DNA of 40,662 nt from a virus (IMGVR_UViG_3300028599_000003); one strand, 5' to 3'; counted from the first letter of the stretch, positions 1-40,662 are shown. Translations and numbers: made by a program. The notes: generated by a model not told the origin, from the letters alone.

Positions 1-105
1 AACTAGTTCAGCATTACCTATATTCATAAGTAATGTATTAATTTGATTTTGAAGATCTTTAACTTCTTCTAATTCCTTTTTAGAAATCTTTTTTGCTTTT
101 GCCAT
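1..105 (-). CDS. Hypothetical protein, N-terminal part (runs off window)
   Basis: ATG at 105, open to window edge: MAKAKKISKKELEEVKDLQNQINTLLMNIGNAELV; preceded by a TATCTTTG box at 137-144. Confidence 0.75.
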   Translation of the reverse strand, partial: MAKAKKISKKELEEVKDLQNQINTLLMNIGNAELV

Positions 106-136
106 TATAATTGGTTTTTAAAATTTGTATACTCTT

Positions 137-144
137 CAAAGATA
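137..144 (-). promoter_or_regulatory. Bacteroidota sigma70-type -7 box (TAnnTTTG)
   Basis: TATCTTTG on minus strand about 30 nt upstream of ATG at 105. Confidence 0.5.
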
Positions 145-159
145 ATGATATTTTAGAAA

Positions 160-591
160 CTACCAAGGAAGATCAACAACTAAATTTGTTTCAGGTAGTA
201 AATCTTTCTTAATTACATCCTGCATTCCTGTTATATAGTCATTACGTAAATACTTTACTAAGAATGTTTTTACATCATTTTTAGATAATGATTTATAATC
301 TTGCGTTGTTACAACTCCTTCATCAGTATCTTTTACAATATATGATCCATGTACAGTTACACTTTTCTTTTCATATGTTGATTTTAATGACTTAGGTATA
401 ACTAATGAACCTGTATAAGTAAATATTATTTCTTTTATCAAAGAGTTACCATCTGTCACTAAAGACTCTATATCAAAATAAAACCTTTGAGATAGCTGCT
501 CCTGTACTACAGGTGCCTCTACCTTTTTAATTACCTTTTTAGCTACCTTTTTAGCTACTACCTTCTTTTTAGTTGTTTTTTTCTTTTTCAT
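160..591 (-). CDS. Hypothetical tail-module protein with Lys-rich N-terminus
   Basis: 143 aa ORF directly downstream of fibre gene; KKKKTTKKKVVAKKVAKK N-terminus, ends LPW. Confidence 0.7.
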   Translation of the reverse strand: MKKKKTTKKKVVAKKVAKKVIKKVEAPVVQEQLSQRFYFDIESLVTDGNSLIKEIIFTYTGSLVIPKSLKSTYEKKSVTVHGSYIVKDTDEGVVTTQDYKSLSKNDVKTFLVKYLRNDYITGMQDVIKKDLLPETNLVVDLPW

Positions 592-611
592 AATAATGGT
601 TTTATAAATTA

Positions 612-3600
612 TTAAAATTCACAGTTACTTAATAATATACAAGTACTGGTTCCATCTTCAAAAGTTATACGTAAGAATGCAGTTTTACCTTCTGTAAAAA
701 ATTCTTGTGATTTTATTGTTGTTGACTTTCCATTCAAATAAATATCACCACCACCATCTTGACCGGGAGGACCCTGTGGTCCAGTGGCACCAGTAGCACC
801 AGTAGATCCCGTATTACCTTTAGAACCTGCAGGACCTTGTATTCCCTGCGGGCCTTGACTCCCTGTTGGACCAGTTAAACCTTGAGGTCCTCTTGATCCG
901 GTTGGTCCTTGACTACCTGTAGGTCCTTTATCACCTTGTGGTCCCTGTGGTCCTTGGCTTCCTGTAGCTCCAGTTAATCCAGTTGCACCCCTTGGTCCAG
1001 TGGCTCCTGTTGCACCCGGTGCTCCGTCATTTCCATCAGATCCATTAGTTCCGGCAGGTCCTTGAGAACCCGTATTTCCTTTAGCTCCAGCCGGACCCTG
1101 AGATCCTGTAGCACCTTGAATACCCTGAATACCTTGTGAACCGGTGTCTCCTTTAGGTCCTGTTAAACCTGTGGGATTACCAACCCAATCACCTTTAATA
1201 TTAATTACTTGATTACCATCTATAGCCACAGAACCAGCGTCAACAACTCCTTTAACTTTTAATTTACCGGAAGTTGTTAATGACATAGCACCATCATTAT
1301 TTCCCTGACCTTCATATTTCCAAACCCATCCACGGTCTGCATCATTATTCATTTGGAATACTGTAGCATAGTCATTTAAATAACCATAAGATTGACCGGA
1401 CACCATTCCTATACCATAAGTAGCTGAAGTACCCCAGAATCTATATTTACTTGCATTATCACCTGAATTAGTATAATGGTATGTTCCGCCATTAGGTCCT
1501 GCTGGACCTTGTGATCCAGTATCACCCTTTGCACCCTGTGATCCTGTGTCCCCTTTTGCTCCGGCTGCACCAGCAGATCCTGTTGCTCCTCTAGCTCCAG
1601 TATCTCCCTTAGCACCTGCTGCACCAGGATTTCCTTGTATACCTTGAAGACCTCTATCTCCAGTATCTCCTTTGGCTCCCGCTGCTCCAGCTGCTCCAGT
1701 TAATCCTTGTATCCCTTGTATACCTTGACTTCCTGTATCACCTTTGGCACCGGCAGCTCCTGCAGCTCCGGTAAGACCTCTAATACCTTGATCACCTTGA
1801 TCTCCCTTGGCACCAGCGGAACCTGTAACTCCTTGTATACCTTGTATACCCTGATCACCTTTAGGACCCTGCGGTCCTGTATTAGTTGGCATTGTTACAG
1901 AATTACTATCACTAATAGTAAGTGTTTGTCCTACTACGGATAATGTTTGCTTATCGGCACATATAGATACAGTCTGTGCTTCTGGATCAATTTCTACATT
2001 TGTTCCTTTACAACCTAAAATAGTTAAAGTATCATTGTTACCTTTAGCTACAATAGTAGCAATCCCATTAGTTACATTTTTAAATATATCTTGAGAAGAA
2101 CCTCTATCTGTATTTGTAATAGTAATAGTACCTCCACTAGTTGTAGAAGTCATTTCTGATTGTATACCACTACCTTGTGCTATTGTTAATGTTTCACCAT
2201 TTGTAACAGCTGTACTTTCTGTTCCATTTCCTTCTTTAATAGTCCATGAAGACATTGTTCCTTGTGGTACACTAAAAGATGTTGTTAAAGTACCACCATC
2301 TCTTTGTGTTAATGTTAAAGTCTTTGTTGAAGATCCACTATCAGAGAATCCTGTAATAGTATTATCATATGCAGAATTAGATTCTGCTGAACTACCACCA
2401 CTCCAAGTTACCGCACCACTAACAGTTAAAGCATTTGTACTGCCATTAAATGTTAATCCTGCATCACTTGTAATGTTAGATGAGCCATTCCAATATGCTA
2501 CTCTACCTGATGAACCACTACCTGTTACATTACCTACTTGAGTATTATCTATCTTCTGCCAAGCATCTGTAGCTTGATCAGAAAATACTGCCCAGTCACC
2601 TACTGCCCAGTCAGTAATACCATCTAAATTTGTATTACCTGCTGTAGATACAATATAATATTCACCTACATTTCCTATTCCAGTTTGCAGTGCTGGTAAA
2701 TTAGCAGATGCATTCCATGTTCCCATATATTTTAATACTCCTGTTACAGCTTTATCAATGGCTGCTGATATCTGAGCACCTGTTGCTAAATTAGTAGAAG
2801 TAGAAGTTACAATACCGGTATTTGGTGTCAACGTTACTGATGTTGTACCACTCTTAGTTAGTGTATTAGCATTACCAGTTGCAACACTTGTTACACCTGA
2901 ACTTGAGCTGGTACCTGCACCAATTAATGTTCTAACTTCTGCAGCACTAATTCCTGAATTAAGAGATGGAGTAGTTCCATTTGAAAGTATTGCTGGCACA
3001 CCAGTATCACTAACCTTAAGATTATTTTTACTAATATCTGATGCTTGACCACTTGTAATAGTTGTTGTATTACCAGCCATTGCAGTTGTAGAGGTAGTTC
3101 CAATTACTAAATTAGATGATCCATTACCTGTACCTGCCCCAATAAGATTTCTCATTTCTGAAGCTGATATTCCTGAGTTTAGTGAAGGAGTAGTACCATT
3201 AGATAAAACTGCTGGTGTTCCACTATCTGTTATTTTCTTATTGTTATTTGCAATATCTGTAGCTTGTTGAGCAGTGATAGTTGTAGTGTTACCTGCCATT
3301 GCAGTTGTTGATGTTGTACCAATAACTAAGTTAGAACTACCATTTCCTGTTCCTGCTCCTATAAGGGATCTTACCTCTGAGGCACTTATTCCTGTATTTA
3401 AAGTTGGACTTGTACCATCAGATAAAATTGCAGGTCTACCAGTATCCGGCAATGTATTAGTAATAGTTATAGTTCCACCACTACTTGTTGATGTCATCTC
3501 AGATGTAATACCTGTACCTTGAGCAATAGTAAAAGTCTCTCCGTTAGTAACAGCAGTTGACTCAGTACCATTACCTTCTTTTATTGTCCAAGAGCTCATG

Positions 3601-4118
3601 GATCCTGAACCTGTTCCAGCTCCAATTAATGACCTTACTTCTGCTCCAGTTACTCCGGAAGCTAAAGTTGGTGTACCTCCACCACTAAATATACCTGGCT
3701 CAGCATAAATAGTTGAACTATTAAACGCATTAGATCCAAATGTATATGTTTGATTTGTAGTACCACTAACACTAAACGTAAGTGTGTTACCTGATTTAGT
3801 TATACCATTAAGATAAAAGTTTGATGCAGAGGTTAAATATCTACCATCTAAATCTACTGTAAGATCTCCTAGACCTGAACGTGTCAATGTTAAAACTCCA
3901 TTTGTTGTATTAAAGCTAATACCTGATACATAATTATTTGTACCTGTTTTATCATCAACCCATTCTACAGTTGTACCTGTTGTACTAAGAATCTGACCTT
4001 TAGTACCAGCAGACCCTGAATGATCAAACAACCTACCACCTGTCCCTAAAGAAACAGTAGTATCTACAGTGTTACCTTCTAAAGATAATAATCTTTGTGA
4101 GCCAGTTATTGTTGCCAT
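612..4118 (-). CDS. Long tail fibre protein with internal repeats and two collagen-like (Gly-X-Y) segments
   Basis: 1168 aa, Gly/Ser/Thr-rich; [13 protein letters not shown]-type triplets; duplicated [22 protein letters not shown] module; four GxxPxLxSG(I/V)xxxE(V/M)RxLIGAGT repeats. Confidence 0.85.
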
Positions 4119-4119
4119 A

Positions 4120-5865
4120 TTATTTCTTTTTTCCTCTTAATTTAAACTTAGTCATTTTTTGTTTAATTGCAGGATCCATTTCTGCTGCATACTTAGTTCC
4201 AAACAGTATAAAATCTTCTGTATCACTCATCTTATATGCATTTTTAGATATATCACCTGATGCAGATATTTTTACTAAAAGCTTATCCCCTTGTTTTGAA
4301 AATGTATGCTCTCCCGTATCTGTTCCTGAATATATTTCCCACGTTACTCCATCATCATTAGATACATAGTAACTAAGTGTACATCCATTAGGAACAAAAT
4401 AATCTACTCTATTCCAAAAAATAAAATCAATAGACGCAGAATTATCTAATGTATAAGGACCATATACCACTTCCCAATCAGGAAAAAAATGATTAGCATA
4501 TTTTGCATCCCAAATTCTAAAACCATGCCCATCGTATCCATAACCCATCTGAATCCACCATTCTTCACCATTTGTTGAATACATTCTAGTAATGTTACAG
4601 CCATAATCAGCTCTATAAGATCTACCCCTTCCTTCTGATGTAGTATCTTCAACAACTGTATCATGTCTACGTAATGCAACATACCTGTTATTATCTGGAT
4701 CTAAGAATCCTGGTATCATAGCTCCACCTCTATCTGCTGCAGTAGGGATAAAATTAGGATGACCAATCATCTTATCAGTTGGTTGACCACCTTGAACATC
4801 TTGATACTTTGTGCCTGCCCTCATTAAAATAGCATAATTATTACCAGGATTAGTACCACCTTCATATGTAATCTGTAAAACTGTTACTTTTGTCCCAGTA
4901 AAACACGGTGTTACATCAACTAGACTATGCCTACCAGCTGCCCCAACCCAAAATATATTTGGTTCATTTATTGGATCAGGTATAAACCATCCTTGTTCAT
5001 ATCCATCATCTCCTTGTCCTGCATCACCCATATCAACATAAACTGATTTAGGATTAGCTGTTGATGCATCTAGTATCAAAGAAAAATTTGCATTATGATA
5101 ATAAGCATATAATATTCTGTCATTTATTGAATCATACATAATCCAACCTCTATATCCATTTCTATCTACAGGTGCTGAACCTTCAAGCATTATGTTTCCT
5201 GCTGTTGCATCCATATACAATCTTTCTTCAACACCAGTCTTCATATTTCTACGCATGCATCTTTTATAATGTCTTGCATCATAGTCAGATGCATATGCCC
5301 ATTCTCCTGCTGCACATAAGCCTCCTACATAATATAACCCTGTGCTTTCTACATAACCTCCACCAGTATCTTGTGATCCTATATATATTTGAGGATTACT
5401 GTGTGTTGGTCTTGGGTCTTTAACAAAGGTTGATCCTCCATTCATAAGACCGCTGTAGTCAAATGTAGTATAGCCATTAACATTATAAGTCATAACTACA
5501 CCTTTCTTATTTTTTTTATCAATACAAATAGATTGAATGTGGTTGTATGTACTACCTGAGTCTCTCCATAGAAAATTAGAATCAAAAAACAACCTAGTCA
5601 TTGAGCCATCATCATTAAGTCTGCGTACTGCAAACCCGTCACCCCAACCTACTGTAAAAAGCAAGTCACCATCTATTTCATAAGCAGTTGTATAACCGAT
5701 AAGTCTATCTCCACCATCATATTCACCACCACCTGAAGACACAGTAACATTACTCATACCTCTTTTAGTTACAGGTACAATAGCAACTTGCCCACTATAA
5801 TTATTAGAGGCACACCCTACAATGGACTTTATATTACTTTTACTTACGTTAGTTGCTTTAAACAT
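4120..5865 (-). CDS. Putative virion/receptor-binding protein (beta-rich, possibly propeller)
   Basis: 581 aa between fibre genes; aromatic/Gly-rich beta-strand pattern; C-terminal [12 protein letters not shown] Asp-box-like motif. Confidence 0.5.
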
Positions 5866-6026
5866 TCTTGTATTTCAAATTGTAACATTTTAATCATACT
5901 ATCATTAGAACCTGCAGGAGCTACGTTTACCATATTTAACTCTTCAGCTAATGCTTCTTCAAATTCAGCTAGACAGTCTAACCAGTACTGTCTATCATCT
6001 GTTGTTTCAGTTCCTCTTTCTGACAT
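5844..6026 (-). CDS. Small acidic hypothetical protein
   Basis: 60 aa, tightly packed between 7596-6028 and 5865-4120 genes. Confidence 0.65.
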   Translation of the reverse strand: MSERGTETTDDRQYWLDCLAEFEEALAEELNMVNVAPAGSNDSMIKMLQFEIQECLKQLT

Positions 6027-6027
6027 C

Positions 6028-7596
6028 TTATGTTGTTATTACTTCCACCCAAAACTGATGAAAATTTCTACTTGCTCCTACATTATGCATGTAAGATGAA
6101 TTCATTCCACTATAAACTAATAATGCATTACTTCTTGATAATGCAGCTTTTGTAGGTTGTGAGTCCATATATATTTCTATATGGTCTATAAACCTTGATA
6201 AAGGTAAATCATATTGAACATAATATGCAGATGGTAACTGTATTACTGACATATTGATCACAGACAGTACACCTGAACTATATGCTTGACTTACTAAAGT
6301 AGGACTTGAATATATACCTTCTTTAACAGCATACACTCTATATGACATTGTACCACTAGTATTAAATGTAGTGTCTACAATAGTCATTGTACTAGCAAAA
6401 TCATCTTGTGGTACTTGACCTATAATACCAAAATCTGCACCATCATCTGATGACCAAACTTGATAGTAATCTATACTACTTGTTGATGATTTACCAAATA
6501 TAACTTCTATTGTTTGACCAACTACTGAAGCTGATACATTGGAAGGAGCACCTGGCATTGGAGGTCTATAATTGCTTATAGCATTATCTACATATGTTTT
6601 ACTTGTTGCATCTGTACCAGATGAAACTGTGTCTACACCTTGTATTCTTCCTGTACCACCAAGAGTAATATCACCACCTGATACTATTATATCATTGGCA
6701 AAAGTAGAATTACCACTTGTGTCATTTATTGTTGTTGTTTTTCTATTTGCCCATCCAGTATTCCAGTTATCAGGAGAAGAGTTTATCTGCAATCCTGATT
6801 CAGCATTTATATAAAGAAATTCATTTGTTTGTCCTGTTGCTACAGAATATGCTTCACCTGCATTTAATACAAGTTGTTGTCCACCACCTCTAAGATAACC
6901 GTTAAATTGTGTGTTACTTGTAAATGTTTTGACACCACCTATTGATTGTGTGCCTGAAGTTCTTACTACGGTGCTATCTACTTCAATTGTACCTGTTGAG
7001 GTTATTGTACCACCTGTAATACCGTTTGTAGTAGCTATAGAAGTAACACCTGAGCTTGTAACATATCTTCCGTCAAGATCAACTGTTACTGCACTAAGAC
7101 CAGATCTATTAAGTGTTAATACACCATTAGATGTACTAAAAGATGCAGAACTTAAATAATAATTTGTTGTTGTATCTTTAGAAATAATCTCAATAGTATC
7201 TGTAGAAACATCTGTCTTTATTGTAATGTTAGCACCTGCCTTAAATGTAAGTGTATCATTATTATTATCTGCAACAATATCAGATTGACCAGCTGCTGCA
7301 ATATTTTTAAATATGTTTTGAGCTGAACCTCTATCACTGTTTGATAAAGTTATTGTACCACTTGTTGTTATTGTTCCTGTACCAGATAAACCATTAGAAC
7401 CCGTAACAGTAACTGAGGTTATAGTACCTGTTCCACTTCCTGCACCAATATCAGATAAAAGTTGTGCTTTAGTTCTATACTTCAATGCTGAACCATCCCA
7501 TACTAATATACCAGTATACGTACTATTATCATTACCTATACTAGTAACACTAGATGATCCATTTATTTCTATTGAAGATAAAAAACTTATAGCCAT
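6028..7596 (-). CDS. Tail fibre-like protein with C-terminal fibronectin type III-like domain
   Basis: 522 aa Thr/Ser/Gly-rich; shares [21 protein letters not shown] and DRGSxQxIFKN modules with the 1168 aa fibre; PGAPSNVSAS...YYQVW...YRVYAV Fn3 pattern. Confidence 0.75.
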   Translation of the reverse strand: MAISFLSSIEINGSSSVTSIGNDNSTYTGILVWDGSALKYRTKAQLLSDIGAGSGTGTITSVTVTGSNGLSGTGTITTSGTITLSNSDRGSAQNIFKNIAAAGQSDIVADNNNDTLTFKAGANITIKTDVSTDTIEIISKDTTTNYYLSSASFSTSNGVLTLNRSGLSAVTVDLDGRYVTSSGVTSIATTNGITGGTITSTGTIEVDSTVVRTSGTQSIGGVKTFTSNTQFNGYLRGGGQQLVLNAGEAYSVATGQTNEFLYINAESGLQINSSPDNWNTGWANRKTTTINDTSGNSTFANDIIVSGGDITLGGTGRIQGVDTVSSGTDATSKTYVDNAISNYRPPMPGAPSNVSASVVGQTIEVIFGKSSTSSIDYYQVWSSDDGADFGIIGQVPQDDFASTMTIVDTTFNTSGTMSYRVYAVKEGIYSSPTLVSQAYSSGVLSVINMSVIQLPSAYYVQYDLPLSRFIDHIEIYMDSQPTKAALSRSNALLVYSGMNSSYMHNVGASRNFHQFWVEVITT

Positions 7597-7632
7597 GACA
7601 TTTTATTCTTTGTTTGCAATATACGTATTTTT

Positions 7633-7679
7633 AAAAAAAAGGGGAAACACTAAATTCTAGATTTAAATGCTTCCCCTTT
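7633..7679 (-). terminator. Intrinsic terminator
   Basis: Minus strand AAAGGGGAAGCA...TGTTTCCCC followed by a T run, just after stop of 7695-10097. Confidence 0.7.
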
Positions 7680-7694
7680 AAATTCTACTCTTTA

Positions 7695-10097
7695 TTATCC
7701 TACAAGTTGCATTACTACTGTAATATTATTTGCACCTAAATTACTAGTTGCAGTAAATGTTACAGTTCCCGTTGTTTGATCAGCAAGAACATCCATAAAT
7801 ACCTGTCCACCTTTACTATCATAAGTTTGAATAATCCAAGGTCCGTTAGCTAATCCATGAACACCTGTTGCAATTGAAAAGGTGTTTGTATTAGTTGCTG
7901 GATAAGTACCTGTGTATGATCTTTTAGATTGAGCACTTGCTAATGTTGCTGGTGTTACATATCTAAATGTATCTGTTCCTGCATCTACTTCAGTTTGTGT
8001 TGCAATCTCTGTAACACCAACTGATCCTGTTGCAGCATTAGGTAATGTTCTTTTACTCATTGATGTAATAACACCATCAGTAACATTAATCTGATCTACA
8101 ACATCTACATTACTTGTATCAAGATCTGTACTAGTACCAATCTCTTTGTTAAATGTACTTGCTAGTTGAGCATCACTAATTCCACCTGCTTTAACAGTAA
8201 TGAATCCAGTTGCTGTACCAGCAAAAGTTGCACTACTAAATCCAGCAACACCTTTTTCAGTTGCTCCATCTGTAGCACCTACACCCGCAATGTTTTGATC
8301 TTGTATTACTATAGCATAATCTGAAGCTGGAGGATTAGAACTTGCTGCAATTGTTTGATTAGCATAAATTGTATCACCAACCTCTACTGCTACCGTGCTT
8401 CCATTAAATGTTATAGTACCATCTTTAGTAACAACAAAGAAATCACCCGTTGTAAGAGCAATATTACTTGCTCCTGCTATTGCTGGTGAGTTTGTAGATG
8501 CATCATATCCACCTTGGAATACACCAACTCCGGCTACAAGTGCTTGTACTTGTCCTAAGTTAACACCATCTGTGCCTGCAGTACCTGATGCTACACTAGT
8601 TAATTTTTCCCCACCTATACTTAAAGAAGCAGTTGGAGTTCCAAGTACATTAAGTGGTATGTCTACTAAGGGTGCTTCTACAACTGCTCCTCCAGCACTA
8701 TCATCACCTAATAAGATTTTATCATCTGATTCTGCAAAACCGCTATGTCCACCTGCAGAAGCAACTATACCAGCTGCAGAGTAATCAACTTCTACATTAG
8801 GTACTGTTGTTGCTGTTCCTGTTACTTTAGCTCCATTTGATGCAGTAACGCTAGTAACTGTACCAACTGTGTAAGTTCCTAAAGTTAAATCACCCAATAT
8901 TACTTGAGAAGAAGAACCTGCTCCAGCAATATTAATTGTACCTGAAGTAGTAATAGGACCTCCAGTAATTGTTAATGCATTACCTGTTTCAGTAATTTCT
9001 ATACTTGTTACACCTGATCCAGAGTCATTAACCCATTCTACTACACCCGTTGAAGAAACAGCAAGTCTTTGCCCGTTTCCACCAATTCCTAATGTAGCTA
9101 ATGAATTTGCAGCATCTGAAAATAATATATCTCCTTTAGTATATGATGATTTACCTGTACCACCATTTGCTTCAGTTAATGTACCAGCTAGTGTAATTGT
9201 TCCACTAGTTGTAATAGGACCACCACTTGTTGTTAAACCTGTAGTTCCACCACTTACATCAATAGAAGTTACAGAACCTGCACCTGCATTGATATAAGTT
9301 GCAACTTGAGATAAGTTTGCAAATTTAGCATTGCTATCTTTACTATCAGAAAATATAACTTTATCTATTGCTTGTAATGTAACAGCTGTTCCATCTGCTG
9401 CTGCTAATACAACGTTATCTGTACCTGCATAATCAACTGCTAATGTTCCAGCTCCTGTAACAGGACCACCAGTTAAACCAGCTCCAGATCCTACAGAAGT
9501 TACTGTACCATCTTTTCCAAAACCAGGAAACTTACCTAGTTGTTCATAATAGATAGTTTGATCATCTGCTGCAGAGTACCATAGAAAGTCTTCATCTGTA
9601 ATTACTCGTTGAGTTGTTGCTAAAATAGCATTTGCTGCACCTGAATATGCAATGTTTACTGTTGGAGTATCTGTTGTTTTTCCGGTTACACTAATACCTG
9701 TTCCAGAAGATACATCAGTTACTGTACCATCAAACTCATCATTTGATGTAACTGTTAGTGTATTACCAGATCTAGTTACAGTTGTTGTACCAGCTCCTAC
9801 TATTAATACATCATCATTAGTTCCGTCTGATCCAACAAGTCTTACACCTGCTGTTCCATTTGTTGAACCAACACCTGATAAATCATAAGTTGTGTCACCA
9901 TCTGCACCTGTTGTTATATCAACCCATGCACTACCATCATATAACTTTAGATTATTTGATGTTGAATTATAATATATTTTACCAGCTACTCCTGTTGGGT
10001 CGGCCCCAAGAGGTTGAATTATTACATTCTGAAGCTGGTTACTGTTCAGGTTAATATTACCTGAGACATTTAAACCCGTTAGAAATTGTACTGCCAT
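7695..10097 (-). CDS. Tail fibre/spike-like structural protein
   Basis: 800 aa Gly/Thr/Ser-rich with repeated GTVTSV...G(L/I)TGGPITTSGTI motifs typical of phage fibres. Confidence 0.75.
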   Translation of the reverse strand: MAVQFLTGLNVSGNINLNSNQLQNVIIQPLGADPTGVAGKIYYNSTSNNLKLYDGSAWVDITTGADGDTTYDLSGVGSTNGTAGVRLVGSDGTNDDVLIVGAGTTTVTRSGNTLTVTSNDEFDGTVTDVSSGTGISVTGKTTDTPTVNIAYSGAANAILATTQRVITDEDFLWYSAADDQTIYYEQLGKFPGFGKDGTVTSVGSGAGLTGGPVTGAGTLAVDYAGTDNVVLAAADGTAVTLQAIDKVIFSDSKDSNAKFANLSQVATYINAGAGSVTSIDVSGGTTGLTTSGGPITTSGTITLAGTLTEANGGTGKSSYTKGDILFSDAANSLATLGIGGNGQRLAVSSTGVVEWVNDSGSGVTSIEITETGNALTITGGPITTSGTINIAGAGSSSQVILGDLTLGTYTVGTVTSVTASNGAKVTGTATTVPNVEVDYSAAGIVASAGGHSGFAESDDKILLGDDSAGGAVVEAPLVDIPLNVLGTPTASLSIGGEKLTSVASGTAGTDGVNLGQVQALVAGVGVFQGGYDASTNSPAIAGASNIALTTGDFFVVTKDGTITFNGSTVAVEVGDTIYANQTIAASSNPPASDYAIVIQDQNIAGVGATDGATEKGVAGFSSATFAGTATGFITVKAGGISDAQLASTFNKEIGTSTDLDTSNVDVVDQINVTDGVITSMSKRTLPNAATGSVGVTEIATQTEVDAGTDTFRYVTPATLASAQSKRSYTGTYPATNTNTFSIATGVHGLANGPWIIQTYDSKGGQVFMDVLADQTTGTVTFTATSNLGANNITVVMQLVG

Positions 10098-10125
10098 TAT
10101 TTTATTTATTTAGTTGTTATTATAT

Positions 10126-10668
10126 TTAATTTAAAAAGACACATCCTGAAAAAGATGCAGCAAATGTTATTTTTAATTGTTGTGAACTTATATATTCTAC
10201 ATTACCTACTACTACTGTATTTGCACTATCTACTACTGTTACGGAAGGATACTCTCCTAAGTTATGTGTAACTGTCCAAATAGATGACGCTACTTCAAAA
10301 CATTCTGTATATGTACCTTGATCTGCTAATACTCCTTCTAGGTCAAGTATTGTACAAACACTACTTGGTGTCTCAGGACAACTTACACTTGCTTTTAAGT
10401 TAATCTTTGCTAAAGGTTCTACAAATACCCCGGCTGTTTCTGTTGCAGCTACTACTTTATTACTAGATGCATTTTGCCAATCACATAAATCTTTTCTAAT
10501 AACTGCTAATTCCATATCTGTGTAACAGCATGCTTCAATGCCAAATCTAATAGATTGAAAATTTGCATATACTTGTTTTGCAAATGTTTGTTCTACATTT
10601 ATTTGTTTTAGTAGTGCAAGTTCTTTTACTTTTTCAGCATTAGAATAAGATCTTATTGCTTTAGCCAT
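10126..10668 (-). CDS. Putative structural (tail hub/fibre-docking) protein
   Basis: 180 aa; C-terminal WTVTHNLGEYPSVTVVD...LKITF domain resembles C-terminus of the 800 aa fibre; position in virion module. Confidence 0.55.
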   Translation of the reverse strand: MAKAIRSYSNAEKVKELALLKQINVEQTFAKQVYANFQSIRFGIEACCYTDMELAVIRKDLCDWQNASSNKVVAATETAGVFVEPLAKINLKASVSCPETPSSVCTILDLEGVLADQGTYTECFEVASSIWTVTHNLGEYPSVTVVDSANTVVVGNVEYISSQQLKITFAASFSGCVFLN

Positions 10669-10669
10669 A

Positions 10670-10849
10670 TTATTTATTTCTTAAATCTTGTATCTGTTGC
10701 CTAGCCAATTCTCTATTCAAATTACTTGAGGTAGATACATCTGCTTCAGCTTTTGTTTTACATTGTTTACATACAATAACTCCATTACCTAATGAAGCTT
10801 TTTGACATCCACAAGTAAATTGTTTATTACAGTGAGCACAGTTTGCCAT
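10670..10849 (-). CDS. Small Cys-rich (putative metal-binding) protein, absent from ORF track
   Basis: 59 aa MANCAHCNKQFTCGCQKASLGNGVIVCKQCKTKAE...LRNK; fills the gap between flanking genes. Confidence 0.75.
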   Translation of the reverse strand: MANCAHCNKQFTCGCQKASLGNGVIVCKQCKTKAEADVSTSSNLNRELARQQIQDLRNK

Positions 10850-10861
10850 TTCTTTTTGGTT

Positions 10862-11437
10862 TTACATTAAATATTTTGAACTAGATCCACAGTCTCCTGA
10901 TGGACAAGATATTTTATTTAGTCTACTTTTAGCATAGTTATAAAGTTGCATACCATGTGCAGCAGATTGACAATATTCTACATTGGCAACAGCAGCATCA
11001 ATAACAGTTCTTATATAACTCATTTCAGCCAATAGTGATTGTTTTTCTGAATCTGGCTGACAAGCTTGAACTTCTAAATCACATAATACTTCATAATAAG
11101 TAGTTAGTAATCTAGTTACTCTTAAATGATTATATTCTACATAAACTTTAGAGTTAGGTGATACACTATACTTAATAATATAAACACCATCAGGAATCTT
11201 TTCTTGTGTAGTTCCACAACCGGTAGTTTGCAAAGCCATTGTACATGCCGTAAGACACATATCAAAATCTTTATCAACCTTTATAAGAACAGGAACACTA
11301 AAGCCTGGGAGAGTAATTAATAACTCTTCACAATCCACAGCAAGCTCTGAACTATATTGACTTGTATCTTTAATACATAGTAAATCACAGTTGGATACTG
11401 TGGGTATTTCTAAACTTAATATATGTTTGCTTGCCAT
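10862..11437 (-). CDS. Cys-rich putative structural protein (tail hub-like by position)
   Basis: 191 aa, 11 Cys, IPDGVYIIKYSV motif; in virion module. Confidence 0.55.
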   Translation of the reverse strand: MASKHILSLEIPTVSNCDLLCIKDTSQYSSELAVDCEELLITLPGFSVPVLIKVDKDFDMCLTACTMALQTTGCGTTQEKIPDGVYIIKYSVSPNSKVYVEYNHLRVTRLLTTYYEVLCDLEVQACQPDSEKQSLLAEMSYIRTVIDAAVANVEYCQSAAHGMQLYNYAKSRLNKISCPSGDCGSSSKYLM

Positions 11438-11496
11438 TTTTTAGTACTTTATTACACTATATAGATAATATACAAAAAATAACAGACAATATAAAA

Positions 11497-11527
11497 TAAA
11501 AAGAGCAGGAGATTTCTCCCCTGCTCA
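11497..11527 (-). terminator. Intrinsic terminator
   Basis: GAGCAGG...CCTGCTC hairpin followed by TTTTATTTT on minus strand after 11555-12757. Confidence 0.7.
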
Positions 11528-11554
11528 ATTATTTCAACTATAAAGTCTTAGAGT

Positions 11555-12757
11555 TTACCAGTAAGCATTCTCTTCAACAGGAACATCATTACCTTTTGCA
11601 GTTGCCCACGCAGATAAAGCATCCATTAGTTTTTCAACTTCTGCTTGTGCAGCAGCATCAGAACATTTTACATAGATCTTATATACATACTGATCATTAT
11701 CAAACACTCCAGAAGGATTGTTGAATCTTGGTACAGAATGTTGGATGTAATATGCTTTGTATGTTGCAGTACGGTCTACAGCAGATAAGAGCTCATCAGA
11801 CATTTCAATCTCTCTCAATCTAGCACTATCAGCATTTCCTTGGTTATAAGGAGACTGACGGTATCTTTCTGACATGATTAAATCTCTAACTACTTCTTCA
11901 CCTTGAGTTTGTTGCATTGAACCTGGAGTTCTTGAAGCAACACCACAGTCATTACATACTTCACCTGTTTCATCCAATTCAGAAACAATGATTTCAACTG
12001 GTTCAGCATTAAAATGATCTCTTGTGTCAAAAGAACAGTTACCAAATACAGTATCAACATAGGCTCCAACAAAGTTGGCAGCAGCACTTACTTGGTCAGC
12101 AACTGGATCAGTTGAAGGTGTGTAAGTTCCGTCTAAAGCCTCAGCAATAGTGTAAGTTGTAGCAACACCTGCTACAGTAGCAACAATACCACCTCCTGAT
12201 GCTTCAGCAACAAAAGGCTTGATTAATGGATCAGCTAAAGCCATTTGAGCCATAGTAGCTAGTACTAATACTGGATCAATATACTCTTGTCCATCAATGC
12301 AGCAAATGTTTGCTGAATCAGCAATTGCATAAGCATTGTGATTTAAGAATCTTAGTGCAGGTGAACCCTTTACATCAATTCTCATAAATTGAGTTTTACC
12401 ACATGGTGCACAATCAGCTGCTAATGAAAGACTAGCTGTTGCTTGAGATGCAGTAAGGCAATTTGCTTGCCATAATCTTGTAATATATCTTGGGTTGATC
12501 CCTTTAGATTTTACAGATTCTTTGTACCCACCGTGTCCAGGATTGTTTCCAATAGTATCTTTAGAATAGAATGAACCTTGTACAACGTAGCCAAGTGCTC
12601 CTGCAACAGGTGCTCCTGGTAATGCTACTGATGCCCAAGTGGAATCATCTACTAAAGCTACTTGACCAGCGGTAAGAGCGCTTGTTGCAGTACCTGCTGT
12701 TGCCAGCGTGCTGTCTGCAATAAACGTCTTGTTAAACGCATGATTAAAATAAGCCAT
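11555..12757 (-). CDS. Putative abundant structural protein (auxiliary capsid protein-like; crAss 'gene 73' position)
   Basis: 400 aa, Ala-rich, own upstream intergenic region and terminator; position downstream of MCP in the crAss-like gene order. Confidence 0.55.
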   Translation of the reverse strand: MAYFNHAFNKTFIADSTLATAGTATSALTAGQVALVDDSTWASVALPGAPVAGALGYVVQGSFYSKDTIGNNPGHGGYKESVKSKGINPRYITRLWQANCLTASQATASLSLAADCAPCGKTQFMRIDVKGSPALRFLNHNAYAIADSANICCIDGQEYIDPVLVLATMAQMALADPLIKPFVAEASGGGIVATVAGVATTYTIAEALDGTYTPSTDPVADQVSAAANFVGAYVDTVFGNCSFDTRDHFNAEPVEIIVSELDETGEVCNDCGVASRTPGSMQQTQGEEVVRDLIMSERYRQSPYNQGNADSARLREIEMSDELLSAVDRTATYKAYYIQHSVPRFNNPSGVFDNDQYVYKIYVKCSDAAAQAEVEKLMDALSAWATAKGNDVPVEENAYW

Positions 12758-12882
12758 AATTATTAATTTTGTGTAAGGACCATTACCCTCACTGGTTATA
12801 AATAAAGATTTTAACAGTTTACTCTGCTCGTAACTTATGTGTTACTATAATAATATAATCAATTTTTATTAAAAATCATATA

Positions 12883-13587
12883 TTAATTATTTCTTTCTGC
12901 TGCTTGAACACCTCTTTGTGCTTGATACATATTTTCTATATCACCAGCAATTAATGCTGCAGTGTCATCTAACATAACTTCTACTAAGTCATCTTTAAAT
13001 TGACAATTTACATTTGTGGTACTTGTTAATCCTGTATAAGGATCAACACAACCTTCTACTTGTATTAGTACAGGTTTTTCATAATAAGTCAATATAGGAT
13101 TAACAATATTAAAATTGCTAGTCCTATATATTCTTATTGTATTTCCTAACATAGTACAAAATGTTTCACCCCAATCAAAATCTGGATTTTTTAATGGATC
13201 CCTTAATAACAATGATACATTTGCTTCTTCAGCTAAATATACAGTCATTGACCTTGGTGTACAACAATCATCTTTTGCTTGTGTAGTAACACGTTTAAAT
13301 TCAAGATATGTATCTACTGGAAAATTATTTGACTGAAAGTAATCATCTGTCTCAGCACCAGTAAGGCTTAACTCTCTAAGTAATGGTTGTAAATCATCTA
13401 TTCTTTTTTTAGATAATTCATCACCTTCCTTATACATGTTTCCACCATGTAGATTTCTTCTACACCACTCTATTTGTGCTTTATTAAAAGCCTCAACAAA
13501 TTGCCAACACTCTATATTATCATAGTCATTGCTGTCTAGCTTATTAAGCCTTTGTTTTAATTTAATTAAGAGTGTACTATTTTCCAT
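12883..13587 (-). CDS. Putative tail ring/connector protein (crAss 'gene 74' position)
   Basis: 234 aa; LNKLDSN...FNKAQ...KRIDDLQPL N-terminus recalled as typical of crAss-like ring proteins; gene order. Confidence 0.6.
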   Translation of the reverse strand: MENSTLLIKLKQRLNKLDSNDYDNIECWQFVEAFNKAQIEWCRRNLHGGNMYKEGDELSKKRIDDLQPLLRELSLTGAETDDYFQSNNFPVDTYLEFKRVTTQAKDDCCTPRSMTVYLAEEANVSLLLRDPLKNPDFDWGETFCTMLGNTIRIYRTSNFNIVNPILTYYEKPVLIQVEGCVDPYTGLTSTTNVNCQFKDDLVEVMLDDTAALIAGDIENMYQAQRGVQAAERNN

Positions 13588-13598
13588 TAGTTATATGT

Positions 13599-14618
13599 TT
13601 ATGAATTCCAATATGGTTCTATCTTATCCATTAAAGAAAGAAGTTCATCTTCATTATCCGGCTTCTGTAAAAACTCAAGAACTTCAGATGGTCTTTTACC
13701 CATTCTGATACCACTATCAATTGGTTCAATCCATCCTCCAGCTTTTGTTGTAATAAACCTATAATATAAACCATCTTTAATTAATGCTCTAATTTTTAAT
13801 TCTTCCATATCAAGTTGAGAAACATCTAAAAACTGCTGTGCAGCTCTTTTTTTGTTTGACTCTCCACCATGACCATTAACGTATGCATCCATGTTTTCAT
13901 ACATAACATCATTGGGTGTATTCTTTGTATACTGTACACTGTCTACATCTGCTACTTTAGCTACATACATTAATTTTGTAGGATTAGTATCATACAAACT
14001 TTGTAAAGCAGATAAAGCTTTATTCTTTAATTTAGTTAATTCAGTTCTTGTTGTAAGAGTTTCTTCAACAGTATCTAAATAAAACTTAGGATTATTTTGT
14101 GATTTCTTAGCTTCTTTCAATGATCCTGCAACAATAGAAAATCCACCTGCTCTAATTGCATGAAGTTTAATTCTATCATATGGATCTACTTCACCATCTA
14201 AAAACACTGGATCATTACCACATCTTAAACTAATTTTATCCCAAAATTTAGAGTTATCTGGCTTCATGACAGTTAACTTATTCCAAAAATCTTTATCATC
14301 TGGATCAACTACATTTGCAGCTAACTCAGCTTCAAGCTCAGAAACTACTTTTCTAATTTCTGCAATTTTAGCCTTTTTTTCTTTGGGAGGTAACATTTTT
14401 ACTTTTGGATCAAATTCATTCAATCCAGTAATGTACCTCTTCACTCCGTTCATTTCTAAACATGCAAGTGACTCCTCATGAAATACCCCATCATGTAGGG
14501 ATAGACCATAAGTTTCTAAACCCATATTTTCCTTATTAGGATTAAAGTATGGTCTTATAGCAATAGTGCTGGTCTTTTTTGTATGTTGATACTTTTCAAC
14601 AATTGTGTAATCTTCCAT
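13599..14618 (-). CDS. Conserved crAss-like virion-module protein ('gene 75' position)
   Basis: 339 aa downstream of MCP; FW-containing segment followed by helical C-terminus. Confidence 0.55.
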   Translation of the reverse strand: MEDYTIVEKYQHTKKTSTIAIRPYFNPNKENMGLETYGLSLHDGVFHEESLACLEMNGVKRYITGLNEFDPKVKMLPPKEKKAKIAEIRKVVSELEAELAANVVDPDDKDFWNKLTVMKPDNSKFWDKISLRCGNDPVFLDGEVDPYDRIKLHAIRAGGFSIVAGSLKEAKKSQNNPKFYLDTVEETLTTRTELTKLKNKALSALQSLYDTNPTKLMYVAKVADVDSVQYTKNTPNDVMYENMDAYVNGHGGESNKKRAAQQFLDVSQLDMEELKIRALIKDGLYYRFITTKAGGWIEPIDSGIRMGKRPSEVLEFLQKPDNEDELLSLMDKIEPYWNS

Positions 14619-14734
14619 TTTTTGGTTTTTAAAAATTAATAATTATTACTCTGGTCAAATTGTATACCGTAGTATACGCTTCTATTATTACTAATATTTC
14701 TAAAGCAAGGTTTAACCCTTGCTAAAGTATTTGA

Positions 14735-14989
14735 CTATACTTCTTCAACTACTGGTATAACAACTTTAAGTAAGCCTGCTGTATGATATATATCTCCTGT
14801 CTTTAGTCCTGCTGCAATTGCTGCTGCATTATCTAAATACGAAGAAGAAACAGCCACATCACGTATCCAAGATATTACTTCATTTACATGTAGTAATCTT
14901 GCGTTTCCTGTTTCTGCTCTTGATACACCGTCATAAGCTGGGCTCTCAAATTGTTGCTTCAACTTAGTTATTTGTTTTGGTGCTGCCAT
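14735..14989 (-). CDS. Small putative head decoration/fibre protein
   Basis: 84 aa directly after MCP; YLDNAAAIAAGLKTGDIYHTAGLLKVV motif of a type seen at ends of phage fibre proteins. Confidence 0.55.
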   Translation of the reverse strand: MAAPKQITKLKQQFESPAYDGVSRAETGNARLLHVNEVISWIRDVAVSSSYLDNAAAIAAGLKTGDIYHTAGLLKVVIPVVEEV

Positions 14990-15015
14990 GATTGTTATAT
15001 TTATTAGTTAAAAAT

Positions 15016-15047
15016 AAAAAGGGAGGAGGTATTAGCCCCTCCCCTTT
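15016..15047 (-). terminator. Intrinsic terminator after MCP
   Basis: Minus strand AAAGGGGAGGGG-CTAATA-CCTCCTCCCTTTTT. Confidence 0.8.
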
Positions 15048-15058
15048 AATTATGGTTC

Positions 15059-16678
15059 CTAGAATGATCCTCCTGTTACAGGGTTTCTCATTACAATTTT
15101 AAGAACTTTGGTTGGATCCTTAACCCAAATAGCTGGCATAGTCTGAGTCATATAAACTCTATATCCATTAAACTGACCAGTAGATGCAAACCCTTGAGTT
15201 CTTCCCATGTAGTCCATAGTACCATTTTGGTAGAACCACTTAAGTTGATTATCCCAAGAAAGTTTCAACAAGTGAATGTTGTCATTTCCTTCATCAGTTA
15301 CATCAAAAATAATAAAGCTAAATGAACTTAGAGGTCTACCATCAATCAATGGATTCTCAATGTCATTTGTGTTTAAGTTATCAAATGCCGGATTCAATAC
15401 AAACTTAACGTTAGCTAAGAATGGAATAGTAAAGCTTGTGTAAGCAAAACCATAATCTAAATCCATACCAGAACCTTTAACAGCTCCTATATCAGATGCA
15501 TTTTGAACTAGACCTGAACCATACACTTCATCAGCAATTGCTTTGTTGATTAATTGCATACCTCCAATACCTGTTTGTACAACAAGTGATCTTTGTGGGT
15601 CTGGCCCTTTAAACTCAACTTTACCTTGGTAGAAGTTGTAAAGTTCAGATTTAAACATGTCAAGAGTAAATGATGACTTGTTATATACTCTCTTGAAAGA
15701 GTTATCTAACTGTGACCATAAACCTACAGATAATCTAATATCATCTGGTCCGTCTTGTTTAATTCTACCACCTTTACCCCACATTAGGTAAGTTTCAATA
15801 TCCGTTGCAATTTTAGATAAGTGAGCTGCTTCCATATTTGTAATGAAAGTTCTTGTAAGAGTTCCATTCTCAAATGCTTCTCTAGCTCCTGCTTTACCCA
15901 TATTTGCTACAAGCCCTTCAATACTAGGTACTGATGGATTGTTTGGATCTGTGTTGAAGTTTCTCCAGATTTCAGTAACAGGTACAGTACCATCAGCGTT
16001 TAATCCGCCTTTGATCATTAAATCTGCTCTTGAAGAAATTGAATAGTGTACGTGTGCTTCTGCTCCTCCTACAAAGTTGTAGAATTCACGGAAACCAGAA
16101 CCTGTTTCAATGTCAGAGAATCTTTCTCCGTACTCACCTCTTGCAGAACCTTTTCTGAAGAACTTTGTACCTTTAGCTAAATACTTGTTATCCAAGATAG
16201 CCGCATTGTTGTTGTTAACTAATTGAACAGTGTAAACAAAACCGTCACCTGCTGGGATAATATCATCAGCTGTGATGTAAAGTTCAAGTCCATTATACTT
16301 ATCATAAGTAATAATGTCACCATGTCCAAAAGTTCTTTTATTAATTTTAATCTTAAATGTTGTACCATCTACACCTTTGTTTGCGTTACCTGGTTCAATA
16401 TCCGCTACTACGTAGGGAAGATCTTGTGCAATAGGAGTTTGCCACTTGTACTCACCTCTAGCGTTATCCACCATGATTGTATTCTTTCCACCGAATGAAG
16501 CCATTTGATACAAAGGCATTTCTACCTTTTGGGTCATAGCCCATAGATCAATTGGTCCCATATCCATAGGCTCAGGGTTACCAAGCATTTGGGTAAGGTG
16601 ATAAGAATCAACATGAGAACTAGCTTTGTAGCTTGTATCACGTAGGAAAATCCCATTATTTAAAACTGGAGTTGCCAT
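15059..16678 (-). CDS. Major capsid protein (crAss-like)
   Basis: 539 aa; order terminase-portal-scaffold-MCP; EYKWQ and LMWGK...GLWSQL segments; strong terminator downstream. Confidence 0.85.
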   Translation of the reverse strand: MATPVLNNGIFLRDTSYKASSHVDSYHLTQMLGNPEPMDMGPIDLWAMTQKVEMPLYQMASFGGKNTIMVDNARGEYKWQTPIAQDLPYVVADIEPGNANKGVDGTTFKIKINKRTFGHGDIITYDKYNGLELYITADDIIPAGDGFVYTVQLVNNNNAAILDNKYLAKGTKFFRKGSARGEYGERFSDIETGSGFREFYNFVGGAEAHVHYSISSRADLMIKGGLNADGTVPVTEIWRNFNTDPNNPSVPSIEGLVANMGKAGAREAFENGTLTRTFITNMEAAHLSKIATDIETYLMWGKGGRIKQDGPDDIRLSVGLWSQLDNSFKRVYNKSSFTLDMFKSELYNFYQGKVEFKGPDPQRSLVVQTGIGGMQLINKAIADEVYGSGLVQNASDIGAVKGSGMDLDYGFAYTSFTIPFLANVKFVLNPAFDNLNTNDIENPLIDGRPLSSFSFIIFDVTDEGNDNIHLLKLSWDNQLKWFYQNGTMDYMGRTQGFASTGQFNGYRVYMTQTMPAIWVKDPTKVLKIVMRNPVTGGSF

Positions 16679-16739
16679 AATTTTTGATTGTTTTTGTTGT
16701 TAATAATTAATTTACTGTTTATATTTAATTTACTTCTAA

Positions 16740-18044
16740 TTAAATTCTTTTAAATATGTTGGTTGGTCTTTGAATCTTTCTTTTTGAACTAGTTTTAGTA
16801 GCTTCTTTTTCAGCTTGATTGACACCTAACGATGCTCCTCCTACATTTGACTGTTCACTTTTTAATTTTCTAACCGTTTTCTCAACACTTTTTTGTGCAC
16901 CTTTATCCATTATCTTAGCTTTATAACCTGATGGATCTTGTAATAACCACAGAGCTTCTGATATTAATGAATAGTTTGGTTCCACAAATTGATATTTTTC
17001 TAGTAAGTGACCTAATAGATTAGTATTACGTCCACTAACTGATGGATAATTAGGTTGAACTAAACCATTATATAACATGGCTTGAGTTTTTCTATCTACT
17101 TTGATATCCCCTAATTGTCCTTCTTTTAATGTCTCATATACATTTTTCATGTATGCTTGAGATGCATTTTCTTGTTGTTTCTTTTTAAGCTCTTGCTCTT
17201 CAAGTTTTTGTGCAACAACTTTTTCTTGCATCTTATCTAGCTTTGGTTTGAACTTATTTGCTTGTGTTTCAAGCTTACCTAAGTCTTTCCAAATTTCTAT
17301 TTCTTCTTGAATATCTTCAGCAGTACCATATCCTGTAGCACTTAAATATTCTTTGATCACTCTTTCTTGTCCATTTACAGACTTAGTATCAATAGTTTTT
17401 GTTTCTTCTACTTGACCAAGTGTAGTAAACAAACCTTTTAAATCTTTACCTCCATCAGCTACATACTTAGCAGCTATTTGCAATTCTTGTGGTAAACTTT
17501 GAAAAAATTGTTTTGGAGTCTCTCTTCTAACTTGATTAGCTTTTTCTTCTAAGTTTGCTTGAATAAGTTCTTCCCAATCCTTAGCAGAATAATCTTCTAA
17601 ATCTTTATCATCATCAAAAGGAACTATTTTATCATCTTTAATAAGTTTAGAAAATACATCAGATATTCCTGATATAGATTTTCTACCTCTTGTTTCCTTT
17701 TCTTCTTTAACTTCTTCAGTTTCTTCTTGTCCAAGTTCTCCAAAAATGTCTTCAACACTTTCTGTTGAGGTTTCCTTTTTGTCTTCTACTACAATTTCTT
17801 CTTCTTCTTTTTCTTCTTTTTCTTCTGATTTAGCTAGTACATCTGTTGCACCATCTTTATCAGGATCAGCAAATGACATGTCAGCTTTTTCAGTTAATCC
17901 AGAGAAAATATTTTTTGCTTTAGATTTATTATCTTGTAGCATATCAGCACCGCTTGGAGCAGCATTGAATATCTCATCTAAATTAACTTCTACATTTTGT
18001 GCTACATTGCTTTTCACAGGCTGTGTTTCTGTTGTTGTACTCAT
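16740..18044 (-). CDS. Putative capsid scaffolding protein (crAss 'gene 77' position)
   Basis: 434 aa, acidic low-complexity N-half plus coiled-coil, between portal and MCP. Confidence 0.65.
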   Translation of the reverse strand: MSTTTETQPVKSNVAQNVEVNLDEIFNAAPSGADMLQDNKSKAKNIFSGLTEKADMSFADPDKDGATDVLAKSEEKEEKEEEEIVVEDKKETSTESVEDIFGELGQEETEEVKEEKETRGRKSISGISDVFSKLIKDDKIVPFDDDKDLEDYSAKDWEELIQANLEEKANQVRRETPKQFFQSLPQELQIAAKYVADGGKDLKGLFTTLGQVEETKTIDTKSVNGQERVIKEYLSATGYGTAEDIQEEIEIWKDLGKLETQANKFKPKLDKMQEKVVAQKLEEQELKKKQQENASQAYMKNVYETLKEGQLGDIKVDRKTQAMLYNGLVQPNYPSVSGRNTNLLGHLLEKYQFVEPNYSLISEALWLLQDPSGYKAKIMDKGAQKSVEKTVRKLKSEQSNVGGASLGVNQAEKEATKTSSKRKIQRPTNIFKRI

Positions 18045-18173
18045 AATATTCGTTGGTTTTAATATTAATAACTTCTTACATATATAATATAAGAAATGTT
18101 TCTTATATAATTGTCAAGTTAAACTTAAAAAATTTTATTAAAAGTGAAAGTTTATTGCAGTATATAGCTAACG

Positions 18174-20924
18174 CTACTTTTTGTCCTTACTATTTTTGAC
18201 ATCATACTTGTTTTTATTCTCTCTTGCTATTTGAAGTTTGGTATCAGCAATTTGTTTTGATGCTGCTATTTTTTCTCTTTCAACAGTAAGCCTACTATTT
18301 TCTTGAGCTGATTTAACTGCACTTTCCTGACGTTTAAAATTCATCTGCTCTCTATATTGAGTAGATTCTTTTATATCCTTCATAGCATCTTGATAATCAG
18401 ATTGTTGATTTTCATTTATATCAACCATAGACCCATATCCTGCAGATCTAATTTCTGCTAATAAAACATCATTCTTTCTATCTTTGTCATTTTCTGTCAT
18501 TTCAACTTGAAGTTTTTGCTGCTCTTCTTGAGCTTTAGCTTGAAGTTGTTGCTCTTGCATTTGACGTTGCTGCTGCATGTCTTGCTCTCTTTGTTTTTGA
18601 AGTCTAGTTTCAGAGTCTTTGAGTATGTCAGATACTTCTGCAATTGAGTCTGCTTTAACAATATTACCTAACTCATATATACTTGCTCCTGAAGTATTAT
18701 TAGTTAATGCCATTTGTTTTAAGTTTTCTAAAATAGCTCTATGGTTAGTTTTAGTTGTAGCAAATACATTAAAATCTCTAAGTAATAAATCAGTACCATT
18801 TATAGTAAAGTTGACTTTCTCAGCTTCTGTAGATATATATTGTAGCCTAACACTTGGGTTAGTACTATAATAATATTGTGCTAAGTCAGTTCTCATTTGA
18901 TGTATACGTGGCATTAAATGATCAGAGTGCTGTACAAAGTACATTTCTGTTTGTGCATATGATTGTTGCATAGCTTGTACCACACCTGTAGCCGTTTGAG
19001 CTGATACAGCTCCACCTAGACGTTGTGGATTAATTCCTATTGCATCAAAACATTGTTGCTTAAAATAATTTGCAAGTTGAATTCTAGACATCAATCTACT
19101 TGTCTGCTCCATGTTTAGAGTTTGATAGTGATTGAAGTTAGTTGCATTCTCAGTATTTGTAATAGATGTATCAAGAGGTAGCATTTGAAAATCTTTCATT
19201 GCTACATATGCTTTTGCATAATTGTTCTTACCCCAATCCTCACCCATTGAGTGACGTGGTAAAGCATTTTGATCAAACATTATTACTGTTCCTAATTCAT
19301 CTATTAGAATGTCAGCAATCTGGTTATTAACCATATTATATCCAACTTGATATGCTTTCATCAAATCTACTAAAGACGTAGATCTTGTATTTCTATCAGA
19401 AAATACTCTTCCTTCTACAGGTAGTTTACAACCATATAAAGAGTTATCTCCTTTAAACTGAAAAGGTAATCTACCAGGTTTAGTTCTATTAATACCTATG
19501 TATATAGGATTAATATTATCACCCATAGTTGATTGCCACATTGCTGGTAAGTTAGGACCAATCTTTACACCACCCCAAACTTCATTAATCCATATCCAGT
19601 CTATATGTTCACCTTGTAATAAGTTTTCTTTTGTTTTTTGTTTAAATATAGAAGTATCATATATGGGCTTTTTTGTTACCTTAAAAGTCTCATCTATAAT
19701 CTCTTGTGTAACTTCTCCATCATCTTCAATTTTTGTAAGATGACCAACTTTCCTTTGAGTTTTCCAATATATAGTTGCAACTCTCATTAAGTTATCTTCA
19801 CCCCACATTGAAACATCTTCATTTTCATTTAATATCTCACTAAGTATATCTCCTCCTGCTTCTGGGTTATTCCAATAATTAGATGTAAACTGTCTATACG
19901 CTAAACCTGGTGCATTAGTATTCCACTCATGTGATCTTGTTGCATCATAGTATGCCCCATCATTTTGGTAACCACTAACTTGATATTGTGCTGATCTTGC
20001 TGGATAAATCTCTTGTAAGGATTCAAGTTGTTTACTATCCATTAAATATCCGTATCTGTCTACTACATCTGAGACAGTCATTAGATCTACTTTACCTGCA
20101 TAGTTTGAATCTGCTATATATCTTTGGTCTGGAGATTTTTGATAGAAAGTTAATACTGGATTCCATAGCTCTACATCATAGTCATCTTCAAGCATTCTAA
20201 AATGCCAAAATTCTCTATCTGCAATAAGCATATCTTGAAACCCTCTTTCCTCAAGTTCTTGCATTTTAAATCTTTCTTCATCTACTGCAAGTTGGTGGGA
20301 TGCCCACTCTTCTACCATGCTTCTATAAGACTTACTAAAGAAGTCTTCTATTTCTGGTAATGATTTTAATGCCTCTGGAGATAATTGCTCTTGTGATTCT
20401 TTTGAACCAGGATCAGCGCCCATCTCAATCATTCTGCGTACTAGGTTTGCTTCAGCATCAGCCAATAAAGATTCTTCTATTTGAACTTTCTTTTGTTCAA
20501 GCATTTCGTTGTATGATGCATCATCAACAGCTCTAAATTGAACCTTAGAATATCTTTTAGCAAATTCTCCTGTAAGTACGTTTATAACATTTGGTACAAT
20601 TGGGTAAAACTTTAACTCTAATGCAGACTCATTTTCTGTTGTAAGAGTATCCATAAGATCTTTATATTCATTGTCTGGTTCAACAATGTAATCAGTCTTA
20701 TCAATAATACCTTTAGCAAGTTTATAATTTTTGAGCAGTCTTCTAGAGTTAACACGCAAAAACTCAATACCCTGAAGCTCTAACCAGTCTAAGTTCCATG
20801 CAGCCCAATCATCTGTTTTTTCTTTATATGGTAAGAACTGAACCGGTTGGGTTAAGCTAGAGAATGTAGGCCCGCCTTCAGCTTTTGCCCCATTCTTCAT
20901 TTGCATTGCGTTTAATACTCTCAT
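18174..20924 (-). CDS. Portal protein
   Basis: 916 aa directly after terminase; FYPIVPNVINVLTGE and GINPQRLG motifs, Gln-rich coiled-coil C-terminus as in crAss-like portals. Confidence 0.85.
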   Translation of the reverse strand: MRVLNAMQMKNGAKAEGGPTFSSLTQPVQFLPYKEKTDDWAAWNLDWLELQGIEFLRVNSRRLLKNYKLAKGIIDKTDYIVEPDNEYKDLMDTLTTENESALELKFYPIVPNVINVLTGEFAKRYSKVQFRAVDDASYNEMLEQKKVQIEESLLADAEANLVRRMIEMGADPGSKESQEQLSPEALKSLPEIEDFFSKSYRSMVEEWASHQLAVDEERFKMQELEERGFQDMLIADREFWHFRMLEDDYDVELWNPVLTFYQKSPDQRYIADSNYAGKVDLMTVSDVVDRYGYLMDSKQLESLQEIYPARSAQYQVSGYQNDGAYYDATRSHEWNTNAPGLAYRQFTSNYWNNPEAGGDILSEILNENEDVSMWGEDNLMRVATIYWKTQRKVGHLTKIEDDGEVTQEIIDETFKVTKKPIYDTSIFKQKTKENLLQGEHIDWIWINEVWGGVKIGPNLPAMWQSTMGDNINPIYIGINRTKPGRLPFQFKGDNSLYGCKLPVEGRVFSDRNTRSTSLVDLMKAYQVGYNMVNNQIADILIDELGTVIMFDQNALPRHSMGEDWGKNNYAKAYVAMKDFQMLPLDTSITNTENATNFNHYQTLNMEQTSRLMSRIQLANYFKQQCFDAIGINPQRLGGAVSAQTATGVVQAMQQSYAQTEMYFVQHSDHLMPRIHQMRTDLAQYYYSTNPSVRLQYISTEAEKVNFTINGTDLLLRDFNVFATTKTNHRAILENLKQMALTNNTSGASIYELGNIVKADSIAEVSDILKDSETRLQKQREQDMQQQRQMQEQQLQAKAQEEQQKLQVEMTENDKDRKNDVLLAEIRSAGYGSMVDINENQQSDYQDAMKDIKESTQYREQMNFKRQESAVKSAQENSRLTVEREKIAASKQIADTKLQIARENKNKYDVKNSKDKK

Positions 20925-20935
20925 ACCTGTTTAGT

Positions 20936-23125
20936 CTATTTAATATTCTTGAATCCGGATCTCCTAACTTTAGAACTTCCCAATGTCTTATTACGGCCTA
21001 TATTTCTAAAAGGACCACTATACTTTAATTTACTCAATTTTTCTGAATTATCCAAAGAATTACCTTCTGATTCACGTCTTTTTGTATAACCTCTATTTGA
21101 TTGTTGAATTTTTACAAATGCAATTAATGCACCAAAGGTAACAAGTCTATCTACGTTTAAACCAGGATAATATGCTGCCATCTCTTTAAGTAACATTCCA
21201 TCTGGAATTCTTTCTATACCTAAAGTTTGTTTCATTACATTACCATTTTCATCAAGCTCTTCATCAATTACCTCTCTTAAAAATTCTATTGCGTAGGATA
21301 TTAAATGGCTTTTAAATAATGTACCTGTATTCTTCCATCCATATTCTTGATATACTGTTCTATTAGAACCTAGATCTTTTAAGAAAAGAATTTGTTGTTT
21401 TGGTACAAGGTATCTTTGTTTTTTTCTAGCAATCATATGTTGAATAAATAATGATATATTATTTTCAACAATTGTCCATGCATTATACCACTCAATGATC
21501 ATTTCTAATCTTTCATGAGTTTTATTTATATCATCAAAACGCCCACACCATGCTGCTACAATTTTATCTTTTTCAATAAACTGTTCTACTTCACCTGACA
21601 CAGTTGTTCTTGTTACTTCTGTTGCATTTTTATAAATATAAATACTACATAAAGAATCTGATGTAGTTGTTTTACCTTCTGACACAGGATCAATAGATCC
21701 ATAGTATGCACCAAAGGCTGGGCTTTTTACTGGTCTTTCCCAAACAACAATAGATCCTGTTTTATCAACTTCCTTTTTATTTACTGGAAATGTAGATATG
21801 GGAAGTTTTTTTGTGCGTTTTGCAACTATACCTGTTTGATCTCTGTCTAATACTATAAGCTCATATGGGTATTCTTTTTCCTCTACTCTTTTTTGTTGTC
21901 TACTTAAAATTCCTTGTGGGAATACTGACTCTTTTCTATATGCAAATGCCTCAGCAATATTTAGAGGTTTCTGAGATATTCTTAACTGGAATTGTTCTCC
22001 ACTTAATTCATTTCTCCACCTATTTCTTTCTATATCTATAGCTTCTATGGCTTCTTTAACTTGAGAGTTGCCATAATCATCTATATAAGGGGGCATAGAC
22101 CACTGTTCTGGAATAAATAACCCTGCCATACCAATTGTACCATCAGCATCCATAAGATCCGTCTGTACTGCATAAATATCATTAGCACCTGGATTTAAAA
22201 TCATATCCTTTAACGGACCACATTGTTCTAAATCACCCACTGAACCAGCAGCAATAAATTGACCTGTAGTCATCATACCAGATGACATAGCTGGACGCAA
22301 GTACTCATAAGTCTGCATCATGTTTTTTGCAATTCCTGCTTCCTCATGAAAGAAATATGTACATGGACCCCCTACCCCTGTGGTAGCATTCTTTTCAAAT
22401 GAAGCACCTTGTATCTTTGATTTAAGACCTCTTGATGTTTTTCTGTTGTTTATTTTGACTTCAATTTGCTGTTGCCATAACAATACCTTTTCTGGATTAC
22501 TAGGTCTATACCATGCAGTATGTTCATTAAGGAATGTTTTATATTCCTCTAAAAACTTCCATGATCCTTTATCATTAATATAATCTTTTAGTGATGCACC
22601 AATTTTACATATGGATCCTTCCTCAAACCAATATTGATTAATGATTTTACCCATGTGAAAATAAGAAGATGCAATCTGACGTTTTTTAAGTATAGCTACA
22701 TGCTGATTATTTAACTCAGCTATTACTTCATACAAAGCCATATGATACTGAGCATCTCTTACTTTAGCAAACCCATAATGTTTTTCTTCCTTATCAAAGA
22801 TAGGAAGGAAGTTGAGCCACATATAATAATCTCTAGTTAGGTACCAATGTTTGTCCCCATCTTTATAAATTACACCTGATCTACATTTGTTTTTTTGATC
22901 TTCCCAGTATGCTATAAAATCTTTAGACCTAAACGGAGCATTACAATAAAAACCTTCTTTATTAAATATCTGTGCTTGCTCATTAAACTTAAGTGCAATT
23001 TTATTAAACTCATATTTTCCAGGCTCTTTAAATATGGATTCTAGGTATTCTCTAAACTCTACATCTGATTTAAATTCAGTTGTTGTCCATAAACCTTTAT
23101 CATATGTTGGTATGATTCTACTCAT
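20936..23125 (-). CDS. terL: Terminase large subunit
   Basis: 729 aa; LKKRQIASS Walker A-like, FFHEEAG Walker B, SIDP and NVDRL nuclease-domain acidic motifs. Confidence 0.9.
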   Translation of the reverse strand: MSRIIPTYDKGLWTTTEFKSDVEFREYLESIFKEPGKYEFNKIALKFNEQAQIFNKEGFYCNAPFRSKDFIAYWEDQKNKCRSGVIYKDGDKHWYLTRDYYMWLNFLPIFDKEEKHYGFAKVRDAQYHMALYEVIAELNNQHVAILKKRQIASSYFHMGKIINQYWFEEGSICKIGASLKDYINDKGSWKFLEEYKTFLNEHTAWYRPSNPEKVLLWQQQIEVKINNRKTSRGLKSKIQGASFEKNATTGVGGPCTYFFHEEAGIAKNMMQTYEYLRPAMSSGMMTTGQFIAAGSVGDLEQCGPLKDMILNPGANDIYAVQTDLMDADGTIGMAGLFIPEQWSMPPYIDDYGNSQVKEAIEAIDIERNRWRNELSGEQFQLRISQKPLNIAEAFAYRKESVFPQGILSRQQKRVEEKEYPYELIVLDRDQTGIVAKRTKKLPISTFPVNKKEVDKTGSIVVWERPVKSPAFGAYYGSIDPVSEGKTTTSDSLCSIYIYKNATEVTRTTVSGEVEQFIEKDKIVAAWCGRFDDINKTHERLEMIIEWYNAWTIVENNISLFIQHMIARKKQRYLVPKQQILFLKDLGSNRTVYQEYGWKNTGTLFKSHLISYAIEFLREVIDEELDENGNVMKQTLGIERIPDGMLLKEMAAYYPGLNVDRLVTFGALIAFVKIQQSNRGYTKRRESEGNSLDNSEKLSKLKYSGPFRNIGRNKTLGSSKVRRSGFKNIK

Positions 23126-23396
23126 ACCTTATGATAGCATATACATCTCCTACTTGCAATAATAAATGTTCTTCACCATGATGTTGCATTGGTGTAGGCA
23201 TTGCATGATCTGCATATTGTACCACATCCCCTATTTGAATTTCTGTTACTTCATCCCCACGTCCTACAACCAAACCTTGAAATGTTTGTTTACGGGCCAT
23301 TTCAGGTAATATAATTCCAGAAGCTGTTTTAGACTCTGCTTTTATTTCCTTTATGAGTAACTTCATCCCCACTGGTACTACTACTTGATTTTTCAT
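23118..23396 (-). CDS. groES: Co-chaperonin GroES (cpn10)
   Basis: 92 aa; PVGMKLLI...KTASGIILP mobile loop, VVGRG...IGDVVQY, LLLQVGDVYAII. Confidence 0.9.
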   Translation of the reverse strand: MKNQVVVPVGMKLLIKEIKAESKTASGIILPEMARKQTFQGLVVGRGDEVTEIQIGDVVQYADHAMPTPMQHHGEEHLLLQVGDVYAIIRYE

Positions 23397-23472
23397 TCTT
23401 TTTATTTGTTGATTTATTATTAAATTCTAGTTCATCCCAATAACAAAAATGCCATTCTATTTTTTTATTCAT
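23329..23472 (-). CDS. Possible small ORF overlapping groES start
   Basis: 47 aa MNKKIEWHFCYWDELEF...; ATG abuts stop of 23473-23991. Confidence 0.3.
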   Translation of the reverse strand: MNKKIEWHFCYWDELEFNNKSTNKKNEKSSSSTSGDEVTHKGNKSRV

Positions 23473-23991
23473 TTACATTTGATCATAAGATAATCCAGCA
23501 CCTCCACGCACTGAACTTTCTTGTTCTTGTTGCATATCAGTAAATGCACCTTTATATGATTGTCTGATTTGCTCAAATTTAGCTGCAGCATTTATCATAG
23601 AGTTCATGTTACCATCTCTACCATGTTCAATAGGGGTTACCTCCATATACCTTGCTAATCTATCTAACATAGCTTTAATACCCACGTAGGCCCTATAGGT
23701 AGGTGTTTCATACATTTGTTTACACATATCTATTGCATATCTTATCTTACCATCTTCTGGAGATTCTTCTAAACCAATTTCTTCTATAATAATATCTTCT
23801 TTCTCATGTTCTGGAAGATTAAAGAAAGGATTTAAATCTGGGTTAGGGCAAGTCATGTAAAATAAATATTGATATACCTGCATGTGTGTGTCAGGATATG
23901 TATCCATTATTTTTTTTAAAAATGGTAAAGCATAACAGTGCTCTGTTAATACCACCTTGCTGTTTTGTATGTCAAATAATCTTATTACCAT
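23473..23991 (-). CDS. Conserved crAss-like protein upstream of terL (possible small terminase subunit)
   Basis: 172 aa helical protein ending VRGGAGLSYDQM; position. Confidence 0.5.
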   Translation of the reverse strand: MVIRLFDIQNSKVVLTEHCYALPFLKKIMDTYPDTHMQVYQYLFYMTCPNPDLNPFFNLPEHEKEDIIIEEIGLEESPEDGKIRYAIDMCKQMYETPTYRAYVGIKAMLDRLARYMEVTPIEHGRDGNMNSMINAAAKFEQIRQSYKGAFTDMQQEQESSVRGGAGLSYDQM

Positions 23992-23994
23992 ATC

Positions 23995-24336
23995 TTAAAA
24001 ACAATTACATCCGTCTTCATATAAATCATCTCTATTTATTGTCAGCATTAGTGTTCTTAAATAAGCAGCAGACTGAGTTACAACAAAAGGTGTTATTATA
24101 TTCCTTAAATAAACCATTCTCCTATCAGGAAACTTATTTTCTGGTGTCCCAATATATAATTCTGCTACTGCAATTATATCATTTCTATTAATAAAAAATG
24201 GTTTAGTTTTATTATAATCAGTTTCTTGAGTTGATTGATAATTATTACTCTCATCTCCAGGTGTAATTAGTGTAGTAGGAAATGCTTGAGTTAACTCTAT
24301 ATAATTATTATCATATAATGCTATTTTTTTTGACAT
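23995..24336 (-). CDS. Hypothetical protein
   Basis: 113 aa, tightly packed in operon. Confidence 0.65.
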   Translation of the reverse strand: MSKKIALYDNNYIELTQAFPTTLITPGDESNNYQSTQETDYNKTKPFFINRNDIIAVAELYIGTPENKFPDRRMVYLRNIITPFVVTQSAAYLRTLMLTINRDDLYEDGCNCF

Positions 24337-24342
24337 AATCTT

Positions 24343-25158
24343 TTATTTTTTATTTTCTTTTAACCACATAATAATAGAATTTACTTCATCCTTTAAATAT
24401 GGTAATTCATAGATTTTAATTTTCTCTAATACTGGTTCTCCATTTACATGTTCATTAATAGGATAGCCATTTGTATCTTCACCCACTTGTTTAAACTTTA
24501 CATGTTGAATTGTTAGTTTTCCAATTTTAAGTTGAGGGTTGTGCTTTTTAATAATATACGCATAAATACTGAGTTGAAGGTTATAATGGTTTAAATTACA
24601 ATCATCTAAATGATTAACGGGCTTATACATTTTATTAGTAATGCCCTCCCAATTTGTAAATCCTTTATCTTTTATTTCTTTATTTGTTTTGTAATCATTA
24701 ATGTTAATATATCCATTTACAACTTCAACAACATCAGCTTGTCCACATAAACCTACTGATTTTAAGTATACTAAGTGTTCAGGATATAATCCATCTTTTA
24801 ATTTTTGAACAGGTGCAAATTTAATACCTTCATCATTAATGATTGGTTTTATAATTGGCACTTCTACTCCATGACGGCCTATAGTATCTAGTTCCATCAT
24901 ATCTGCTTCTCTTTGATCATGATAAAAGTTACCCAACTTTATAGCTCTTGCTGTCTCACCATCCCATGCAGCCAGAATTTCTTTAGGTGTCATACCATAC
25001 CACTTGGACCTTTTATTTTTAGCTGATTTTTTAGCTTGACCATCTCTATCAAACTTAGGTTTAAACTTAGCAATAAATGAAGTTACACTTAGCCAGTTTA
25101 TTTTTTCATCATCTGTACTCTCATACACATGACCTTCTTCTACAAATTTTAGTCCCAT
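24343..25158 (-). CDS. PD-(D/E)XK (RecB/Cas4-like) nuclease
   Basis: SVTSFI, GNFYH, CGQADVV...INDYKT, YNLQLSIY motifs; start reassigned to MGLKF (25158) because the TTG extension overlaps another ORF. Confidence 0.85.
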   Translation of the reverse strand: MGLKFVEEGHVYESTDDEKINWLSVTSFIAKFKPKFDRDGQAKKSAKNKRSKWYGMTPKEILAAWDGETARAIKLGNFYHDQREADMMELDTIGRHGVEVPIIKPIINDEGIKFAPVQKLKDGLYPEHLVYLKSVGLCGQADVVEVVNGYININDYKTNKEIKDKGFTNWEGITNKMYKPVNHLDDCNLNHYNLQLSIYAYIIKKHNPQLKIGKLTIQHVKFKQVGEDTNGYPINEHVNGEPVLEKIKIYELPYLKDEVNSIIMWLKENKK

Positions 25159-25168
25159 GGTTTTATTT

Positions 25169-25324
25169 TTATGTTGTTGTTGTTGTATAATCAAACGCAG
25201 GAATTGAATAAGTATTTATTATTGTAGTAGCCTTTTCAGTTAATAAAGTAACTGCTTCTTCTCTAGTTATTTGTTCTTCAGCTAACAATTCCCCTACTAT
25301 TTGTTCCTTAGTTAATTTTTTCAT
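25169..25324 (-). CDS. Small hypothetical protein, absent from ORF track
   Basis: 51 aa MKKLTKEQIVGELLAEEQITREEAVTLL...; fills the gap between flanking genes. Confidence 0.6.
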   Translation of the reverse strand: MKKLTKEQIVGELLAEEQITREEAVTLLTEKATTIINTYSIPAFDYTTTTT

Positions 25325-25643
25325 TTTCAATTTTTTTGGTTATTATTTCTTCTTCTTCTTCTGTTGTATAGGCATCCCAGTATCCCTTTGGGCACTCTGA
25401 GGATAGTGACCTAACCTTAAATGCTAAACTACAACCACAGTCACTACAGCATGGCTGTGTGCCTGGTGCCAAACAATCATCACCTTTTGCATCAAACAAA
25501 GAACAAGCAATACATTTTTGAAATCTATCAGTAGCAACTGCTTCAATATGTTCCTTTTTAAAAACGTTATTCTTAATTCCTTCAGCAATCTTATCAGCAT
25601 TTTTAAATACATCAAGATATTTTGACCATTTATTCTTTGACAT
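25308..25643 (-). CDS. Zn-binding protein
   Basis: 111 aa; CIAC...C...CCSDCGC...CPKGYW. Confidence 0.7.
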   Translation of the reverse strand: MSKNKWSKYLDVFKNADKIAEGIKNNVFKKEHIEAVATDRFQKCIACSLFDAKGDDCLAPGTQPCCSDCGCSLAFKVRSLSSECPKGYWDAYTTEEEEEIITKKIENEKIN

Positions 25644-25989
25644 TTTTAAACTTCTTTTTTCTAATTATATCTTGTTCTAATTGAAGCATTGCACTTTCCA
25701 TTTGAACTATATTATTTTGTATATCTTCACTTTTAGCAAATCCATTATAAGTTCTTTTAGCAATGTTTCCTAAAAGACTTTTATTTTTTAATATTGCCTT
25801 ATCTAATTTATTTTTTCTTAGATAAAAAGTACCTAATCCATCTATATTTATTCTAGGATAAGCTAGAGTTGATAATTTCTTTCTCACCTTTGCATAATAG
25901 AATGAAACAAAATCATCTACTACTGAAGGATGAACACCAACTTCATCAGCTATTCCTTTCTTAAAATCTCTATGATTCTTCGGGTTCAC
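25630..25989 (-). CDS. IHF/HU-like DNA-binding protein
   Basis: 119 aa basic; IADEVGV...RINIDGLGTFYLR HU/IHF signature; such genes occur in crAss-like capsid modules. Confidence 0.7.
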   Translation of the reverse strand: MNPKNHRDFKKGIADEVGVHPSVVDDFVSFYYAKVRKKLSTLAYPRINIDGLGTFYLRKNKLDKAILKNKSLLGNIAKRTYNGFAKSEDIQNNIVQMESAMLQLEQDIIRKKKFKNVKE

Positions 25990-26341
25990 GTCCTAATATT
26001 TTATAATCTAATAATACTAGCCCATTAGATTGAACATTAATATCTGGATTTAAAGAAATAGTTTTTTTGTTATGCCCTTTTTTAATTAATAAGTTTTTTT
26101 TCTCAGCTTTTGTTATTGCATTTCTAGCTGACTGAGAACTTTTAAATATACCTTTACTTACTGCATCTGAGCAAAACTTTGTTAATTCTATTTCTTGAAC
26201 CTTAGCTAATTCAGTTAAAAACTTTAAGTCAGAATTACTTATCAATGTATTATTAAAGAAACAATATGTAACTATCTGAAACTTTATTGAAACATTAATA
26301 TCTACTTGATGTTTTAAATCTACTTTATTTACTATAGCCAT
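25970..26341 (-). CDS. Putative winged-helix DNA-binding protein
   Basis: 123 aa; SSQSARNAITKAEKKNLLIK...ISLNP pattern. Confidence 0.5.
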   Translation of the reverse strand: MAIVNKVDLKHQVDINVSIKFQIVTYCFFNNTLISNSDLKFLTELAKVQEIELTKFCSDAVSKGIFKSSQSARNAITKAEKKNLLIKKGHNKKTISLNPDINVQSNGLVLLDYKILGREPEES

Positions 26342-26343
26342 AA

Positions 26344-27264
26344 TTATAAACTCATTATCATATCAACAAAGTTAGGGTGTGGATAGCAATCCATTTTACC
26401 CTTACGTACATTGGTATGTGTTAATAAACCTTTTATTTTACCATAGAATGCATCAGATTGAAATTCAAAACCTTTATGAGGACCGTGTTTTTTAATAAAC
26501 TGCTGTAATCCAAGTCTAACATCTATTTCATCTCTTTCAGCTACATATTTGATCCACTTTTCAGTTTCTCTAATTTGTGCATCTGAATATGAATGCCAAT
26601 ATAATTTACCTTTAAATGGTTCTTCAAGTTCTGTTACTTGTTCAGGTATACATTTAGATCCAACATAAGTTAAGTAATTTTTATCTAGATAACCCATATT
26701 ACATATTTCTAAACCTACTGAATGACGGTTCATAAAACCAGAACCAGTCTTACCTAAGTGCCACCCCTGACAACCTTCTGGAAATGCTTGTACCATTACA
26801 CCATCAAACTCATCATCCCCATTCCTATGATTAATACCACCTAAAACAAACTCAGTAGCTATACTCCCTCTGCTATCTCTACCCCAATGATCAATACATC
26901 TATATGGATTAGGATTACCTGCTGTATGATGTAAGAATATGTAATCATTTTTTATAGGTCCTTTTAAATATTCACCTTTAGGTAAATAATGCCTATGAAT
27001 AACCTGATCATAATCTGTTTTAAAGTATTGGGTTGATACATCAGTATCTTCAGTTATTCCATCAGGAACATTATGTTCCATATTTAGAACTAATACCCAT
27101 GTGTCAGAATCAACAACACCAGTGACCATTAATTCTTTATCTAATTGGAATCTTTCTACAGCTTTTTCTGTTAAAGGTCCGAAGACCCCATCTGTGGTAA
27201 GTCCTAATGCTGTCTGTAGTGTTTTGACATCAGAACCCCTGCTACCTTTCTTAAGCTGTTTCAC
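26344..27264 (-). CDS. Endolysin: peptidoglycan-binding domain plus N-acetylmuramoyl-L-alanine amidase
   Basis: LKKGSRGSDVKTLQTALG...DGVFGPLTEKAVERFQ (PG-binding); IFLHHTAG, WHLG, SVGLEI, LLTH...KMDC (Zn amidase_2). Confidence 0.9.
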   Translation of the reverse strand: MKQLKKGSRGSDVKTLQTALGLTTDGVFGPLTEKAVERFQLDKELMVTGVVDSDTWVLVLNMEHNVPDGITEDTDVSTQYFKTDYDQVIHRHYLPKGEYLKGPIKNDYIFLHHTAGNPNPYRCIDHWGRDSRGSIATEFVLGGINHRNGDDEFDGVMVQAFPEGCQGWHLGKTGSGFMNRHSVGLEICNMGYLDKNYLTYVGSKCIPEQVTELEEPFKGKLYWHSYSDAQIRETEKWIKYVAERDEIDVRLGLQQFIKKHGPHKGFEFQSDAFYGKIKGLLTHTNVRKGKMDCYPHPNFVDMIMSL

Positions 27265-27562
27265 CTTGCATAGCTTTTACCATTGCTTCTTGAAATGCTT
27301 TGCCTTCTTCAGTGTTAGGATCTGGTTGGCCTTCACCTTTTTGACTAGCATATTGCTGTGCCATAAACATCTGAGCTTGCATACGCTCTGCTCTAGATTT
27401 TTCAATAGCTGCTAATAAGCCTTCATAGTCAGCTTGAATTTCTAAATGAGGTATGTTTTCTTTGTAGAATTCAGTGATCTCTTCTCTACGTGCTGCCATT
27501 TCTTCTTTTGACATTTTAGGATCTGCGTCTTGAAGATTTGGATTGGTTTTTGAATTTGACAT
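27251..27562 (-). CDS. Hypothetical helical protein
   Basis: 103 aa overlapping endolysin start; TACATTTG box upstream. Confidence 0.7.
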   Translation of the reverse strand: MSNSKTNPNLQDADPKMSKEEMAARREEITEFYKENIPHLEIQADYEGLLAAIEKSRAERMQAQMFMAQQYASQKGEGQPDPNTEEGKAFQEAMVKAMQGETA

Positions 27563-27589
27563 TTTTACGTTTTTAAAAGTTTATAAAAA

Positions 27590-27597
27590 CAAATGTA
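27590..27597 (-). promoter_or_regulatory. Bacteroidota -7 box (TAnnTTTG)
   Basis: TACATTTG about 28 nt upstream of ATG 27562. Confidence 0.5.
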
Positions 27598-27623
27598 CTA
27601 AAAATAGTTTAAATAAAAAAAGT

Positions 27624-27884
27624 TTACATACTTATTTTAGAAACCGTATTACGTCTCAATACGTCTATTAACATTTTAGCTTCCGAGTATTGCCATATTT
27701 TAATTGTATATGACGGATCTTGAATATACCATCCACCATCTTCTTCAGCTTCATCATTACCTCCAGAGTGAAATAGCATATCACCAAACTCAATACTAAA
27801 ATAATAATATCCTTCTGGCCAATCATCATCTTCATGGTGACCCATCTTAGTAAATCCTAATTCTCTTAATTGTGCTGCTGTCAT
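27624..27884 (-). CDS. Hypothetical protein
   Basis: 86 aa MTAAQLRELGF..., acidic/aromatic. Confidence 0.7.
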   Translation of the reverse strand: MTAAQLRELGFTKMGHHEDDDWPEGYYYFSIEFGDMLFHSGGNDEAEEDGGWYIQDPSYTIKIWQYSEAKMLIDVLRRNTVSKISM

Positions 27885-27887
27885 AAT

Positions 27888-28178
27888 CTACCATTTAACT
27901 TTATCTGCCCAGTATGCTGCAGACATCTTACCTTTCTTTATATTCTTTCCGTGTCTAGCCTTAAAAGACTTACGCTTTGCTTTCATTTTAGCTGACTCAC
28001 CTGCTTTTGGTTTACCTGCTGTACTAGCGCCTTGTTCTCCAAAACGAATAGTCTTAACCTTATCTCCTACTTTAGCTACAACTACGTGAGACTTCTTAGG
28101 ATGCCCTGGGGTACGCTTAGGCTTATTAAAACCTGATACACCTGCTCTTGCTAATCTACTATCTTTTTTAGTTGCCAT
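27888..28178 (-). CDS. Small very basic protein
   Basis: 96 aa Lys/Arg-rich; KTIRFG...RKSFKARH...SAAYWA motif recalled from a widespread phage/giant-virus family. Confidence 0.75.
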   Translation of the reverse strand: MATKKDSRLARAGVSGFNKPKRTPGHPKKSHVVVAKVGDKVKTIRFGEQGASTAGKPKAGESAKMKAKRKSFKARHGKNIKKGKMSAAYWADKVKW

Positions 28179-28180
28179 AA

Positions 28181-28708
28181 TTAATGTGCTTTAGCTTGTA
28201 TAACAATCCACTCTGTACCATCAGACCAAACAGATACACCTTCATATCTTTTAGAAATCTCAAAATCTGATCCACCATCTATAGTATCTCCTGGAGCTGC
28301 AGTAATAAAAATCTTATCTTGTGCTCCATTATCTAAACTACCATCTGTAATAATTCTAATATTTCTATATCGTAATGAAGATGCAAGAGGTAAATTAAGA
28401 ATATAGTTTCCATTTCCAAGACCATCCCAAGATATATCTATTAAGTCATAATTAGTGGGCATTGTAGAAGATCCTCCAGCACCAGCTAAAAGATTAAAAG
28501 GTTCTAGTGTGACTAGTTTAGAAGTATTATTGTTTACAAAAGATACTAAGTCTTTTGCTAATATTAATTCTGTATTCACCTTTGGATTTGGTTTTAATCT
28601 TTCATGGGGTGTTTCATATCTAGATATAATAAAATAATCATCTAGTTTAAGTTTGTCAACTTTCTTTCTTGAAAGCATACCCATCATATCTTGTAATATT
28701 GTACTCAT
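28181..28708 (-). CDS. Putative head fibre protein
   Basis: 175 aa; C-terminal LNLPLAS...DTIDG...VWSDGTEWIVI beta-sandwich typical of phage fibre tips. Confidence 0.55.
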   Translation of the reverse strand: MSTILQDMMGMLSRKKVDKLKLDDYFIISRYETPHERLKPNPKVNTELILAKDLVSFVNNNTSKLVTLEPFNLLAGAGGSSTMPTNYDLIDISWDGLGNGNYILNLPLASSLRYRNIRIITDGSLDNGAQDKIFITAAPGDTIDGGSDFEISKRYEGVSVWSDGTEWIVIQAKAH

Positions 28709-28947
28709 CTTTTTTTACCTTTATGCAAACCGTGGCTTGCGTGTTGTTTACCTTTCTTTGTTGCAGCACGTTTCTTTTTATTAGCTGCTGCTAATTTAGC
28801 TTTACCTTTTTTAGTACTCTTTAGTTTAGCAATAGTTTTCTTTGGAGCATATACTTCACCTGTCTCAGAACTTTTCTTTCCTGATGCAGTTGTCCATTTT
28901 TGCTTTGTCCATCTAGTAAGACTTTTTTGTTGTTTAGTCTTTGCCAT
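28705..28947 (-). CDS. Small very basic protein (C-terminal half of a DUF5872-like protein)
   Basis: 80 aa QKSLTRWTKQKW...GEVYAPKK...KKGKQ. Confidence 0.7.
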   Translation of the reverse strand: MAKTKQQKSLTRWTKQKWTTASGKKSSETGEVYAPKKTIAKLKSTKKGKAKLAAANKKKRAATKKGKQHASHGLHKGKKR

Positions 28948-29177
28948 TACTTATTATGTTTACATTGAAACTGCCCAAGTCTAATAATATCTTTTTCTAA
29001 TGCTACAATTTTATCTTCCGACTCATTAATCATTTTGATTTTCTTTTCTAGCCTAGATTCTAGTACTACCATATCATCTGATAGTTGTGCTATCTGACTA
29101 TATGCAATACCCATAGTAAATATAATACCTATGATCCAAATTATATTACCGATATTTAGGGTTAAGTCTTTCATCAT
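28947..29177 (-). CDS. Single-TM coiled-coil membrane protein (holin/spanin-like candidate)
   Basis: IIWIIGIIFTMGIAY hydrophobic helix then heptad-rich segment. Confidence 0.55.
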   Translation of the reverse strand: MMKDLTLNIGNIIWIIGIIFTMGIAYSQIAQLSDDMVVLESRLEKKIKMINESEDKIVALEKDIIRLGQFQCKHNK

Positions 29178-29368
29178 TTCTTGGATTTGTATCCGCCTCC
29201 GTTAGCTTTATAACGTTTAGCAAGCATTTGAGCTTTACGTGCAGACCATTGTCCAGGAGCTCCACCTTTACTACCAGCCTTGATAGAATTAAATAATCTT
29301 TTACGCATTCCCGGTTTAGTATAATTACCCGATGCATTTACTGTACTCTTTTTCTTTTTGGTTGCCAT
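29174..29368 (-). CDS. Small very basic protein (N-terminal half of a DUF5872-like protein)
   Basis: 64 aa YTKPGMRKRL...GGAPGQWSARKAQMLAKRYKANGGGYK. Confidence 0.75.
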   Translation of the reverse strand: MATKKKKSTVNASGNYTKPGMRKRLFNSIKAGSKGGAPGQWSARKAQMLAKRYKANGGGYKSKK

Positions 29369-29373
29369 AATTC

Positions 29374-29697
29374 TTATGCTTCAAATGTTTCAGGGTATGA
29401 TTTATTCATTACATCCCTCAACTGTGCACACTTCTCATAGTCTTCTTCTTCTATGAAGTATGATATCATGTTTTTAAACTCTTCTTCCTTCGGTCCATTG
29501 TCTGGATCATAAGCCATCACTAATTCTCTTCCCTCACTAAATTGATTTGCCATCAATTCATCAAACGTGATCACACCAGTCAACAACATCCAGGCATTGT
29601 TGTAAGCAGTGTCAAGTATAATTGCGTCCATCTGCATCTGCTCCACCTCATTTAAACCACCTCCCTTGTCTTCATTATTGTCATCCCAGTTTGCCAT
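29374..29697 (-). CDS. Acidic protein with C-terminal UVR (UvrB/UvrC) motif
   Basis: FIEEEDYEKCAQLRDVM matches the UVR coiled-coil motif; first gene of the minus-strand block. Confidence 0.7.
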   Translation of the reverse strand: MANWDDNNEDKGGGLNEVEQMQMDAIILDTAYNNAWMLLTGVITFDELMANQFSEGRELVMAYDPDNGPKEEEFKNMISYFIEEEDYEKCAQLRDVMNKSYPETFEA

Positions 29698-29857
29698 AGT
29701 ATTTTATTTAGTGTGAAACCCTTCTATAAGAACAATATACTAAATTTCTAAATCCTATAAAAATTTTTAAGTAAGAACATGCCCCCGCCTACTGTTAAAT
29801 TGTCCTCCTGGCCCCCACAAAAGTTATGTGTTTGGCGTGCTTGAGAGGTATATATGA

Positions 29858-29872
29858 TCTGCTCCCCAACTA
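29858..29872 (+). repeat. Conserved box copy 1 (TCTGCTCCCCAACTA)
   Basis: 14/15 identical to copies at 30118 and 30720; GGCGTGCTT upstream shared with copy 3. Confidence 0.8.
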
Positions 29873-29897
29873 AATTTTGCGGTGAGGGTACCCCCTA

Positions 29898-30097
29898 TGC
29901 TTAGGTAGGAACTCTAACTGCACTTGCTAAATGCAAACAACTTGTGCTAAAAAAAAGAAAGTACGGGTATGTATGCATAGCAAAGCTGAGTAGTGTACTA
30001 CTACTTTGTCTACGTCAGGTATCTACTGAATATCAATACATCATTGAATTGTTTGTATTCATCAGTAGTATATATATGATGGACAGAGTATCAGTAC
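29898..30097 (+). ncRNA. Candidate structured non-coding RNA (three-way junction plus long rod)
   Basis: Nested stems with G.U pairs, e.g. ACTTGTGCT/AGTACGGGT, TACTTTGTC/GACAGAGTA, CTACTGA/TCAGTAG. Confidence 0.45.
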
Positions 30098-30100
30098 TAA

Positions 30101-30132
30101 AGGCATTTTTCAATGCCTCTGCTCCCAAACTA
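30101..30132 (+). promoter_or_regulatory. Hairpin (TTTC loop) plus conserved box, copy 2; candidate early promoter
   Basis: AGGCATT-TTTC-AATGCC-TCTGCTCCCAAACTA. Confidence 0.6.
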
Positions 30133-30215
30133 TAATTAGCGGGATAAGCCGTTTAACCTTTTCAGTAATAGCCTTATCACTATTATAATCAAATTAATAT
30201 TTAAATAATTACATT

Positions 30216-30677
30216 ATGAACAATTTAGTAACAGTACGCAAGAATGAAGACGGAACATTTATCTCTAAGACTAAGAACAATGACATAGGATTTGTCATCT
30301 ATGAGCAAAAGGCCGTTGAACTTAGAAATGGCTGGTATGCAGATAAATCTTTGTCAGCATTAGTATTAGGACCAATAGCTCTGCTTGAGTCTATGGACCA
30401 TTCTAAACCATTAACCGGTAAGATTATTGTGCGTGAGCAACTTGAACCATTCAATGAGAAAGACCTAACATACAAATTAAAGTATGCTGGTGACTCTGGA
30501 ATAGTATGTATGCAAGGAGATAGTGCTATTTATAGAACTACTGAGTTTACTGCTGACCTTAATGCTCAGTCTACGTTTATTCAGCACACTAATAGTGCTG
30601 AGATACGTGAGGCTAACAACTCTACTGTAGCTGTAGAGAGCTTGAATGCGTTTAAGCAGGAAACTGTAGAAGCGTAA
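30216..30677 (+). CDS. Early protein, tail-less paralog of 34230-34817 (putative ssDNA-binding fold)
   Basis: Aligns end-to-end with the core of 34230-34817 (GKII..E.LEPF, LKYAGD.GI.C, IYR.TE.T, HTN...IR.AN). Confidence 0.7.
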   Translation: MNNLVTVRKNEDGTFISKTKNNDIGFVIYEQKAVELRNGWYADKSLSALVLGPIALLESMDHSKPLTGKIIVREQLEPFNEKDLTYKLKYAGDSGIVCMQGDSAIYRTTEFTADLNAQSTFIQHTNSAEIREANNSTVAVESLNAFKQETVEA

Positions 30678-30700
30678 TTGTAACATAGTAGCTTGTGGGT

Positions 30701-30734
30701 AGGCGTGCTTTTCAGCACGTCTGCTCCCAAACTA
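30701..30734 (+). promoter_or_regulatory. Hairpin (TTTC loop) plus conserved box, copy 3; candidate early promoter
   Basis: AGGCGTGCT-TTTC-AGCACG-TCTGCTCCCAAACTA. Confidence 0.6.
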
Positions 30735-30735
30735 T

Positions 30736-31261
30736 GATATGTATGGGAATATAGTAGTAATAGTATGGAATGTTACTAAAAACAAACCTAACTTACTAAC
30801 TATTGTTACATAGAGACAAAAACAATCAATTAAGTTATAAATACTGTGGTTATTTTATTTTATTTGGGTGTGTCTCTTTCAATGGGAGGTCATATACCCA
30901 CAAAATACCACCTTTTACCACTCTTATAACTATCACTGTTACTAATAATATAAATATAGCTAACGTTACTACAAGAGTAACTATTACGCACAACAATACA
31001 ACAAGGGTAGTCTTTGTCTCTTCCTCTATAGGATAAGAGTCATATTACCCGCAATATCAAAACAGGCACATAGACAAATACCTGTATAAACATGGTTGGT
31101 CTCATCCAGTAAGCTGCTGGCGTAAGAGAGAACTTACAGTAATCTAAACTCATTACATAGATTAAGTGTAGTAAGACAAAATAAAGATCAAGACGTTGGT
31201 CATCCTACTGTCACATAGATGACAGCTTGTTAATGCTTTGTCAGCAGGGAAGCTACACTTA
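30736..31261 (+). ncRNA. Candidate long structured non-coding RNA or leader
   Basis: No credible ORF over about 620 nt; nested long-range stems (see findings). Confidence 0.4.
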
Positions 31262-31299
31262 TATCTATATTATTAATAATCCTTAGAACCTAAACCATT

Positions 31300-31647
31300 A
31301 TGCAAATCAAATCAGAATCCAAGTTACCAAACACTGTATTAACTATAAGGTTAAATACAGCAAAAGAAATGTTTGACTTCCATGAAGTTACACATAGCCA
31401 CTCAGAGTATGAAACTAAATGGGATGAGTTGAACGAAAAGTTACATGAGTATAAAAGTGTAGATATTCTTTCACATGTATTCATTCAGTATCTACCATTA
31501 GATGAGCAACCCAAGAATGGAGACTTGATATGTACAATACATTTGTGGTGTGAGGATTTTGAAAAACTAAGTTATCTTGAGTCAGAGATAACTAAAAGAA
31601 TATCATCAGTATTAACAGTTACATGGCCTTGGGAAAGGTGTAACTAA
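31300..31647 (+). CDS. Hypothetical early protein
   Basis: 115 aa, ATG with A-rich leader. Confidence 0.7.
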   Translation: MQIKSESKLPNTVLTIRLNTAKEMFDFHEVTHSHSEYETKWDELNEKLHEYKSVDILSHVFIQYLPLDEQPKNGDLICTIHLWCEDFEKLSYLESEITKRISSVLTVTWPWERCN

Positions 31648-31729
31648 AACTAATTGCTAATACCATAACTAGTGGGAATGTCTCAACAATACCAATAAGA
31701 CCACAGGTTGTGGTTATTAGCTTTATCAA

Positions 31730-31913
31730 TCTTAACCCGTGGCAACGGGAGTGCTGGGTGTCACTTTGTACACCAAGAGGAGTAGTTTGTCAGCTTAACC
31801 TCGTATGCGTTAGGGCCAACGTGCCTGTAAGGTTTGACAACCTGAAACCGTGTATTTGACTTGTCTGTGGTATATGTAACAGTCATCGTCAACCGGGTAA
31901 ACGGTCGTTAAGA
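31730..31913 (+). ncRNA. Candidate multibranch structured RNA
   Basis: GC-enriched; TCTTAAC/GTTAAGA closing stem enclosing seven short hairpins. Confidence 0.5.
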
Positions 31914-31958
31914 GGTAACCAGGCTCTTTATTTTTATTCACCTTAAATACTAAATATT

Positions 31959-32183
31959 ATGTCAAGCAAAATTTCAGAGTTACAAGTACTAAAGTCAGCA
32001 GCTGGTTATTACATAGGTCGTACAGAGAATGGTATGCCTTATGATCGTTTATCAGATTACTTCATAAACAAAGTTGATGCTGAATGGGCAATGAGCTTAG
32101 ATAAATATCAGGATGCCCTTGAGGGTAATTCGTCAAATGGATTAAATAACTATAATGATCCTCACTTAGGAGATATTATATAA
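31959..32183 (+). CDS. Hypothetical early protein
   Basis: 74 aa; LQVLKSAAGYYIG...PYDRLSDYF motif recalled from small proteins of other phages and mobile elements. Confidence 0.75.
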   Translation: MSSKISELQVLKSAAGYYIGRTENGMPYDRLSDYFINKVDAEWAMSLDKYQDALEGNSSNGLNNYNDPHLGDII

Positions 32184-32193
32184 CAAAACAATT

Positions 32194-32373
32194 ATGAAAA
32201 AGAAATTCTGTTACCTTATGCTATTCCTCTTTATAGGAGGACCAATACTTCAATCTTGTGGATCATCTCGTGGATGTAAAAACATGAGAAAATACCGTAA
32301 GAAAAGAAGTAAAACTTCATATGCATATCAAAATGCATTAATCATTAATCAATTAAATACTAAACTATCATGA
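32194..32373 (+). CDS. Small lipoprotein, absent from ORF track
   Basis: 59 aa MKKKFCYLMLFLFIGGPILQSC-GSSRGC...; basic N-terminus, hydrophobic core, LQSC lipobox; ATGA overlap with next gene. Confidence 0.65.
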   Translation: MKKKFCYLMLFLFIGGPILQSCGSSRGCKNMRKYRKKRSKTSYAYQNALIINQLNTKLS

Positions 32374-32681
32374 AATATTTATTCAAGTACCTCGTTAAAC
32401 TAATCTTTGTAGCTGTTATACCTATCGTTATGACAGTGATACTAGTCAATCTATTCTTTACAATGGATTGGTCACCTACTATGATTGCAATTGTTGCTAT
32501 CCTAACTATACTTACTTATGTTAATGCAATGTTTTACTCTATGCATATGAATAAAACATACTTATTACCCAGAATGAGGATAAGTACAAGACCTGGTATT
32601 GGTCTTGACATAGAGAAAGTACTACGTCATTGGGAATTAAGACTCCCTTTATTAACCGTAATTTTTCAAAGAAGAAAATAA
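32370..32681 (+). CDS. Two-TM membrane protein
   Basis: 103 aa with two hydrophobic helices and basic C-terminus. Confidence 0.7.
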   Translation: MKYLFKYLVKLIFVAVIPIVMTVILVNLFFTMDWSPTMIAIVAILTILTYVNAMFYSMHMNKTYLLPRMRISTRPGIGLDIEKVLRHWELRLPLLTVIFQRRK

Positions 32682-32833
32682 AAAGGCTCATATATGGACC
32701 ACTAACAACACCAGTAATATTATATCTATAATAACACTAGGTGTTAAGGCTGTGTCCTTAATCAAATCATAGACTATCACTGTTACATTTCATACTTGTT
32801 TGCAGTGTAGTCTATGATTACAATATAAAATCA

Positions 32834-33391
32834 ATGGCAAAACAATATAACGTACAAGGAGAGATACTTGAGGGTATCTTAGAAAACATATTTAATAAGC
32901 TTGCTGTAAGACAGCAAAAGAACTTATCTTCAATAAAAAATATAATATACAGAGAGCTAACAGAAGCTGCTTTAGAGTCTATTGTTCATCTTATGTTAAC
33001 TGATAAAACCTTCATACCTACTAAGATTGGTGATTATGTAAAAATGATACCACCAAAGTACCATGAGGGTAGTGAATTTGAAATAGATGTTCTACAAGAC
33101 ATGGGTCTATTGGGTACAGGAGATAAGTATAGTGAATATTATGTATATGCACGTGTTATAGATGACACATCTTGGGGCAGTGATCCATATAATCCGTTTC
33201 ATAGTCACTTAAAAGTTAACTTGATGTATCATGATGAGCACAAAACACTAAAACATTATGAAGCTCAAGTAAGTCCTTTGCATGCAACATATATAAACAA
33301 AAGATTTATACCTTTCTTTAAAGAAGAATATCAAACAGAACTAAAATTAGAAGAAAATGGCAAAGATATCAATGCAACTATTGAACTCTGA
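32834..33391 (+). CDS. Hypothetical protein
   Basis: 185 aa ORF. Confidence 0.75.
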   Translation: MAKQYNVQGEILEGILENIFNKLAVRQQKNLSSIKNIIYRELTEAALESIVHLMLTDKTFIPTKIGDYVKMIPPKYHEGSEFEIDVLQDMGLLGTGDKYSEYYVYARVIDDTSWGSDPYNPFHSHLKVNLMYHDEHKTLKHYEAQVSPLHATYINKRFIPFFKEEYQTELKLEENGKDINATIEL

Positions 33392-33569
33392 ACATAAATC
33401 ATGGTTAGAGATGGATAAATCTCTTAAAAAAGTCAAGGGTAAGAATATACCCTTTGGCAAGTATATGCAAGACAAATATGCTTTTCAAGAGAAAGACCTA
33501 GACAATGAGCCTGATACCAATATGGCTATGCTCATTATTATTAAAAATCACGTTGAAGAATTCAAATAG
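33357..33569 (+). CDS. Hypothetical protein
   Basis: 70 aa ORF in operon. Confidence 0.65.
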   Translation: MAKISMQLLNSEHKSWLEMDKSLKKVKGKNIPFGKYMQDKYAFQEKDLDNEPDTNMAMLIIIKNHVEEFK

Positions 33570-33801
33570 ATTTGGTATAGTTAAACATACAGTCTGTACA
33601 GATCCAGAATTGTCTATTCAAGCTAAAGGTTTATACAGTATTTTATGCTGCTATGCTAATAAGAATAGAATTTGCTGGCCATCTATTAGTACGCTAGCAG
33701 ATGACTGTGGCTCAAGTCAAACATCTGTCAAAAGATGGATAAAAGAGCTAAAATTACATAAATACATAAAAAGAGTAGGTCATAAACTAACAATATTATA
33801 G
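33505..33801 (+). CDS. Helix-turn-helix protein (HTH_36 / replication-initiator N-terminal-like)
   Basis: LSIQAKGLYSIL...CWPSISTLADDCGSSQTSVKRWIKEL...YI; true start may be in-frame TTG at 33553. Confidence 0.75.
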   Translation: MSLIPIWLCSLLLKITLKNSNRFGIVKHTVCTDPELSIQAKGLYSILCCYANKNRICWPSISTLADDCGSSQTSVKRWIKELKLHKYIKRVGHKLTIL

Positions 33802-33884
33802 TGCGTTAGCTATATTTATGCTTTTTATTTTTGAGTTAAGACTAATTACATTCTATATTTCTGACACAGGTTAAGTTATATTAT

Positions 33885-33892
33885 TATCTTTG
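33885..33892 (+). promoter_or_regulatory. Bacteroidota -7 box (TAnnTTTG)
   Basis: TATCTTTG about 20 nt upstream of ATG 33912. Confidence 0.5.
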
Positions 33893-33911
33893 AAAAACAT
33901 TTAATAAGATA

Positions 33912-34184
33912 ATGATAATACAACTTCCTAATGGCCGTGTAATAGAATGTTCTCTAGAACAGTACCTCTCTCTCTCAGATGAGGAGTACAATGATCTAAA
34001 TGGCCTTAGCTCCGCATACACAAAGGAAGTGGTTGATCCATGGTATAATAAGTTTGCAAAAAACACTGGTAAAGCTGAATCAGATGAAGGAACAGAAGAT
34101 GTTCAAGAGTATGAACCAGCACTAGATGAGATTGAAGCTTATGAAAAACTGGAAGACCCGTATTTTCACTCAGATGATAGTTAA
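33912..34184 (+). CDS. Acidic hypothetical protein
   Basis: 90 aa MIIQLPNGRVIECSLEQYL... Confidence 0.75.
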   Translation: MIIQLPNGRVIECSLEQYLSLSDEEYNDLNGLSSAYTKEVVDPWYNKFAKNTGKAESDEGTEDVQEYEPALDEIEAYEKLEDPYFHSDDS

Positions 34185-34229
34185 TCATCACACACAATTA
34201 TTTTATTAATCATTTAAATTTTATTAAAA

Positions 34230-34817
34230 ATGCAAAATCAAGTAGAAGTCCTAGCGGATGACATGGGAAATGTTGTGCGCTTAAGTAAGAACAACCCAGA
34301 GTATTCTTTCATTAGATTGGGTTACAAAAGTGTATCAATTGGTAAAGGAGGTTGGTTAAGAGAAAAGAATCTTACCACTCTTATCATGGGTACAACAGAG
34401 AATCTAACCTCTTATGCTAAAAATTTAGGTAAAACATTACCTGGTAAAATCATAGCAATTGAGTCATTAGAGCCATTCAGTAATACAAATCCAGATAGAG
34501 ACCTAAAATATGCAGGTGACACTGGTATTATTTGCTGTCAAGACGGACAACCTATTTATAGGAAAACAGAATATACTTATGATCAAGAAGCACAAGATAT
34601 TCTAGTAGAGCACACCAATGGTGATGCTATCCGTGCTGCTAATTCAGAAGCTTTTGAAGGTAGCAGTAAGTCTACCATTAAAGCAGGAACAACGGCTGAA
34701 GCTTTTGGTCTAAAAACAGAAGATACTACTGATGAAGTAGTTGAAGATGATATAGATGAAGTAGAAGACACAGTTGAAGAAGAAGTTTTAGAAGAAGAAG
34801 AAACTTTTGAACTGTAA
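34230..34817 (+). CDS. Putative single-stranded DNA-binding protein
   Basis: Beta-rich core plus long acidic tail ending ...EEEETFEL, the usual SSB architecture; own terminator. Confidence 0.55.
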   Translation: MQNQVEVLADDMGNVVRLSKNNPEYSFIRLGYKSVSIGKGGWLREKNLTTLIMGTTENLTSYAKNLGKTLPGKIIAIESLEPFSNTNPDRDLKYAGDTGIICCQDGQPIYRKTEYTYDQEAQDILVEHTNGDAIRAANSEAFEGSSKSTIKAGTTAEAFGLKTEDTTDEVVEDDIDEVEDTVEEEVLEEEETFEL

Positions 34818-34842
34818 TTAAATTGTAATTATGTTGTTATTA

Positions 34843-34872
34843 AGGCTGGGGTGTAAAAACCTCAGCCTATTT
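34843..34872 (+). terminator. Intrinsic terminator
   Basis: AGGCTGGGG-TGTAAAAA-CCTCAGCCT-ATTT. Confidence 0.7.
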
Positions 34873-34928
34873 AACGTTCCTTTCTCCAAATCCATAACTA
34901 AATTCATAACTAAATAAATTAAACAAGT

Positions 34929-35456
34929 ATGCTATCTAATGAACAAATATCTCAACTCAAACTCAATGAAAAACAAGATCTACTAAGTAAACGTATTGAG
35001 CGTTATCAATACTTAGGACTATTGGATGAATATCAATTGCATCCTCCTTCAATTATTAACTCTTTTGAGTATAATAAACTTAATCCATATCAACATTTTT
35101 TGTTTAAACGTGTATTACATGGCCTTAATGTTTATAAACCTGAAGAAGTTACTAAACTACACTGGGATAAGAAAAGACGCATTTCAAAAGTTTGGAAGCG
35201 TGGGCAAAGAGAAATCAATGCTTGGAAACAAACTCTTTGTAATAAAAGAATAAATACTTATCTTAGGAGAACATTTCCACACAGCCCTTTAGCTCTGTTT
35301 ATAGCTGATATTCCAGCTGAGGAAACGTTAGATGATTACAAAAACACAATGACTTTCAAAGACTTAGGTATATCTTATGAAGATATTATACTAAAGTTCA
35401 TGTCTGTGGGTTTGTTACCTAATAATTTTTTTACTATTAAATCAAATGGGAATTAA
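34929..35456 (+). CDS. Hypothetical protein
   Basis: 175 aa basic/helical ORF. Confidence 0.75.
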   Translation: MLSNEQISQLKLNEKQDLLSKRIERYQYLGLLDEYQLHPPSIINSFEYNKLNPYQHFLFKRVLHGLNVYKPEEVTKLHWDKKRRISKVWKRGQREINAWKQTLCNKRINTYLRRTFPHSPLALFIADIPAEETLDDYKNTMTFKDLGISYEDIILKFMSVGLLPNNFFTIKSNGN

Positions 35457-35715
35457 AAAAGTCTCAAGCAAAATGTCTAAATTAAATACTGCTTATAGCA
35501 AATTGCGTAGGCAGTATTTAACAGACAAACCAGTATGTCATGCAAAGATCCATAAGTGTTCTGTGCAAGCTACTGATGTCCATCATAAACATGGGCGTGG
35601 TGTATACTACTTAGATACATCTACATGGCTACCAGTGTGTAGGAATTGTCACATGTGGATAGAAGAACATCCAGAAGAATCTTATGAATTAGGATTTTCA
35701 GGCTCTAGAACATAA
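35446..35715 (+). CDS. Small HNH endonuclease-like protein
   Basis: C...C...ATDVHHKHGRG...LPVCRNCHMWIEEHP. Confidence 0.75.
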   Translation: MGIKKVSSKMSKLNTAYSKLRRQYLTDKPVCHAKIHKCSVQATDVHHKHGRGVYYLDTSTWLPVCRNCHMWIEEHPEESYELGFSGSRT

Positions 35716-35721
35716 ATTTAT

Positions 35722-35798
35722 GGTCCTATAGCTCAACTGGATAGAGCAACAGCCTTCTAAGCTGTAGGTTCTAGGTTCAAATCCTAGTGGGATCACCA
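35722..35798 (+). tRNA. trnR: tRNA-Arg(UCU)
   Basis: Cloverleaf GGTCCTA/TGGGATC, anticodon arm ACAGC-CT TCT AA-GCTGT, GGTTCAAATCC, encoded CCA. Confidence 0.95.
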
Positions 35799-35887
35799 GG
35801 CCGGATGATGGAATTGGTAGACATGACAGACTTAAAATCTGTTGAACTGGATAGTTCGTGTGGGTTCAAGTCCCACTCCGGCTACCA
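35799..35887 (+). tRNA. trnL: tRNA-Leu(UAA)
   Basis: GGCCGGA/TCCGGCT, ACAGA-CT TAA AA-TCTGT, long variable arm, encoded CCA. Confidence 0.95.
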
Positions 35888-35961
35888 GGACTCTTAGCTC
35901 AGTTGGTTAGAGCAAATCACTCATAATGATTAGGTCATAGGTTCAAGTCCTATAGGGTCCA
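35888..35961 (+). tRNA. tRNA with CAU anticodon, probably Ile2 (lysidine) rather than Met
   Basis: GGACTCT/AGGGTCC, AATCA-CT CAT AA-TGATT; body resembles bacterial tRNA-Ile2; ends A-CC-T (CCA incomplete). Confidence 0.85.
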
Positions 35962-35978
35962 CCTTTAAAAATAATTTT

Positions 35979-36095
35979 ATGAAACAAAATCACAAAGATA
36001 GGTTACTTAAGATAGTAGCTTGGACAATTATTTTATCAATAACAATAATATTATGGCAAACAATACTCCTGAGATTATTTCCACTAGAGAAATAG
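35979..36095 (+). CDS. Possible small membrane peptide
   Basis: 38 aa MKQNHKDRLLKIVAWTIILSITIILWQTILLRLFPLEK. Confidence 0.45.
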   Translation: MKQNHKDRLLKIVAWTIILSITIILWQTILLRLFPLEK

Positions 36096-37177
36096 TTCAG
36101 TCAGATGCATTAACAATAACAGAACAACATAAAAGATGTGGTTTAGGTATATCAATGGGTGTAGGTAAAACTAGAATAGCAATACAACACCTTCAGAAAT
36201 ATTATGACCCGTTAATCAAAGTGCTAGTAGTAGTTCCAAAGTTATCAGTCAAACAAGCATGGCTTGATGAACTAGATAAAATGAATCTAACAAACTTGAT
36301 AGATCATATAGACTTTACAACCTATTTGTCACTTAAAAAACAAGAACCTCAAGACTATAGCATATTATATTTAGATGAGTGTCATTCACTTAAGTATTCT
36401 CATGAATTATTCTTACATAGATTTTATGGAAGAATATTAGGATTGACAGGCACACCACCAAAAAGCCAGAACACTGAGAAAGGTATGATGGTAAATAAGT
36501 ATTGTCCAATTAAATTTACATTTACAACGGATGATGCAACTGACTCTAACATCTTAAATGATTACAAGATTGTTATACATGAGTTGGAGTTGTCTAAGTT
36601 ACCTTCTTTAAAGAAGAAAAACAAGGCAGGTGGATTCTGGTATACATCAGAAAAAAAGGATTATGACTATGTTACCAAAAGGCTAGCAGAAGCTAACACT
36701 GAAAAACAAATACAGTTTGGAAGAATTATGCGGATGAGAGCTCTAATGGATTATGCAAGTAAAGAGAGCTATGTTAAAGGTATACTCGGTAATGTCAGTA
36801 CTAAATGTATTGTATTTGCTAATACCCAAAAACAAGCAGACAGAATATGCAAGCATAGTTATCATTCTAAAAATCCTAAGTCAGAGGAGAACCTTGAGTT
36901 ATTCTCTGATAATAGGATAGATAAATTATCTTGTGTATTACAATTATCAGAAGGTGTTACTATACCAAATTTAAAAGCTGGTATTATTATGCATGCATAT
37001 GGTAATGAAAGAAAAACAGCACAAAGAATAGGAAGATTACTCAGATTAAATCCAACTGAGACAGCTACATGTCACATACTTATGTACAAAGGTACACAAG
37101 ATGAGAAATGGGTAGGTGATGCAGTTAAAGGATTTGATCAAACAAAAATTACTTATTATAACCCACTAAAAAAATAA
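36053..37177 (+). CDS. Superfamily 2 (DExH) helicase
   Basis: MGVGKT (I), LDECH (II), LTGT (III), QRIGRLLR (VI); start reassigned to ATG 36053. Confidence 0.9.
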   Translation: MANNTPEIISTREIVQSDALTITEQHKRCGLGISMGVGKTRIAIQHLQKYYDPLIKVLVVVPKLSVKQAWLDELDKMNLTNLIDHIDFTTYLSLKKQEPQDYSILYLDECHSLKYSHELFLHRFYGRILGLTGTPPKSQNTEKGMMVNKYCPIKFTFTTDDATDSNILNDYKIVIHELELSKLPSLKKKNKAGGFWYTSEKKDYDYVTKRLAEANTEKQIQFGRIMRMRALMDYASKESYVKGILGNVSTKCIVFANTQKQADRICKHSYHSKNPKSEENLELFSDNRIDKLSCVLQLSEGVTIPNLKAGIIMHAYGNERKTAQRIGRLLRLNPTETATCHILMYKGTQDEKWVGDAVKGFDQTKITYYNPLKK

Positions 37178-37181
37178 CATT

Positions 37182-37421
37182 ATGGGAAGAATGAAAGAGC
37201 TCTTTATAGAGCAACAAGAAGAGCTAGAATATCGTGGTGCACATGATGCAATGATACATAGCTACGCAAGAAAAGCAATAGAAGAATATATAGAAGAAGG
37301 TGATACACCTTGTCCTAACTGCAACATGCCAGCTTTATTACGTAATGAATCAAATGCCAAGTGCACTGAGTGTGCTCAAGAGTTTGTTTATGTTGATGGA
37401 GGAGCACTAAGATTTTTGTGA
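37182..37421 (+). CDS. Zn-ribbon protein
   Basis: CPNC...CTEC. Confidence 0.7.
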   Translation: MGRMKELFIEQQEELEYRGAHDAMIHSYARKAIEEYIEEGDTPCPNCNMPALLRNESNAKCTECAQEFVYVDGGALRFL

Positions 37422-37422
37422 T

Positions 37423-37665
37423 ATGGAATTTATAACAAACACAGGAGAAACAGTAGAAGTAGAATATACTTATGATCCAGGTGAACCAGACCAATGGTAT
37501 GATTCCAACGGAGATCCAGGTACACCGGGTTATGGACCATCAGCAGATATAAAGCATGTTTGGTATACTAACACGGATGCTAATGGTAATCAAGTTACCA
37601 TAGACGTACAACATTTATTAGAAGAAGATATAGAAGAAAAAATATTAGAACATCATGAGCAATAA
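37423..37665 (+). CDS. Acidic hypothetical protein
   Basis: 80 aa VEYTYDPGEPDQWYDSNGDPGTPG. Confidence 0.7.
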   Translation: MEFITNTGETVEVEYTYDPGEPDQWYDSNGDPGTPGYGPSADIKHVWYTNTDANGNQVTIDVQHLLEEDIEEKILEHHEQ

Positions 37666-37810
37666 ACAAGAAACCAAAACTATAGGAGGAGTAACATACA
37701 TATTAGATAATGACAAATGGGTCAGTGTCTATGGAATGGATTTAGATCCACATGATCCCAACTATTTATTATTCACACCAATAAAAAGAAAACCAGATGA
37801 AAAAGACTAA
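37655..37810 (+). CDS. Small hypothetical protein, absent from ORF track
   Basis: 51 aa MSNKQETKTIGGVTYILDNDKWV...; bridges flanking genes. Confidence 0.55.
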   Translation: MSNKQETKTIGGVTYILDNDKWVSVYGMDLDPHDPNYLLFTPIKRKPDEKD

Positions 37811-38126
37811 TCAAAATATATTAATTTATTCCTCTGCTATAAAAGCATTATCACATTTAGATAAGGTTGACATACACCCAGGAACTAGTCAAAGAAATTT
37901 AGATGCAGCATATCAAAGATTAGAAGATATAAGAGATATCTCTTTGATTGTTGTAGATCAAAACATTGATGAAAAAATGGAAAAAAAGAAAGCTCAAAAA
38001 ACTCTTGATGAGCTAAGGCTTACTCAGGGTAAAAGAAGACAGCAGGTAATAGATACTGAGCTAGCTGCAATTGGATCTGTTTGCGTTTGTATATTATTTA
38101 TTATTTTATTAGCAATATTCAAATGA
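37797..38126 (+). CDS. Protein with C-terminal membrane anchor
   Basis: 109 aa ending AAIGSVCVCILFIILLAIFK. Confidence 0.65.
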   Translation: MKKTNQNILIYSSAIKALSHLDKVDIHPGTSQRNLDAAYQRLEDIRDISLIVVDQNIDEKMEKKKAQKTLDELRLTQGKRRQQVIDTELAAIGSVCVCILFIILLAIFK

Positions 38127-38506
38127 AAGATAATTTATATATAAAAGCATCTGTTAAAGATGGTCAACTACATTTTCCTATTAAAGCAATGGGTACTAAG
38201 TATAGAAAATTCTTTGAACAACTTGAAGAAGGATCTAAACTAGAGATATTTGTTGGTGTAAGTGGTGCCAAGGGTAGTAACCCTCAACTAGCACGCTTGC
38301 ATGCAATGATTAGAGAAATAGCACAAGAAATTGGTTACACCTTTGAAGAAGCCAAAATACAAGTGAAAAGATCTTCAGGCTTATGCTTTGTAAAAGATAA
38401 ACAAGAGTATTGTAAATCCTTTGGGGACTGTGATAAAGATGAATTGAATTTAGCAATACAATCTTGTATTGAGATAGGTGACTTTAATGGGATGCAGTTA
38501 AGATAA
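38123..38506 (+). CDS. NinB/Orf-like recombination-accessory protein
   Basis: SNPQLARLHAMIREIAQEIGYTFEEAK...KSFGDCDKDEL; ATGA overlap start at 38123. Confidence 0.55.
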   Translation: MKDNLYIKASVKDGQLHFPIKAMGTKYRKFFEQLEEGSKLEIFVGVSGAKGSNPQLARLHAMIREIAQEIGYTFEEAKIQVKRSSGLCFVKDKQEYCKSFGDCDKDELNLAIQSCIEIGDFNGMQLR

Positions 38507-38980
38507 TTCTTTATCTTCTTCATCCTCATTAAGTGCATCTTTTAAATCAACAAATTGATTGCCAAGATCTTTTAGTTTATTTAATAGATCTCCATCTAAT
38601 GAACCTTGTGCTAACTGATCTTGTGCAGCTTTCATTAAGTCTTCATTAACTTCAACTTCACCTTTAATTGTCAAACCTTGTTTTTCAGCTTCATATCTTA
38701 AATAGTTTATTAAGCCAAAGAGAACATATAAGTTTTGTTCAAAAGGATCTAACTGTAATTGAGGCATTGGGTCTGCACCTTTAGGATCATATGCCATAAT
38801 TAAATCAAACTTTTTCATAGCATCAGGTATTTTAACCTGGTCTTCTTCGCTTGCATCTAACATAAATTTAGAAGCAATAGTTTGAAGTCCTCCAATAAAT
38901 GAAGGGTTAATCTCAATGCCAACTATGTTTTTTGTAAAATCATAGGTGACCATTTCTTGTTTGATAGTTTTATCTGACAT
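38498..38980 (-). CDS. Hypothetical acidic protein, lone minus-strand gene
   Basis: Open frame from MSDKTIK (38980); TATATTTG box at 38996-39003. Confidence 0.75.
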   Translation of the reverse strand: MSDKTIKQEMVTYDFTKNIVGIEINPSFIGGLQTIASKFMLDASEEDQVKIPDAMKKFDLIMAYDPKGADPMPQLQLDPFEQNLYVLFGLINYLRYEAEKQGLTIKGEVEVNEDLMKAAQDQLAQGSLDGDLLNKLKDLGNQFVDLKDALNEDEEDKELS

Positions 38981-38995
38981 AATAAAAAGTTTTAA

Positions 38996-39003
38996 CAAAT
39001 ATA
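38996..39003 (-). promoter_or_regulatory. Bacteroidota -7 box (TAnnTTTG)
   Basis: TATATTTG about 15 nt upstream of ATG 38980. Confidence 0.5.
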
Positions 39004-39022
39004 CTATAAATTAATAAAAAAA

Positions 39023-39733
39023 ATGGAAATAGATATAAATATCTTAAGAGATAATTTAAACAGCAAACTTAAAGATAGTGGTTGGGACCGCATGCTTGCA
39101 CCATATGTAAATGGTTTAAGCTTTGATCATATAATGAACACACTAGTTGAAAGTGTAGAAAACGGTAAACGTTTTACACCAAGATTTAAAGATGTGTTTA
39201 ATGGATTTTATGAATGCCCGTATAATGATTTAAAAGTTGTTATAGTAGGACAAGATCCATATCCACAATTAGGTGTTGCTGACGGAATTGCATTTAGCTG
39301 CAGTAGAAAAGGTAAAGCTGAAAAGTCTTTACAATATATACTAAAGCAAACAATTGGCGGCTTTGAAAAAACAGGCAGAGTTATGTATACACCAGAAGAA
39401 TGTGATTTAAGACGTTGGTCTAATCAAGGTGTGTTAATGATTAATACAGCATTTACATGTGAGATAAATAAAATTGGTTCTCATTATGGTATATGGAAAT
39501 CTTTTACAGAGTATGTCTTTGATAATATCAATAGGCACAACCCAAAAACAGTATTTATATTGATGGGTAAGAAGGCTGAAGCATGGCAAACTTTACTTCC
39601 AAACTGTAAAATACTAAAGTGTTCTCACCCTGCATCAGCTGCATATAGAGGTGGTGAATGGAACTGTAATGACGTTTTTAACAAGGCTAACTTAGAATTA
39701 GAAAAGCAAGGTAAAACTTGCATAGAATGGTAA
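39023..39733 (+). CDS. ung: Uracil-DNA glycosylase (family 1)
   Basis: KVVIVGQDPYP, ADGIAFS, QGVLMIN, SHPAS motifs. Confidence 0.93.
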   Translation: MEIDINILRDNLNSKLKDSGWDRMLAPYVNGLSFDHIMNTLVESVENGKRFTPRFKDVFNGFYECPYNDLKVVIVGQDPYPQLGVADGIAFSCSRKGKAEKSLQYILKQTIGGFEKTGRVMYTPEECDLRRWSNQGVLMINTAFTCEINKIGSHYGIWKSFTEYVFDNINRHNPKTVFILMGKKAEAWQTLLPNCKILKCSHPASAAYRGGEWNCNDVFNKANLELEKQGKTCIEW

Positions 39734-39740
39734 TATTTAT

Positions 39741-39748
39741 TACCTTTG
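39741..39748 (+). promoter_or_regulatory. Bacteroidota -7 box (TAnnTTTG)
   Basis: TACCTTTG about 22 nt upstream of ATG 39771. Confidence 0.5.
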
Positions 39749-39770
39749 ATAACCTTAAATTATAATATAA

Positions 39771-40298
39771 ATGGCTAATAACCAGGAACTTAATCAAAAG
39801 CAAGATATTGCTGAATTCAAGAAATCTTTTTTCTCAAAACATGGAATTAAATTGTATGTTTACACTCCTCAAGAGAAAGAAAAGAGAATTCCAATAGGTG
39901 TATTCCATGACTCTGCATTAACTGCATTGCATAAAGATCAACCTATATTTCGTAATATTAAAACATTACAAAATAGAACTAGATTTAGAGATTATCTTGT
40001 ATATGTACAAGTGATGTCTTATTTGGCTCACAAAGAAGGTCATAGTAAAACTAGTATAGGTAAATTTTTAAAACGCAATCATGCAACCGTTATTAATTCA
40101 TGTAAAATGATTGAAAATGGGTTTTTCAGTAATGATAAAACTGTTATGCATGCATACAATAACACTTTAAAACAATTAGAAGATTATGTGGGAATTATTC
40201 CAAAAGATACTGAAAGCAAACCTGACACCAAACCAGAGCTTGATCCTATTTGGTATGAAGCAAAAAATCTCCTTACCAGAGGTAGTATCAAAGGATAG
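39771..40298 (+). CDS. DnaA domain IV-like HTH DNA-binding protein
   Basis: SKTSIGKFLKRNHATVINSCKMIE parallels DnaA C-terminal SLPEIG..F..RDHTTVLHACRKIE; no AAA+ domain. Confidence 0.7.
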   Translation: MANNQELNQKQDIAEFKKSFFSKHGIKLYVYTPQEKEKRIPIGVFHDSALTALHKDQPIFRNIKTLQNRTRFRDYLVYVQVMSYLAHKEGHSKTSIGKFLKRNHATVINSCKMIENGFFSNDKTVMHAYNNTLKQLEDYVGIIPKDTESKPDTKPELDPIWYEAKNLLTRGSIKG

Positions 40299-40662
40299 AG
40301 ATGCATTAGTGAGTAAGGGTTTTCTAGAATTTAAAGAAAACGTTTATACAATGACACCAAAAGCTTTGGTTATATGTGCAACTCTAGATAGCTATTTTAT
40401 TAAAGCTAAGAAAAAAACTGATATCCAATTAATGGGTAAAGACTTTGTAGAAAAGATAAATAACTATAGAGAAGTATTTCCTGCTAAGAAATTACCAAGC
40501 GGTAAACCTGCAAGAAATAATGTAAAAGCTTTAGGAGAAGCATTTAGATGGTTCTTTGAAACATATGATCATACATGGGAAGAAATACATAAAGCAACAA
40601 GAATGTATGTTAATGAGTACAGAGATGCAGGCTATATGTATATGCAGACAAGTCAGTACTTT
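40186..40662 (+). CDS. Putative replication-associated protein, truncated by window end
   Basis: Open frame MWELFQKIL...YREVFPAKKLPSGKPAR...ATRMYV...YMQTSQYF to the edge. Confidence 0.7.
   Translation, partial: MWELFQKILKANLTPNQSLILFGMKQKISLPEVVSKDRDALVSKGFLEFKENVYTMTPKALVICATLDSYFIKAKKKTDIQLMGKDFVEKINNYREVFPAKKLPSGKPARNNVKALGEAFRWFFETYDHTWEEIHKATRMYVNEYRDAGYMYMQTSQYF

Follow-up and report, generated by a model that had tools for sequence, protein, structure and literature searches.

A deeply conserved, strand-specific box that opens the rightward module in uncultured marine crAss-like phages: a candidate virion RNA polymerase promoter

Introduction

The crAss-like phages count with the most abundant viruses known and, to our knowledge, all carry a giant virion RNA polymerase (RNAP). 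A search of the literature returned neither a report of the motif described here nor any start-site map for Crassvirales.

In phage phi14:2, the virion RNAP gp66, which prefers single-stranded templates, transcribes the early genes together with long early non-coding RNAs close to where the early region begins, and no common motif was found upstream of the early 5' ends (10.1101/2020.03.07.982082). In the early promoters of coliphage N4, the template strand forms a hairpin whose stem has 5-7 bp and whose purine-containing loop of 3 nt is centred at -11, with transcription beginning 8 nt past -8. The N4 virion RNAP (vRNAP) makes specific contacts at -11, -10, -8, and +1 and requires the host SSB, and at the promoters P1-P3 the hairpin is the promoter itself, being present at all three sites (PMC4496689). 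The related two-barrel enzymes of phage P23-45 (the vRNAP gp96 and the nvRNAP gp64) use conserved linear motifs located within -30 to +1 (10.1101/2022.12.01.518664).

The locus considered here lies in a viral sequence of 40,662 nucleotides (IMGVR_UViG_3300028599_000003), hereafter called the window. The original prediction, made from that sequence alone, interpreted a repeated box with adjoining hairpins just past a strand switch as an N4-like hairpin promoter for a crAss-type virion RNAP. Below, the box and the hairpin are followed through the relatives of this phage and compared with the systems named above.

The phage lineage and its giant RNA polymerase

The leftward block of the window codes for a terminase, a portal protein, a major capsid protein of the Crass_capsid type, and collagen-like tail fibres. 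Compared with its counterparts in Leptolyngbya phage Lbo-JY46, in the Cellulophaga phages phi17:2 and phi4:1, and in a crAss-like phage from the gut, the capsid protein shows 23-28% identity. A divergent gene on the minus strand (29374-29697) encodes a 107-aa protein that served as the marker for homologous strand-switch regions. This marker protein has no match in 50,697 GenBank phage records and the clade is therefore uncultured; it consists of uncultured marine crAss-like phages.

Six near-complete genomes of 110-116 kb were available for the comparison of box and RNAP, namely a complete, collinear relative of 114,219 bp (G002) with about 78-95% nucleotide identity to the window, and five others that are 96-100% complete. 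G002 has an open reading frame of 4607 aa with the sequence ADFDIDK, which contains the DFDID motif. The 551-aa core that surrounds this sequence has matches to annotated catalytic subunits of crAss RNAPs in 106 phage records (E down to 2e-13), and no Pfam or PHROGs family was assigned to the whole 4607-aa frame, for which the PDB sequence search was also empty. The same RNAP domain occurs in all five other near-complete relatives, with open frames of 3410-4755 aa across the six genomes. The RNAP gene was read in relatives at about 78-95% nucleotide identity and outside the span of the window, which weighs somewhat against the promoter reading. The lack of a vRNAP gene, which would have refuted the original prediction, is not observed. 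A crAss-type giant RNAP of the two-barrel class, a candidate reader of the box, is encoded by the lineage.

The box copies and their hairpins at the strand switch

The box, TCTGCTCCC(A/C)AACTA (15 nt), occurs exactly three times in the 40.6-kb window at up to two mismatches, always on the plus strand. Its expected count in the window is 0.11, and none of 100 shuffles attained three copies. The reported trio on the plus strand after the strand switch is confirmed, with no further member. A looser search of the window with the core of the box yielded no further credible copies. The leftward open reading frames end at 29697 and the rightward ones begin at 30216; the box copies lie just past this strand switch and follow each other at irregular spacings of 260 and 602 nt.

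Copy 1 (TCTGCTCCCCAACTA; 29858-29872, plus strand) is the universal copy, present in every clade. It is part of a composite element (29820-29900, plus strand) that was delineated from the alignment and logo of 36 diverse sequences. In it, the conserved block AAAAGTTnTGTGTTTGGCRTGCTTRAGAGGT.CTA precedes the box, which is followed by six AT-rich nt as a spacer, by the invariant G at 29879, and by a conserved mini-hairpin, GGG...CCCC(C). As originally described, copy 1 lacks the preceding hairpin, none being predicted on either strand, and GGCGTGCTT is common to copies 1 and 3.

Copy 2 (30118-30132, plus strand) is abutted by the hairpin GGCATT-TTTC-AATGCC (30102-30117, plus strand). Its invariant G at 30139, at the foot of a stem-loop (30138-30153), lies 77 nt before the ATG at 30216, with which a 153-aa gene (30216-30677, plus strand; a paralogue of 34230-34817) begins between copies 2 and 3. 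Copy 3 (30720-30734, plus strand) is likewise abutted by a hairpin, CGTGCT-TTTC-AGCACG (30704-30719, plus strand), and has its invariant G at 30741, after which a gene-free block of 565 nt follows. Both 6-bp hairpins with TTTC loops agree with the original reading, and no other perfect hairpin in the window combines a TTYC loop with a stem of 6 bp or more. On the top strand, the hairpin at copy 3 can be extended to an imperfect hairpin of about 22 bp (30685-30736) that engulfs the box.

Conservation of the box across relatives

Relatives of the 107-aa marker protein, down to 31% identity, retrieved 116 loci from viral contigs. In 96 distinct homologous upstream regions, a relaxed box pattern gave 151 matches on the early-gene strand and none on the reverse strand, counts that overstate the number of independent events as the relatives share ancestry. 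The distance between copy 1 and the start of the marker gene is nearly fixed (132-189 nt) in the relatives with a detected box, and in most clades copy 1 stands directly before the first rightward gene, 59-68 nt from its ATG. G002 carries exactly three boxes in 114 kb and none elsewhere in its genome; the five further near-complete genomes have two to three boxes each, in a single cluster and on a single strand.

In the alignment of copy 1 in 36 diverse sequences, the invariant columns are TG.TCCCC in the box, the G that follows the box at +7, and, further downstream, a stretch of CCCC. TG.TCCCC remains invariant in these 36 sequences while the adjacent marker protein falls to 31% identity. 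The same alignment contains a conserved block of about 45 nt upstream of copy 1, which exceeds what a simple promoter would need and in this respect counts against reading the site as a promoter.

The box was not found in the genome of phi14:2, its early region included. As the only crAss-like phage that has been studied experimentally, phi14:2 counts against a promoter reading in that it has neither a common early motif nor the box. A scan of 185,579 species genomes for the box gave scattered single matches at chance level in unrelated taxa, from which no host clade emerged. The box is thus the core of a deeply conserved element that is directional, intergenic, and confined to the head of the rightward module.

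Covariation and limits of the hairpin

The hairpin is confined to the subclade of the window (marker protein roughly at least 48% identical), in which copies 2 and 3 always bear one. Five stems are found there (GGCATT, TGCATT, CGTGCT, the 7-bp CGTGCAT, and GCCTGT), with a loop of TTTC or TTCC, a closing T-A pair, and a distance of 0-1 nt to the box as constants. In an alignment of 21 elements, 91% of the cells are paired, and both partners have changed in five of the six pairs. Covariation scores 0.64, compared to 0.26 in shuffles (0.64 being attained by 0 of 500) and to no more than 0.11 with slid partners, although the number of independent covariation events behind it is small, copies 2 and 3 being paralogous and the genomes related. 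Searches with the combined hairpin and box pattern revealed no new stem variants in viral contigs and, among the matches listed, only chance matches in metagenomes.

In distant clades, an unstructured CT-rich tract (MFE -2 to -10 kcal/mol across 105 nt) takes the place of the hairpin before the boxes other than copy 1, and the CT-rich tracts of the hairpin-less clades carry the half-box YTGCTC 22-25 nt upstream. The suggestion that structure and spacing rather than sequence are conserved therefore holds for the nearer relatives, where compensatory changes are seen, but not for the distant clades, which are hairpin-less and in which the box is the constant part. The same applies to the conservation of the hairpin with its spacing, which is found in the subclade of the window and is absent beyond it, whereas the box persists. 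The hairpin is not part of the universal element and is most likely a lineage-specific upstream accessory, as judged from its distribution among the sequences.

The constancy of its loop and spacing argues for a joint action of hairpin and box and against a free-standing terminator. A general terminator was ruled out as TTYC-loop hairpins occur in the window only at the boxes, the spacing is fixed, and no substitute hairpin is found within 90 nt in the hairpin-less clades.

On the template strand, the loop of the hairpin reads GAAA or GGAA, and one stem variant has G.T there and C.A on the top strand. The two strands hardly differ in the predicted stability of the DNA hairpin, which is modest (-6 to -8 kcal/mol). 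The extended hairpin at copy 3, in which the box can be buried, uses top-strand G.U pairs; selection thus acts on at least part of a read-through RNA structure at this copy, a point against the promoter reading. Between subclades, position 10 of the box varies in concert with its upstream partner.

A shared unit of box, spacer, and G

Position profiles were made separately for copy 1, the hairpin-bearing copies, and the hairpin-less copies. All classes have in common the 15-nt box, five weakly conserved AT-rich bases, a T at +6, and a G at +7, the last being present in 96-100% of the sites and often followed by C. In the sites other than copy 1, the information drops to about zero right after the G at +7, as expected at a transcription start.

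RNA folds were predicted from single sequences for the 55 nt after the box in 97 distinct elements. The first predicted helix begins at +6/+7 in 46% of these elements, versus about 13% in shuffled or offset controls. The covariation of stems in the leaders was read by eye and from these folds: the stems beginning at the invariant G vary and yet pair (GCATA/TATGC, GCACA/TGTGC, GAGTA/TACTC, GTGG/CCAC, GAGG/CCTC, GGCG/CGCC), and the downstream hairpins share no common loop or length. A conserved block followed by an AT-rich stretch and a G with a terminal stem-loop looks like the layout of a linear, sequence-specific phage-RNAP promoter (-21 to +1). As in promoters of that kind, the block is oriented and conserved, is present in few copies, and lies only upstream of transcription units.

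Genes and other motifs around the boxes

The 153-aa, 195-aa, 107-aa, and other early proteins were not assigned to any Pfam or PHROGs family. The 153-aa protein weakly resembles OB-fold proteins of the SSB/PriB type (Foldseek E 0.1-0.6; VIA Z about 4 to PriB/SSB). A TATATT-type promoter-like site precedes the 107-aa gene near 29740 on the minus strand.

The recurrent sense-strand upstream motif of the phage is TGTATATTAT, a general, promoter-like motif that was not found on the plus strand between the strand switch and box copy 3. The motif TAnnTTTG, which had been described as present at genes further downstream and missing at the boxes, is not enriched in the window (62 found versus 60.6 expected), so that its absence at the boxes says little. 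A conserved promoter-like site of the TATATTAT type is located on the minus strand at about 30952.

The block downstream of the last box is conserved in all clades and contains three TACC(C)AC repeats with a period of 10-11 bp, AT-rich runs, and a site that is found in either orientation (GAGGTC or GACCTC). The cumulative GC-skew has its minimum at 29-30 kb. Neither the copy-1 leader nor, on either strand, the conserved block that follows the last box yielded a consensus structure with RNAalifold, and Rfam returned only three tRNAs at gathering score in the window and nothing at E up to 1 in 29600-31400. Genome termini were considered as an explanation for contig ends and were ruled out, as the contig ends near the strand switch form no sharp hotspot.

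The box as a candidate early promoter

The conservation, directionality, copy number, and covariation observed at these sites, together with the co-occurrence of the RNAP gene, lead us to infer a promoter function, a +1 position, and a polymerase identity. With moderate confidence, we propose that the box is a sequence-specific promoter read by the virion RNAP of the phage and that the hairpin is a clade-specific accessory of it. A promoter at the boxes is favoured because the rightward genes need one there and yet the plus strand has no TGTATATTAT upstream of copies 1-3. The box would then be the recognition core of a strand-specific class of promoters that is used only two to three times per genome and is placed at the head of the rightward (early/replication) module. 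In the proposed anatomy, the box would span about -21 to -7 and the AT-rich spacer about -6 to -2, followed by T at -1, G at +1, and often C at +2. The placement of +1 at the invariant G is suggested by conservation and by the boundaries of the predicted RNA folds.

Many copies would accordingly give a transcript that starts with a 5'-terminal stem-loop. Copy 1 is predicted to produce a structured non-coding RNA of about 240 nt, copy 2 to serve the 153-aa gene, and copy 3 to transcribe the long non-coding block. The reader would most likely be the phage's own giant crAss-type virion RNAP, injected along with the DNA. At copies 2 and 3, the hairpin with its TTYC loop (-37 to -22) may act as a lineage-specific upstream accessory, the place of which would be occupied in other clades by the CT-rich tract with the half-box YTGCTC.

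A speculative extension, to which we attach only a slight probability, is that this is the first consensus promoter for a crAss-type virion RNAP that needs a locally unwound template. Clade-specific non-B-DNA devices directly before the box would supply the unwinding (an extrudable inverted repeat in one clade and a long polypyrimidine/polypurine tract with half-box in the others), and transcripts from the last box would enter the iteron-bearing AT-rich block and there activate or prime the replication origin, as the tandem promoters of T7 do at the primary origin of that phage.

Alternative explanations

That the box acts on the RNA level, as a boxA-like site on the rightward transcripts (bound by NusB/NusE-type or phage factors) accompanied by boxB-like hairpins and serving antitermination, processing, or stability rather than a start, is unlikely in our view but is the strongest of the alternatives and has several observations in its favour. 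From its position 3 onward, the box reads TGCTCCCCAACTA and is identical in 9 of 13 positions to the rrn boxA (TGCTCTTTAACAA), with TTT replaced by CCC. The order of elements is boxB-boxA in rrn and boxA-boxB in lambda nut; here, a variable hairpin lies directly upstream of the box as in the former, and a further hairpin lies 6 nt downstream as in the latter. Upstream half-boxes such as CTGCTCTTGAAC in the hairpin-less clades, as well as the G.U pairs and the covarying box position 10 at copy 3, would also suit an RNA site. The resemblance to boxA and the flanking hairpins, as known from rrn/nut antitermination sites, count against the promoter reading. For nut or rrn sites, however, three copies within 900 nt of one operon would be unusual. 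The downstream hairpins have neither loop nor length in common, and a search for TGTATATTAT-type sites found no recognisable promoter upstream of copy 1 from which such a transcript could start, although the conserved block of about 45 nt lies there. The rrn leaders and spacers examined, those of Flavobacteriaceae and Chitinophagaceae, carry a GTTCATTGACA-type boxA and not the box, and the scattered single matches among the 185,579 species genomes, in unrelated taxa, likewise argue against an RNA site. Mimicry of the boxA of a Bacteroidota host was considered and is not supported by the rrn leaders of these two families, which have a different boxA. The promoter-like anatomy would fit equally well if the box were read by the host RNAP with an alternative or phage-supplied specificity factor, the sequence by itself being neutral as to the enzyme. 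The box ends in TA followed by AT-rich bases and is thus loosely -10-like, copy 2 even reading CTATAAT. We nevertheless regard a host-read promoter as quite unlikely, since the best-conserved part of the box (GCTCCCC) would sit in the spacer of a sigma-70 or Bacteroidota -33/-7 layout, copies 2 and 3 have no consistent -35 or -33 partner, the element is unlike the general TGTATATTAT motif of the phage, and the specificity factor would be required before any phage gene is expressed.

A strict N4-type promoter would make the template-strand hairpin (loop GAAA or GGAA), extruded by supercoiling, essential, and would place the start about 11 nt from the loop centre and hence inside the box, at the G of TCTG. 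The covarying stems of 6-7 bp with their fixed loop, closing T-A pair, and spacing would be consistent with this, as would the template-strand loops, both of the G..A type, the stem variant with C.A on the top and G.T on the template strand, a copy number of three like that of N4, and the preference of the phi14:2 vRNAP for single-stranded templates. Such a promoter is nonetheless very unlikely here. Copy 1, the only copy found in every clade, is hairpin-less on both strands, and whole clades hold the box with unstructured DNA upstream. The loop has 4 nt instead of 3, the stability of the DNA hairpin is modest and equal between the strands, the invariant T-G at +6/+7 and the RNA stems beginning there would be left unexplained, and the enzyme belongs to a class other than that of N4. 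Of the original proposal of an N4-like vRNAP hairpin promoter, the promoter reading therefore stands in part, as the element is directional, intergenic, and conserved, whereas its N4-like side gives way before copy 1, the 4-nt loop, the hairpin position of about -30 relative to the proposed start, and the enzyme class. Least probable, indeed very unlikely, is that the boxes are a DNA element of an origin, flanking an ori-like non-coding block, or a site of the leftward strand, in which case the TATATTAT-type site (about 30952, minus strand) would send transcripts through the boxes and the hairpin would present a GNRA loop as in boxB. That site itself, the conserved block after the last box with its TACC(C)AC repeats, AT-rich runs, and GAGGTC/GACCTC flip, and the position of the GC-skew minimum would agree with such a role. 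The boxes, however, are irregularly spaced and asymmetric, unlike iterons, copy 1 stands directly and at short distance before the first rightward gene in most clades, and the antisense reading yields no known linear motif and is followed by nothing terminator-like.

If the box is indeed a promoter of the virion RNAP, the box, spacer, and G would together provide a sharply defined 22-nt candidate for recognition by a crAss-type virion RNAP. The clade supplies natural variants of the box, versions with and without the hairpin, and matched polymerase genes from complete genomes; a recombinant polymerase module and synthetic templates would therefore suffice to address the question in vitro, with no need to culture the phage. 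In genomes of this marine phage group, the box also offers an easy way to locate where the early region begins.

Comparison with known systems

With N4, the locus shares a cluster of three directional sites where the early region begins and a giant packaged RNAP, the gene for which was here read in relatives, as well as short covarying inverted repeats with a purine-rich loop on the template strand and a polymerase family that prefers single-stranded templates. Unlike in N4, it is the linear box that is constant, and the hairpin is missing from copy 1 and from whole clades. The loop has 4 nt, the centre of the hairpin lies about 30 nt upstream of the proposed start compared to -11 in N4, and the N4 vRNAP is a T7-like single-subunit enzyme whereas the one considered here is of the two-barrel crAss type. 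The element may thus work partly like an N4 promoter, through an upstream accessory of DNA structure, and yet stand outside that family.

As in phi14:2, a giant protein with DFDID is encoded, and a small early unit at the start of the module is accompanied by long non-coding regions, which in phi14:2 are highly transcribed early. The box is absent from the early region of phi14:2, however, and the similarity of its capsid protein and RNAP to those of the present clade is only distant. With the rrn boxB-boxA and lambda nut sites, the element shares a pyrimidine-rich TGCTC-YYY-AAC beside variable hairpins, strand specificity, and a leader or intergenic position in a long operon. It differs from them by CCC in the box instead of the UUU of boxA, by three sites in 900 nt, by non-uniform downstream hairpins, by the lack of a recognisable upstream promoter, and by the absence of the box from the rrn leaders that were examined.

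The linear promoters of the T7 class and of P23-45 resemble the element in having a conserved block of at least 15 nt upstream of the start (here the proposed one), an AT-rich stretch just before +1, few copies, and a strict orientation; the proposed initiation with G is as in T7, and gp96 and gp64 are members of the two-barrel family to which the crAss vRNAP belongs. The sequences themselves are unrelated to those of P23-45, the C-rich TGCTCCCC contrasting with the AT-rich motif of gp96 and the GC-rich motif of gp64. Unlike the linear promoters of phage RNAPs, the box is further combined with an upstream accessory, either the hairpin or the CT-rich tract with its half-box, that has no described counterpart among them.

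Non-coding elements around the boxes

Downstream of the last box (copy 3) lies a conserved non-coding block (30850-30965), which has a counterpart in the L128-L244 loci and is conserved in all clades. The block includes an AT-rich run and three TACC(C)AC repeats (30895, 30906, and 30916) with a period of 10-11 bp, while at one site GAGGTC and GACCTC replace each other, the orientation flipping between relatives. Invariant in the block is ATAGCTAAC, which is embedded in ATATAAATATAGCTAAC. The cumulative GC-skew reaches its minimum at 29-30 kb of the window. In appearance, the block is closer to an origin or operator region acting at the DNA level than to an RNA.

No gene occupies the interval that separates copy 1 of the box from copy 2 (29873-30100); this interval folds much more strongly than shuffled sequence (z -5.1) and has a core of 80 nt that is invariant among close relatives. 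The distance from copy 1 to copy 2 is constant across relatives (239-260 nt). In most other clades, the gene-free arrangement is replaced by one in which a 109-aa gene (MVYFRKLN...) starts 59-68 nt after copy 1. The relative L232 (IMGVR_UViG_3300039180_001060) carries two boxes just 63 nt apart, whose distances to the marker gene (the 107-aa gene at the strand switch) are 180 and 243 nt, and each is followed by N6-G, a sequence pattern consistent with tandem starts.

Neighboring genes and a giant RNAP-type ORF

The products of 30216-30677 (+), the first rightward gene, and 34230-34817 are paralogues (38% identity, E 7e-31), the latter bearing a long acidic tail. The C-terminal motif AVESL.AF.QETV recurs in the otherwise unrelated first gene of locus L178. 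For the predicted structure of the 30216-30677 protein (pLDDT 80.7), the OB folds of PriB, SSB, and MCM top the list of matches; the model-based designation "SSB-like" is nevertheless unproven because the Foldseek E-values are just 0.1-0.6 and the VIA Z is about 4.

The gene at 29174-29368 (-) encodes a 64-aa basic protein (phrog_17747) and shows 70-75% nucleotide identity to genes of SAR11, Roseobacter, SAR116, and Methylophilales phages. It is a promiscuous small gene common to the window phage and phages of marine Proteobacteria, which may have a bearing on the host question. Three tRNA genes (Arg-TCT, Leu-TAA, and Met/Ile-CAT) are arranged head to tail without spacer at 35722-35963.

In the complete relative G002, a 4607-aa ORF (57108-70931, minus strand; L124:108-13931) contains the crAss-type RNAP motif ADFDIDK at residue ~3620 and belongs to a series of giant leftward ORFs (1925, 1152, 987, 919, 2028, and 2095 aa). 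Sequence searches of Pfam, PHROG, and PDB with the full-length protein gave no match.

A promoter-like motif

TGTATATTAT is enriched on the sense strand upstream of many genes in the window and G002, for example at 11474 (-), 18091 (-), 29740 (-), 31266 (+), and 33877 (+). One copy is located at 30952 (-), within the non-coding block 3' of box copy 3. TGTATATT occurs seven times in sense and never in antisense orientation, with 0.4 expected. TGTATATTAT is promoter-like and resembles an extended -10 element.
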